Assembly (NCBI GenBank): GCA_963713605.1
Contig: CAVQMO010000004.1
Location: forward strand, 32,001-96,000
Reading direction: 5' to 3'
Source: an uncultured Nitrososphaerales archaeon
GTDB lineage: Archaea; Thermoproteota; Nitrososphaeria; Nitrososphaerales; Nitrososphaeraceae
Length of the DNA: 64,000 bases
The notes under the pieces were generated by a model. The model did no database searches, had not been told where the DNA came from, and worked only from the letters and a program-made list of their open reading frames with translations. Made by a program: the position numbers and the translations under genes. Below, piece by piece: positions 1 to 64,000 of the stretch; the first letter of the stretch is position 1; each line of letters begins with the position of its first letter.

Positions 1-423
1 GACTTTCATTCTCCCAAGTACATCATTTGCTTGTTTGATCTGCTTGATTTCTGATGCTGTACTTTATTACCTTTCCTGCACATGTGTCGCACATGTGTCA
101 CAGTATTTTTCTATGAGGATAGCTCCATCACCTACAGCGAATAATGCTTCCTGTGTGGCCTTGTTACCGCAGGCTACACAGAATTTTGTCTTATCACTAT
201 GATCAACAAATGCCCTTAACATTGAAAATATTCTTTCCATTCTATTCTTTCACCCTTACGAAGGTTTCGTTGATTGTATTTCTTGGCAATACTGCAATCA
301 TCGCATCTGCAGCAACTATGAATTTCGGATTGTTTCTCATCGTTATATGTAGTTATCATACATATAAGAACTTGTACTCCATAATAACTAAACTGAGCCT
401 ATTACTGACTAGAGTATGCTATA
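1..423. repeat. Direct repeat copy 1 (cut by window start), matching 13519-13941
   Basis: By eye no mismatch to the copy at 13519; the copies diverge after ...AGAGTATGCTATA. The ORF track gives an identical translation over the shared part. Confidence 0.95.
67..240 (-). CDS. Small CxxC...CxxC (zinc-finger-like) protein, 57 aa
   Basis: Manual translation MERIFSMLRAFVDHSDKTKFCVACGNKATQEALFAVGDGAILIEKYCDTCATHVQER. It is below the ORF-track cutoff. An 11-bp tandem duplication at 78-99 alters the C-terminus. Confidence 0.65.
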   Translation of the reverse strand: MERIFSMLRAFVDHSDKTKFCVACGNKATQEALFAVGDGAILIEKYCDTCATHVQER

Positions 424-589
424 AATTTTGTCTTGATGCATTTAATGCAGGGGAGATCTTGAAATCATTGGTATTTATTTGCATCCACTATTCTTTTCAT
501 TTCATCCTCAAGCCGCATTCTGTTAATACTATTCAAGATATGGATTCAATTAGAAAAGATGGAATCAGTATTCTAAAGCCCCGCCTCGG

Positions 590-624
590 AGAAGTTGGAA
601 ACTTCTAGAAAAGTTGGAAACTTT
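590..624. repeat. Two tandem inverted repeats AAGTT-GGA-AACTT
   Basis: AGAAGTTGGAAACTTCT (590-606) and AAAGTTGGAAACTTT (610-624). Confidence 0.6.
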
Positions 625-786
625 GGTACGAATGGCTTATTCACTTTTTCAGGGTTATGCTCAGGCAGATTTAGTCCTACTAGGTAGGAATCTCAATTTT
701 CAGACGAAGGAGATAGTGATAAATCATGCTTTACTTTCAACATTAGCGTCGTAGAGTCGATTGAAATTTTGAGAAATGGCAATAAT

Positions 787-1543
787 TCATCCTTCTTTTC
801 CAATTCGACAATGTCCTTTCGCTTTTTGACTATATTTTATTTGATTAATCCATCGATGTTTAGAAGGAAAAGCATCAAGGAATCTTATGGGGTAGTTCAA
901 ACTCCCAATACTATAAACTTCTATATTTGAGGATAAGAAACCATCATGTTTTATAAAACAGAGAGAAATTTTTGCTTGTGATTTATTACACATCATAACT
1001 TTAGCAGCCAATATTTTCGGTAACGCCCTATAAAGGGCAATAGAGAATCTTTTTAAATCGTATTTATCTCTTCGTTTTAGGTCCAATACTCTGTCCTCGT
1101 TGCATGAATGATTGTGGATTTCCTTTACAGTTCCGTCTTCGTACAGAAAGATGGGGATGGTATCTACCGTTAAGCACTTGTCACATCCCTCTTAATGAAA
1201 TTAGCTGAAAAGATTTGAGTTTAATGTTGGTTTCACCTTCAGTTAAATTTTCGTCGCCCTTACTTGAAGTAGAACTAGAAATTGCAATGGAACCATCAGG
1301 AATAGCTAGGGACGACTGATGAAAGGGCAAAGTTGAAAAGTTGGCCGATTTTTGCACGAATTGACCCAAAGTACTGGGATAGTAAAACTGTTGTGAATAA
1401 GCTTCTGGTGGTATAAGCTGATTAGTGAGTTCCTTGATTTTCACTTGCTTACTCAGGAGATTAATAAAGTTATCCATATAATCACCTTCCCGATCGTCCC
1501 TATTCGTTTGTCCCCATACACTTTCTCCATCGTTAAATATCAT
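787..1543 (-). pseudogene. Frameshifted hypothetical protein with CxxC...HxC motif
   Basis: ORFs 1181-1543 and 787-1086 are bridged by an open frame reading CDKCLTVDTIP...HNHSCNEDRVLDL. Confidence 0.5.
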
Positions 1544-1909
1544 ATTACTTGGATATTAATAACAAAATTCTCTTATAATACTTTTCTCTATATGATTTAC
1601 TAAGTGAAATGTTATCGACATTTATATAAGAACTATATTCAATACACTAGTTTGCTGGTCTACGTCTGGTTTTTAAGTTTTCTCTGATAATTGCACCGAC
1701 GAGGAAGTATTATATCATATGCTTGAATTTAATCTAAATCGCTAGTGATATTCATAGTGTATGCCCAGCTTGTCATTTGTTATGGCTTGTAAACAAAAGT
1801 TCGGGCAGATAATTTTGGATTTTCTTATTAATAGTTATGTAGCTATGGGTGGAAAAACAGGGTAACGACCACTTAATAGGTAGACTCAATTCCAAAGACA
1901 TCCCTTAGT

Positions 1910-2091
1910 AAACCTATTGTGGAAAAACAACTAAAAGACGAAGAAGCAGTGAAAAGAAAATTGACGTTGATTACATGACAGATAGCATCATAGTGGAATT
2001 TGATTCGTCACTCATAACAAAAGAGGAGATAAAAAATAGATTAGAAAAGTCTGGTTACAAGTTTGTTAGGACAACAACTACTACTGTATAG
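1910..2091 (+). pseudogene. Heavy-metal-associated (HMA/CopZ-like) domain remnant
   Basis: KPIVEKQLKDEEAVK/IDVDYMTDSIIVEFDSSLITKEEIKNRLEKSGY; the N-terminal CxxC is missing and there is one frameshift. Confidence 0.55.
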
Positions 2092-2227
2092 CTGTTAAAG
2101 GCAGTAGACAGAAATGCAGCAGCCGTTTAAGATCTTCTGTTTGAGATTTTTATCCTTGAATTCCTCAACCAAGACAGTGTCAGTTTTCACTTTGGTCATC
2201 CGAACAAGATTCTTGTGAGATTGTTGG

Positions 2228-2325
2228 CTATTGAGCCATTTTACGACATATTTCAGCACATCTTCGACATGCTTGTGCACACAATTTACAGTGTTTCATC
2301 TGCTAATGCTTCTCACATTCTTCAA
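2228..2325 (-). pseudogene. Four-helix-bundle copper storage protein (Csp3/DUF326-like) C-terminal remnant
   Basis: EECEKH*QMKHCKLCAQACRRCAEICRKMAQ: CxxC/CxxxC periodicity, with an internal stop. Confidence 0.65.
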
Positions 2326-3210
2326 CACTCTTCGCTATTGTATCCTGATGGACAACGGTGCAAACTTGATCCAATTCATCACCGGCTGATACCACTGCCG
2401 AATCCAAATAGGAGTCCTCCGAACTTGGGGGACCCACGACTCATTCAGCTTCTTGAAGTCCGAGACCTGTATTCATCAGGGTGTATATTGCACCCTCTGT
2501 CAAGTTCTTGATCTGTCCCCAATTGACGTTCATATAATTTCCAGCCTGTGCATATAGCAGGAGCAGGAATATGCCGCCACTTAGAAACATCAGAAGACGA
2601 TAATAGTGGATAATCTTGTCCGTAGCAATTTAATCTATTCTATGGAATGATTTTGTTTTTGGGACCTACTGTCCTGCCAATATCTCTTCAGAACCAACAC
2701 AATTATCACTGCTGAAATTCCACTTGAATAAGGGAAAGGGACAATAAATTGAGCTGCTACCATTATCCCAAATGTCATCAACACTGCTATAACTAGCTTG
2801 GTTCGTGACATAGAACTACTGACATTTGCTCTTAAGTCGTCGATTTAAGTATTGTGTTATTACCTACTAAATAAGATAGGATAAGCTTTTATCAAAATGT
2901 CTACACTTATCTATTCTATAGTTAATTCGGAAGATAAATGCAGGATAAACGTATCTTACCATTATGTTTACTACTTAATATCATGACCTAGATGACGGCT
3001 GTAAGTGCTTCCAATTAACATATAAATCCCAGAGAAAGAAACAGTCGGTTCTGGAATCGACGTGGAGTAATACAGGTAGTAGATCCGGTCATGACGGCTA
3101 CAATATCTTATCGTTGATATTATACTAGATCTAGGAATTTCTATTATTATTAATATTAATGGAAGTATGACGACTCTAAAGAGTTAATAGAACTGACTAA
3201 AGATGTATTT

Positions 3211-3501
3211 ATGGAGAACTATGGAATGAAAACACGAAGTAAAATCGGTATTTTTGTAGTTATAATGGTAGCTGTGGGTATGATAGCATTATTCGCGTAC
3301 ACTTGGCAGATTGAATCTGCTAGAGCTAGAGCTATTCAGCAGGATATGTTTGATTGTATAGTTACCTATGGCAGTGGTACTCCATGTGTTAAAATATGCG
3401 AGGGTACGTTAGATGACAGTAGATACCCAGCAATCAGGGAGTTAGATATGGAAGACTGTAAACCTTTCGTAGATGAAGTAATTGAAAGAATTAATCTGTG
3501 A
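3211..3501 (+). CDS. Hypothetical membrane-anchored protein
   Basis: 96 aa with an N-terminal hydrophobic helix and 4 Cys. Confidence 0.6.
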   Translation: MENYGMKTRSKIGIFVVIMVAVGMIALFAYTWQIESARARAIQQDMFDCIVTYGSGTPCVKICEGTLDDSRYPAIRELDMEDCKPFVDEVIERINL

Positions 3502-3722
3502 TATCAATGTAGATTACAAAGCATTAATGGAGGAGGCGATGGCACAGCTGGACATAGCGATTGACCCTATCTAACGGCCAAATGAGAAATGGTAGGAATT
3601 AAGAAGCCCATTCTAATTTTTAATTCTTTATATCGATGAGATTAAGACAAATAGCTCGAGAAAATTAAGTCAGTACACCCACCGTTGAGACCCGTTTTGT
3701 TGATGAGAAGACTAAGCTGGGG

Positions 3723-4064
3723 ATGAATATGCATTATATAGGATTTTTATTGAGCGACATTGCAAAAGTTATTCCTATAGAGGGTGAAGGTAATGTACTT
3801 AGATTGGAGGATTTGATAGTTACTAATGGATCAGATCTATATGTATATCTCCCAACAGATAAGAGTGCATCGGATTTCGTAGATTTGGGTAGGTTAAAGG
3901 CCAATATTGGGAATCAAAACTATCCGATACCTCTGGGAACAGATATGTCAGTCATATTTAAAACATTCTCATTATGGGCGCAATTAAAAAGTCATGATAT
4001 TCTCGTCCATAACAGACATGCTGATTGGCATGATCTTAGGTATGATCGTCAGCCTCTCTATTAA
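3723..4064 (+). pseudogene. DM13 domain fragment
   Basis: LRLEDLIVTNGSDLYVYL...DFVDLGRLKANIGNQNYPIP is typical of DM13; both ends are unrelated sequence. Confidence 0.7.
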
Positions 4065-4182
4065 TAAAATTGATTAGATCCTTATAATTGAAACGTAAAG
4101 GTGAAAGGTATTTTCCAAAAGTAAATGTAGGTTGGATGGCTTCGGATGAAGGCGCATCTGCAATAGTTAATAGTACAGCTCA

Positions 4183-4893
4183 CTACCTTAATACAAGGCT
4201 GCTAATTATATTAATGGACGTAGCTGGACTGTAATAGGCTGAGGGCTGTGCAGAATACGTTACCACATACCATTTATTATCTTTGAAAGTCCAGGCCTGT
4301 GTCTGTTTAATATCGGATAGGTCATCAGTTATTAAATATGTAATCTGATACCCTGGCAGTCCTGATATTACTGTAGGAACAGATTGTAACAAAGTAACGT
4401 TACCAAAAGTTTGCCTTAGATGAGCAATAGTAGAATTCAAGGTTTCATTTATCAGAAATTTAGTAGATTTAGAAGCGTCAGCTGCACTAGCAACCGGCTT
4501 AGTTGGCTGAATAGCAAACGAACCAACGTTAGTATCCAAATACTTTTTCATAATATTCTCCAAATATTCACTCTGATTTAATACGACAACATTCGCGTTC
4601 TCAGAATAGCTATGCATACCTTTGATCCCAGTAAGATAAAAATCTGCTATTATATTGTTGCCTGAAATATTTCCCAAATTTTCAAGCACGTTCCAATTCG
4701 AAGGGTACTTGACTCGTATGCCTGCAGTCATATTTTCGTACGTCATATAATTTACTTCAGATGAATTCCCGCCAAAGTCGAAATAAACCTGTCCGGCTAC
4801 TGAGAACTGATGAGCTAGATATGGATATGAATTCATAAAGAGCATAAGTAAAATCAAGCCACATACTGCAACCCGTGGGATAAAATATTTCAT
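4183..4893 (-). CDS. PsbP-like secreted protein
   Basis: Signal/TM segment, YENxxxGIRVKYPSNW and C-terminal YVVTYSAQPSAY. Confidence 0.75.
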   Translation of the reverse strand: MKYFIPRVAVCGLILLMLFMNSYPYLAHQFSVAGQVYFDFGGNSSEVNYMTYENMTAGIRVKYPSNWNVLENLGNISGNNIIADFYLTGIKGMHSYSENANVVVLNQSEYLENIMKKYLDTNVGSFAIQPTKPVASAADASKSTKFLINETLNSTIAHLRQTFGNVTLLQSVPTVISGLPGYQITYLITDDLSDIKQTQAWTFKDNKWYVVTYSAQPSAYYSPATSINIISSLVLR

Positions 4894-5184
4894 TTTTTGC
4901 TGCCAGTATACCTCCTTCTAAGTAACTGGATATAATAGTTTAATTTTATTTCAATATTTCTATCTTATCCCCTGGCCTCTATGTTTTGAATTTGAATGTG
5001 AATGTGACCCACCAAGATAATTATTGTAAATTTTTACATAAAATGCTCTCCAGTAAGATGTCATCTATCATCTTCTAATGCAAATTGGGTATCCTCATTC
5101 AGTATTATAAGGCCCCTTTAAAAATTGAAATTGTTACAGCGCGTTGATATAAGAAAAAGATGGAAGGTAATGTTAACTCGTTTA

Positions 5185-5505
5185 TCAGTTCGCTGTATTT
5201 TCCTTACTTTCTGAGGATAGTAACTGCTTTGCCTGATCAAGGTTACTATTTATTTTATCTATATGTTGCTGTATTTGTTCTATCGGTACTTTATCTTGTA
5301 TTATTTGTCTTAACTCCTCCCTAAGTAGTACTTCTGTATTCTTCATCATTAAGGCTTGATCTCTCTCCACTATTGGATCTTCAATAAACTCGAAGTTATC
5401 TAGATATGCTTGTATAGCTAATATTTCAGTTCCACTATAGTCCTGATTTTTGTATGCATCTAATGTTTGATTTAGTAAATTGCGGATCTCAGATATTATA
5501 GCCAC
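5185..5505 (-). pseudogene. C-terminal fragment of a helical exported (iron-uptake-associated-like) protein
   Basis: AIQAYLDNFEFIE helical motif; no credible N-terminus. Confidence 0.4.
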
Positions 5506-5850
5506 AGGATCTACGCCACTACCAGCAGTAGGTGAGAGATTTACCTATTAGGAGAACTAATATATATTCTTGCTTCTGATTCTTACATAGGAGAATTTAG
5601 AGGTTAGATATACTTGCAATTCTAAATGGTACTATCGCCGAGTGCGATCCTCTATAGAATCTTTCAAATATTTTGTCTCCTATTCAATTATACCTTCAAA
5701 CAGGACTGCATTCGAAGGATAGGGCTAATAGCCTACCCATATTTATCCATTTTTGTAGTTCCTTACTTGAAAATAATGCTCAGGCGATACTAATGAATGG
5801 GGTGTGTCAGCACTTTCATAAAAGAAGTGAGTTTATATTGTAATTTCTTG

Positions 5851-6008
5851 ATGGTTTTATCATAAAGTATAGTACAATAAAGGAGGTATTCAAGCAAGAG
5901 TTTACAACCGTTATCAAACTTGTAGGCAACGGAGCATTAATTTACGTGGACAGGTCATTGATAGGCAAGAAAGTGCATGTGTTCCTAGAGGTAATCGAGG
6001 ATGAATAA
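5851..6008 (+). pseudogene. DUF2080-like (transposon-associated, AbrB-like) small protein
   Basis: Frame reads KEVFKQEFTTVIKLVGNGALIYVDRSLIGKKVHVFLEV*. The nearest ATG (5851) is one base out of frame across a T-run. Confidence 0.5.
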
Positions 6009-6378
6009 TAAGATGGATTTGAAAAATATGAATGAATTGCTATTTGCCGTTATAGCCATCTTGGCTATTTTGATAACAGCATGCTTTATCAATAATCATT
6101 TCGTCATAGGAACGCCAACAGAAGAAAACAAGACAGTAAACCCCGACAACCTAACAACACTAGATAGAATGCGATTCACAGCAATTCAAATGACAATACT
6201 ATCATTGGAGTCAGAACAACCAACGAATATGTCAAACGACGAAATAGCGGCAAAGATATATGAATATCAACAATCCAACAAAACAATCGATAGATTGACT
6301 ACTTTCGAAATTGAGTCATTGTATAGAAACATAACTAACGGTAGTCAAGTAGGACCTGATGATATGAATGGCAGTTAA
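6001..6378 (+). CDS. Hypothetical membrane-anchored protein
   Basis: 125 aa with an N-terminal TM; overlaps both neighbours. Confidence 0.6.
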   Translation: MNNKMDLKNMNELLFAVIAILAILITACFINNHFVIGTPTEENKTVNPDNLTTLDRMRFTAIQMTILSLESEQPTNMSNDEIAAKIYEYQQSNKTIDRLTTFEIESLYRNITNGSQVGPDDMNGS

Positions 6379-6763
6379 AACAAAGTGCGTTCGAGATCCC
6401 GTTGATATAGTACATGATGGACTTAGAGTAATGATTGCAAGATATTGGCCGAAAGGGGTTAATCGGTCAAGTATCGATATGCGATGTATTGCATTAGCAC
6501 CAAGTGAAAGATTAGTCAACCAATGGTTACATCTCAAAAGAGTATGCAAGAAAAACAATGATATGGATTTACTGAATATGGGATGGAATGATTTCAAGAA
6601 TAAACTAATGAATGAATTTAATAGTAATCAACCTCAATTTTCACATCTTATTGAGATGCTTAGACGAATTAATACTCATTCAAATGTAACATTATTATGC
6701 AATGAGAAGAATGACGATCCTTATTGTCATAGGTATATGGTTAAGGAATTAATCGAATTCTAG
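6368..6763 (+). CDS. DUF488/YeaO family protein
   Basis: DGLRVMIARYWPKGV, LAPS, VTLLCNE...CHR motifs. Confidence 0.8.
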   Translation: MAVKTKCVRDPVDIVHDGLRVMIARYWPKGVNRSSIDMRCIALAPSERLVNQWLHLKRVCKKNNDMDLLNMGWNDFKNKLMNEFNSNQPQFSHLIEMLRRINTHSNVTLLCNEKNDDPYCHRYMVKELIEF

Positions 6764-7258
6764 ATATGCATACAATGTGTTACACAGCAGCCACAGAGTA
6801 TACATTCTCTGGACAGCTCTTCTGAGGCGTCTTGGTTTGGATAGACTGAAATAATAAAAGAAAAGTGTTTCTTATCCCATCTTTCTTAAGATCTGATAGT
6901 GCATGACATTGTTATGCGTTGATGGAAGCAGTTGGATCTTATATGTATCAGTAAGATATATTGACGGATACTAGTTTTGAGTAACTAGTAGTAGTTTTGT
7001 TTATGAGCCTAAGAGCAGCATACATTAACATCTAGTATGCCGCCTTCAATCGAATCGAGCTCATATCCATCATTGCTCCTCTATCAGAAGTCCGTCTCCC
7101 CGTTAATCAGCGCCAGTCATCTATAATAAATACATCAGGTCGATTATAGCCCATATCAGGTGGATTCAGGTCCACATCTGACTGGTTTTACTACCAAGGA
7201 GACTGTTTTTAACTGGTCTAACTTAATGAATGTATAGTTTAACCTTTTTATAAGGTGA

Positions 7259-7795
7259 TCATTTTCTGCTTCTTTTGACTGTGGTTCTTTTAAGTGACTT
7301 GTTTTTCCTGGATCTTGGTTTAATGTTGGAAGCCTGTCTTCTAAATTTTGTTTTCGTTCTTGTTCCTGATGCAGAAGGTGTTCTAATTCTCTGGATATCT
7401 TTTTGAATTCGTGTCACTTGCTTCTGTAGCTGACTGAGTTGAGATTGAATCTGTTTTATTGATTGTAAAGGTGATTGGCTTGTTCCTGCACCTTTTGTCG
7501 ACTTGGCCTGCTTTTGCTTCTGTATGGATTGAATCATCATTGTTATCTTACTAATCTGATTTCCATGCTTCTCTACTTGCTTTGATATATTTGACAAATA
7601 AGATGTTACTCGCCTCTTAGACTTCTTTTTACTAATTCCGGATTCCTCTTGTACCTGCTCTATTTGTTTGTTCTGTTCTTGCACTTCGTGTTCTGCTGGA
7701 AACGTTTCGACTAGTGAAGCCTGTTCATCTGTCACATCAATTGAAGTAGGTCCTACTTCACTTTCCTCTAACGGTTTATTCATCTCTTCAGTCAT
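7259..7795 (-). CDS. Hypothetical coiled-coil protein with acidic N-terminus and basic tail
   Basis: ORF 7259-7945; probable start MTEEMNKPLEES at 7795; Q-rich heptads and a K/R-rich C-terminus. Confidence 0.65.
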   Translation of the reverse strand: MTEEMNKPLEESEVGPTSIDVTDEQASLVETFPAEHEVQEQNKQIEQVQEESGISKKKSKRRVTSYLSNISKQVEKHGNQISKITMMIQSIQKQKQAKSTKGAGTSQSPLQSIKQIQSQLSQLQKQVTRIQKDIQRIRTPSASGTRTKTKFRRQASNIKPRSRKNKSLKRTTVKRSRK

Positions 7796-8056
7796 AATAG
7801 AATCCTTCTTCTCTTTCCTCCTGCATGTGCTGTTCTTCGTCTTCATCCTATTTATCTTAGATATATCATCGTACTCCAATCCAACCAACCCAAATCCCCA
7901 TGTAGGATTTACATCGTACTCCAAATGGTATGGTATACATAACAATTTTTGATGTTGAGAAGTGAAATTGAACCGTCATTGAATCCTTTAACGAGGATTC
8001 ATCTAAGGATTGAAATACTGTAACACATATTCATGCTATTAACGAATACTTATATA

Positions 8057-8505
8057 ATGAACTCAGCACCTCCTACGCCAGAAGACGTTGAGGAAAAGAC
8101 AGAAGTTATCTATGGTGCTGAAAATATAATCAATCACGCCTTGAATTTAATATCTGTTCTCAAAAAATCTGTAGATAATTGTACTGATTCTAATGGTCCA
8201 TCGATGTTTATAATTCCTAATCACTCCATAGCAAATGCGTATAGAGAACTAAAAGAAAGAGGGAATAAGATTCATGGCTGAAATTACAAAGGATAACATA
8301 GTGTATTGAAAGGAACTTATGAAGATATGTGAGCTACGTCATTTAGACGAAACCAAAGGGAACTTTGGAATAGCTGATGGGATCTACTATACTGCTGGTG
8401 CAAAAACAGTCGAAACTTCGCCTCCCCCACTACTTATTGAAAGTACGGTAAAGGCTTTTGTGGAATAACAGCAGTACTTTTTTGATATGCTATGGAAAAA
8501 GGCTA
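8057..8505 (+). pseudogene. N-terminal TrmB-like/sensor region of a histidine kinase, decayed
   Basis: EKTEVIYGAENII...EITKDNIVY*KELMKICELRHLDETKGNFGIADG...FVE*QQYFFDMLWKKA, with a frameshift and two stops. Confidence 0.7.
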
Positions 8506-8761
8506 CGATCTTTACGGATAAAGTCATTGACATCCAAGAACTAAAAGTACAGGGTTACAAGCATAGGATGTGATTATACCCCTTTATTCTAACGGATTCA
8601 GTGACTACTATAACTGCTATAAGGTTAATGGCCCTCACGACATTGGTTTTCATGGTAATTAATGCCAATCATTACCACAATCAAGATGTTAAAATAAAAG
8701 AAAAGTTGCGAGAGAATTAAGTTATTTATTTGCTAATTCTGTCCATCAGATGAACTTGTAT

Positions 8762-9128
8762 TTATTCTGCTGCACCGCCTTCTTCTTCATCACCTTCACT
8801 TCCGGTATTATCTGCATTGCTAGTGCCTTCATCACCAGAAGGGCTATCGGTTGAAGCAGTAGTACCCTCACTACCACTAGCCGTTCCAGTATTGTAAATC
8901 GGAGCGAAGCAATCTCTTATTTGTTGTTCGGAAACAGATCCATCAACCTCAGCATTGGAAAGACAAGATTGGAAGTCCTGATAATCCTGACTAGCTGAAC
9001 TGGTATCTTCACCTGTTCCGTCAGTCTGCGCTATTAATGGCGTAACATAATTCACACTTGCTGGTACAATCAGGTACTAAAACTATTGTTACTATTACAG
9101 CTATAACTTGAGTTTTTTTCTTATCCAT
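8762..9128 (-). pseudogene. Secreted acidic protein, frameshifted after the signal peptide
   Basis: MDKKKTQVIAVIVTIVLV lies out of frame with ORF 8762-9055. Confidence 0.55.
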
Positions 9129-9296
9129 TGCCAGATAATTATCCGCAATGTATAAAATTATTGGCGTTGGAATGTTTAGAAAGATATATCAGAAATAGTT
9201 GACAAAAATTACACAGTTTCAGCCATCTTGAACTCTATTGAATCTGTGTTCCCCCATTATTGCTAGTATCAGTGAAAACAGTTATCGTCATTATTA

Positions 9297-9759
9297 TCAT
9301 TCCCATTCAGCTGTATTTTTTTCTGCTATTACTTTTGTAGGTTTTATGCGTACTAGAATTGCACCTTCAGGTACTATTTCTTTTACCATATTCTTCTGCA
9401 TTATCAATTCCTATATACCGCTTTGCTATTTTGGTAGCCCACTTGAAAAGTTCATTCTGTTTGAGATGATATATTTTTGCATTACCGAATAGTTACAAAG
9501 AAAACTGAGGTGTCTGAACGTCAACACAAATGCTTACTCTATTATCACGTTGGATGTTTCTTGCCTTAAGTGAGCTGTCATAAGTGGTAAAAACGACATC
9601 TCCAACTGCTCGTTTTCTTGTTCGGTCTTTTTGGTCGTCCAAAACAAACCATATCGGAATCACGTGTGGACTTTCATCTTTCTTAATTGTAGCAAGTTTT
9701 GCTGTAAAAGTGCCTTGCATAAGAAACTGTTTAATTTCTTTTCTGGACATTTCTGTCAT
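9297..9759 (-). pseudogene. PPOX-class (pyridoxamine 5'-phosphate oxidase-like) F420-dependent oxidoreductase, frameshifted
   Basis: AKLATIKKDESPHVIPIWF...KARNIQRDNRVSICVD, continued in another frame by WATKIAKRYIG...LVRIKPTKVIAEK. Confidence 0.8.
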
Positions 9760-10091
9760 TATTTTTATAACCCTCTAGCTTTTTAAAAAGTAATTCACCT
9801 CCTCTGAGCTCTCAAGTCAAATCATTGCAGAACATTCTTCGTCAGATCATAATAATCTCTATGTGATTCTATTGAAAAACCTGGAAAACAGATCTTGTAC
9901 TATTTGCTTAGGATTAAGTAGTAACAATCAGTGCATATTTTTAGTATATTAATATTCAAAAATATAAAATTCATAATCAGAAATGCTATTAGTTGCTCAC
10001 TGATATGGCTTAACAGTCAGATCTAGGGATGTATTACTAACTCTAATTCATTCTCAGTTGAAAATATAGAAGATAATATTTTTTTCTTTTA

Positions 10092-10487
10092 TTATTTGAG
10101 AATTTCCTTAATCTTCTGATTTTCTATCAAATTATCTATAAACCTACTATATTCTTCTATTAGTGGTTCCTTTCGAGGGTGATGTATTAATATTGCATCT
10201 AATGCTTTTAATTTCCAGTAATAGAGTGAGCCCATTGCAATTGTAGATTCGGCCTCATAAACTACTTTACCTAATGAAGTTAAAACATACTTCCGTTTTT
10301 CTCTTTTGATCAATCCAACCTTCATCATACGGGATATTCTTCTGTAGTATTGCCTTGCTGTGAATTTAAATTGTTTTTTAAATAGATCGTTATTACTATT
10401 ATCTGTGGTAGCAATTGCTTTAAAGATGACTAACGATATCTCATCAGAAATTGCATATATAATATCAGCTTCAGCCACACCTATCAC
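10092..10487 (-). CDS. Winged helix-turn-helix regulator
   Basis: FTARQYYRRISRMMKVGLIKR...YVLTSLGKVVY. Confidence 0.75.
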   Translation of the reverse strand: MIGVAEADIIYAISDEISLVIFKAIATTDNSNNDLFKKQFKFTARQYYRRISRMMKVGLIKREKRKYVLTSLGKVVYEAESTIAMGSLYYWKLKALDAILIHHPRKEPLIEEYSRFIDNLIENQKIKEILK

Positions 10488-10883
10488 AATTATTTTTCAA
10501 TGCTTGATAAAAAGAGAAACAATATATATCGCTACTCTTCCTGGTCAAGGAAACAAATACAATAGAGTTACCGTGAATAGCCACAAATTGAATCCATGCC
10601 ATTACTATTCCGATTTAAAATTAAATCATAAGACTTTTTACCATTATTAAAGTCGTATGAATCGTTCAGACGAAAGAACGTTCTACTTAAAATCTACTGC
10701 AATCAAAATTAGTTGTAAAATTATAATGTTATCTTGATGCTTAGAAAAGATGAATATCTAATCCATCTGTAGGATGATACTCATATATTATTTTATAGAA
10801 TTTTTCATTTGACGACCACAAATATTATTGCTATTTACAGCCCTTAAAAATTCTGTAACCGATAAGGTATACACTATTTATAA

Positions 10884-12014
10884 ATGAAAGGGTATTGTAC
10901 CCAAATAATGCAACACACCCAACACTTTCGTCAAAAAGTTACCACAAATGGTGAAAAAATAATCAAAGCTACGAATGACGGAAGTGAAAAACCGGTAATT
11001 AACAACAGAACATCGACAATAGGATCTAAAAGGATCTTCAATAAACTGCAAGTAAATTACATCAATAATTACAATGCCGTCTTGCAACTTTTGAGAGCTT
11101 TTGTATATTATGTGAAAGCACGATCAAATGTATACATATTTGCCTTTGCTACGCTTATATCACTAATACTGGGATTTCATGGAAATGCAGTAGATTACGG
11201 TATTGCTATTTGTGTAGTGTGTGCTAGTTATTTTATGGCACTTGCAACTTATATTTATAATGACATAGTAGATTTTGAAGTAGATAAAATAAATAAGACA
11301 AATAGACCCTCGATGACTGGAAAAGCTACAAAAAGACAACTTATTATTATAGTATCTGTTTTAAACGGGATTGCATTATTGCTCACATCCCTTGCAAGTT
11401 TAAATGCCTTGTATGTTTCAGTATTGTTTATTTCATTAGGCATTGCGTACTCGCATCCAAGTTTAGGTCTTAAAGAGAAATTTCCTTTGAAAACAGTGGT
11501 AACTGCTGCTGGCGCAGGATTATTATCTCTTTTAGGAGGAACTGCTGCTCTTACTGCAACGAATAGCAATTATGTCGAAAATAATTCTTTCTCCTCTTCA
11601 TCTATGCTACCAATAGTATATGCTGCATTATTCTTTTTTGCTTTCTTTTTTATTTTAGGACCTCTTGGAGATATTGGAGATTTGAAGGGGGATAAAATAG
11701 TTGGTAGACGTACATTTCCAATAGTTCTTGGAATAAGGTCAACTATAACAATAATGCTCTCCGTACCTCTAATAATAATGCTCATGTCAATATCAGTAGC
11801 TTACTATGTTTACGATAACGATATGAAAAATGGAGCCATATTCATGCATCTATCAGGAATATCCCTTATTGTGAGCACTTGTATGGCTACATTGGCGTTT
11901 ATTCTAAGAATAAGCAAAAAAGTGAACGATACATTGACAATCAAGGCCACGAGGCCAAAAATGAGGTTTCTCCATATTTTGCTACAAATTTCATTACTTG
12001 TAACATTCTTATGA
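10884..12014 (+). CDS. UbiA-family prenyltransferase
   Basis: Multi-TM protein with Asp-rich motifs NDIVDFEVDKINKTNRP and DIGDLKGD...GRRTFP; the true start may be downstream. Confidence 0.9.
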   Translation: MKGYCTQIMQHTQHFRQKVTTNGEKIIKATNDGSEKPVINNRTSTIGSKRIFNKLQVNYINNYNAVLQLLRAFVYYVKARSNVYIFAFATLISLILGFHGNAVDYGIAICVVCASYFMALATYIYNDIVDFEVDKINKTNRPSMTGKATKRQLIIIVSVLNGIALLLTSLASLNALYVSVLFISLGIAYSHPSLGLKEKFPLKTVVTAAGAGLLSLLGGTAALTATNSNYVENNSFSSSSMLPIVYAALFFFAFFFILGPLGDIGDLKGDKIVGRRTFPIVLGIRSTITIMLSVPLIIMLMSISVAYYVYDNDMKNGAIFMHLSGISLIVSTCMATLAFILRISKKVNDTLTIKATRPKMRFLHILLQISLLVTFL

Positions 12015-12086
12015 ATATTTGTTAGCCACAAGGAAAGAAAAATAAACCTTGATTTCTCAGATTATATGCACAAAATTCACTGGATA

Positions 12087-13088
12087 TTACTGTACTGCTT
12101 TTTGTACGCTGCTGCCATAACTGGTGTGATTCGGTACTTCTTCTGTATTATGAGTGTATGAAGAAGAAGTAAAAGAAGTGTTAGTCCATATTTCATAGTA
12201 GAGCTCCTGCATTATTTTTAAAGTCTTTTCATCCCCTTTGATGAAGATCACACCATAGAAATCCTTTGGATCATTCCAGTTGACTATTTCTATAGCTACT
12301 TCATTGTCGTCTAATATAATCATGCTAAATGGAATACTAGCTATCCTTCTACTTACTTTGCCTGGATACCACGGATTGGACACAACATTCATCCGCTCAC
12401 TAGTGTTTTTGTCATTATCTCTTAACTTTAAAGTCTTACCTTCTGCTTCAAAATATTGCTTAACCAGATTTGAGTCAGTTAGTACTTTAACATCGATTCC
12501 TGAAGAGTTTGCTTTGCGGAGTATACTGTTGATTATTATTTCATTAAGGTACCTACTTGCAAGCAGGATTTCATTCTTGCAGAATTCGATCCTTTCGACC
12601 ATTGCTGATACCATGTCCTGATATGTCCATACAAATTCGATTTTTATTGATGATGCGTTTGAATCTGTTGGGATACTGATTTTATTACCTGTAACCCTCC
12701 TAACAAAATTAGCAATCTCATCTTTAGAGAATTGTTTAGTATGCTTCAAAGTATCAACCATTTTCATCTGTTTTATATTTTTTAACTCTTCTATTAAGCT
12801 GAGAATATGATTTTGATAAATTATATTTCCGAGTGTTGTGTGTTTATAAACGCCGTCAGATTTTTCAACTAAACCTGCATTTATTAGCTGTTTTAATCTA
12901 GTATAGTATACTTTCTTTGATATCCCAAGCTTTTGTATGGTAGATGATTTGGCCTCAAGACCTTCATTATTATTACTATCACCATCTGCAAGCATAAAAA
13001 TACTCAAATTATCTTTCCTTGACAAGATAGAAAGTAACTTTGCCGAGTTTTTGACTGAATGAGGATCAATAAGAGCATTTCTAACCAT
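12087..13088 (-). CDS. wHTH regulator with C-terminal TrmB/PLD-like domain
   Basis: YYTRLKQLINAGLVEK...TTLGNIIY; C-terminal FSMIILDDNEVAIE. Confidence 0.75.
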   Translation of the reverse strand: MVRNALIDPHSVKNSAKLLSILSRKDNLSIFMLADGDSNNNEGLEAKSSTIQKLGISKKVYYTRLKQLINAGLVEKSDGVYKHTTLGNIIYQNHILSLIEELKNIKQMKMVDTLKHTKQFSKDEIANFVRRVTGNKISIPTDSNASSIKIEFVWTYQDMVSAMVERIEFCKNEILLASRYLNEIIINSILRKANSSGIDVKVLTDSNLVKQYFEAEGKTLKLRDNDKNTSERMNVVSNPWYPGKVSRRIASIPFSMIILDDNEVAIEIVNWNDPKDFYGVIFIKGDEKTLKIMQELYYEIWTNTSFTSSSYTHNTEEVPNHTSYGSSVQKAVQ

Positions 13089-13518
13089 TAGACACAGAAT
13101 ATTAGAATCTTTTTATATATATATTTTTTATGATTTTATGATACATTCGCTATATTCCCTTAGAATGAAAAAGATTTAGCAACTGAATCAAATTTGTTGT
13201 TAGACTCTTCTCATACTACTTCTCTTCATGCTGTAACTCATCCTATAGATTTATCTTAACTAATATTTGCTATAACTTTGAATAGAATATCAGAAGGTTA
13301 TTTCAATTATTTATGATAATAATCTTAATGTAACATCACTAGTGATATGAACTATATTCTAACTACGGTAAATCATGTAAACTAGGTATGATGAACTAGT
13401 ATTCAAGTCCAAGTACAAATTTTCAAAATAGAAGGGGTGTTAGTGTTAATTCAAAGATATATCTTTTTTTGCTAGTTTTCATGTACTCCTTGTCTTTTTC
13501 CCCCATATCTTTCTCTTT

Positions 13519-13941
13519 GACTTTCATTCTCCCAAGTACATCATTTGCTTGTTTGATCTGCTTGATTTCTGATGCTGTACTTTATTACCTTTCCTGCACA
13601 TGTGTCGCACATGTGTCACAGTATTTTTCTATGAGGATAGCTCCATCACCTACAGCGAATAATGCTTCCTGTGTGGCCTTGTTACCGCAGGCTACACAGA
13701 ATTTTGTCTTATCACTATGATCAACAAATGCCCTTAACATTGAAAATATTCTTTCCATTCTATTCTTTCACCCTTACGAAGGTTTCGTTGATTGTATTTC
13801 TTGGCAATACTGCAATCATCGCATCTGCAGCAACTATGAATTTCGGATTGTTTCTCATCGTTATATGTAGTTATCATACATATAAGAACTTGTACTCCAT
13901 AATAACTAAACTGAGCCTATTACTGACTAGAGTATGCTATA
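13519..13941. repeat. Direct repeat copy 2 (matches 1-423)
   Basis: Offset 13518 from copy 1. Confidence 0.95.
13585..13758 (-). CDS. Small CxxC...CxxC protein, second copy
   Basis: Same sequence as 67-240. Confidence 0.65.
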   Translation of the reverse strand: MERIFSMLRAFVDHSDKTKFCVACGNKATQEALFAVGDGAILIEKYCDTCATHVQER

Positions 13942-14225
13942 TCGAGGGGGAGGTAAATATTGAAAGAAAAAGGATGCGAGAGAATTAGGTTATCTGCTTA
14001 CTAATTCTGTCCGTCAGATGCTTCTTCATTGTTGCTATCCCCATTGTCTAAGTCTTCACTATCTTCCGCTGGCGGCGATTGTGGTTCCTCCTCCGCTGGC
14101 GCTACAGGCTCACAGTTAGGAAGTGTTCCTGTAGTTCCTTCTGGGCATTCTTCAGATAGAGGTGAAGCCAAGCCTTGTGGTCTCACAATTAGGGGGAATT
14201 CCTGTAAATCCTTCTTTACACCCCA

Positions 14226-16796
14226 TTATAGTTTGACAGGTGTATAAACAACCTGTCTATTACCATTTTCATCACTCTTTAGAGTAATCGAATGATAATC
14301 ACCAAATTCCGTTTCCGTATGAGTTACAAGGAAGATCTGTTTGAAGCTTATAGCCTGAGTAAGCATACTAACTAGGATCTTTCTTCTGGTTGAATCCAAA
14401 CTTGCCATTGGTTCATCCATTATTATAGAATTAATTATTGGTGGCTTCCTCTCTGAGTTCTTGAAGGGCTTTATCCTTGCCATCAACTTGGACATTGCAA
14501 TTCTTAATGCCAGTCCTAGAGCAGTTTCATCGCCTCCGCTTAACTGATCTTTATTCTTTATTACATTGTCCTTACTATCCATAAGTGTTATTTCCAATCC
14601 ATGAGATTCCATACCTCCTCTCACTCTTCTTATGGTGGAAGAAATTTTATCTATAGCATAGCGACCTTCTGTGAGCTGTGCCATGTAATCGTTTGTAGCA
14701 TGTCTTAATACTCCTACCATTTTTCCTTCCACTACATAGTTTGAAATGAATCCGTCGATCTCACCTCGTAAATATTTTACGTGTCGTAATTCATTCTCTT
14801 TATCAGATAAAATTCTTACTTTTTGCGAGAGCTTCTTTATATTAGATTCCCTATTTTTTATGTCATCTTTTAATGCCGAGGCTTGCTTAGTAAGTATGTC
14901 TAAGAATCTTCTCTTGGCACCAAGACTATTTTCCATAGTTTTCCTTTTAATAATAATTTCATCAATAGTGTTGCAATGTAGATTTTTTAATAAATCATCT
15001 AGACTTGTAACCAAAAGTTCTTGCAGATATTCTTGCAGCTTACTCTTCAATTGGTCAATATCATTAACTATATTTTTCTTTAGATTTTCTAATTTTGATA
15101 GCTCATTTCCATACTTCTTGTACTGTATATTTTCTTCATCTATCTGTTCTTTGATTCGGTGTATCTCCTTTCTATAATACTCTATTTCCAATCTTAGACT
15201 TGTTCTTTCTGAAATGACGTCGCGGACTGTCGAAAAACCCAGAAATGACAGGAGATCCTCGATTGATTTTGTATGATGTAAATCAAGTATGGAGCGAGCA
15301 TTTTTTCTGTGATTTATAAGACTATCACAAAGTGGAAGCATATTTTGTAATACGACTTTAGTTTTGTTTTTGGTGTCTAGCTTCTTGTGTACTTCATCAT
15401 GTTCATCCTTTGCTTGTTTAACCTGAAAATTGACATTATCATAATCAGAGTCTATTTCTCTTATTTCGTTACCTAATTCTGTTACCATCTTTCCTTTGTC
15501 ATCGACTGATTTGTTACAGACAGGACATTTCATCCTCTCTACGATATACTTTATGCTATTCTTTTTTATGCCAGAAATGACTTCGTTAGATATTAGAATC
15601 TGATTCAAATACTCAATATTATTATGTAAAGTATTCTCATATTTTTCTAAACTTTTTACTACATTAGATATTTCTTGTAACTGATTATTCATCTGTTCTG
15701 GCTGAGAAACTGGATCAAAATTTAAGGTAATTGAAGAACGCTCTACAACTTGCTTAATTTGATTTTCATATGTTTTTATCCCCATAAATAATCTATCCAA
15801 TTGCAGTAGATTTTCATCGTTTGGAAGACTCTCTAAGGCCTGTTGTACAACAGCTTTCTGATCGTCTAGATCCTTCATGGATATTTTTAAGGTGTCTATT
15901 CTCTCATCCTGACTTGTTACGTAATAGGTCTTTTCCACTAAGGAACTATTAACTAATGCAAGCTCATTATTTTTGTTTGTTATATCCATATCGTTGTTCT
16001 TAATCCTCCTCAGTGTGTCCTCAGATGGCAAATTCGAAAGACTTTCGAGAGTTTTATTCAAGTCAGATTCAGATTCAATGCATTCTTTTTCTTTGACTCC
16101 TAATTCATTTTCTCTCTTGATAAGTTCCGCCTTTTCAATAGCAAGAACTCCAACCTCTTCTTTTAGTAAATTGATAGAGTCTTGAAGATCTGTGCTAAGT
16201 TTCGAGAGATCGTTTTTGACCCTATCGAATTCATCAAGTCCAAAAAGTGTAGTGATTAACCTCCTTAATTCTACTGGATCTGCTAATGCTAGTCTGTCTA
16301 CATCCTTTTGTCTAACATATACCGTCTTTTCAATTATAGAAGCACTAACTCCTAACATCCGTTCAACTTCTTCGTTAACCGATCTGGGCCTATTAACTAT
16401 CACAGTAAATTTATCATCCTCATCAATATCATGTTCGTTCACTTTTTTAGATAAGACAGCGTCTTCATTAAAATCAATTTCACCTTTTTGAGTTCTTGAT
16501 CTCTTGATTGTAAGTTTTCTTACTATCCGATATATGGTTCCTCCAAGATCAAAAGTGACATCGATCTTGCAACTTGATTCACCAGCTTTAACAAGTGTTT
16601 TTCGTTGCTGATCTTCTATCAATTCGTCACCCAGAAGGCCCCATAATATTGCTTGAATGAAGCTAGTCTTACCCATAGAGTTGTTACCAGTTATAACGAA
16701 TAGGCCTTCAGGAAACTCTGGATCCTGAGGATCATCAGGAAGCAGCACATTTGTATATGGTTTAAAGTTCTCGATTTCGATTCTCAATATCTTCAA
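14226..16796 (-). CDS. rad50: Rad50/SbcC SMC-family ATPase
   Basis: Walker A GNNSMGKTS, Q-loop YVRQ, central CPVC zinc hook within coiled coils, signature LSGGD, Walker B IIMDEP, H-loop LVTH. Confidence 0.95.
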   Translation of the reverse strand: MKILRIEIENFKPYTNVLLPDDPQDPEFPEGLFVITGNNSMGKTSFIQAILWGLLGDELIEDQQRKTLVKAGESSCKIDVTFDLGGTIYRIVRKLTIKRSRTQKGEIDFNEDAVLSKKVNEHDIDEDDKFTVIVNRPRSVNEEVERMLGVSASIIEKTVYVRQKDVDRLALADPVELRRLITTLFGLDEFDRVKNDLSKLSTDLQDSINLLKEEVGVLAIEKAELIKRENELGVKEKECIESESDLNKTLESLSNLPSEDTLRRIKNNDMDITNKNNELALVNSSLVEKTYYVTSQDERIDTLKISMKDLDDQKAVVQQALESLPNDENLLQLDRLFMGIKTYENQIKQVVERSSITLNFDPVSQPEQMNNQLQEISNVVKSLEKYENTLHNNIEYLNQILISNEVISGIKKNSIKYIVERMKCPVCNKSVDDKGKMVTELGNEIREIDSDYDNVNFQVKQAKDEHDEVHKKLDTKNKTKVVLQNMLPLCDSLINHRKNARSILDLHHTKSIEDLLSFLGFSTVRDVISERTSLRLEIEYYRKEIHRIKEQIDEENIQYKKYGNELSKLENLKKNIVNDIDQLKSKLQEYLQELLVTSLDDLLKNLHCNTIDEIIIKRKTMENSLGAKRRFLDILTKQASALKDDIKNRESNIKKLSQKVRILSDKENELRHVKYLRGEIDGFISNYVVEGKMVGVLRHATNDYMAQLTEGRYAIDKISSTIRRVRGGMESHGLEITLMDSKDNVIKNKDQLSGGDETALGLALRIAMSKLMARIKPFKNSERKPPIINSIIMDEPMASLDSTRRKILVSMLTQAISFKQIFLVTHTETEFGDYHSITLKSDENGNRQVVYTPVKL

Positions 16797-16799
16797 AAA

Positions 16800-18116
16800 T
16801 CAATTATTGCCTCTTTCTATCGCTGAGGTGTCATTAGTTTTCTCTGAACTACGATTAAGTACTTTTGCAAATATCTTCGCTAATAAATTCGGATCCAAAT
16901 TTTGCTTTTCCAAATCTTTGTTTCTCATAATAGTTACATACTCTTTGAATTCCTTTTGAGGATCCTCTATCAGGAATTCTATATTATCAGCCAATGATTG
17001 GTCGTCGATGTTTTCTTGTTTGATATATTCAGGATAGTTTGGCCGATCTAGGATGAACTCAACAATATTGTAATCATTTGAATCTAAGGCTAGCTTTCTC
17101 AGGGCTGATTCCACCTCACCAATATTGAATGACGATCCATATGTTTTCTTACCCTTCAGAATGATTTTTACCCTTGCAGCAGTTGAATATTCATATCGTG
17201 TATTAAGCCCATGGGCATCAAAAGTATTTCTAACCCTCTTTATTATCTGGAAATTTGTATCCTCTGGGTAAATTTCAACTATATCAAAAATGATCCTTCT
17301 ATTTGATTGAATTTTCTTGGTAGTAATCCTTGGAGATGAATTTCCTTGTTCTAATTCGACCATAAGATATCCTTTTTCAGTATTAATCTCACTGAAATTC
17401 CATAATTCGGTTGACCCCGAATACCAGGCATGATCCGCCACCTTACGCATTTTGTGATCATCTCCCAGTGCAATGTACTGATAACTGCCTTTTAGAAAAT
17501 CTTCATGTAGTGTAGAATTCTCGATCATACCATGCGCCATGGCTATATTTATCAAATCAGAAGAAATAGAGTTATTCTGAACTTGAATCCAGTTTTTATA
17601 TATGGATTGCATACCCAGTGTGGACAGCGCCCGAGACTCAATTGAGGGATGCGTAATCACCCTCAGATTCAGATTATTAATGTCAATGAATAGAGGCTGT
17701 TGTGTTCTTAATGAGTCTCTTGCATCATAATGTGTGAATAAGTGGATATTATCGAAGGCAACTGGAAATACAGATAGAGTTGAACTACGATATTCCATGT
17801 ATCGTCCATGATTACCATCTATTATAATCAGAGGAATATTTGCATCATATAATTGCTTGAATGTCATTGCAGCAATTTTTCGTGCATACTCAGGAGGAGG
17901 ACTAGGATCGTAGCCAGCAGGGGTGTCAAAGAAGTCTCCGCAGTGTAGTATGACATCTGGCCTATTTCTAGCCTTATCTACTATTTCATTGACAAACTTG
18001 ATCCAAGCAGAGTGGAAGTCGTCTTCCAGTGGTCTTACTTCTTGGTTTACGATCCCAGAACGTGTTTGTCGAGGCCGACGACCAAGATGGGTATCAGAAA
18101 TATGTGCAATTTTCAT
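16800..18116 (-). CDS. mre11: Mre11/SbcD nuclease
   Basis: Phosphoesterase motifs SDTH, GDFFD, GNH, AHG, LGDDH, YSGS; lies 3 bp upstream of rad50. Confidence 0.92.
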   Translation of the reverse strand: MKIAHISDTHLGRRPRQTRSGIVNQEVRPLEDDFHSAWIKFVNEIVDKARNRPDVILHCGDFFDTPAGYDPSPPPEYARKIAAMTFKQLYDANIPLIIIDGNHGRYMEYRSSTLSVFPVAFDNIHLFTHYDARDSLRTQQPLFIDINNLNLRVITHPSIESRALSTLGMQSIYKNWIQVQNNSISSDLINIAMAHGMIENSTLHEDFLKGSYQYIALGDDHKMRKVADHAWYSGSTELWNFSEINTEKGYLMVELEQGNSSPRITTKKIQSNRRIIFDIVEIYPEDTNFQIIKRVRNTFDAHGLNTRYEYSTAARVKIILKGKKTYGSSFNIGEVESALRKLALDSNDYNIVEFILDRPNYPEYIKQENIDDQSLADNIEFLIEDPQKEFKEYVTIMRNKDLEKQNLDPNLLAKIFAKVLNRSSEKTNDTSAIERGNN

Positions 18117-18322
18117 GGCCGTAACCTTCGATGTATATCAATGTTCTTGATGTGAGGTATTTGAACTTGTATCTTCATTAGTAGAGCTGATATACCAAGA
18201 AGTATCCTATACTTACTTTAACTCTTGCCTTTGACAACGGCTAAATTATAACAGCCAGCTCCGTCCATATTGCTGCTAATCTTAGAATCTGAAGAGCATC
18301 AACTATAATCATTTAATGTTAC

Positions 18323-18622
18323 TCAAGAAGGCGCATGTCGTCTATCTTTGATTTCTTGAGGAGTGATTATTGAAATACTGCCATTAGCGGCAGTTGTATC
18401 TGTTGAATTTGTTGTTGGAGCAGAAATATTGGAGCTCAAGATTGAGTTACTACCTTCACTACTTATGGTACTGTTTGGAGTTGATACAGCTAATGCAGTA
18501 TTTAAGTCAAGTAATGGATCATTTGTTTCTAATTGTAAAAATTCTCCAGCAGAAAATAAAAGTGATACAAGAAAAATTCCTGTAAGCAAGATAAACGCAA
18601 TATACTTGTTGGATAACAGCAT
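18323..18622 (-). CDS. Secreted S/T-rich protein (probably truncated)
   Basis: Signal-like N-terminus followed by an S/T/N-rich linker. Confidence 0.45.
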   Translation of the reverse strand: MLLSNKYIAFILLTGIFLVSLLFSAGEFLQLETNDPLLDLNTALAVSTPNSTISSEGSNSILSSNISAPTTNSTDTTAANGSISIITPQEIKDRRHAPS

Positions 18623-18711
18623 ATTGTATATTATAAGGGAAAAATATTTATGCTTTTATGAATAATCGTTAAAGTCTTATATTCTAATATACTTCGACAA
18701 TATGAATGTGT

Positions 18712-18802
18712 TATTTATTTACTGTTGATGGAGTATTTATTGTACTGTTGATGGAGTATTTATTTGTACTGTTGATGGAGTATTTATTGACTGTTGATGG
18801 AG
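18712..18802. repeat. Tandem repeat, four units of 22-24 bp
   Basis: ACTGTTGATGGAG at 18721, 18744, 18768 and 18790, separated by near-identical TATTTATT(T)G linkers. Confidence 0.9.
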
Positions 18803-19050
18803 GCTATTATTCGTATTATTCCTCTACATGATAATAACATCAACTGAGATACATACACATTTTATGTAGCCAGAAATCTAGGAAGATGCATTATGAAATG
18901 AGTTATAGTTTTTGCCAAAATAGTATAGCCTACTACAATAGAAAGATTGATGATTTCTTAAATATCATGAATACATTCTAAATCCCTTAGAATATGAGAG
19001 TTTAATACATTGTTAGATAACTATATCAATTTTATATTGGATGGTCTTGT

Positions 19051-19353
19051 ATGACAAAAGTCATACAAAAAATTGTGAAGACGCCAATGGTGATGATGGT
19101 GGTCTTAATGGCAACAGCGGCAGTAGTTACAGCATCGATTCCGTATACTACAACTGAAAATACGTATGCAAAAAGTCCAGCTGCAAATACCGACAACGTG
19201 AAAGTTAAGCAATGCGTACAAGAAGAGATAGACGGATCTCCCCCAGGAAGCCTTTGCGGTCCGAGTGAACGGAGTATTGACGAAGATGATGTAGATGAGA
19301 TCTTTGATGATAGATTAGATGGAATATCAGTACCCTTACCACCGCCATCGTAA
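19051..19353 (+). CDS. Small secreted protein
   Basis: Hydrophobic N-terminus, Cys pair, acidic tail; a T-run follows the stop. Confidence 0.6.
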   Translation: MTKVIQKIVKTPMVMMVVLMATAAVVTASIPYTTTENTYAKSPAANTDNVKVKQCVQEEIDGSPPGSLCGPSERSIDEDDVDEIFDDRLDGISVPLPPPS

Positions 19354-19412
19354 CCATCCAATATTTTTTTTGTTATTTTTGTTTCTCATTCATATCGCCA
19401 TGAGTCGTGTTT

Positions 19413-19476
19413 ATCTGTCACATCAATTGAGGTAGGACCCACTTCACTTTCCTCCATCGGTTTATTCATCTCTTCA
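19413..19476 (-). repeat. Diverged 64-bp copy of the 5' end of the 7259-7795 gene
   Basis: Aligns with 7727-7790 with a few substitutions. Confidence 0.8.
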
Positions 19477-19947
19477 TGTTCTTTATAGTTCCAATAATAG
19501 ATGTAATAGAAAATTGGATCATCTTCAATAACATTATTAATAATGATCCTATTTCTATGGAATCTGATGTAGCTATGATAGATAGAATGATAGGCGGAAA
19601 AGTATGAAGGTACTAGCTATATTTCAAAGCCAACAACTATGAAAGAATTAAATGAACATGTAGATCATTTGTTGCAGGAAAAATGTAACAGTTATAGAAT
19701 AGCTCTTGACCTGCCTGGTAGTAACTTGGCTGAAGTAAATAAGTAAATAGGCATGATTCCCCTTGCTATAACTCATCTGGTTTGAAGGAACGTTTAATTT
19801 CTCATACATGTCTAAATATATTCTAAATATCTCTCATAATGCTAAGAATAAGTATTACTCGGTGATGATAAGGGCTAATCTAATAGGTTTTCTATTGACA
19901 AAAATAAAAGGGGATGAAGTCAGTTTCAGTATTTCCGTGAATGCTAC

Positions 19948-20220
19948 TTACGGCACCAGTATATTGCCGATCTCTGGGAATGTTTGATCTGCTGCTAAGG
20001 CTACTCCGTTCTCGTCACCTTGAACCTGTGATCCAATGTTCTGACATCCGACGTTCAGCGGTAGTTCACCATTTCCACAAGCATTTGCTTGTGCGATCAC
20101 TTGGTTCTTCTCATATCTCTTCTTGCCATCTGCAAATGCACTGTCTGCTGTTGCAAGTGCTGTTGCTCCGACCAGCATGGCTGTCATTGCTGCTACGATT
20201 ACCAAATATTTGGTGTTCAT
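19948..20220 (-). CDS. Small secreted protein (QANxCGNG...CQN family)
   Basis: Signal peptide ending SAFA, then QANACGNGELPLNVGCQNIGSQVQGDEN. Confidence 0.75.
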   Translation of the reverse strand: MNTKYLVIVAAMTAMLVGATALATADSAFADGKKRYEKNQVIAQANACGNGELPLNVGCQNIGSQVQGDENGVALAADQTFPEIGNILVP

Positions 20221-20313
20221 AATTGGTATCAGAGTAGAAGTTTTGTATTTACATTAGGCAAGTTCAAACGCTCTCATAAATCTGATATTTTTTCTATTAG
20301 AACGAACGAGAAG

Positions 20314-20511
20314 CTAACGCATAGCCAAACTTTCTTCTTCAGACCATGCTCGTCTAAGAGGTATAATTTTTTTATTATCTTCATTCCACCATCTAATCAT
20401 GCCATTACATTTGCGGCATCGCAATTCTATTCTCGAACCGATTATCACAAATTTGGCTGTATTGGAATTAGTCATTAGCCGATCACAAATGCATTCTTTA
20501 GTCTGTGGCAT
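20314..20511 (-). CDS. Small zinc-ribbon-like protein
   Basis: CIC and CRKC motifs in 65 aa. Confidence 0.45.
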   Translation of the reverse strand: MPQTKECICDRLMTNSNTAKFVIIGSRIELRCRKCNGMIRWWNEDNKKIIPLRRAWSEEESLAMR

Positions 20512-20771
20512 GTACTAACTGCATAATACCGAAGAAATAGTTAATACTAAATCCGATCCTCATGACTATTAGAAGAGTATTGATATTAGTACTTGTCAGA
20601 TTTGATAAGATAGCGATCTAATCTCTGCAGAACTTGATTTACAGTAATCCAAATGGTCCACACAACAATAATAGATATTAAGAAGGTAGAAACTCTCCAC
20701 AACGAACATGATCAAAGTCACACATGAGCTGAATTGTGTCAGTTAGATTCCTATTGTTAGAATCTATTACT

Positions 20772-21110
20772 TTATGATATTAGCGGTTTTGTTCTATCAT
20801 ATCTTTCGTAATGGCCAAGACTATTCAAATCCAATTCTTTCAAATCTTTCTGGTTTTTCATCTGGTATCCTAATGCAATTATGTCTATCGGCTTAACATG
20901 TACTGGTAGTCCAATAATTTTTGTAACTTTATTATCTTCAAATGCTCTAACAAAACTAGCTCCAATACCTTCATTAATTGCACTCAATAATATAATCATG
21001 AAAGCAAATGCACCATCGATAACGCTGTAGGATTCTGTGCCTCTTTTTCTGTACCTATTAACAGATCTTGATGTGTTTGAACATATAACTATTAGAACAG
21101 GCATCCTCAA
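20772..21110 (-). pseudogene. Nitroreductase family C-terminal fragment
   Basis: SVIDGAFAFMIILLSAINEGIGASFV...IGLPVHVKPIDIIALGY; N-terminus missing. Confidence 0.7.
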
Positions 21111-21421
21111 CTTGACGTTGTCCTAGAAAATAGTAGTGAAAGTTCGAGGACTTGCCAGTGCTAGGATTCTTCTCAAGACTCATATGATTCTCTCCTTTCT
21201 AGGCCTTCCTTCCAAGTTTGCTTGTTATTAAACCAAACCTCCATATCTATTTAACACAAGCCATTAGTAGTAATTTCGGTATGATTATGCCCTTTAATTC
21301 GTGACGGATCACTAATCTGACTTGACAAGTAGCCTACTGTAAACTTTGATTTGATTCCGTATGTTGATGTGTTTTGACATGAGCATGGATGTATGAGCTG
21401 AAAAGAAAAAAAGAGTTTACG

Positions 21422-21694
21422 CTATTTGACTTCAGCCTCTGCTGCTATTTTACTCAATGCGTCTTCTGTCGTCTTCTGGAAGCTGTCTATTGCGAAACCC
21501 TTTCCAAGAAGAGGAATACCAGACAAGTCAATTTCCCAGACCGCATCAACCTTCGTGGTTGCATTATTTTCAGCAGATGGACTCAATGTAAGCAATCTAC
21601 TACCTGTGACAGGTCCTTCTGTGATATTTGTTTGTACTACAAATTGTTCTGGATCTACATTTACAAATTGGTGTTGACCAACAGTTTGCTTCAT
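21422..21694 (-). pseudogene. SRPBCC/polyketide-cyclase-like C-terminal fragment
   Basis: NITEGPVTGSRLLTLSP...TKVDAVWEIDLSGIP...TEDALSKIA. Confidence 0.55.
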
Positions 21695-22094
21695 GGTTCC
21701 AATACCATATTGTCTGCTCTAAATATAGCGATTGGCCCTGAATTAATAACTGTATTGTCTTTAGGCTTTCCGCAATGTGCACTATAGAATTCTGCATCAG
21801 GAGTACGTGCATACCAACCTCCACTATCCACAAAATCGGTAACCTTGTCCAATTTCCATCATTGTTGATATCAAGGTATGATTCCAACATCCTTGTAGCA
21901 GTTATGTTACCAATTTCTATATTATACATATCATCTCTTCTCAGTATAACTTCCGATCCACCAGATCGATTTCTTCCAACCGACAGTGCCATCAGGATGA
22001 AGGCCACCAAAATATGCTGTACCTTCGCTGGGTACCTCATCATTACGTTTTCCTTCACGTGAGTACCACTCCCCTCTAAGGAAGTTAATAGCAT
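21695..22094 (-). pseudogene. Decayed fragment of a secreted beta-rich hypothetical protein
   Basis: Alternating frames give EGTAYFGGLHPDGTVGWKK and DSGGWYART...CGKPKD...GPIAIFRADN. Confidence 0.45.
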
Positions 22095-22427
22095 TCTAGT
22101 CCATGGGTAACGATTTCTTATGCGTAGACTGTGTTAATATCACTGGCGATTAATAACGACTTTGGAAGTATAGAAAAACCTAATTCTTCGAGTATACTTA
22201 TTAGCAAGCAGTGATATTCTAACCACTTTCACGCTCGGGTCATTGTTACTTAGACTAGTAACAGTAATAGATAGGTGTCATCGATAGAACTTGACGAGTT
22301 TTACTACAGGAATATGCTCTTCACAGTACTCGTAGCCAAGGTTATATTTGTAATTACATATAGGACATATCTTTATGTTCTTATCTTTATCCATAAGGGT
22401 CAGTTACGTCTTTATTCATAAAAGGTA

Positions 22428-22445
22428 TTCCGGAACATGGTTATC
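22428..22445 (+). promoter_or_regulatory. Conserved 18-bp motif TTCCGGAACnTGGTTATC, copy 1
   Basis: 17/18 identical to 23230-23247 (minus) and 58436-58453 (plus); all three are intergenic. Confidence 0.7.
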
Positions 22446-22611
22446 TCAGATAAAGATAGGACGACCATGAATTGTAGCCGCGGCCGTAAATGTAAATAGT
22501 TTGTTCTGGCTCTAGTAATCCTTTACTTGATCCATATTTTTAGCTGGACTTTAATCTAACACGAAGCAACGTCAGAATCCTGATATCTAAGGAGATACAA
22601 TCGCTAATTTA

Positions 22612-23067
22612 TGAGCCTAGATAATTAGCAGGTATGTTGTCCCAGAAAAGTGGAGTTCAGCAGTCGATGGGCAGCACACAATAATGAGTGTTATAATTAG
22701 TTTCGTTGTTCAAAAGATGATGGGGCAAGGCATAAGCAATATGCTGTCAGGTGGAGGTGGCGAAGGCAACTTGGGGAGTATGCAATCAATGCTATTAGGT
22801 CTAGGAAGCTTGAATGGGGATCACGAATTAGTCAAACAGGTGCAGCAAAAGGCAGAAGTGCAAGATCCAGAACAAGCCAAGCAGTATACCCAACAAGGGG
22901 TAGACTTACTAAATGAACAATCCAGAAGTAATCCACAAGGAATACAATCTCTACTAGCTGGTTTTATGGGTGGTGGAAGTGGTTGTCAACAAGGTAAAGG
23001 CGGAGGTGGAGGCTTAGGTGGCATGATTGGAGACGTACTCGGGGATAGGATCTTTAGTTTTGAATAA
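22612..23067 (+). pseudogene. Gly-rich hypothetical protein with frameshifted N-terminus
   Basis: ORF 22684-23067; upstream MSLDN/AGMLSQKSGVQQ lies in other frames. Confidence 0.5.
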
Positions 23068-23229
23068 TGATAATACAAACTGATAGCAAAATCCGGGGTA
23101 GACGGCCATATATCTACGCACTATTCCAATGCTCGTCTACCTAATTCTTCTCATCTGGAACGAGTTTGGTCCGTCTGGCTTTTTAGTAAATGACCAAACG
23201 GATGAAAGTCCTATCTGATACTTCCATTA

Positions 23230-23247
23230 GATAACCAAGTTCCGGAA
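23230..23247 (-). promoter_or_regulatory. Conserved 18-bp motif, copy 2
   Basis: Reverse complement reads TTCCGGAACTTGGTTATC; AGATAGGAC follows shortly downstream, as in copy 1. Confidence 0.7.
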
Positions 23248-23284
23248 CATCTTTTTATCTTAATGTTTTCTTAGACTATAAGTT

Positions 23285-23480
23285 CCTATGCGAAGGGCGG
23301 CCAGAATCTGAGTTGTTCAATGACCTGGCCGCCCTACCTTTCTAGTCACCATATTATAAAATGTAGTACATTAGACTACAGGCAGCTGGAGTCTTTAAAT
23401 CATTTAAAGAACTAAACTGTCTGTCATGCGGAAGGTGGCGATCAAATTGGGCTTCACAACAACAATTGGCCGTCTACCTG
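23285..23480 (+). ncRNA. Putative structured RNA cassette (hairpins), homologous to 62395-62573
   Basis: Perfect 11-bp stem AGGGCGGCCAG/CTGGCCGCCCT (23294-23335), an AT-rich spacer, then a GGCAG...CTTTAAATCA...TAAAG...ACTGTC hairpin and a GGCGATCAA/TTGGCCGTC hairpin. Confidence 0.5.
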
Positions 23481-23551
23481 ATCTAATAACTATCAAAATT
23501 ATTTTTCTCTAGGTCCAAGAGATTCTTCTTCCAAAATTTGGGATTTGAGTC

Positions 23552-23719
23552 TTACTTCTGTTTCAAACGTTCTCTTATAGAAAACGCCTCAGCGAAGAAG
23601 TTAGTTGAGAGTGGAGGAGATGCTACATTCATATCTTCGTGAGCTACACCGATCTTCTGCACACCGTGCTTTACTCTTGTTGCCTTATTAACACCTGCTC
23701 CAAATACGTATACTTTCAT
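23552..23719 (-). pseudogene. SIR2-like protein N-terminal remnant
   Basis: MKVYVFGAGVNK...PPLSTNFF, ending at 55 aa. Confidence 0.45.
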
Positions 23720-23829
23720 ATTATTGAGGAGAATAAGTTTCGCGTGTAAAATTACCTATAGTATCTTCACAGATGCCCTAATTCAAATGATGTTAAAAGT
23801 AATACTCTAATACATGGATACAAAGGCCG

Positions 23830-24456
23830 TCATCTCTTTTTTGAGTTTTTTAATACTACGAATAATGCAGCAGGTAACGGATCTAAGGTGCCTTGATACA
23901 CCGTGTCCTTAATTTTTATGACTTTAAACGACTCTTTCTCGAATATTTCGCTTATCTTCTTCTTAGAAAACCTGTATGGTCCCCCTTCTCTTTTTTCATT
24001 AATACTAAAACATTTTAGGAACAGTATGTCATCCTCTTTGAGGATCCTTTTTATTTGCTTGACATATGTTAGCCTGTCTGAAGGATGTAGAACATGAAAA
24101 CATCCACGATCAAATATGTAATCGTATTCATCCTCCTTGAAATTAGAATGCAGAATATTATCGACCACAAAGCTGACATTCGGTTCGCTACCGTAAACCT
24201 CTTTTGCTCTATGAATTGCAGCTTGAGAAATATCTGAACCTGTCACCAAGTGTCCTTTCCTAGCAATCTGTACAGCTTGAGTAGCCGGACCTGTGCCAAG
24301 ATCAAGAAATCTCCCTTTGTGGAGAGCTTTTTGTTTCGATATCTCCTCTTCCAAATCAGAATCTAGTTTCTCATTGTACCATGGCATAGTTTCCACTTGC
24401 TGATTCTTATACATACTATCCCACTCCGGAAAACCTCTGGAATTGCTATCTATCAC
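23830..24456 (-). CDS. Class I SAM-dependent methyltransferase (TPMT-like)
   Basis: FLDLGTGPA, GSDIS, YIFDRGCFH. Confidence 0.9.
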   Translation of the reverse strand: MIDSNSRGFPEWDSMYKNQQVETMPWYNEKLDSDLEEEISKQKALHKGRFLDLGTGPATQAVQIARKGHLVTGSDISQAAIHRAKEVYGSEPNVSFVVDNILHSNFKEDEYDYIFDRGCFHVLHPSDRLTYVKQIKRILKEDDILFLKCFSINEKREGGPYRFSKKKISEIFEKESFKVIKIKDTVYQGTLDPLPAALFVVLKNSKKR

Positions 24457-24904
24457 TCGATGTGATTCTATTCATTAGTCTAATTTGTACCTATAGTAGT
24501 TAGAATTTCTGATTCCAGCCTACTGCCATTCAAAAGGTTTGTTTCATAAGAGAAAACTCGTATGCAAATTGGTATGATTATTGTCTTGATAGTAGTAAAA
24601 TAAGCCTATCATGCCAAGTCATAATATTTGTTCGTGTGGTCCGTGAGAACTGAGTTTTTTCTGCTACTCTCGTCATTGTCTCTCAATCTCAATCTAAGGT
24701 TTGAGAAATAAAGAAACTCCTATAACAAACTGTGGCTATAGTAGTCATGCTGCCATACCCGTATAGCAGCCAATCATCCTCGCAAGTTGACTAGTAGCCC
24801 AGTACTCCTACTGTCATAAACCCACTTGCATTGTAGGCATGCATAGTGACGGTAGATGGGACCTTTCAGCTTACGAGGAAGGTAGGAAAACAAAACAGAC
24901 AAAA

Positions 24905-25002
24905 AACGGAGACACGTCCAGGGACAAGTTCTTCCGGGGGAAATTAATCCCATCGGTTGATTGTACAGAATAAGGTGCGTGGGATCCCTGGCACGCGCAC
25001 AA
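24905..25002 (+). ncRNA. Putative pseudoknotted small RNA, array unit 1
   Basis: CCAGGGA (24918-24) is complementary to loop TCCCTGG (24985-91) of hairpin GTGCGTG/CACGCGC. Confidence 0.5.
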
Positions 25003-25108
25003 TTTCGTTATCAACACTATTTCTTAAGGTGTGAGTACGGTAAAAAAAGGAATCTAGAAGTGAATAATTCGACCTCTCCTATTCTTTCATTCTCTATATT
25101 TGAAAATC

Positions 25109-25125
25109 GTAGCTACGGATATAAA
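25109..25125 (+). promoter_or_regulatory. Putative promoter GTAGCTACG-GATATAAA for unit 2
   Basis: Palindrome plus TATA-like box, repeated at 25366-25382 at the same distance (44-45 bp) from CCAGG. Confidence 0.5.
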
Positions 25126-25149
25126 CCATGGAGACATATGTACTACTAC

Positions 25150-25256
25150 AAGTAAGCATCTTCCAGGAGAATCGTAGAATCGTGCCATCTACCATAAGGT
25201 GCCGAAATGGTTTCATCTTACACTGTGTGTGGGACTTCTGGCACACACACCTTTTT
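25150..25256 (+). ncRNA. Putative pseudoknotted small RNA, array unit 2
   Basis: CCAGGAG (25163-69) pairs with loop CTTCTGG (25235-41, one G-U); stem GTGTGTG/CACACAC; a T-run follows. Confidence 0.55.
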
Positions 25257-25365
25257 GTGATTATCTAACAGATAATGGGAACGATATTCTAAAGATGAAT
25301 AATTTAAAGTTGAATGAACCGACTCAGCAATGGATTGACATTCTCGTTCTCAATAATAGTAAAAA

Positions 25366-25382
25366 GTAGCTACGAATATAAA
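25366..25382 (+). promoter_or_regulatory. Putative promoter GTAGCTACG-AATATAAA for unit 3
   Basis: Homologue of 25109-25125. Confidence 0.5.
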
Positions 25383-25405
25383 TCCTGCAGCAAAACATAG
25401 GAATG

Positions 25406-25506
25406 CAAAGGGCATCTGCCAGGAGAATATTGCATCAGCAACCGGTTATCTGATGTCTTTTTGGCTGTACATTTTGCATGTGTGTGGGACTCCTGGCGCA
25501 CACATG
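25406..25506 (+). ncRNA. Putative pseudoknotted small RNA, array unit 3
   Basis: CCAGGAG (25419-25) pairs with loop CTCCTGG (25490-96); 10-bp stem CATGTGTGTG/CGCACACATG. Confidence 0.55.
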
Positions 25507-26147
25507 AATATATAATTTTCAATGGGACAAGAAAAACGTTAAGAATTGTTTAGCATACAAAACACTTACAGATAAGCATTCTCAATAATAGGAAAACGAA
25601 ATTTTATTTTCTCATGATGAGGCAAGTCTATCTCTTTCTTACCGAACTCATACTCATCAAGCTATCAGCATGCGAGACAACGAGAGGGCTAGGTTTGGAC
25701 TTCTATCCTTTTATGATTGAAATATGGCCTAGATTCAAGCCTTTGCTTACTAGGTTATTACTAGTGATAATAGTAATCAAAGCTTGAACCTTGTAATCAC
25801 TAATACTGCGATACAATTTATTTGTGTTCACATGACTATTATGTCGTCGAGTGTATTGGTGATGACTGTATATGCTATCGGCTTCTTACTTGCATTCTAT
25901 GCCCTTTTTGAAGTCAAAGTCATATATTAGTTGCAATTAATACTTGAGCCAGGGGATAACGTTATCATAGATTGGTGAAAGACTATTCCACTCTCGTCGA
26001 ACCAGTTTATCATATACGAAACGCTAATTGTTACTCCTCTATAATACGGAGCAATATAGCGAAAATGTAATGGTCGCATAATATCATCACACCTTTAAGA
26101 AATGAAAGGTGTAAATCCCCGAAAATACTAAAAATTTTATAGGAATT

Positions 26148-27420
26148 ATGAGTTTCAGAGCAAAAGAAGAAAGCCATTTTAGTCATAAGAAATCAAGACA
26201 AACAGAAAATGTGCTTGTGTTGCAAGGAGGGGGTTCTCTAGGAGCATTTGCGTGTGGTGTATTCAAAGCTTTGGTAAAAAAGAAAATAAGAATAGATATA
26301 GTCGCTGGCACATCCATGGGAGCCATTAATGGAGCTATAATTGTAGGAAGTAAAAGTGACCGTCCTGAGAATGACCTTGAAGAGTTTTGGTTAGAGATTG
26401 CAGAGAGCAATTATAAGATGATTCCCGATATCTATCTGATCGATTACGATATCCATAATCAGAGATATATACCAAAGCAAATATCTTCTGCTTCAGCCAA
26501 TGCTGCAATATTCGGAGTTCCAAAGGTGTTTATTCCAAGATGGTTGAAGCTACAACCTACTAAGCAGGAAGTATTGCCAGATGGCGTAGACTACGGACAA
26601 CGACCACCGCCGTATTTTGCTGACCCACGGGAGTGGACTTATCTATACGACCATTCGCCACTTGTAAAGACACTTGACAAATACATAGATTACAGCAAGA
26701 TTAATCTGGCCGCAACTAAAGAAGAGCTACCAGAAGTCCTTCGACTTATAATAACCTCAGTAGATGTCATGACTTCTAGACCACTTATATTCGATAATAC
26801 CAAAATGGAAATCAAAGCAAAACACATTCTAGCAAGCTCTGGCTATCCCATATATGGATTTCCTTGGATTGAGGTTGAAAAGGGAGTTTATGGATGGGAT
26901 GGTAGTCTGCTTAGCAATACCCCGGTAAGAGAAGTGACTTTCTGCATCCCCACGAAATGACAAAAATATCTTTATTGTAGAAAATTATACTCGAAATATT
27001 CACAGACTTCCTTCTAATATGGCAGAAGTTGAAAGTAGAGCTAAAGACATACTCTTTTCTGATAAGAATATGGACAATATCAAAATGTCTAGACTTATTA
27101 CCAGACAAATTCAACTGATAGAACGACTTTATGAAGTCTTTGATAAGCTAGTGGACCATTCAAGGCTCGATGCTAAAGAGGTAGAAAGGATAAAGGAAGA
27201 GTACAATACACTAATAGAAAACTATGGCGCAGTCATAAGATCAGTCACAAGAATAGTTAGAACCGACCTTGAATCTCCTTCCATATTACAGAATGCAGAT
27301 TTTTCTCTCAAGACAATTAAAGAGCTGAATAGGTACAAGGTGAGAGAAAAACACTCGAAGAAGTGGCATATTGTGATAATATACAGTATCAGTTTTAACA
27401 AAACAAAATGCTTCTCATAG
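26148..27420 (+). pseudogene. Patatin-like phospholipase with DUF3734-like C-terminus, frameshifted
   Basis: GGGSLG, GTSMG nucleophile motif, WDGSLLSNTP; frameshift near 26940 joins ORF 27019-27420. Confidence 0.85.
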
Positions 27421-27500
27421 AAGTTTGGAATCCCCTATATAATTGCTGATGGTGGAGAGACATTTGGTAACTAAAGCAGAATAGTAACTTTATAAAAAGT

Positions 27501-27567
27501 AGGTAGGGCAGCCGTTGAGAGGATATAACACTTACAGCGGCTTATTACCACTACCCACTTATAAGAG
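27501..27567 (+). ncRNA. GC-rich intergenic hairpin of the dispersed family
   Basis: GGTAGGGCAGCCGTTG ... CAGCGGCT...CTACC. Confidence 0.35.
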
Positions 27568-27604
27568 TCTTATTATGGACACCTTGCATTAGTAATATCC
27601 AGGT

Positions 27605-27690
27605 TAAATAATTTTTTATAGGACAGGCAAGCAGACAACCTACCTGCCGTGTTGTTCTACTTGTATGAGGGTAGTCCAGTTATGGACATT
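27605..27690 (-). ncRNA. Motif-plus-hairpin cassette homologous to 58436-58520
   Basis: Minus strand reads AATGTCCATAACTGGAC...TCATACAAGTAGAACA..CGGCAGGTAG GTTGT CTGCTTGCC..TATAAAAAA; 9-bp stem with two G-U pairs. Confidence 0.5.
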
Positions 27691-28058
27691 CATAATAAAT
27701 ACCCGTTTTATTAATTTATTGAAACGATCTTCACTGATCTTCATTACTTCTTTGCAGGACTCGCAAAACATATGCTCGTAGGAAGATTCTATTATATGGC
27801 TATTTAATCTCTATGACAACGGAAGACCAGATGACTCCAGTAGTCAGTGTAACTGAAGGTCATCGTTTTCATAGGTTTTAAAGGATTGAGAATTAATAAA
27901 TATATATTTTGATATTCTTACTTATATTTATAATAAATTTATGAGATATACATTGCTATTATACTCGGTCATGCATTCAAGGTCAAAACAAACAAAATAT
28001 TATCCATAACTATGTTTTTATGTCCTTTAATAGTTTCTATTGAAGGTAAAGGATTCGA

Positions 28059-28601
28059 ATGGATTTCCCTCAAAATCTCGATGGTAATAAAGCAAGTAAT
28101 AAGTATAGTAAACCCCACTCCTTAGACCTGATTGATCTACGAATAATATCTATGCTTTGCAATGACTCAAATACGCCATTTGTTGAAATTGCTAGAAATA
28201 TCGGCATTTCAGATGCAACTGTGCATATGCGAGTAAAAAGGTTGATGGTTGAAGGGATAATACGAAAATTTACTATTGCTCTCAACTATGATGTGATAGG
28301 GTACGATCATCTCGCCTTCTTGGGAATACATACAAAGCCAGGATTTACAGATATAGTTATATCAAAACTTTCATTGTTAGATCCTGTTCTAGAGATACAT
28401 GAGATGTATGGAAGATTTGACCTAATGTTGAAGATACGTGCTAAGAACCTGGAAGACATGAGAAATATTATTGAATATAAAATAAGAAACTTGCCCCACA
28501 TCGTAAAAGTAGAACTCTTAACCGTACTAAAGTCGGTTAAGGAAGAGCAAATCATTCCTCTAGATGCAGAGATTGATGCATTACAAAAAAATATTCTTTG
28601 A
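28059..28601 (+). CDS. Lrp/AsnC family transcriptional regulator
   Basis: LDLIDLRIISML...EIARNIGISDATVHMRVKRL...GII; C-terminal GRFDLMLKI. Confidence 0.93.
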   Translation: MDFPQNLDGNKASNKYSKPHSLDLIDLRIISMLCNDSNTPFVEIARNIGISDATVHMRVKRLMVEGIIRKFTIALNYDVIGYDHLAFLGIHTKPGFTDIVISKLSLLDPVLEIHEMYGRFDLMLKIRAKNLEDMRNIIEYKIRNLPHIVKVELLTVLKSVKEEQIIPLDAEIDALQKNIL

Positions 28602-28629
28602 TATTCTGAATATATCGAATAATAAGATA

Positions 28630-28770
28630 TCCAATCCTGAATGACAGCTTCTGCAAAATAATATGAACTGTCAAAATTGAAGAATATCTCCATAACTTCT
28701 TTACATCTATAACACATCTGTCTCTATGTCTGTCTGTTGGAAAGCGGTGGCGATAAATCCTCTCTTTGAT
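28630..28770 (-). pseudogene. Zinc-ribbon protein remnant, paralogue of 58581-58802
   Basis: IET/CYRCKEVMEIFFNFDSSYYF/CRSCH recovered across two frameshifts. Confidence 0.5.
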
Positions 28771-29239
28771 GTTAGTTCAAATTTCTCTGCTTTCAAGTAG
28801 ATTGTTATCTCTCATGTTTTGAAGCACAATCTGACACGGATATGTTTTCTCAAATCTTCATGATTTAACTTTTTTAATTAGAAGTTAATTAAGGAAGAAA
28901 AACAACTAGAGTTATTCGTGAGATGACTTATCTTCATGTTGCTTGTTATAGACGTGAAAAAAGCATTAACAATAATAAATATTTAAACTGGTTTATAATC
29001 ACAATATTAACTTGAATGCAACGTCAGATCTCACGAAAGACCGAACAAGAAACACTTTTCTTTTATTATTTCAGTCTAATATATAAAGAAAAAGGGCAGG
29101 TTACAAGCCTCAAATAACGTTTAGCAGAACAGCTAATCAAGATCCAATTGGTACGTACATTGTTTCAAAGCATAACATGTTACCCGCTATACTTTCTTTC
29201 CCTTACTAACTTATTAGGTGGAAAATTCATTGTGTAATT

Positions 29240-29629
29240 ATGCCTACTATAGTGCATTTTGAAATTCCTTCAGACGATGTTGAAAGATCAAAAAAATTCT
29301 ACAATGGCTTGTTTGGTTGGAATATCGAAAAAGTGTCACCAGAAAAGTTGCCAGAAGGAGTCGAATATTGGGCGATAACCACTACAGATCACAATGGAAA
29401 TAATGCTGTCGCAGGTGGGATGATGAAGAGAATGATGCCAGAACAACAGGGAATAACAAATTATATTGATGTCAAATCAGTTGAGGAGTATTCTTCCAAG
29501 GTAGAGAAACTAGGGGGCAAAGTTAGAATGCCAAAAATGGCAGTGCCTGGTATGGGCTATTTGGCAGTATGTTCAGATACAGAAAATAATACATTTGGTT
29601 TATGGGAGAATGATACTACAGCCAAATGA
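29240..29629 (+). CDS. VOC/glyoxalase family protein
   Basis: IVHFEIP, FYNGLFGW, VPGMGYLAVCSDTENNTFGLWE. Confidence 0.92.
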   Translation: MPTIVHFEIPSDDVERSKKFYNGLFGWNIEKVSPEKLPEGVEYWAITTTDHNGNNAVAGGMMKRMMPEQQGITNYIDVKSVEEYSSKVEKLGGKVRMPKMAVPGMGYLAVCSDTENNTFGLWENDTTAK

Positions 29630-30127
29630 GTACTCATAAGTTTTCCCGTTCCCCACCACTAGGATAGCTATCCTACTCTTCATATATCAATGGTTTTATT
29701 GGAACCATCATCTTTTGTATCCTTAATCTGGTAAATATATCAGCTGAGTACTCCATTTTCATTTTCATTTTCAATAGCTATCCCTAATTCTTGTGATAAT
29801 GCAGCTTTTCCCTCTCCTGCACTAATTATATTATTTGTGTATTTTGGTAGTCTATAAATTTCAAGTTCCTTGATAATGGTACAAAATCCTTACTATCACT
29901 AAAATCTTTCACAATGGATTCTGGATACTTTGGAGCTTCTGGTTGTTAGCGAGTATTCTTCTCTTTTTTGTATCTTTAGATCATAATTGTAATAACGTAA
30001 CGTAGATTGCATCCTTTTCTATTTCTAACTCTTTTTGTGCTTCTCCTGATTCCTTTGGTAATCTCTATAGCCCTATGATAGTCCATCTACTACCATTCCC
30101 ATACCTTTGAAGAGCCAGAAAAAATTC

Positions 30128-30970
30128 CTAGCTATATGGAAGTCCTGAAGAGAATTCTTGTAGATTTGTTGCTAAGGTGGGCAAATCCATACCAGCTGTT
30201 GTCCATACGATCAATGTTTGTTCATCACCTGTTCCACTTTGGCCTCCTCTAAGATCTTTGAAGTTATGCGTGCTGTCTATGGTGAAACCTCTGCTCTCAA
30301 GATCAGTAGTGTACGTCTGAATATCTTGTGTAGGAACCATTAGTATTCCGACAGTATCGCCTGAACTTTGAGTATTATCTGACAATGATGATGATGGTGA
30401 TGATGATGATTGAATCTGATCTACTACTTGAATATCCCCGTTCATTACAAATCCTTCTTCATAATCTTCAGTGTCCGTATAATGATAGTTACCTGTACCA
30501 TTAAGAGCTAAACTCCTTACTTCAAATTGTGGAAATACACCAGTTTCATGCACAGTTCCACCGGTTGAATTATTGGTAACTACAAGATTATGGTCATGGC
30601 CTACATCGCTATTGAACCAAACAATATTTGTTCCTTTATTTACAATTGCATTTTGAGGGATAAATGGTTGATCTAGGAATCTATCTTCATCTGCTTGAGG
30701 GCCATGATGTCCTTCATTTGGTATTAGAACGACAAGATTCTTAACATTATTCCCAAGTATCATTTGTTGAGTATTAAATATAGAGGATGCATTATTATTT
30801 GGAACTTGGTTTGTATTGGTAATAGTATTAGATTGAATTGTAGCAAATGACTGATCGATTATTTCGAGCGGCATCAGAAAAATTGAAAGCGTAGTTAACA
30901 TAACCATAACTAAGGCTAAATTTATACACGCTATTTTAGATATCATTATATTTTCACTTTTTAGAGGCAT
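30128..30970 (-). CDS. Secreted cupredoxin-like protein
   Basis: Signal/TM segment; FIPQNAIVNKGTNIVWFNSDVGHDHN, GNYHY, MNGDIQV; no type-1 copper Cys seen. Confidence 0.65.
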   Translation of the reverse strand: MPLKSENIMISKIACINLALVMVMLTTLSIFLMPLEIIDQSFATIQSNTITNTNQVPNNNASSIFNTQQMILGNNVKNLVVLIPNEGHHGPQADEDRFLDQPFIPQNAIVNKGTNIVWFNSDVGHDHNLVVTNNSTGGTVHETGVFPQFEVRSLALNGTGNYHYTDTEDYEEGFVMNGDIQVVDQIQSSSSPSSSLSDNTQSSGDTVGILMVPTQDIQTYTTDLESRGFTIDSTHNFKDLRGGQSGTGDEQTLIVWTTAGMDLPTLATNLQEFSSGLPYS

Positions 30971-30992
30971 AATCCTTTATATAAGCTGTGTA

Positions 30993-31262
30993 GTGTCGTC
31001 AATTAGTGTTAGTTCATTCCTTCCATTAGAATGGGACGTGAGGCTTGTGAAAGCTGGGGCCTATACTGTCGCTGTTCTCTTTAATAGCAATGGCGATTTA
31101 GTTACATCTCCTGTCGTGAGTTCCAAAATATCTTTGACCGTGAGTCCAAAACTCAATCTCAATCCAGGAAATGTTTATCTAATTACTTTTGGAGTTCCTG
31201 CAGTATTAGTGGCCGTACTAGGGTCTATTAATCACCTGCGTTCCAAGAAGATCGGTTTTTAG
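30993..31262 (+). pseudogene. C-terminal fragment of a membrane-anchored Ig-like protein
   Basis: WDVRLVKAGAYTVAV plus a C-terminal TM; no room for an N-terminus. Confidence 0.4.
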
Positions 31263-31321
31263 TTTTAGAATGTGGAAATACACTATTTTATTTCGTCCCA
31301 TAGTAGCTATTTGATGCTTAC

Positions 31322-32033
31322 CTAGACGGATTTTTTTCTTATCCTGTAATATTTAAGAACGACCACCCCAACTGCGGCCAGTATTAACATGATGCCTACA
31401 ATATCAAAAATATTAGAATAATCATCATAGAATCTAATCCATGCTTTTCCTGTAAAAAATCCGATCAACGTCAATAATAGACTCCATATACACGAACCAA
31501 CAAAAGTGCAAAAGGTAAACTTAATGATATTCATTCTTGCAATGCCTGCGGGTATGGAGATTAGTTCGCGAATTCCAGGCGCCATTCTTCCTAATAATAC
31601 TGCCAATTCGCCATGATTATCAAACCATGACTTTGTTCTTACTATATCCGATTCAGAGAGTAAATGATACCGTTTACCAATTTTAAGTATAGTAGGCTCA
31701 CCGATCGTTAAAGCAACATAATAGATAATTAGGGCTCCAACGGTTGAACCTAGCGCTCCAACAATGGCCATCCCAACTGTCGCAAGTATCCCAAGATTAT
31801 TTGTATAGGCTGCTAATCCTGCAAGTGGAAAGATTAATTCGCTGGGAATCGGAGGAATAAGGTTTTCTAGGAGAGCTGGCAGCAAATATGGCAGGATAGC
31901 CAAAATTAGCAATCCAATTAGCAATGGTTTCTATTATGTTGCCGAATAGACCGTTTCCGTCAGATTTTGATGCTATAATGAGAAAGGTTACTGGTAGCGA
32001 AGAAATGATAATGGGAATATAAGAAAGTATCAA
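31322..32033 (-). pseudogene. DedA family membrane protein, frameshifted near the N-terminus
   Basis: LENLIPPIPSELIFPLAG, GRMAPGIRELISIPAG; N-terminal WIANFGYPAIF is in another frame. Confidence 0.85.
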
Positions 32034-32400
32034 CTGTTTTGAATCTCCAACATAATTATAAGTAGTTACCTTGGCTTCAACATATACTTGAAGGTTTTAG
32101 ATGGATTATTAACATTTGATGTAGTGGCTGGAGATCAGCTAGAGACGTTGACAGAACTGGATCTGCTGCTGATGATGAAGATGAAAATGAGGGAGGTAGA
32201 AAGAAAGAACTGGGGAGGATGTAGATGAAGCCGGTGACAGACAAAAATGATAAGGAAGACACACCATAATTATCTGTAGTGAAGGAGTAAATTATTCTGA
32301 GGTTACTCTTTGCAAAAATAACAAGTGAATCTGCTACATCTATCTGTCCCGTGTCTGCTTGTTGAACAATTGCTACATTGGGAAGTCTAACCTGAGAATA

Positions 32401-32433
32401 CGACTTATTTCAACTTATTTCGACTTATTTCGA
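32401..32433. repeat. 10-bp tandem repeat, three copies
   Basis: CGACTTATTT CAACTTATTT CGACTTATTT. Confidence 0.8.
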
Positions 32434-33112
32434 TTGCTGCTCAAAAGAAATATATTTTTAGGATTGACAATTAAATCTCATGCTGTTGCCTGGAAGAGTC
32501 ATGCCTCCGAAGAATCACTGATTACCGCAGTTGTATAGTGTGCTACTCTATACGATTAGATGCGCTGGTAATACTAGATTTGAAAGAGCAAATAAGCGGT
32601 ACTATCCTCCGATTATGGAAAAAACTTAATCCGACTAGCAATAAGCCTTTGAAGTTCCCGATATCATATACTATTGATTCCATCCTTCGAATCTTGTATA
32701 GGAATTCCAATATTAAATGTTTATTCCAAAGTAACCGAACTCAGATAACCTCAGTTCCTTTCTGTATTATGGGAACAATGTTGTTCCATCTAATCAGAAT
32801 TAAGAAGTTAATGAGAACATACTCTTATCACTCTGCATTTATTCCGATGTCCAACATTATACGATCCAACTACCAGGTACGGAGTAGAAACAACCTAGGA
32901 ACTAGCTATGCAGAAGCTAAATGCACTACTACCCGATCAAAGTTCCAGTTGACACGGTCATCTTTGAAGAGGATGCTCCAGTTCACCGAGTTCCTACATC
33001 TTAGATCGAGTTGGTAGATTTTTCAAGGCATCAAAATTACTATTGGAAGATTTGCCGCCCTGAGTTTCACAAAAACAGTTAGCGTTAAGAACGATAACAG
33101 ATCAGGAACAAT

Positions 33113-34105
33113 ATGACAGGAGACAATGGCACATTACTTGAATGGTCCCCAGATAAGGACGCCCTTCGTGGACGCGTCGCTGTCGTTGCGGGTGCGACTC
33201 GTGGCGCAGGGAAAGGCATAGCTGCGGCTTTGGGCGAAGCTGGCGCTACAGTAATCTGCACAGGTCGCACTACAAGATCAAATCAGTCCGAGTACAACCG
33301 TCCCGAGACGATTGAAGAGACTGTCGAACTTGTAACACAACTCGGCGGTATAGGAATTGCTGTCGCAGCAGATCACCTTGTACCAGGCAAAGTAAAAAGT
33401 CTGGCTGAGATGATACGGAAGGATCATGGGCATATCGATGTTCTTGTCAACGATATCTGGGGCGCAGAGTTACTTAAGGGGGGTCCCGTTGATTGGAACA
33501 CCCCTATTTGGAAACACAACCTAGATAGCGGTTTGCGTATACTACGGCTGGCCATTGATACCCATTTAATCACTTCTCATTATCTTTTGCCACTTCTCAT
33601 TCAAAAGCCAGGAGGCTTACTTGTCGAGGTGACTGATGGCACAAATGAATACAATGCATCGCATTATCGGATCTCTGTGTTCTATGATCTAGCCAAGGTA
33701 GCCGTGAATCGGCTGGCATTTTCCCAGGGACATGAGTTGGAACCGTATGGAGCAACGGCGATAGCAATCACCCCTGGATGGCTGCGTTCAGAGATGATGC
33801 TTGACAACTTTGGTGTCTCGGAGGAGAACTGGGAGGATGCCATAAAGACAACTGCTGATAAGAGCCGATCTAGTGCGCCACTAGATTTCGCCCTTTCTGA
33901 GTCGCCTAGATACGTCGGCCGAGCCGTTGTCGCGTTGGCAACTGATCCTGATAGGGCCAGATGGAACAAACAATCAATAAGTTCCGCTCAACTTGCCTCT
34001 GAATACAGCTTCACTGACGTCGACGGCTCACGCCCCGACATCTGGCGATTCATCAAGGAGATCCGTGAGCTAGGGCTCGAAGGAAACCCCTATGATTATC
34101 GATAA
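33113..34105 (+). CDS. SDR family oxidoreductase
   Basis: AGATRGAG, LVND, YDLAK, PGWLRSE. Confidence 0.92.
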   Translation: MTGDNGTLLEWSPDKDALRGRVAVVAGATRGAGKGIAAALGEAGATVICTGRTTRSNQSEYNRPETIEETVELVTQLGGIGIAVAADHLVPGKVKSLAEMIRKDHGHIDVLVNDIWGAELLKGGPVDWNTPIWKHNLDSGLRILRLAIDTHLITSHYLLPLLIQKPGGLLVEVTDGTNEYNASHYRISVFYDLAKVAVNRLAFSQGHELEPYGATAIAITPGWLRSEMMLDNFGVSEENWEDAIKTTADKSRSSAPLDFALSESPRYVGRAVVALATDPDRARWNKQSISSAQLASEYSFTDVDGSRPDIWRFIKEIRELGLEGNPYDYR

Positions 34106-34245
34106 CTTGAACGCGAAATTTCTTGCTGCGGTTAGTCATAGGATTATGAATGGCATGATTACCATAGAGGATTTGAATCAAGCCTATTACTGTAGGCCGA
34201 AGCGATGAGATATGTAAGAAGATCTTCGATTCTGGCTAAACCTAA

Positions 34246-34446
34246 GCATACGTAGATCCATTTGATCCACCCATGCCTCCAAAAGTAGAAATGGAATTTG
34301 TTAGAAAAATGGCCGAATCATTTGCGAAGGGACAACCATATGCTAAGAGAATCGGTTTGACTTTGTTTAGGAACCAGGTCCCCGAGAGATTAAGGGATTT
34401 TCATCACCATCAAATAGACCATCATGACCACCAACGGCGAGAGTGA
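34246..34446 (+). pseudogene. Pyruvate-oxidase-like TPP enzyme C-terminal remnant
   Basis: VDPFDPPMPPKVEMEFVRKMAESFAKGQPYAKRIGLTLFR. Confidence 0.6.
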
Positions 34447-34627
34447 ACGGACACCCTTGTCAGCCATGGTAATTGAGCTATGATCAAGGTATGATTCTGT
34501 TGTCGTATTGGTGGGAATAGCCTCGGATATGCAAATGCAAGTTCTCCCTTCTGTATGAAAATCAATTTTCTCCTCAGGTGAAACCGAATAAAATACTTAA
34601 TAAGTATTTTAACCATCTTGAGTTTGT

Positions 34628-35185
34628 GTGCCTATTATTAACTTTCTAAATTTATTTGGTGGAGAAACATTGAATGACTGGAAGATGACTGGAAAGGGAA
34701 GCTTTGCAGTACTTCAAAAAGAGAATGTACTCCAAACACAGGGAGGGATGGGCTTACTATGGTATTACAAAAGGAAATTCAAAGATTTTATTTTGGAACT
34801 AGAATGGAAGACGTCTAGTAAGGGAGATAATTCAGGAGTCTTTGTTAGGTTCCCAAATCCAGGAAATGATCCTTATGTTGCAGTTAGATATGGATATGAA
34901 ATACAAATTGATGATCTTGCACAACCAGATGGTAAGCCTATTCATGGTACGGGGGCAATTTATGAAACTGCTGCTCCGTCTATAATGAACTCAAAACCAA
35001 CTGGACAATGGAATAGTCTTCAAATTACGGCAGAGAAGCAGAAGTATACCGTCATGATAAATAGTATTGTAGTGATATCTAATTTTACTGGAAACAGATC
35101 GCTTGAAGGCTACATAGGATTGCAAAACCATGATAATAGATCTAATGTCTTCTATAGAAATATCAAGGTTGGAGAAATATTGTAA
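34628..35185 (+). CDS. DUF1080 (3-keto-disaccharide hydrolase) family protein
   Basis: DFILELEWK, NSGVFVR, GYEIQI, TGAIY, GQWN, GYIGLQNH. Confidence 0.9.
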   Translation: MPIINFLNLFGGETLNDWKMTGKGSFAVLQKENVLQTQGGMGLLWYYKRKFKDFILELEWKTSSKGDNSGVFVRFPNPGNDPYVAVRYGYEIQIDDLAQPDGKPIHGTGAIYETAAPSIMNSKPTGQWNSLQITAEKQKYTVMINSIVVISNFTGNRSLEGYIGLQNHDNRSNVFYRNIKVGEIL

Positions 35186-35721
35186 ATTATGTTGTATTGT
35201 AATATTGCTTTTATTCTAATCAAATGTAAGATACAACTAATCTTACATTTCTTTCTGAGAAGTTTTTGGGCCATGCATACATATTATCTTATAGATTCAT
35301 ATGAGAACGATTGTAGTAGTCATGGCAACCGCAGCTATGACTCTACTGATGTCAATCGTTATAATACATGCAGTCAGTACAACCTTTGCCTTAACTGACA
35401 ACAATACAGATGCAGTGACAAGAGGAGGAGGAAATGACAGGCAGCAGTATAGTTGAACTTGGATCCTCTGGTAATGATAAAAGTGCAAAATCTGGAATCA
35501 ACACCACTGTATGTGGCCCAGATGCAGCACACGCTTGCCAAACGTCTTCTGGTGGACAATAGCACCATATAATGTGAAGAAAGAACAAACCTGTTCTGCG
35601 GATCCATAAGTCTATTTACTGCTCTCTTGAAATGTTCGGTTGATTCCCAAACTGCATAGACAACGAAGGTACCGCTTTTACTAATACCCTCTGGACTGAC
35701 ATTTACAGTATGAACTAGAAC

Positions 35722-36050
35722 CTTTTGGCATTAGAATAATACTTATAGAACCTGGAGCAGTTGGATCAAACTTCTGGAAGAGTATTAAAATTGCTAACAA
35801 GGCGACCAGTCCTAATTCTCCCTATATTCAACTAGCAGCCAATATGTCGAAGACATTTAAGAGGATAGGAGAAAATGCAATGCATCCTTCTGAGGTTGCT
35901 AAGTCTATCCTTGATGCCATAACGTCAGATGATCCTCAACTAAGATATGTGGTGGGAAATGATGCAATTAGAAGAATAGAAGCAAGGAAAAATATGTCTG
36001 ATAGAGAATTTGGAAATTTGATTAAGGACCAATTCAAAATTAGACCTTAA
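35722..36050 (+). pseudogene. SDR oxidoreductase C-terminal fragment
   Basis: PFGIRIILIEPGAVGSNF...PSEVAKSIL...LRYVVGNDA. Confidence 0.65.
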
Positions 36051-36126
36051 TCCTATTTTTCCATCAGTACCATATAGCAGCTGAGGTGTAATTCAGGGAC
36101 TAAAGTTCACATACAAGATGGATTTG

Positions 36127-36720
36127 TCACCTCTTCAGTACACCCAACATCATATTTCTTATGGCTAACCAAAATTTCTTATCCTTTAAATTTTCAGAGG
36201 GATTTATCAACATATGAAATGCAATCCCATCCGACAGTGCAAGAAGAGCCTTTGCCATCTCATCTGACTTTTTTGCATCAAACTTTACCATGCTATTTTT
36301 CAATGCATCTTCCAATATCTTTCTAATAGCATCAACCACCTTAGATATACAGCTCTGAAGTTCTTTTCTTATCTTTTCGCTACGCCTACTAGCACACCAC
36401 ATTTCAAATAAAAATGCGTAAAAGTCTGGATTCTTTTCAAGGTTCTTTATATATACACTTAATATACTGTCTATCATTTCCTCTTGAGATTTTCCTTTTA
36501 TTCCTGCCAACGCAGATTGCACTAGCTTGCTTGAAGCATTTGCTAATACCTTACTCACCAAATCTTCCTTATCAGTAAAGTAATAGTGTAATATCCCTCT
36601 ACTAACATTTGCAGCTTTTGATATATCTGCTATGGTGGAATTTTCATAACCTTTGGTAGCAAGTACCATAAGTGCTGCTTGCAAAATATGATTTATTTTT
36701 CCTTCTCTGCTATTAGACAT
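36127..36720 (-). CDS. TetR/AcrR family regulator
   Basis: GYENSTIADISKAANVSRGILHYYFTDKEDL. Confidence 0.93.
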   Translation of the reverse strand: MSNSREGKINHILQAALMVLATKGYENSTIADISKAANVSRGILHYYFTDKEDLVSKVLANASSKLVQSALAGIKGKSQEEMIDSILSVYIKNLEKNPDFYAFLFEMWCASRRSEKIRKELQSCISKVVDAIRKILEDALKNSMVKFDAKKSDEMAKALLALSDGIAFHMLINPSENLKDKKFWLAIRNMMLGVLKR

Positions 36721-36763
36721 GTTGTTTTCGCATATATTGAGAACCTATGATATATAAAATGTG

Positions 36764-36825
36764 TTGGACAGCCAGCCAAACAATTATATACTCTGCTATT
36801 CAAGCTAAGTTGGATGACCAACCAA
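36764..36825. promoter_or_regulatory. Two putative TetR operators TTGGA-n3-CCARCCAA
   Basis: TTGGACAGCCAGCCAA (36764-79) and TTGGATGACCAACCAA (36810-25) flank TATA-like elements. Confidence 0.6.
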
Positions 36826-36844
36826 TATCAATTTGAGTTGAGTG

Positions 36845-36921
36845 GTGTAGAAATTAATAAAGGGAAAGTAGTTGTATTAGGAGGAGGATTAGCTGGGCTA
36901 ACAGCCGCTACACTTTTTACT
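36845..36921 (+). pseudogene. FAD-dependent oxidoreductase N-terminal remnant
   Basis: INKGKVVVLGGGLAGLTAATLL (GxGxxG), truncated at the end of the TMEM175 gene. Confidence 0.65.
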
Positions 36922-36923
36922 AC

Positions 36924-37556
36924 TCAGTCAGTCAGGTAAAGATCTTTTTTTGTTCTGTATACGAATCTCATTACCAATGAGGCTGGAATAATGAGGGCCG
37001 GAATTCCCAAGGCAAGTTCAAGAGAATAGATTGAGGTTCCTAATGAAATGATAAAGACCGCCGGTGTTATAATAGTACGAAAATATGTTAACCTTATGAT
37101 ATCATTATCAATAGCCTTATTAGGAGAAAATAGCTTACCTTTTAGCACGTGAGTCCATATACCAAATAGCATAAACCCAGCGAAAATTTGAACAACGCAG
37201 TAAAACCCGTAGGCATAGATATTGGTATCATATGCGTTTGTTAGTTTAAATGTAAAAGGTATCATAGTGATGAACATGAGGAGGAACATGTTTAGCCAAA
37301 TGGTCAAATCTGTGGTTTTTGCTATCATACTAAATACTGACTGATATGTAATCCAGTACAATGCGATAATCACGAAACTGCTAATAAACAAGCTAATATT
37401 CAGTACCAAGTCATTAAGTTCATCTTCATTGAAGAAGCCGTCTTGTCCAACATGTGGAATTGCAAAATCTATGGCGAGTAACGTAATCGCTACTCCAAAT
37501 ACTGCATCAGTAAAGAATCTTACGTGAGACTTATTTATTCCGTATATATTTACCAA
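36924..37556 (-). CDS. TMEM175 family potassium channel
   Basis: FTDAVFGVAITLL motif; six TM helices. Confidence 0.88.
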   Translation of the reverse strand: MVNIYGINKSHVRFFTDAVFGVAITLLAIDFAIPHVGQDGFFNEDELNDLVLNISLFISSFVIIALYWITYQSVFSMIAKTTDLTIWLNMFLLMFITMIPFTFKLTNAYDTNIYAYGFYCVVQIFAGFMLFGIWTHVLKGKLFSPNKAIDNDIIRLTYFRTIITPAVFIISLGTSIYSLELALGIPALIIPASLVMRFVYRTKKDLYLTD

Positions 37557-38069
37557 TTATAGTGTCACCCCTCCAAACTTGCAAGATCTGCTGTATTTAT
37601 AGGATAGCTAATCTCTGAACTATGTGGAGTCGCAAAAGTTGAACTATTGCTAACCATATTGAGTTAGCGGTTAGTTTTTTCTCTTCGTTCGTCGAAATGT
37701 CGCGACTGTATAACTCTGCATATATTCCAGCTGCAATAATTTGAAAGTATTCTGATGTATTATTGTTATATCTAGACATTTGCTATCCCGTGGGTACGTA
37801 TATCGACGTAACTATCATCAATAAGAGAACTGCGAATACAGACACTAGTTGGCACTTCATGCTTTGAATAATGATTCAGTGTGATCTTCGCTTATGTGAA
37901 TTCATAGTCATATCGCTACCAGTTTAATCACATATCTTTTCTAGATCATATTATGTGATGATACGTCGATAAGATTTATGGTAGTTTCATTTAATACTAA
38001 GTCGTTCAATGTAAAAGAGCTAAAAAGAGTGAGTAACGCTATATAAAAAAATTGGATATTAGCTTTTAG

Positions 38070-38742
38070 TTATCCAACCAGACCGATAGTTCCATTAGTT
38101 GCAAGCTTCAGTATTGGGCCAAATGTTTGTCCGTTATCATTACTAATTCTAGCTACTGGTTCGTTACTAGTATTATTACGTTCCCACCAGCTCACCACTA
38201 CATTATTACCATCAGCGGCTATCTCCGCATTAATAGAATCAGCAGCCGTTGTATTGCTTAGATTGATCTTATCTGTAAATGTAATACCGCCATCAGCGGA
38301 TGATCTAAATAATACTTCAGAAGTGTTGTTCGGGGTGTTTTGGTCATTAAACCAGACAATGTAAACATTGTCACCAGAGATTGCAATTGGCGCCTTCTTA
38401 TCAATTTCAATTTGTTCATCTAATTCTTCTTCATCATTAGCATTATCATCTTCTTGTAGTACGTCTCTAAATTGCTCATCTTTTTGTTCTATAGGCAGCA
38501 TTAATTCCATCTTCTTGTTGTTCAGAGTTAAATTGCGATTGTCTTTCCGGCCGTGCAGCAGTGCCTTCTGATGCTTCCGATGGTTGTTGAGATTGTCTTT
38601 CCGGCTGTACGGTCGTCTTTTCTGGCGGAACCTGTTTAGATTGTTTTGTTGCGTATAAATCTGGTATCCCCATAATTGTTGTAGTTCCGATCATCCCTAA
38701 TGCTGCAACTGCAATAATGATAAAAACTAATAGCTTGATCAT
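38070..38742 (-). pseudogene. Secreted BNR/sialidase-like repeat protein, frameshifted
   Basis: Signal ORF 38476-38742 plus ORF 38070-38510 with Asp-boxes SADGGITF and SNDNGQTF. Confidence 0.7.
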
Positions 38743-39089
38743 GATGGGTTCGAATGATTCGCTGTATTTAAATATGCATCGCCTGGCAGTCGCAATATTC
38801 TACTCTTATTACTATTCGAAGTGAAAGAGCATCTTTTTTCGCTGTCAACTGTATCTCTAATAGTTCCAAGTCAGATGATGTATCACTGCTAGATGATATG
38901 ATCGCCCCTACCTAATCATAGCTACGACTGTGAATATAATAATGTGTTTGTTCATGCTATGGTTATAACTATCAGACTAACAGAGTCTTTTATGTCTATT
39001 CATCAAATATGGAGGATATGTCAATCATAGTAAAAAAAGATAATAAAGAATATCTTCTTCTATGTTGGTCTAATAATATAAACAAAAAT

Positions 39090-39326
39090 CTATGTCGTAT
39101 CTGTCAAACCTGTTGCTACCTCTGCGGTAGCAAATCTACTACCCACTGAATTAATCTTAATCTTTATGTTTGTGTCTCCTGCTTTAGCATTTTTTACAAA
39201 AATTACTAAACCTTCTATTCTTGCGATACCGTCTCCACCTCTACCTGTGTCAGTAACATCTACTGTATATTCTTTACCTGTTTCTACAGGTCTTGAGAAA
39301 CTGCTCGTATTCTGTCCATAACTCAT
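39090..39326 (-). CDS. Stand-alone TRAM domain protein (RNA-binding)
   Basis: PVETGKEYTV...GDGIARIEGLVIFVKNAKAGD...FATAEV. Confidence 0.92.
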   Translation of the reverse strand: MSYGQNTSSFSRPVETGKEYTVDVTDTGRGGDGIARIEGLVIFVKNAKAGDTNIKIKINSVGSRFATAEVATGLTDTT

Positions 39327-39848
39327 TAAAAATCACATTAAATAGACATTACAGTAATATGAACTAATGTATTTACGTTAAAACCATCTCAATTCTAATA
39401 CTTTGTCTGAACAGACATACGGATATGTTAGAGTCAATGTTCTAACTATAATGACTATTAGATGAATTGTTCAGATGAAGCATGCATCTTACATCAGCAG
39501 AATTCAACCCGATAAAAGATTATGCTATGTTTGACAGCACACGCGCGACTATGATGTCTTGACAGACGGCCAGTGATTTAAGATTAACTTAGTCTCAGGT
39601 ATCGCTATTCACATTATAGCCTAATGGGAATGGGAACGATTGCGCCATCTAACTATCTGAGCGCTATTCTCGACGTAAACCTGCCTGCTTTTGGAGATAT
39701 TCCAGTAATTCTTTATCATCGTCTTTATGTTCTATTCGCAAATAACGTTTCATTCCATTTAGTAAATCATTACTCTCAGAATAAATTGAATCATCATTTT
39801 TAGAATCATTTATCATAGTAATAATTTACATCTATGATATAAAAGACT

Positions 39849-40067
39849 TTGAATGTTTACTTCAGCTCAGTTCCATCGAGGCATTGGTGTGGCAGTACTA
39901 CATTTGTTAACTATGTTGTATGGGAGTCTGCAGCACATTTTAAGCATCCATTTGATAGACCAGAATTTAGATCAAACATGGCTAAAGTTTTGCCCAATAC
40001 TGTGATGTCTCCACATCTTTTCAAGAAAATAGCTGTCCCTGGTATCTGTGTAGACCGAGTTGAGTAG
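39849..40067 (+). pseudogene. Antibiotic biosynthesis monooxygenase C-terminal fragment
   Basis: STTFVNYVVWESAAHFK...SPHLFKKIAVPGICV. Confidence 0.6.
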
Positions 40068-40180
40068 ACCGAGTCTTTATCAATTCAGACCATGAACTAA
40101 AATGAGACGATTTGGATTAGTTCGAATCAAATAATATGGTTTTATAGTTTGATAACTCTAGCATAGAGACAATAATAACT

Positions 40181-40729
40181 ATGCACGGTGAATGGTGGCT
40201 AGAAAATCCCACGCTATCGATAATCCTGTTTTGTATCGCATTCTATCTGCTCTATAGAGCTTTACGTACAAAAAAACAATATAGGCATCATCAACACAGC
40301 GACCATAACGACATACAACGAGTAATTCTTGGACGCAAATTCATAGATACCAGCACCGGTTGGCTGCTGTTCACAGGCTTCCTCGTATTATCTGCATTTT
40401 CCGCGCATTTCCTAGCTGAATATACATTTCATCTCTACGATATAACATCAATTGACAAATTTACTCATGGATTGTCTGGAATGGCTATCACTGCATTGAT
40501 TTTGAATTTTTATTTGACGAGAAAGAGAAAGCTGTACTATTTTGTTTCGATAGGTGTGTCATGGATAGCATTTGTTTTATGGGAAGTCTATGAACTCGCG
40601 GCAGTGGCGACCGGTTTTGGGGGCGGATATATTCAAACTGAACCGATGGATCTTGCAATTGATTTGTGGGTAGATTCGCTTGGTGCATTAGCAGTTTGTT
40701 TTCTATATGATGAGTTTAGTCATAACTGA
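40181..40729 (+). CDS. Integral membrane protein
   Basis: About five TMs; DKFTH, WEVYE, DLxxDxLG motifs. Confidence 0.7.
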   Translation: MHGEWWLENPTLSIILFCIAFYLLYRALRTKKQYRHHQHSDHNDIQRVILGRKFIDTSTGWLLFTGFLVLSAFSAHFLAEYTFHLYDITSIDKFTHGLSGMAITALILNFYLTRKRKLYYFVSIGVSWIAFVLWEVYELAAVATGFGGGYIQTEPMDLAIDLWVDSLGALAVCFLYDEFSHN

Positions 40730-40904
40730 TAGGAACTCATTTTGATGTTATATATCAGCATACGCTGTGTTCATAAATGTTCGTATAAACAAAGTAGAAG
40801 AGTGTTGAATTATGGTACTTTACTTACTTGTTCCACTTATTTCCAAACCCAGATCACCGATTATTTCTTTTATCGTCTTCTCCACTTGTAAAGCTACTGA
40901 GTTG

Positions 40905-41105
40905 CTCTGAACGTACTCTTTGGTGGTTCTGACGGCATTACGATAAGCCACACCACTTGGATTGGAGAAGTACTTTATGGACACAGCGTCAAAATATGGG
41001 TCCCCCTAGCAGAGGTTTGCACTCAATGGCATATGACAGCGATAGAAAACTCGTGGTTCTTTTCGGAGGGGTTGATGAGTCGAGAGATTTTAATGATACA
41101 TGGAA
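40905..41105 (+). pseudogene. Kelch-repeat remnant
   Basis: VLFGGSDG...TW, WTQRQNMGP, HSMAYDSDRKLVVLFGG across frameshifts. Confidence 0.6.
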
Positions 41106-41192
41106 CTTACAATAAAAAATTCCACCTGAAATCTTTAGTTAATGAAGTAGAGAGAACTATTGAGTTATATATCATAATACAAAATAAAATTA

Positions 41193-41603
41193 ATGTCAGA
41201 TTTCCAGAATCAAGAGGAAAATGAGGTTTTAGCACACCGGTTTCATATGGATATGTTTCAAAAGAGAGAATTGTCCACTGCCGACGAGATTCTGGCGACT
41301 GATTTTGTTTGGAGAAATCCACTAATTCCGTCAGAACTGACACATGGCCCAGAAAGTGCAAAGAAAATTGCTTCTGCTGTAATTGATACCATGCCAGATC
41401 TTAGAATTACACACGATGAAACAATTTCTAAAAATGATAAAGTTATGATTCGTTGGACAATAACTGGTACAGCAAAAAAAGAGCTTTTCGGAATACCCGC
41501 AAGCGACAAACCAATAACTTTTGTGGGCATTGATCTCTTTCGAATTTATAATGGCAAAATTGTTGAAATGTGGCAGCAATTTAGTGTTGGTAGCTGGTCT
41601 TAG
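41193..41603 (+). CDS. SnoaL-like ester cyclase
   Basis: MPDLRIT, DKVMIRWTITGT, GIDLFRIYNGKIVEMW. Confidence 0.88.
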   Translation: MSDFQNQEENEVLAHRFHMDMFQKRELSTADEILATDFVWRNPLIPSELTHGPESAKKIASAVIDTMPDLRITHDETISKNDKVMIRWTITGTAKKELFGIPASDKPITFVGIDLFRIYNGKIVEMWQQFSVGSWS

Positions 41604-41763
41604 TAAGAATATGAGTACCGACCGGGGTAACTAGTCTTCGTTCCGTTAGGAACGCCAGTAGGGGAGTAATGTTAACATTAGCACTGATCAACCCAATATG
41701 ATTTATCATTATAACAAAAGAAGTTAAAGTAAAAATAAATTTATACCCCTCTTATTTTAGGGA

Positions 41764-42882
41764 ATGACATTGATCAATAATTCAAATGGCAACAATAGTT
41801 CTATCGATCAGAAAAATCTTCAACAATTTGCTGAAAAAGTTGTAGCCGATTTAGGAGGTGCTATCAGCGCTGTTCTAGTATACATAGGGGATAAACTGGG
41901 TTTGTATAGGGCGATGGCAGATGCTGGAAAACCGATAACATCTCAGGAATTAGCAACCATAACGAAAACTTCTGAACGTGTCATAAGAGAATGGTTAGCT
42001 AGTCAAGCAGCAGGTGGTTATGTTCTATACGACGCACAGACGCAGAGATATTCTTTACCCCCTGAAAATGCATTAGTATTGGTAGATGAGAACAGTCCTG
42101 TATATTTAATCGGTGCTTTTCAGAATATAACGTCTTTCTTTAAAGACTCTTCCAAGATCATGGAAGCATTTAAGACGGGCAGGGGCCTCTCATGGGGTGA
42201 ACATGATCCAGATCTATTTTCGGGTACAGAAAAATTCTACAAGCCAGGTTATGTGTCTAACCTAGTTGCGTCTTGGATACCATCACTTGATAACGGAAAA
42301 GTACAAAAGAAACTGGAGGAGGGCGGAGCAGTCGTAGCAGACGTAGGCTGTGGACATGGTATTTCAACTATTCTTATGGCCAAAGCGTATCCTAAATCCA
42401 AGTTCATTGGATTTGATAACCATCGGGCTTCTATAGAAAGAGCAAGAGAGTTAGCAAAAGAGGAGGGTCTGAGTGAAGAACAAGTTAGGTTTGAGGCTTA
42501 TTCTGTGACTGATTATCCATTATATCCTCAGACTAATGAACAGTATGATCTCATAGCATTTTTTGATTGTCTTCACGATTTGGGAGATCCTGCAGGTGCT
42601 GCTACTCACGCGCTAAAAAGTCTCAAATCAGATGGAACGGTAATGATCGTGGAACCATTCGCAAATGACAAAATAGAGGATAATCTAAACCCAATAGGTA
42701 GACTGCTTTACGGTGCTTCAACAATGGTTTGTGTTCTAAGTTCAATGGCGTCCAACGGACCTGCTTTGGGAGCCCAAGCTGGAGAATCAAGAATAGGTAA
42801 AGTTGTTAGGGCCGGCGGCTTCAAAAAGTTCAGACGTACGACACAAACACCATACAACATTGTGTACGAGGCGAATTTATAA
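41764..42882 (+). CDS. SAM-dependent methyltransferase with N-terminal wHTH (Rv2258c-like)
   Basis: IGDKLGLY, REWLASQAAGGY, VADVGCGHG, FDCLHD. Confidence 0.92.
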   Translation: MTLINNSNGNNSSIDQKNLQQFAEKVVADLGGAISAVLVYIGDKLGLYRAMADAGKPITSQELATITKTSERVIREWLASQAAGGYVLYDAQTQRYSLPPENALVLVDENSPVYLIGAFQNITSFFKDSSKIMEAFKTGRGLSWGEHDPDLFSGTEKFYKPGYVSNLVASWIPSLDNGKVQKKLEEGGAVVADVGCGHGISTILMAKAYPKSKFIGFDNHRASIERARELAKEEGLSEEQVRFEAYSVTDYPLYPQTNEQYDLIAFFDCLHDLGDPAGAATHALKSLKSDGTVMIVEPFANDKIEDNLNPIGRLLYGASTMVCVLSSMASNGPALGAQAGESRIGKVVRAGGFKKFRRTTQTPYNIVYEANL

Positions 42883-43060
42883 TTCAGACTAGAGCCATTT
42901 ATATTAAGACGACTAAGTTTGGGGAGAAAGAAATGGCAAACTTAAAGAAAGATCTTGGCATGAAGCGGATTTTGAATGGAAATAGTATTCATCATTTTGT
43001 TACAAGCCCTAAAGTACAAAAATACAGCCAGACACTGCAAGATCTTGCTGTCAAAAAAAC

Positions 43061-43106
43061 TTAACTATAATAAGTAAATACAAGCTGAATTAACTATAAT
43101 AAGTAA
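43061..43106. repeat. 17-bp direct repeat, two copies
   Basis: TTAACTATAATAAGTAA at 43061 and 43090. Confidence 0.75.
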
Positions 43107-43233
43107 CTTTTTCTATCGTATATCATTAATCTATGGATTTCTGGTAGAAAATCAGTCAACCATTATTTACTTTGTTGTTTGAAAACTAAGCCGGTATTCG
43201 TAAATGACAAATTATCTAGTGGTGTTGGACTAA

Positions 43234-43458
43234 ATGCGTAGTATTGAGAGGAGCCAAACATTATTTTACGTACTCAGAAGTATTTCTGAGGGAAAAAATG
43301 AAGACCAGATTGCGAAAAGATTTGATGGAGATAAAGTATTAGTAAAAACTTGGGTGGACGCTTTGAAGCGAACACGTCTAATAACTAAGAATTCTTTTAA
43401 TGAGCTCGTCGTAACACCTGATGGCAAAGATTATCTTGAAAAGTTTGATTCACTATAG
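43234..43458 (+). CDS. Small winged-helix protein
   Basis: C-terminal VVTPDGKDYL wing motif. Confidence 0.6.
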   Translation: MRSIERSQTLFYVLRSISEGKNEDQIAKRFDGDKVLVKTWVDALKRTRLITKNSFNELVVTPDGKDYLEKFDSL

Positions 43459-43816
43459 CCACGATCAGAGGGTTTCAGGAATGTTATAAAATTGGTAAGA
43501 CTTAACATAGTGTATGATTTATTGCAGACAACTAAGCTCTCAGCTAATGCCATAGAAAATGATGAGATTTCTCAACCTATCGATATAATATATTTTTTGA
43601 TCTGTAATTCGTGTTAAAGTTGTATTTTATGCTTCTAGCGACAATCAGGCTATTTGGATGAAACATATTTAGTATAGTCAGAATATTTGGTCAGAAGTTT
43701 ACGTTGTCTTAAATGGTATTACTTTACATCTTGTCATATCTTATCTTCACACCTACACTGACCACTGGACGGTCTGAACCATTGGAATTAAAGCAAGTAT
43801 GATTAACACCAATCTA

Positions 43817-44026
43817 TTAGATTGCATCTTTCACCACTTTGACACATGTATGCACAGTCTGGCCGACTTGTTTGATACATTCATCCACGAAGTCATTATA
43901 GTATGTATTACTATAATCATTAAGTAAATAGAGCTTACATTCTCTGAATGTCTCTGCGTCAAACACCACTATCTTTCCATCCGATATACCAGATTGTATC
44001 TGCCGACTCATGGACGCATATGTCAA
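43817..44026 (-). CDS. Hypothetical protein
   Basis: 69-aa ORF only. Confidence 0.35.
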   Translation of the reverse strand: MTYASMSRQIQSGISDGKIVVFDAETFRECKLYLLNDYSNTYYNDFVDECIKQVGQTVHTCVKVVKDAI

Positions 44027-44302
44027 TAAACTATTTAGATGCTTTTATCCTCAAATAACCAAGTTAGCTTGTACTCATTGCACTTAAACCTCCAATTAGA
44101 TAAGAATATAGTTTCTTCGTAATACAAATTGGAACAGAATATTCCGCCAGGATATCACATGTCATAACTTATCGGTAAGTCATGTTGTTTGTTTGGTTAT
44201 TTGGATCGTGGAAAGCAGTTACTATTTCCTGAAATTGGTATCGACTTATTCTATCAAAGATCAAAGTTAGACGACAACAGATAGTTCAGTCAGCAGAAGT
44301 TC

Positions 44303-44701
44303 TTATTTATTCTGACCCGTTTCTAGACCCAGATCGCTTATTATTTCTTTCATTGTTTGCATGTCCGCACTTAAAGAAACAATCTTATTTTTAATTGATT
44401 CTGGCACTTCAATTTCCGATACAAACATCTCTAGAAAGTCTGCCACTTCGGACAACGGCATCTCGGCCATGTTTATGGTAAAAATTGTAGTGTCAATATT
44501 TTCTCTTGCTTTATTAATGAACTCGTCTATCTCGGAAACTTCTCTGGAATTATCTGGTGTGGTCTTATAAATATCTCTGATGCATCTACAGTCGCACTCA
44601 TTTTCGTTTGACCCGTACTGAATACAGATACATCCCGGGGCGCTACACCTGGCTTCACTATTGCCCAGTTTACATGAAAACACTTCAGTTGGCTGACTCA
44701 T
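44303..44701 (-). CDS. Hypothetical protein with Cys-rich N-terminus
   Basis: Seven Cys in the first 41 aa. Confidence 0.55.
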   Translation of the reverse strand: MSQPTEVFSCKLGNSEARCSAPGCICIQYGSNENECDCRCIRDIYKTTPDNSREVSEIDEFINKARENIDTTIFTINMAEMPLSEVADFLEMFVSEIEVPESIKNKIVSLSADMQTMKEIISDLGLETGQNK

Positions 44702-44769
44702 CTATAATACGTTGAGAAGTTTTGCGACAAAATATTTTAGTGTTATCTTTATTGCATCAATAGAATTTT

Positions 44770-45168
44770 TCATATGATGATGTGATGTTTAATAGCGCAG
44801 TCTTTATGATAATAATGTCTTGGTCGACCGCTGGTTACAACGGCATGATCAGAATGTGCATGTGACAACAAAACTGCGTCTACATCGAGTTCTAATATCT
44901 CCCGTTCAGCCATCCTCATCAAATCATCCCTATAAAGTCCTTTAATATCTGGTAAAAGTCTCATAGTGAGAAAATCTTCTATTCCATTTGCTACTCGTGG
45001 ATTGATATATTCCTCAAAGAACTTGGCCCTTCTACTAAAGCCCTTACCAAAATCCAGAAAGACCCTAGTATCTTTATCCTCTAAAAGAATCTTGTTTCCT
45101 CCTATTTCATTTACTCCGCCGTAAAAGGTGAGACTTGTCAAGAAATAGTATGAATCAGCGTAAATCAT
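44770..45168 (-). pseudogene. MBL-fold (RNase J-like) hydrolase, truncated and fused to unrelated sequence
   Basis: LTFYGGVNEIGGNKILLE...LDFG, LSHAHSDH, then an unrelated tail. Confidence 0.8.
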
Positions 45169-45669
45169 AAATGTGTTGGCACATTTCTGTTCTGCTCTAT
45201 CATATCTATATTATGAGTTCTTTTATCGTCTGAGACAGACAAAATTTATGGTTCAAGCATAACATCACTATTGACGTCATAGAATGCATTTCAAATGCTG
45301 TTGAGGCATTAACATTTGCTTGTTCTCTTTGTGCTATGCTTCCAGTTGTATTAGTTTAGTTCATAAGATTAAATTCGTTTAGTCGTAATAGCACGACAAA
45401 ATGAGTGTGAGATGTGTCATTTTTTGAAAATCTGTTTTGATTAGTGTTTAGGTTCTAAACTCAATAGCAGAAGAAGATGAAATTCTTAGATTTCAAAAAA
45501 ATATTAAGCCAATTTATAATCGTATTCAATTTCACTGCATTCTCTTAGTTCCTATTCAAGTTATTTCCTTGTGCTTTTCCTTCCTGAATAGTATTAAGAT
45601 TGGATTTGGCAGTTAGCAGTTGTACAACATTAGCTAATCCTTATAATCATATACTTCAAAATAGAGCTA

Positions 45670-47604
45670 ATGCCTCTACAGGATCCAGATAAGCTTATCA
45701 GAGTAGTTCAAGATTCTACAAGAAATCTTTTACATTCGTTTCGTGACAAGGCAAACGCTCTCCATGATCGTTCAGAAGATATTAGATTACTGATTAGAGA
45801 AGGATACAACAAGGAAATAGCGTATGGAACTGCACTAAATCTATTTGGCAAGGATACCACTTCGTTCCTGGCAATAGATGGAACCGAATCTCAAGACCAA
45901 CAATTGGATATGATGATATTTTATGCAGGAGCCTTCGGCTATATAGGTAAGTTGCACTTTAATGATTCTACAAACGGCTGTAGATTTGATGAACCGCTTC
46001 CTATAGAAGGTAGTCTAGGTCTCTCTACAACAGTATCTATTCACGAACAAGACTCTGCAAGTGTAGCCGGTAAGCTAACTGAAGGAGGAGTTGAAGTTGA
46101 ATCAGAACGATTACCCAGTACACTTATGCAGTTATCAGAATACTATATGGCTGTTAAGACAATTCATGAGAATCCTAGTATACAAATAGTTATCCTCGAC
46201 AGAACGCTTGCAGGAGATTTTGCTCATTTGATTTGGAGCGTCGCCAAAACTATGGAAGAGGATGGATCTTGTATACTCCAAGGAAAGGATACGAAGTATG
46301 GCAAGGTAACAGGCCTTGATCTGGAGCTTACGAGAATGCTTCGTGCAAATGAAGACCTTAAAATACCATCTGCTAGGAGCCAATTGATCAAATATGCAGC
46401 GATAAATAAACTGCTGCAAAGCCAGGATCAAGAACTTGGAGAAGATAGTACGCTGGTATCAAGATCGCAAAGGGTTATGGATAAAAGAATATCGGATAAA
46501 GACCTACTAACGGCAATTGGGGCTGACAGAAATCGACTCGACAAACTACAGAAGGACATGGCAAAGCTCAATAAACGTTATTCTTTCCTTGATGGAGATC
46601 AGATGTATTCCCTGAAATCACACATATCTGGATACTGGGAACGAGTCTTTTCGGCAGCAATGGAGGTTTGTGATCATATTTTCAATACTCCGGCTAACGA
46701 ACATCCGCTAATACTCAGTGATCCACAAAATATTGGGAATGCACGCTGGATCACTGTTAGTGATATTGATTATTTGATACTTGTTATGATTTATGCTTTG
46801 TTACACGCGGCATGGGAGAAAAATATTCTCGTAATAGGAATTATCAAAGATATATCAGCAGCAGAGATGACGAAGACAGTCATCCCTATACTTCAAAGCA
46901 CTGGCATAATAGCTCTGAAAAGCAAATTTCCATCCCTAAATAGCGACAAATCTTTCTTGCAGACTGCTAGTATAGTCAATGCGAAAAGCATGGCTGCACC
47001 CTGGAGGACATTTGAATTTGACGCTTGCTTTAGAACAGTTGTTCCTCCACATGTACATACTTTAGATAAGATATTTCCAGCTCAAGATATGCAGGACAAT
47101 AAGATTGAGCATGAAGTAAATGTCACTGGTGCTTTCAAAAATCTCATTTCAGAAGAGAGGATGTTTGTCAAATCATATATTCAACTCTGGTCTAGCAAAA
47201 ATGATCCATCAGTACGAAGTCATGTATTCTCGTATGATAGACCATGCTATCCAAGATTTGACTTAAAGAAAGAATTAACTCTAATTCACAGAGACGGTAA
47301 GGTAATCGAGAGGATTGAACCCATACTCCATTTCAAAGAAGACGCTGATCTATCCCACCTTGTAATGGACATCCTCTGTTCTATGTCTTCAGAGGTAATC
47401 CCAGAATGCTTAGGTCATAATTACCCGTTATTCTTAGCAGACAAAAAGGCCAAGTCGGTACTAGAGGAAACTAGAAGAGCTTACTTATCTGCCGTATCTT
47501 TTGAAATGGCAAATAGTGAGTTCAACCAGCAAATACTATACGATACCCGGTTCAGAGAATATAGATCACAGGTGGAATCATTAAGGAGGAGCAAGAACAT
47601 TTGA
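45670..47604 (+). CDS. nurA: Long NurA-family nuclease
   Basis: LAIDGT, ILDRTL, GIIKD, GHNYPLFLAD motifs; overlaps the herA start. Confidence 0.8.
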   Translation: MPLQDPDKLIRVVQDSTRNLLHSFRDKANALHDRSEDIRLLIREGYNKEIAYGTALNLFGKDTTSFLAIDGTESQDQQLDMMIFYAGAFGYIGKLHFNDSTNGCRFDEPLPIEGSLGLSTTVSIHEQDSASVAGKLTEGGVEVESERLPSTLMQLSEYYMAVKTIHENPSIQIVILDRTLAGDFAHLIWSVAKTMEEDGSCILQGKDTKYGKVTGLDLELTRMLRANEDLKIPSARSQLIKYAAINKLLQSQDQELGEDSTLVSRSQRVMDKRISDKDLLTAIGADRNRLDKLQKDMAKLNKRYSFLDGDQMYSLKSHISGYWERVFSAAMEVCDHIFNTPANEHPLILSDPQNIGNARWITVSDIDYLILVMIYALLHAAWEKNILVIGIIKDISAAEMTKTVIPILQSTGIIALKSKFPSLNSDKSFLQTASIVNAKSMAAPWRTFEFDACFRTVVPPHVHTLDKIFPAQDMQDNKIEHEVNVTGAFKNLISEERMFVKSYIQLWSSKNDPSVRSHVFSYDRPCYPRFDLKKELTLIHRDGKVIERIEPILHFKEDADLSHLVMDILCSMSSEVIPECLGHNYPLFLADKKAKSVLEETRRAYLSAVSFEMANSEFNQQILYDTRFREYRSQVESLRRSKNI

Positions 47605-49464
47605 CTGAAACTGCAAGCGAAGGGAAAATGTCCAAAAAAATTGATGATCTATTTGATTCTCTTAATGGCAACTTTATTGCACGGTTAAGAGAAATATATT
47701 TGAACACTAGGATAACTGCAGATGGAAAAGCGACGATTACGTTTAGAACCGCAAGAATAGAGGCAGTATATTCACCAGATATCGTCAAGCAGATAGAGGC
47801 AGGTAGACTCATAGCAATTCCGAATGTTATGTCAGTTGGTACAAATAGCGTATATTCGATCTATGAGGTGGCCGATGTATATCCTATGCACTACAGTATG
47901 TTGACATTGGATAAGAGCCAACCTGGAGCCATTCGTAATGAGTTTATGACATTAATCGAAAATGAGTGGCAAACTATCTCAAAAAGTACATGGATAGAGA
48001 TTGTTGCAGCTCCCACCGGTTATATTGTCGCATTGGATAACGACATACCAAGTGAACCGAAATTCATCAGGAAGAGTAATGCCCCACTAATAGGATCTCG
48101 GGTATACATGCTAAACAAAGAAACTATTCAAAAATTTATTTGCTATACGCCTAAGGGAGAGGATCTATTAGAAAATTATGATATTGGTTATCTTCTGGGT
48201 GTCACAGAAGAACAAGTACCTTTTACAGTAAACATAGAAAAACTTCTGCATTATCACGTAGGCGTATTTGCATTTACAGGGTCTGGTAAGAGTAACCTTA
48301 CATCACTTGTATTGAGAAAATCAGTTAATTCACTTCCAAATATGAAATTTGTAATATTTGACATATCTTCAGAATACGGCATCAACATTCTCGATTTACT
48401 AAAATCTATTCCAAGTCGAGTCATATTTACAGATGAACTAAGAGGAAAGGATATTGCTGAAAAAGCTAAAGACTATCTTAGGAGGCATGTAATTCCGGAG
48501 ACATTAGAGGATGTGAATGATGCACTTCCTGCGTTAATTGAAGAAACGATCAGACAGAATAAGATAAAGAAAATTTTCATACAGTCAGAATCAGAACAGG
48601 GACTTCAGGGGATAACTAGTTACGGAGGTCTATTGGGAACCCTCGCTGATCTTGCAGGTGAGAAATATGGTGCAGCTGCTCAGAAAATCTTGATTCCAAC
48701 CATTGCGGGAATGATAAGAAAGTTCATGGTTGACAATAAAATTGAGGATGAATCAACGGCGATTGGTAAGGAGATAATGCCTTTGATAGAGTCAGTAGAA
48801 AGTCTGTTGGCTGGCAGCTAAGCTACGACAGGATGCAGCATTAATTTCTATATTCAATAATCTAAAACTCGTGCTAGATAATCCTACTCAGAGGGATTTT
48901 GGTGACTATAATTCAACAAGACTAGTAAGAGAAATCATGGATGATAGTAAAGACTCGCCAAGGATCTTTGTAATCAATCTTCCTGAAGCCGATACTGCGA
49001 GAACATTTTGCGCAGAGATCATCAATAGAGTATTTAGATATAGAAAAAATAGCTTTACTCTTCAACCAAAGATTGCCTTTGTCTTTGATGAGGCACAAGA
49101 ATTTATTCCATACGATAAGAAAAAAGAAGATGGAACAGAATATTCTAGCAGAGCTGTAGAAAAGTTACTCAGACATGGACGTAAGTACAACTTACATGGA
49201 TGGATATCTACACAAAGAATCGCTCATCTCAATACAAATGCACTTCAGCAGCTTCACAGTTATTTTGTAAGTACAATGCCAAGACCATATGACAGACAAC
49301 TGATATCAGACACATTTGCAATTGACGATGCATTCATGGATAGAACGTTGACATTTCAAAATGGAGACTGGCTTATGGCAAGCTTCAAAGCAACGAACAC
49401 ACAAAATGTTCCAGTCTTCTTTCATGCTATCAATAATGAAGGATATATAGTTGATAGGAAATGA
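47601..49464 (+). pseudogene. herA: HerA/FtsK-family ATPase split by a +1 frameshift near 48819
   Basis: Walker A AFTGSGKS in ORF1; Walker B FVFDEAQ, RHGRK and STQR in ORF2; the +1 frame is open from 48820 (KLRQDAALIS). Confidence 0.85.
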
Positions 49465-49907
49465 GACTTACGAATGACGATCTCATAATGCCTGCTAGTA
49501 CAAGGAAGATCTACATAACACATTGTTCCGCCAAGAAAGATCCAGTTTTGATGGATAACAAGAATAGGGTTACCCCCGATAGGTTATACACAGCGACTCC
49601 TACTCAACGATTTATGAGTGAATGCAAGAACAAGGGAGTTAATTGGGCGATATTCTCTGACAAGTACGGTATATGGTTTTCAAATGATCTACATGAATGG
49701 TACGATAAGAATCCAAACAGGGTTACTACAGATGAATTTAACCAGCTAGTTCGTAAATTTGATAGGTCTCTCTCACGATTTGATGAAATTTATTTTTATC
49801 ATAATCCAGGCAGGTTTCACAAGCTATACAAGAGACTCTTAAAGAGCAGTGAATTGAGGGCTAAGATAAAGTTAGTTACTCATCTTAATGAAATCACCAA
49901 TCAGTAA
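49461..49907 (+). CDS. DUF6884-like protein
   Basis: ITHCSAKK, PDRLY, WAIFSDKYG, WYD; ATGA overlap with the herA stop. Confidence 0.6.
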   Translation: MRLTNDDLIMPASTRKIYITHCSAKKDPVLMDNKNRVTPDRLYTATPTQRFMSECKNKGVNWAIFSDKYGIWFSNDLHEWYDKNPNRVTTDEFNQLVRKFDRSLSRFDEIYFYHNPGRFHKLYKRLLKSSELRAKIKLVTHLNEITNQ

Positions 49908-49921
49908 GGGGTGCTTATGCT

Positions 49922-50584
49922 TTGTCCGAAACCTGTACATGGCTTCATGAACAACTAGAGCTTCTACCCATCTTCAAATATCCATTTGATTTAAAATTAC
50001 TCCCAAATAATGGGATCTATTTCTTTTGTGAGAAAGGTGAAAATTCAAACCACGGTAGTGGCATCCCCAAACCAAGGAAAAATACAGTTAGAACCGCAGG
50101 TGGGATAATGTTTGGAGTTGGATTTTTCGTTCTTGCCAGAACTGTCATTCATCCTAAACTGAAGAATTCTCTAAATATGACTGGAATCGGTTTAATACTT
50201 CTTTTGGGTGCAAATGCCTCATCACTTATAATAATGACCCTCTACCCTCCATGGGGTATTATATCAACGACTTTTCTGATACCAGGTTCATACTTTCTAA
50301 TAGTTGGTTTAGACTCTGCAACGTTCTATCTGGCAACAGATTCCTCATTGAGAAGAGTAATAGCAAGGTCGCCTCAAAAGGAATATGATATCTTAAAGGC
50401 GATGGGTGCTTCCGCTTCGGAAGAAATTGTGATTAGCAAAGTAGCTAGCATCAGTAAGGAAGTATATTATGATATTCAATCAGAAAAAATCTTCGCTATC
50501 GCTTCTGAGCCTGCTGACGTCCAACAATATATTAATGAGGTATTTAGAGAAGTGTCGAATAGAGGCAGAGTGTCTGATGTTTAG
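49922..50584 (+). pseudogene. Chimera: GIY-YIG-like nuclease N-terminus fused to a membrane-protein C-terminus
   Basis: LPNNGIYFFCEKGE...HG...PR then switches near 50078 to hydrophobic AGGIMFGVGFF...YPPWG. Confidence 0.55.
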
Positions 50585-50754
50585 TGCATTAGACGACCCA
50601 AAGACTGGCCGAGTATTAATTCTACTAAATCATCTGTGCAGCAAACTGAGATGAAGACTGTTTGGCCCTTAAGTAATTAGTAATTAGAGAAATAGCATCA
50701 CTACTATGAGGAAATCATAAAATTTTTTATCCAAAGGGATGACAAAGTAGCATT

Positions 50755-50838
50755 AGCACAATCACTACCAAGGACGGGACTGAAATCTACTATAAGGACT
50801 GGGGTAACGGTCCTGTCGTAACCTTTTCCCCAGCTTAA
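50755..50838 (+). pseudogene. Alpha/beta hydrolase (non-heme haloperoxidase-like) N-terminal remnant
   Basis: [25 protein letters not shown]. Confidence 0.7.
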
Positions 50839-50897
50839 GCAATATCATGACTTACTGAACCAATCCTGATCGATAAAAAAAATTGAAGTGGGATCGC

Positions 50898-51069
50898 TTA
50901 TTTATTTTCTAGTTCTTTGATTCTTTCAGTTATTCCCTGAGCTTCCTTCTCTAAGATCTTCTTTGTACTCTTTTAGCATTGAAATCTTTTCTTCTCTGGT
51001 TAGAAAGCTTCTTACCTTTCCAAAGCCTGTTCCCCAGCCGCCACCATAACCACAGTATCCATATGTCAT
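50898..51069 (-). pseudogene. Small DUF5320-like coiled-coil protein, frameshifted
   Basis: MTYGYCGYGGGWG...RSFLTREEKISMLKEYKEDL/KEAQGITERIKELENK. Confidence 0.6.
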
Positions 51070-51136
51070 ATTGGTTATACGATATATACATAGAGACGTA
51101 TTTATATATATCGGACACCCTATATCGATATAAGGC

Positions 51137-51448
51137 GTGACCAGATACAGTGACGAAGAAAGCTGCGACATGAGAGGCATGCTAGGATTTCTGATTCTCT
51201 TCTTACTATATGAGAAGAGGTTGATGCATGGTCAGGAAATAGCTGATGAGCTTGCAAAACGGAGGGGAGTTAGACCAAGTCCAGGAACAATATATCCTGC
51301 TATTAAAGGCCTTACAGATGCAGGATATCTGCACGAAGAAGAGAAAATAGGTAAGACCATATCCTATAGTCTTACCCCCAGAGGCATGAAGGCTTTTCAC
51401 GCAGCCAGAAGAAGGTTTACCAACACCTTTTTTGGAGTACTTGGCTGA
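51137..51448 (+). CDS. PadR family regulator
   Basis: MHGQEI, SPGTIYPA, YSLTPRG. Confidence 0.9.
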   Translation: MTRYSDEESCDMRGMLGFLILFLLYEKRLMHGQEIADELAKRRGVRPSPGTIYPAIKGLTDAGYLHEEEKIGKTISYSLTPRGMKAFHAARRRFTNTFFGVLG

Positions 51449-51571
51449 TATATAATTAAGGCTCAGTTTATAATAACGATTTTAGGAAATCCACATTCAT
51501 TAGCATATACTTGAGTTTATCTGTTAGTTACATACTTCATTTTCAGATACATTAAACGCAGCATAATCATA

Positions 51572-51772
51572 TTACAGATTAGGGTTAAATTCAGTGAAGA
51601 ACTTTATAGGAAATTCCTGAGTTCCATTATAATCTCTTTGGTGTATTCGAGTATATAGAACTCTAGCCTTTTGTTCTATTTCATCAAGAGTATAACCAGA
51701 AATCCAAAACTCATAGGATCTTCCTTTTCCTTCTTTTACAAATTCCATGGTCACTCTCATTTGAATACTCAT
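51572..51772 (-). CDS. Hypothetical protein
   Basis: 66-aa ORF. Confidence 0.4.
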   Translation of the reverse strand: MSIQMRVTMEFVKEGKGRSYEFWISGYTLDEIEQKARVLYTRIHQRDYNGTQEFPIKFFTEFNPNL

Positions 51773-52002
51773 ATTATGATGAATTGTGTAGTGAATCTGA
51801 CACTTAAACTAGTTGATAATACAATTATAAAAAAAATTCATTGTATAAAATCTGCCTAAGCTTTTTATTTGAAATATCAATGTTTTTTTTGGTCATTCAC
51901 CCAATTGAGAGCCCAGTCCTTCCTCTCAATCATACCCTTAAGAGAAATATCATATTGTATAAAGAAATCACGTGATGCATTGATTCAATAATGTTGAAAT
52001 GA

Positions 52003-52102
52003 TGAAATTCGATCTGAAAAAATCTTTGCTATTACTTCTGAACCTACTGACGTCCAAGAGTATATCAATGAGGTATTTAGAGAAGTGTCGAACACAGGGA
52101 GA
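52003..52102 (+). repeat. Diverged copy of 50471-50572
   Basis: Both encode SEKIFAIxSEPxDVQxYINEVFREVSN. Confidence 0.8.
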
Positions 52103-52411
52103 GCACATACTGTCTAATACATTGGAAAAGCCGAAAGAATGGCTGACAATATTGCTAGATTAATTATGTTAAATGTAAATGTACATTCAGCTTAGTCAAA
52201 CGTATCTATTGGATCGTTATTCCAAGTTAAAAACAATCTTTGCTTATGAAATTCATCGAGCTTGCATTTGATTTTACCTTCTTGAAAAAAATATTCTGAT
52301 ATCTATAACATAAGGTTAGAGGTGAGAAACCGATTCCAAAGTTAACAGAACGATATGATCATATATGTAAAATAGTAAGCAATAAGAGTCGCTAATTCAA
52401 AGATATACTCT

Positions 52412-52540
52412 TTTAGGTTTTCTTTGCAATGTAATAATAGTTTTGAAAATCATGTGCAAGTGTCTTGACTTCGGCATTGGTAAAGCCAGAGTTTTTTAGC
52501 ACCTCAATAGCTTTCTCCTTTCCCCACATTGCTCCAAACG
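52412..52540 (-). pseudogene. Rv2258c-like methyltransferase C-terminal remnant
   Basis: [39 protein letters not shown]. Confidence 0.55.
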
Positions 52541-52951
52541 GGATTCAAGATTTTGGTTTAGTTTTTCTCATATGCCTGCGTAATCAATGTAAGAATATAT
52601 TCTAAATCAGACTTGTCGTCTACAAAAACATTATATTCACAGGGAGTGTGCTGAAGACTAGACGACATACACTGCTCGATATAATGGACACAAATGAAAA
52701 GATTAGAGCACAGTTGGTGGTCCGTTATTACTATCTGCTGCTAGCTTAACATCTTGTGAATTTGCTTCGTTACTGTCATTGTATAATATAAAATATATGA
52801 TAGGTAGATTAAATCAGTTAAGTGATCTTAACTGAGGTATAAAGATAAAAAGTTACTTTACACTATTTGCCGCCAAATGTTTTACTGATAGCTTCTCCCG
52901 TCTGTTCTAATATGCTGCCACCGGTTTCGTTACCACCAGTTTCATTTTGTG

Positions 52952-53293
52952 CTAGTCCAGAACCGCTTTGATTGCCCTGTTGTCTCGCTGTTGTCCTCCT
53001 CCCGCACTTTGGTTACTGGTTTGATTGCTAGTTTGATTACTCTGCTGTTGTCCTCCAGTCTCATTCTCCATTGCAGCCTGATTTAGTCCTGTCAAATTTT
53101 GAACATCTGTTACATTACCAAAACCCTCACTAGTCTCATTATTCATAGGCGGAATGACACTTGGTGATGGCAAAGAAGGGGACTGTTGCTGCTGAGACGA
53201 CTGATTCGATTGTGCAAATGCAGAATCAGATGACAGCAAAGTTAAGGCGCCGATCATAGAAAATATGAGAATATATATTGAATATTTTGTCAA
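52952..53293 (-). CDS. Secreted Q/N/S-rich protein (3' end probably frameshifted)
   Basis: Signal peptide ending AFA; NQTS repeats. Confidence 0.6.
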   Translation of the reverse strand: MTKYSIYILIFSMIGALTLLSSDSAFAQSNQSSQQQQSPSLPSPSVIPPMNNETSEGFGNVTDVQNLTGLNQAAMENETGGQQQSNQTSNQTSNQSAGGGQQRDNRAIKAVLD

Positions 53294-53868
53294 CTTGTTC
53301 TCGTCCTATCATGAACGGCAAAGTTATTAACTATTTCATCAAGGATAACGATTTTTTGTTCTAATACTATGCGGCATGGATATTAGTAATTAGTATGAGA
53401 TAATTAAAAGTGATTCTTTGTAAGCTGTTGGTGGTACTTAATGAATAGCCTCAGACTTTTTATGGTCCGTTGTTCTAAACTGATGTCGAAACTCTTAAGG
53501 CCTATCTGTCTTGGCTAACCAGATGAATAGTTTCCGATAAAGTTATTGCAGATTGTTGAGGCTTTAGACGTGACTCTCAATCATAATGAAAGTAACATAG
53601 GCATAATACTTCTATATATAATACTTATAGTCGTCACACAAACCATTTGTTGCACTCCTAGACGTATAATAAACTTCTAATCGACATTTGATATACAATA
53701 TCCTAGGTAATATCATTCGTGAAATAGTGATACTTGCTAACTCAGTACCACTCTTAAATCATTCTTCTGGGGCTACCTTAAATCTCATTCTAAGCCTTAC
53801 ACAGTCTGTCATAATCTCGTCTCTACATTTCGTGACAAACTTAAAAGCAACAATCGCAAAACCACTGC

Positions 53869-54246
53869 ATGCTTAAAAAGATGACACCTGAAAAAGTGCT
53901 TAATTCAATAGTTGAAGGTATCAACGCAGGGGATCTAGACTCCCTAATGACACTCTATGATGCTGATGCGTGTTTTGCATCGCAGCCAGGACAACTTGCA
54001 AAGAGTCCAGAATCTGTATGCCAAAGTCTGCGTAGTTTCATCGACTCGAAGGGCAAGTTGGATCTAAAAGTAAAGAGGGTACTTCAAGCAAGCGATCTTG
54101 CTCTTGTAACTACTGAATGGTCATTCAGTGGAACTGGACCTGATGGCAATCCTTTTAATATGGCTGCCAAATCTGCGGACGTTCTGCGTCATCAGGCCGA
54201 TGGGACTTGGCAGTTTGTCATAGATAATCCTTGGGGGACAGACTAA
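53869..54246 (+). CDS. NTF2-like/DUF4440 (YybH-like) protein
   Basis: INAGDLDSLMTLY, DVLRHQADGTWQFVIDNPWG. Confidence 0.85.
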   Translation: MLKKMTPEKVLNSIVEGINAGDLDSLMTLYDADACFASQPGQLAKSPESVCQSLRSFIDSKGKLDLKVKRVLQASDLALVTTEWSFSGTGPDGNPFNMAAKSADVLRHQADGTWQFVIDNPWGTD

Positions 54247-54554
54247 GTGAGAAATCGATACATTCACTGAAGCGATAAACCTTGTTCACGAAGTGAACAC
54301 GCTCAAAAAAGCACAATATTAAAATAGATATATAGAGGGTGAAAGATTTTTGCAGAAGAAAAGAGGAACGTTATATAAGTAATGTCTTCGGTACCTGTAC
54401 TTTACCATAGTGGTGAGATGATGAGAGATTATGTACCACCAACATCAACACCAACAGAAAGGGCCTAGATGGAAATGCATCTATTGTGGCAGCATAATGG
54501 ATAGGACAAACTTTACAGACTTCATAAAACAGTCAGACCATGACAAAAACAGCG

Positions 54555-54836
54555 TTAAAGAAGCAAGAGTGCAGTATCACACTTGGCGCAGATCTGGTTA
54601 ATGCCAGAACAACATCGACAAACGGAATGAATCAAAGCAATAATCGAAAGACGTAGCATCTTATCAAGACTACCATCCCCTTTTTCTACAGCAGTCCTTA
54701 ACGCAGTAATAAGTTTGTTAAACTTTGGATGAATAGCCATGTAACCACCTTTGCAATACCATAAATCTATGATATTCCTGTCCTTGCGTTTGAATACTAC
54801 TAAATATCTTGGTGCTTGCTCATCTATCTTTGTCAC
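54555..54836 (-). CDS. Hypothetical protein
   Basis: 93-aa ORF. Confidence 0.3.
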   Translation of the reverse strand: MTKIDEQAPRYLVVFKRKDRNIIDLWYCKGGYMAIHPKFNKLITALRTAVEKGDGSLDKMLRLSIIALIHSVCRCCSGINQICAKCDTALLLL

Positions 54837-54869
54837 TTAATGATATCATTATAGATATGATGTGTTCAG

Positions 54870-55376
54870 CTATAGCGCCACAACGTCAATATTACTATAT
54901 ATATCATATACCTTGCTAGTAGAAGGGTTAATGTAATCCCAATGATCCTTACTTATATTTATTTTCTTAAATTTACTCTTATTAAGAGAATCTAGGATCT
55001 CGTAAACAGACTGACCAATCATGATTTGATTAGATGTTGTAAATCCTGTCATTTTTGCTGAAATACTTGTCGTATATCCCAAAATATCTAGATGTGGTTT
55101 TCTAATGACGCGATTAGTTTTGATGCTATCGCCACCATCTGTTGTTGTTATTGAACTTACAACTTCATTGTTATTAATATAGTATTGAGCATCTTCTCCG
55201 TTACGAATATCAGTATCATTAACATGATTCTCTTCAATAAGTGTATACGAGTTAGTACTCCAACCATATTGAACTACTACATTTTCTCCCGCGTCTATTC
55301 CAATACGAACTCCCATTTCAGGATAATCATTGTCATTTAAAATTGGATTGATACCATCTTGCATTACTCTGATCAT
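54870..55376 (-). pseudogene. Class III adenylate/guanylate cyclase C-terminal fragment
   Basis: VRIGIDAGE, DILGYTTSISAKM; the N-terminal metal-binding half is absent. Confidence 0.7.
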
Positions 55377-55480
55377 GCTTCGAGCACAATTAGGAAATTA
55401 TCAAAACTTGTAGACTAAAACGTCAACGAACAATAATGAATAGTAAAACTATTATACAGTCGGTAGTTTTAATTGCAGCG

Positions 55481-55687
55481 ATGAAGTCGAATATAAACGG
55501 AAAAATGCTGGCAATATTATTTGTAGCAGCAGCCGCGATAGCATCAGCAACAGGTACAACAATGATTACCCCAGCTTTTGCACAAGGCGGTAATATGACA
55601 GGCGGAGGAAATGCTACGGAAGGAAATATGACCGGCCCTGATATGGCAGGAAGCGGAATGGCAACGCCTCCAATGATGACACCATAA
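55481..55687 (+). CDS. Small secreted Gly/Met-rich protein
   Basis: Signal ending AFA; GNMT/GNAT repeats. Confidence 0.55.
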   Translation: MKSNINGKMLAILFVAAAAIASATGTTMITPAFAQGGNMTGGGNATEGNMTGPDMAGSGMATPPMMTP

Positions 55688-56441
55688 ATCGCATGGATAT
55701 TCATAAATAGTAAATGCGACTAAACCTATTTTTTCTATTTCATCGTTTGGGCCCTTAAATGTTTATTCCAAGGAAATGTACCTAAAATTGTTATCTTATT
55801 TTCTTGATTTCAACTGCAAGACATACTCTAAATAGGTATTGGTTTCCTTCTTTTTTCCTGATTCTGTAAGATATCACTTGTGATATAATTTACCACAGAA
55901 CAAAAAATCAAGTCTCTAATTCAATAGTGAAATGACATCTAATAGCTTATGGAAAAGAAGCTTTAGGATTAAACAGAATTGCTTTTCAGGAACTCTTGAA
56001 ATTATCTCATAAAAAAAAGTAACACATTTTCAGATTTCGGTCGATTCAGAATAAAATAGATAATCAGTCTATAGCAGAATTTCCATGTGATAATCAAAAT
56101 TATGTACCCCTATGTAGTGGAATTCTATAATAATATGCATTATAACGATTCAGGCTCAGTTATTATCATAACGTATGTATCACATCATTCCCCAATCCTA
56201 GAAATCTCAGATTGGAATGATTACCTGTGGTATCTGGAATCCAAGGTTATTAGTCTGAAGTTAGAACCACTGCCTGAAACTTACTACTAGATCCATATTG
56301 AATTCGATTCTAGTACAATCTTTGTTCGATTTTATGTAAATTATTCGTGGAATACATCCAAGAGTTCTGTTAGGAGGTATATACAATGCTGTCTGCGTAC
56401 ATTTTATTCACAAGCGATACTTCCTAACTAGTAGCGCTTTG

Positions 56442-56732
56442 TTAAACAGTGTCTGGACGCAAATCAGCCTCTATTTCTGCGAATACATGCAAAAACTGTT
56501 CCCCTTTGGGTGTTATTTCATAGTATTGAGTTGGCCCTCTATCAGACGGGATCAGCAACTCACGGCTGATTAGAAAGTCCCTATAGTATGTGAACCGCGG
56601 CCAGTTTAGCTGACTCTCATACGCTAGTTCAAATTGTTTACAGGCTTCTACTTTCGAATTTGCAGTCTGAAGTAACTGTTGAATGATTTCGTACTGTTCT
56701 CAATGAGGTTGCTGTAAAATCCTACTCGGCAT
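56442..56732 (-). pseudogene. wHTH regulator with a premature stop
   Basis: MPSRILQQPH*EQYEIIQQLL...YYEITPKGEQFL; 97 codons with one in-frame TGA. Confidence 0.7.
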
Positions 56733-57071
56733 AGGGTTAACCAATCAACCAAAGTCAATTTACTTCAGGTTTCTAGAAATTACTTTTTTATATACTCTCT
56801 TCTGGTTATAAATCGTCCTCAATCTTACACAATAACTATAAGTATCTTATGCCTTTTTCAGTGATTTCATAGTGTTAATTGGGCCCGCTATAAGACGAAA
56901 TCAGCAGTAATCTTCGGTTTGGTAACACATCGCGGTAGTATAAAAATTGCGCCAAATCTAGTTTCGGAGTGGTCTCGATGAGGCCGCCTTAGAAACTTAG
57001 CTCCAATTATAATGCAATGTGTCATAATGCGCAAAAATAGCCTTTTATTCTAGAATTTTCCATAGGTTTAC

Positions 57072-58161
57072 ATGGTGAGCCGGAGAGAAGATAATTATGA
57101 ATTAAGCTTCAATGAACCGATAGACTGTTGTATAAGCGTTGTGGTCAACAGAGATCACTGCCAATATTAGAACTTCACATAAACTCGGAAGGTATTATTC
57201 TATATTCATCAATAACATGGCAGCTATAGGAAAGAAATTTGGAGCGATAATCGCTAAGACGGGCGGGGATAGCCTTGTTCTTTATTTCCCTCAGACTTCG
57301 AACAAAAATGATAAACGCGCTTTCAAGGACGTTATAGATTGTGGCATAACCATGTTGGCAGCATTTAATTTCATTAACTTCAAAATGTCTGGAGAAGACC
57401 TTCCTCCTGTAGGTTACAGAATAAGCTCTGATTATGGTAGAAGCGAAATTGCTAGATCAAATAGAACTGATAATCTTGACTTGTTCGGATCGGCCATGAA
57501 TATTTGCGCAGAGATAAATCGTATAGCTCCTCCAAATACCATGGTAATAGGTGGGAGTCTATATCAGATCATCGAATCTTTTCCTTCTCCTTTTCTTGAA
57601 CAATATGTATGTAAGTTAGCAGATGATTCTTTCCTTGGTAATTTAAAAATAGCTTATCCTGTTTATTCTGTAGCTAGTAAATACACGCGATTAAGACAGA
57701 ATCAACTATTGAATGACACTGAACCAATTAATAAATCGAAAGGAGTAGATGTAAGTCTAATTTCGAATTCTAGCCGTTCTGATAATATCCTTTTAGTAGA
57801 TGATGATCCAGACATTCTTTTGACATACAAATCCTTCTTAGAAGTTGAGGGCTATACGGTAGATGCATTCAGTAACCCCGAGGATGCATTAAAACATTTT
57901 TCACAGTGCGAAGCTTCGCATTATGATCTGGTATTGCTAGACATTAGAATGCCGCGTCTAAATGGACTTCAACTATTTTATCGAATGAAATCCATTGAAA
58001 CGGACACAAAGATTATTTTTGTATCTGCACTTGAAGCAGCGGACGAATTACTAAGTCTATTACCTGGAATTAAATCAGACAAATATATAATTAAAAAACC
58101 AGTTGGCAAAGAACTTTTTCTTGAAAAAATTAAAGTAATGATATCAGAACCCCTAGCATGA
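57072..58161 (+). CDS. Cyclase-like domain fused to a response-regulator receiver (N-terminus disrupted)
   Basis: KTGGD, YRISSDYG, DLFG; REC motifs ILLVDDD, LLDIRMP, KP. The ATG at 57072 is out of frame with ORF 57139. Confidence 0.8.
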
Positions 58162-58435
58162 CATCAGGTTTAGCATCCCCTATATCTCCTGTTGCAATTG
58201 TTGTTGCTGTTCTAGTGGCTTTATAATAGAGTACTTCAGTGGTAATTCAGTTTTAATTTAGGTGCGATTTCACAATGCACTGCTGCAATACATAGTAAGA
58301 GGTAGAAGAACGCCGATATGAAAACTTGCCTTTGAAGAAAGGAACAGATTCGTCGTCATCCTCTACCCCAACCCTATTTAGGTTTTATTTAGACTTTGTG
58401 GTCAAAGTTAGCATTGCGTTTTAAAATAAAAGACA

Positions 58436-58520
58436 TTCCGGAACCTGGTTATCCTATCATACAAGTGGAACATTTCGGCAGGTAGGTTGTCTTGCCTTCT
58501 TGCCTATCTTATAAAAAAAT
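58436..58520 (+). ncRNA. 18-bp motif (copy 3) plus hairpin cassette
   Basis: TTCCGGAACCTGGTTATC...TCATACAAGTGGAACA..CGGCAGGTAGGTTGTCTTGCC..TATAAAAAA; homologous to 27605-27690 (minus). Confidence 0.5.
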
Positions 58521-58580
58521 ATTTATTTTTTGGATAACTCCGGTGTAGTAGAGTAACGTCATTTTTGATAAGAGTAAGAT

Positions 58581-58802
58581 ATGTCCAGACAAAGCCATGC
58601 TAAACTAGTTCCCCCGGAAAACCAAGTTCTCGAACCGATAGAAGAATCCAGTATATCAGAGCAAAGAGAAGAGCCGGAGTTGTCTGAGCTAGAAATTGAA
58701 ACTCAATGCCCAAGATGTAATGATATTATGGAATTGTGCTCCAGCTTTGATAAGTTAGTGTACTCTTGTGAGAGCTGGAGCTTCTTGTTGAAATGTGTTT
58801 AA
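58581..58802 (+). CDS. Small zinc-ribbon protein (last Cys replaced by Trp)
   Basis: CPRC...CESW. Confidence 0.6.
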   Translation: MSRQSHAKLVPPENQVLEPIEESSISEQREEPELSELEIETQCPRCNDIMELCSSFDKLVYSCESWSFLLKCV

Positions 58803-59229
58803 AGAGAAGACATACATCTTATCTTAAGATTTTCGTCCAACTAAGATGTCAATCTTGAAGTTGATGTAGATATATACTAATTTTTGATATACTTGCTGGT
58901 AGTTATTGTTGGCTCTGCTATCCCTATAGCGTGTGTTTTGCCACTACCAACTTTCAAATTGAACAGATGGCTTAAGACACATCCACTACTACCACTGATA
59001 GACAGCTAGTGTCAATACGATAGACGACATCTACATCTCAAAAAGAAAGTTGGTATTTGTGGACCAAATATTCTAGGAGCAGAAAATGCTTCATTGACTT
59101 TGTTTATTATTGAGCCTACTAAGATCAAATAGTAGGTAGTCTACAGCGTGTTATCCATTCTTTTTAATTTTCTAAATCTATGAGACTAAAGTTTGGACAT
59201 GATCGAGTAATGAGGGATAACTTCACTAT

Positions 59230-59862
59230 TCAGTCGGTCAGGTATAGATCTTTCTTTTTTCGATATATGAATCTCATCACCAATGAGGCAGGAATGATGA
59301 GGGCGGGGACTCCCAAGGCAAAATCAAGAGAATAAACCGAAATCCCTAATGAAATCATGAAGACCACGGGTATCACAGTAGTACGGAAATATGTCAAATA
59401 TATTATATTTTTATCAATAGTCTTATTAGGAGATATTAGCTTAGCTTTCAGCGCGTGAGTCCATATGCCAAAGAGCATAAAACCAGCAAAAATTTGAACT
59501 ACGCAGTAAAATCCATAGGCATAGATATTGGTATCGTATATATTTGTTAGTTTAAATGTAAATGGTATCATTGTTATGAACATGAGAAAAATGATGTTTA
59601 GCCAAATCGCCAGATCTGTGGTCTTTGCCAACATGGCAGATATTGATTGATAAGTAATCCAGTACAATCCTATAATTATGAAAGTAATAACAAACAAGAT
59701 AATATCAGATACCAACTCCTCAAGATCATCTTCATTGAAGAGGCCGTCTTCTCCTACCTGTGGAATTGCAAAATCTACAGCGAGTAATGTGATCGCGACT
59801 CCAACAACCGCGTCGGTAAAGAACCTCGCATGAGATTTATTTATTCCATACATATTTACCAA
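59230..59862 (-). CDS. TMEM175 family potassium channel, paralogue of 36924-37556
   Basis: Same length (210 aa), FTDAVVGVAITLL. Confidence 0.88.
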   Translation of the reverse strand: MVNMYGINKSHARFFTDAVVGVAITLLAVDFAIPQVGEDGLFNEDDLEELVSDIILFVITFIIIGLYWITYQSISAMLAKTTDLAIWLNIIFLMFITMIPFTFKLTNIYDTNIYAYGFYCVVQIFAGFMLFGIWTHALKAKLISPNKTIDKNIIYLTYFRTTVIPVVFMISLGISVYSLDFALGVPALIIPASLVMRFIYRKKKDLYLTD

Positions 59863-60018
59863 TCCTAGTTAACCCCTATCTTTCAATTAACCTGCTCTGC
59901 GTATAAATAAGAATCGTATTGTTTGTATCCAAAGTCGAGCTACCTTGATCGATAAAGATTACTCCAGCATCAACAACATACCCATCTTGATACGTATCAA
60001 TATTGGCATCTTGTCCAC

Positions 60019-60204
60019 CGGGGAGAAGGCAATCTTTGGATAACCGAATTAATTATCACCTATGATGGGCGTCCTGTCTATGTAGTAACCGTCATGGAGT
60101 ACAAAGACGGTAAGGTCGCACATGAAACGCATTACTATGCAGATCCTTTCGAACCGCCTGAGTGGCGATCTCAGTGGGTCGAGAGACAACTTATGGAAGT
60201 CTGA
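60019..60204 (+). pseudogene. NTF2/SnoaL-like C-terminal remnant
   Basis: GEGNLWITELIITYDG...ETHYYADPFEPPEWRSQWVE. Confidence 0.65.
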
Positions 60205-60921
60205 ATCCGACTAGTTATTAGGTATCTTATCATTATTACATTATCATAGTCGTTAAGCTAGTAACGCTCATCCATATTTGCATTTAGACTTCCATTTGAA
60301 CTAGAGTCATCAGATTCATCCGTATAGTAGTCTAGACCTTCATTTGAACTAGTAATATACTCAAAGTTGTCGCCGTCAGGTAATGTGAAAGCTAAGAGAC
60401 CTCGTTAATCCTTAAGGTTATGACTGCGATAATAGCTCAGAATACGTCTTCTGCTGATTGGAAAAGTTCTTTTGATCTGCAAAGCTGTAATTTTGAATCC
60501 ACTGGAGTAAATCCATATTTCATCTTAGAGCCCGGGCACAAGCTTATCCTTGAAAATGATGTAGGGCAGGAATCTGAACAGCATAGAAGTATCTCTAATT
60601 AGGGACCAAGAATCTTTTTAAGCTAAGTTAAAACGGTCTGCATGGATGAAAGATCATATTTACTTATGGCCTAATTTATTGAATTCAAGAGTAACCTATA
60701 TTGACGTCCACAACCTGTCATTTAATTTCAATCATGAAACCAAACCTGTCATTAAACCATACGGTACCCCATTAATATGTCGATGTCTTGAATGCCTGGG
60801 AATTGGAAGAGTAGATGTTAATGTAAAAATCAAACTTAATTATCGCCTCTATATATGAGGTTTAGAACATTTGGGTAGTCATCAGAAATCTATATTTAGG
60901 ATATATAGTATCTAGCTCATA

Positions 60922-61743
60922 ATGCTCCAGTCAAAAATTGCAATACTCATGTTATTCGTGATCTCCGCTTACTCTTTAACTCATATACATTATCTCCAAT
61001 ATCTTATGCAAACTCTACCTCAAATACAGCCGGTTCTATACCTTCAGCTGAAGTTGTTCATTCATCGGAATCGATGAAAGTTCCACCATCTGTGGGAACA
61101 TTTGTCATTCTTATTCCTAATGAAGCGCATGAGAATTGGTCCGACGAGCAACATAAGCTAATCACTGACAGGAATTCATATCATGTACCCACTAATCTGA
61201 TTATACCAAATGGAACTGGTATAGTTTTTCTACATGCTGATGCACCTTGGGATACGCCTAACCCTCATACTATTGAAGTACAGGATAGTACTGGGAATGT
61301 TGTGTACAGGTACTGGTCAGCTAGATTATACACTTAGCTCTGAACCAGTAGTACTTCCATCTCCAGGTACTTATAACATTGTTGACAAGGCGTATGACAC
61401 AAAGGAATCCACGATAACGGTTTTGGATAACGAAACATCCATTGGTAATAGCATAGTAGGAGGATTTTACACACCAACCTACCAGGTAGAGAATCCTGAG
61501 GACAACGATGGTATATCGCATCCTGGTTCACTTCAGTATTATAAAGAAGCTTTTAACAATGATGAATTTGATATACTAAGTGAATACAATTTTACTTATG
61601 CTACATGTGATTACTGCCCTGGAGAATATTGGCCCGACAATAAATCTGGAGAACATACATTGCTAATCTATAGTACACAGCAGCCACTTTCAGATGCATT
61701 GGTTAAACTAGGAAAGCTGGTTAAAGACAATGTGTATATATGA
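60922..61743 (+). pseudogene. Secreted cupredoxin-like protein, frameshifted; distant paralogue of 30128-30970
   Basis: VILIPNEAHE versus VVLIPNEGHH; GEHTLLIY versus DEQTLIVW; split over ORFs 61074 and 61234. Confidence 0.7.
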
Positions 61744-62394
61744 AACTAGGTGGGATCCTATGCTTATAGCCTGCCTTATGATGTGAATTATTTTAAATAA
61801 TATTGTATTATCCATTCCAATTGGTACAGAGTGATTTGGATAAACGGAGATATATCATAACATACAGTAACAAGTAGGAATCTGACATTCTTGATCAACT
61901 TTGCAGGAATAGTAATGGAATATGATACCCTTTACCTTTAGTACCTAATCTAATAACCTTAGGATAATAACGCATTTACTACTGATTAAGCACGCATATC
62001 CTCTAATTAGATTTTCTTAGTATATTCAATCGTCTAGTAAAGGTCACTCACTTTGCTATTAGTTTAGTAGACTCTAGTCTTGCATTAATACGCACAAGAC
62101 GACATGGCCGGCAAGAAACACAAAGAGCATAATCATCATAATGTGGTGCAGCAGCAGCGGCAGCCGCTGGTAACTCGCCAGCGGCAGCAGCAAGCGGACA
62201 CGGTGCAGCTGCAGGCAGCGGGTGGCTCATCAGCAGGCTCTTTACGTTATTAGCATAAATCTTATGCAACAAAATTAGAATCGGCAATAACTAAGTTTCT
62301 AAGTTTAGACTGCTACGATATGTATGCCCTATCTTTTTCCTAAGACTTTAATAGTTATTTTACTATATTTTTTATTACAACCAACCCCAGATTG

Positions 62395-62573
62395 GCATGG
62401 TAGTTGCGGCCAATCGAGGACAAATTCTTGGTCGCAACTGCTGATATAATTTTATAATATGTTTTATAATGACTGATGGCAGTTTGGACCTTTAAATCAC
62501 TCATAAAGTCCTACTGTCCAATGCTTCAGGCGACCAAATGTGTTAGACTGTATTGCTTATTGGTCGTCTGCCT
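62395..62573 (+). ncRNA. Putative structured RNA cassette homologous to 23285-23480
   Basis: 13-bp stem TAGTTGCGGCCAA/TTGGTCGCAACTG, an AT spacer, a GGCAGT..GGACCTTTA/TAAAGTCC.ACTGTC hairpin and an AGGCGACCAA/TTGGTCGTCT hairpin. Confidence 0.5.
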
Positions 62574-62632
62574 CTTACGCCCTCAAAGAACTGCCCTCTG
62601 TAAGTGTTATTTAATAATAAAAACCATATAAT

Positions 62633-62692
62633 AATGTCCGTAACTGGACGTACTTTCACAAGGGGTAGGTGAGGCTTCACAATGCCTATCTA
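62633..62692 (+). ncRNA. Motif AATGTCCGTAACTGGAC plus GGTAGGT/GCCTATC hairpin
   Basis: Motif is 16/17 identical to 27674-27690 (minus). Confidence 0.4.
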
Positions 62693-62806
62693 TCCATTGG
62701 TATTAATTAGAACTCTTTCTTATTCTCTGGCCCAAAACCTTAACCAAAAGTGGCATTATAATACAAATCAGCTTAACTTGATTCATATTTATTATCTAAT
62801 TTATTA

Positions 62807-63196
62807 TCATTCTGCTGAAGTATTATTCTCCCATAAACCAAAGGTGTTGTTTTCTGTATCAGAGCACACAGCAAGATAACCCATCTTTGGAACTGCCATT
62901 TTTGCCACCTTAACCTTACCCCCTAATTGTTCTACTTTGTTAGAATATTCATCAACAGATGAGACACCAATAGAATTCAGAATTCCTTGTTGTTCTGGGT
63001 TCATTCTCTTCATCAGCCCTCCATTAACAGCATTATTGCCTTCATGATCTTTTGTGGTTATTCCCCAGGCCTCCACACCTTCTGGTAGTTTTTCTGCTGG
63101 CACTTTCTCAATGTTCCATCCAAGCAAATCACTGTAGAACTTTTTTGACCTTTCTACATCATCTGTTGGTATTTCAAAATGTACTATTGTTGGCAT
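62807..63196 (-). CDS. VOC/glyoxalase family protein, paralogue of 29240-29629
   Basis: Same length (129 aa), highly similar. Confidence 0.92.
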   Translation of the reverse strand: MPTIVHFEIPTDDVERSKKFYSDLLGWNIEKVPAEKLPEGVEAWGITTKDHEGNNAVNGGLMKRMNPEQQGILNSIGVSSVDEYSNKVEQLGGKVKVAKMAVPKMGYLAVCSDTENNTFGLWENNTSAE

Positions 63197-63651
63197 ATCC
63201 CAAAGTAAATAGTTCTACCTAATAAGTTGGTAAGGGATCAAAATGATACTTGGTAGCACTTTAAGGGAAGGAACTAATGTTAACAACCATCCAGATCCAT
63301 CCAGCCAGAAATATTAGTTCATAAATTCAATTTTTAGAATCAATAGATCATTAGCAAGGATGAATTGAATCAGAAGACTTCATTTACAAGTAAAGCAATA
63401 ATAGGCAGTTTAAATAACGAAATGCATGAGATTCAACTTACTACACCACCCATGGATCCATTATGAAATTGATGGTAAATTTTGTCAGAATCCAGGATTC
63501 GGGACTAACAGACACGATAAGAATTCGAAGCGATCTGAAAAATCTAGTCTCCATTATTTTCCCGTCAAGCTACCTTAACTTTTGGTTTGATCATAGCATA
63601 GAAAAAATATTCGGCAGGACGAAGGAAGAAAAATGCACAACATCTCTGCTC

Positions 63652-64000
63652 ATGACGTCTGATCCACTTGAACGCTCAGTAATCTCCTACATACACGGAC
63701 AATTCATTATTATAAATGAAAAATCAAATGTGGCAGATGCAGTAAAGACAATGAATAAAAAGAACGCTGAGACAATCATCGTTACTAACGATGAGGGAAA
63801 ATTCAGTGGCATTATAACAGACAGCGATATTTTGGATCAAGTTGTAATGAAAGGCGAAGATTCAGATCAGATTTTCGTAAAGGCTATTATGTCACACCCT
63901 ATTATAACTATCTCCGCCAGAGCAACCGTAAAGGATGCACTGGAACTGATGAGGGTCAATACGATTAAACGAATCCCAGTGACAGACAATAAACGGATTC
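63652..64000 (+). CDS. CBS domain protein (runs off the window)
   Basis: Manual translation ...VADAVKTM...GIITDSDIL...IMSHPIITI...VKDALELM...IKRIPV. Confidence 0.88.
   Translation, partial: MTSDPLERSVISYIHGQFIIINEKSNVADAVKTMNKKNAETIIVTNDEGKFSGIITDSDILDQVVMKGEDSDQIFVKAIMSHPIITISARATVKDALELMRVNTIKRIPVTDNKRI

Follow-up and report, generated by a model that had tools for sequence, protein, structure and literature searches.

A genus-restricted, apparently mobile family of predicted pseudoknotted non-coding RNAs in Nitrososphaerales archaea

Described RNAs of comparable architecture

CsrB/RsmZ and 6S are abundant stand-alone RNAs that occur as several paralogues and bind protein through a conserved shape. 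Type III antitoxin arrays (ToxI-like) are composed of tandem pseudoknotted repeats co-transcribed with an adjacent toxin gene, and HDV-like ribozymes fold around an outer P1/P2 knot with P3, P1.1, P4 and J4/2 in the core. The aptamer of the ZTP (pfl) riboswitch is described as P1-J1/2-P2 followed by a variable linker and a small P3, the loop of which pairs with J1/2 (10.1101/521930). Sibling sRNAs, including NmsRA/B of Neisseria and LhrC of Listeria, are presented as homologous RNAs encoded both in tandem and at dispersed sites, with separate promoters (PMC5362039).

The RNAs described here form a real and, as far as searched, undescribed non-coding RNA family, confined to one genus of soil ammonia-oxidising Nitrososphaeraceae; they are predicted to be pseudoknotted and seem to be mobile. 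They appear to be the products of lineage-restricted, stand-alone genes, each copy with its own predicted archaeal promoter, and are very probably functional. By analogy, they resemble CsrB/RsmZ and 6S in their proposed mode of action and their paralogues, but share no homology with them, and no archaeal partner is known. The tandem pseudoknotted units recall ToxI-like arrays, but measure 105-255 nt, have separate promoters and ~80-nt spacers, and have no toxin gene beside them. At the gathering score, Rfam gives no match for the window (the whole 64,000-nt stretch of DNA analysed), consistent with the first reading, in which no known class was recognized; searches of the gap that holds the array return four chance-level matches (E 2-10), and those of seven loci at E up to 1 return none. 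The literature searched on ammonia-oxidising archaea (titles and abstract openings, with subscription journals mostly outside) contains no paper on such RNAs. A recent intergenic atlas of 5.14 million clusters spans GTDB archaea; its main text does not name this RNA group, and the atlas could contain these sequences (10.64898/2026.10.21.760802).

Genomic setting and repeated units

The array lies in a gap between positions 24456 and 26148 that was initially described as gene-free; its sole ORF of at least 60 aa is a 64-aa frame with a TTG start. It is bordered by two protein genes:

23830..24456, minus strand: left neighbour, SAM-dependent methyltransferase (Pfam Methyltransf_25)
26148..26960, plus strand: right neighbour, patatin-like protein (Pfam Patatin)

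In relatives, neither the methyltransferase nor the patatin gene is linked to the array, and both are placed outside the system. The patatin-like ORF ends at 26960 and is followed by a second ORF (27019-27420), which may reflect a split gene or an assembly frameshift; the corresponding ORF of a relative (L206) is longer than that of the window. Elsewhere in the window, the minus strand of 16800-18116 encodes a calcineurin-like phosphoesterase that by look is Mre11-like.

Direct reading of the sequence bears out the repeated hairpin GTGYGTG-GGA-YYYCTGG-CRCRCRC at 24975, 25225 and 25480 (periods 250 and 255), as well as the complementarity of each loop to a 7-mer upstream within its own unit. 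The 7-mers CCAGGGA (24918), CCAGGAG (25163) and CCAGGAG (25419) pair with their own loops at 7/7 positions, at distances of 57, 62 and 61 nt from the hairpins of units 1, 2 and 3 respectively. Non-Watson-Crick pairs in the three units are G-U on the plus strand, suggestive of a plus-strand RNA. A descriptor of the knot that specifies no sequence matches eight sites in the 4.09-Mb genome, four of them from the RNA family (three within 505 nt), and 2, 0 and 1 sites in three block-shuffled genomes. A partial fourth block, also recognized at the outset, begins at 25577 and is 94% identical to 25347-25364 over 18 nt; further units occupy its place in the arrays of relatives.

25577..25596, plus strand: orphan upstream half of a fourth promoter, with neither a TATA box nor an RNA behind it

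A repeated peptide was considered and rejected: the W-D-x-W frame of the hairpin has a stop in unit 1, and loop variants introduce further stops or a 1-nt deletion. No ORF is common to all 14 long RNAs, as expected from the original prediction, and no conserved small ORF was found on either strand.

Short RNAs

The three units were originally taken to be like RNAs of ~100 nt. This is upheld for units 2 and 3, which correspond to predicted RNAs of ~105 nt (type A), but not for unit 1, which is the tail of a second type of ~255 nt (type B). The transcript ends, strand and in vivo folds given below are predictions from sequence, as is protein binding. The elements of the short RNAs are as follows:

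25086..25125, plus strand: promoter of unit 2 (role predicted), ATTCTC-N7-GAAAAT, 10 nt, GATATAAA
25145..25252, plus strand: short RNA (type A), unit 2; matches model R1 at 101 bits, as a training sequence of that model
25156-25162 with 25196-25202, plus strand: P1 of unit 2, which encloses the knot strand and was missed in the first reading
25163-25169, plus strand: knot strand of unit 2, followed by the variable P2 and the linker
25225-25248, plus strand: P3 of unit 2, the 3' hairpin
25343..25382, plus strand: promoter of unit 3 (role predicted), differing by 18% on average in those few close relatives whose sequence extends over it
25400..25507, plus strand: short RNA (type A), unit 3; matches model R1 at 90 bits, as a training sequence of that model
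25411-25416 with 25452-25457, plus strand: P1 of unit 3, likewise enclosing the knot strand and likewise missed
25419-25425, plus strand: knot strand of unit 3, CCAGGAG
25480-25503, plus strand: P3 of unit 3, the 3' hairpin

The proposed promoter motif GTAGCTACG-RATATAAA is present, its TATA box lying 45 nt (unit 2) and 44 nt (unit 3) 5' of the 7-mer. Across the family, a TATA block is positioned 42-54 nt 5' of the knot strand in 26 of the 28 copies examined and is preceded by a conserved TTCTC-N6/7-GAAAAT. A matrix of the full promoter scores highly only at the four known promoters. A regulon defined by the promoter palindrome was considered and rejected, given 110 matches (93-114 in shuffles) and, upstream of ORFs, counts of 3 (against 5.2) and 5 (against 2.1). 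A scan for sigma-70 promoters and terminators, which is unsuited to archaea, gave chance counts. The right half of the unit 2 promoter, GA(A/G)AATCGTAG (25102-25112), recurs at 25167-25177 inside unit 2, just 3' of the knot strand, and the unit 2 RNA may carry an echo of its own promoter.

Short-type RNAs share a common order of elements. P1 is adjoined by the knot strand CCAG(G/A)AG, then AAU, a P2 hairpin of very variable length and the second strand of P1; a linker of 12-27 nt leads to P3, the loop of which comprises GGA and the second knot strand. In 15 short-type sequences, two-sided changes occur at four of the eight P1 pairs and at none of those of the knot and P3, which are 97% paired. 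Folding of units 2 and 3 with the knot left out is no better than that of shuffles (z 0.1 and -0.5). In four copies (L004, L025, L114 and L120), tetranucleotide runs of the GGTT, GACA and GGTC types expand within P2 or the A-rich linker, with the core kept.

The long RNA

Unit 1 has no TATA box at 45 nt. A separate, related promoter is predicted farther upstream and is followed by ~170 nt of conserved RNA 5' of the unit, which was overlooked in the first reading:

24687..24727, plus strand: promoter of the long RNA (role predicted), an element ending GAGAAAT, a 10-nt spacer and the TATA-like CTATAACA (24720-24727)
24747..25003, plus strand: long RNA (type B, ~255 nt), with ends predicted from the TATA spacing and a U-rich tail
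24749..24770, plus strand: 5' hairpin, 89% of cells paired in 12 sequences, with no two-sided changes
24777..24879, plus strand: long interrupted hairpin domain, two-sided changes at 2/10 pairs of the core helix
24880..24917, plus strand: A-rich single-stranded linker, more variable than any other segment of the long RNA (variation at 35% of sites among nine close relatives)
24918..24924, plus strand: 5' strand of the unit 1 pseudoknot, CCAGGGA, pairing 7/7 with the loop at 24985-24991
24975..24998, plus strand: P3 hairpin of unit 1, with GGA and the 3' knot strand in its loop (from sequence and the knot descriptor)

Homology with relatives starts at ~24684 (query positions 83-92), at the type B promoter, where many columns are invariant across 14 type B sequences and the mean difference in nine close relatives is 1.2%. 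None of 200 shuffles folds as well as the 5' domain (24747-24880), whichever strand is taken (z -3.3, and -4.0 on the opposite strand); covariation in this domain is weak, with 84% of cells paired and 16 of 500 shuffles equally high. The knot helix of unit 1 is also predicted by RNAalifold from the 14 type B sequences. In the long type, the knot module stands without P1, and P3 or most of the knot has been lost in some copies. Arrays tend to open with a long copy and continue with short ones.

Sequencing runs provide some indication of expression. Of 23 runs listed, 14 are recorded as RNA, and coverage was read from four, each from a different study. The long RNA is covered in all four RNA-library runs. 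The six contigs are confined to 24758-25041, and all but one stop no later than 24992; contig cover is absent from the flanks and from units 2 and 3. This cover fits a discrete long RNA, the contigs carrying no strand, ends or level and the libraries possibly containing DNA. RNAs of ~105 nt are easily lost from such libraries, so the lack of cover over units 2 and 3 is not evidence of silence. One RNA-library contig has a 13-nt insertion at 24816, a local duplication in a related strain.

Support for the pseudoknot

Pairing in the common 3' module was assessed from 80 distinct hairpin sequences, for 62 of which the 5' strand could be located by its own context. Six loci (L057, L083, L090, L099, L110 and L141) were left out before pair counting as chance or out-of-genus matches; of these, L099 and L083 were read in sequence, and a further three that are GC-rich were assessed by appearance. 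A further probable chance match (L127) is counted among the 80 and not among the 62. In 29 representatives with less than 90% identity, one row of which was mis-registered by the search pattern, 192 of 203 knot cells are paired, compared to 187.6 with shuffled partners (30/3000 shuffles as high). The corresponding values for P3 are 165 of 174 cells and 162.5 (8/3000 as high).

The first four knot pairs are almost invariant among these representatives; the fifth occurs as G-U, G-C and A-U, and the sixth is broken in 6/29. G-U combinations number 27 against 12 A-C, mostly at one position. Double changes exist, as the original prediction held, but comparison of the three units alone overstates the covariation, which is absent from the knot and P3 of the 15 short-type sequences. 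Given that the double changes arise mainly from the split between types A and B, they represent roughly a single event for each pair. Sequence comparison gives the knot good support over 5 bp, more through invariance than through covariation, which is limited since the stems are invariant and the related sequences are not independent.

Distribution and movement between lineages

The genome that contains the window carries six hairpins, comprising the three of the array and one each on contigs C1, C3 and C4. The C4 copy is truncated at its 5' end and lies behind an AAA ATPase gene; a seventh copy, on C1, is decayed and lacks the hairpin. Homologues are also present in relatives. The hairpin pattern matches 8 of 101 genomes of the family Nitrososphaeraceae, all from the genus of the window, and a covariance model built from 15 short copies finds 2-11 matches per genome in 8 of the 14 genus genomes; outside the genus, it matches 1 of 127 family genomes, weakly and with no knot strand. 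A model of the long-RNA 5' domain matches 7 of 146 family genomes, again all within the genus. In a GTDB scan, 17 of 18 loci come from Nitrososphaerales records, and a metagenome scan gave 54 loci. The carrier counts, both models and alignments A1-A4 include an unpublished genome, G035 (L007, L013, L017, L052, L055 and L065), on which alone no claim depends. With up to three mismatches allowed, the hairpin is absent from five genus genomes, of which two are 97% complete, indicating that the RNA family is dispensable.

Several candidate members were rejected. The metagenome locus L099 is GC-rich and pairs at 7/7 knot positions, but sits inside a 553-aa ORF on the opposite strand, and L083 lies in GC-rich, coding-like DNA. 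Four viral matches to the 5' motif have no family hairpin behind it, and the G009 match is a hairpin without a knot strand. G102 contains only part of the long RNA, located after a stop codon. BLAST searches of plasmids gave no match and those of phages E 0.3 at best, which is chance level; viral contigs searched for the family hairpin have none. An identity as SRP RNA or RNase P RNA was also discarded, as the genome has its own copies of these elsewhere, on C1, above cut-off. Membership of the archaeal C/D and H/ACA guides is not supported: the conserved columns lack box C/D, a K-turn and a terminal ACA after a single hairpin, and Rfam gives no match.

Conservation is higher in the RNA cores and promoters than in the spacers. 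In nine close relatives, divergence from the window is 0-5% for the type B promoter, for P3 and the middle of unit 1 and for the unit 2 core, and 0-7% over the cores and this promoter as a whole, compared to 16-20% for the spacers. Between genomes G000 and G067, the RNAs differ by 2-5% and the spacers by 11-14%, whereas divergence in a core gene reaches 41% over 112 four-fold sites. The genes that flank the array resemble other genomes best. On a one-locus tree, hairpin-free genomes, including near kin of G000, are interspersed among carriers. The low spacer divergence relative to the core gene, together with the affinities of the flanks, points to lateral transfer of the array, a comparison that relies on one core locus and on near-neutral spacers.

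Neighbours vary from copy to copy, and decayed or truncated copies are present in the family. Truncated copies at L018, L020, L092, L108 and L174 lie directly against the ends of protein genes or pieces of them, which points to heavy shuffling of DNA over short distances in the genus. Beside the C1 copy (L008:1037-1385), a stretch of ~340 nt has copies of 89-96% identity in G000 (C12), G067 (two), G091 and G102, and may be a MITE-like element. Features of MITEs were looked for at the RNA copies themselves, where no terminal inverted repeats, target duplications or clean empty site were seen and the flanks are patchworks. Related ORFs at L217:3170-3904 and L202:4196-4744, near 2 of 21 loci, have no Pfam hit and resemble tyrosine-recombinase fragments.

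Possible functions

The family has a common 3' module, a 7-bp hairpin with a 10-nt loop that pairs back on an upstream CCAG-purine strand, carried on two unrelated bodies, one short (~105-180 nt) and one long (~255 nt). A role as protein-binding decoys or scaffolds is put forward tentatively, by analogy: protein docking fits best with a conserved 3' module on two bodies, the tolerance of large insertions elsewhere, the many copies with like promoters and the lack of a target or conserved neighbour. In addition, the stems are near-invariant in sequence beyond the needs of pairing, which fits protein recognition. Under this model, the near-invariant knot would be the docking site for a host protein and might additionally shield the 3' end, and the RNAs would act as decoys or scaffolds whose dose grows with copy number. 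Arrays, with the long type leading and short types after, would have undergone duplication and fragmentation and spread from one lineage to another as DNA.

The genomic neighbourhoods contain no obvious partner protein, as anticipated: at most 3 of 21 share any protein family (150 ORFs). Pfam searches of 45 and 103 neighbours (the latter out of 125 representatives), taking the best five matches each, identified metabolic, transport and regulatory families. A role as a leader was dismissed, with only 1 of 80 copies having a same-strand ORF of at least 100 aa within 150 nt; 42 have none in the available flank.

It is unlikely, if conceivable, that the RNAs regulate mRNAs in trans as base-pairing sibling sRNAs, with the knot sequestering the seed until a target or protein frees it. 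Several homologous RNA copies, some arrayed in one intergenic region and others dispersed, with separate promoters, reproduce the sibling-sRNA layout as described (PMC5362039), and most short copies have AGGAG in the knot strand, which complements 5 nt at the 3' end of 16S rRNA. However, CCAGAAG and CCAGGGA copies lack AGGAG, and in a crude ORF set (3537 ORFs) the surroundings of start codons are not enriched in complements of either the loop (0, with 1.0 expected) or the knot strand (6, with 6.3 expected). Antisense matches of the variable cores, raised in the original prediction, did not stand out in simple scans: those in the genome and rRNA are no better than shuffled controls, the best genome matches are not clearly above shuffles, and the longest contiguous rRNA duplex is 8-10 nt, equal to shuffles. 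The family further differs from the sibling sRNAs, as these are portrayed, in being archaeal and in conserving a pseudoknot instead of an open anti-SD seed, as well as in its two body types with one 3' module, its lack of detected antisense targets and its patchy, apparently transferred distribution.

A selfish or addiction cassette, whether an RNA antitoxin, an RNA toxin or a passenger on shuffled DNA, would be kept by mobility over host benefit. The patchy tree, the contrast between spacers and core gene, the varying neighbours and the truncated and decayed copies would all suit such an element. Nevertheless, toxin, transposase and reverse transcriptase families are absent from the best five Pfam matches per neighbour, no small ORF is conserved, neither terminal repeats nor a clean empty site were seen, and the plasmid, phage and viral-contig searches were negative or at chance level; this explanation is thus improbable.

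About as doubtful is a ligand- or ion-binding aptamer with a ZTP-like fold, acting as a shape switch without control of a downstream gene. Thanks to the extra helix P1, the short type (units 2 and 3) has the same helix order as the ZTP aptamer as described (10.1101/521930). In 11 of the 24 representatives, a second linker stretch, YYYUUGG, can pair with at least five knot-strand bases and so compete for that strand (shuffled mean 3.6, maximum 9, the paralogues not being independent). In contrast to the ZTP fold, the short-type knot strand abuts P1 directly, with no unpaired bases between them for a pocket and a Watson-Crick junction (C-G in 15/15). The family also has another sequence, no Rfam pfl match and no terminator overlap; it is multicopy and stand-alone and is not situated in purine- or folate-gene leaders. 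P1 is missing from the long type, and an expression platform and downstream gene are absent. Equally speculative is a laterally traded, universal docking or kissing unit, by which short and long paralogues would pair with each other or load on one protein, giving soil nitrifiers a new class of abundant RNA particle.

A ribozyme of a new class is highly improbable. The compact knotted core has invariant bases, and its strand order and long variable insert match the outer P1/P2 knot of HDV-like ribozymes, but the sequence offers only GGA at the place of P3 and nothing for P1.1, P4 or J4/2; Rfam ribozyme models are unmatched, and with a separate promoter for each unit there is no multimer to cut. 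Guide RNAs for an RNA-guided protein encoded elsewhere, of the kind found in CRISPR, TIGR, OMEGA or bridge-RNA systems, are scarcely credible: a fixed module with variable parts in an array invites the idea, yet the supposedly swappable core of the original prediction is the second P1 strand plus a hairpin and linker, homologous among paralogues, diverging gradually between them and kept in orthologues (1% difference in the unit 2 linker in close relatives), its genome and rRNA targets are not above shuffles, and no Cas, TnpB, IscB or IS110 family is among the best five Pfam matches per neighbour.

If the RNAs are protein- or ligand-binding, they would provide an archaeal case of a riboswitch-like fold that operates as a free RNA, and non-coding RNA arrays would be shown to move between nitrifier lineages; if they are passengers, they would still be an unannotated transcript that merits an Rfam entry. 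The defined fold, the promoters and the presence of the long member in RNA libraries of several studies make the family testable now, with the long RNA as the best handle. Among the paralogues, one group with a 9-nt loop (L052, from the unpublished genome G035, L054, L058, L059 and L060) is arranged tail to tail with a DtxR/MntR-type repressor gene, which adjoins genes for a ZIP transporter and a multicopper oxidase.
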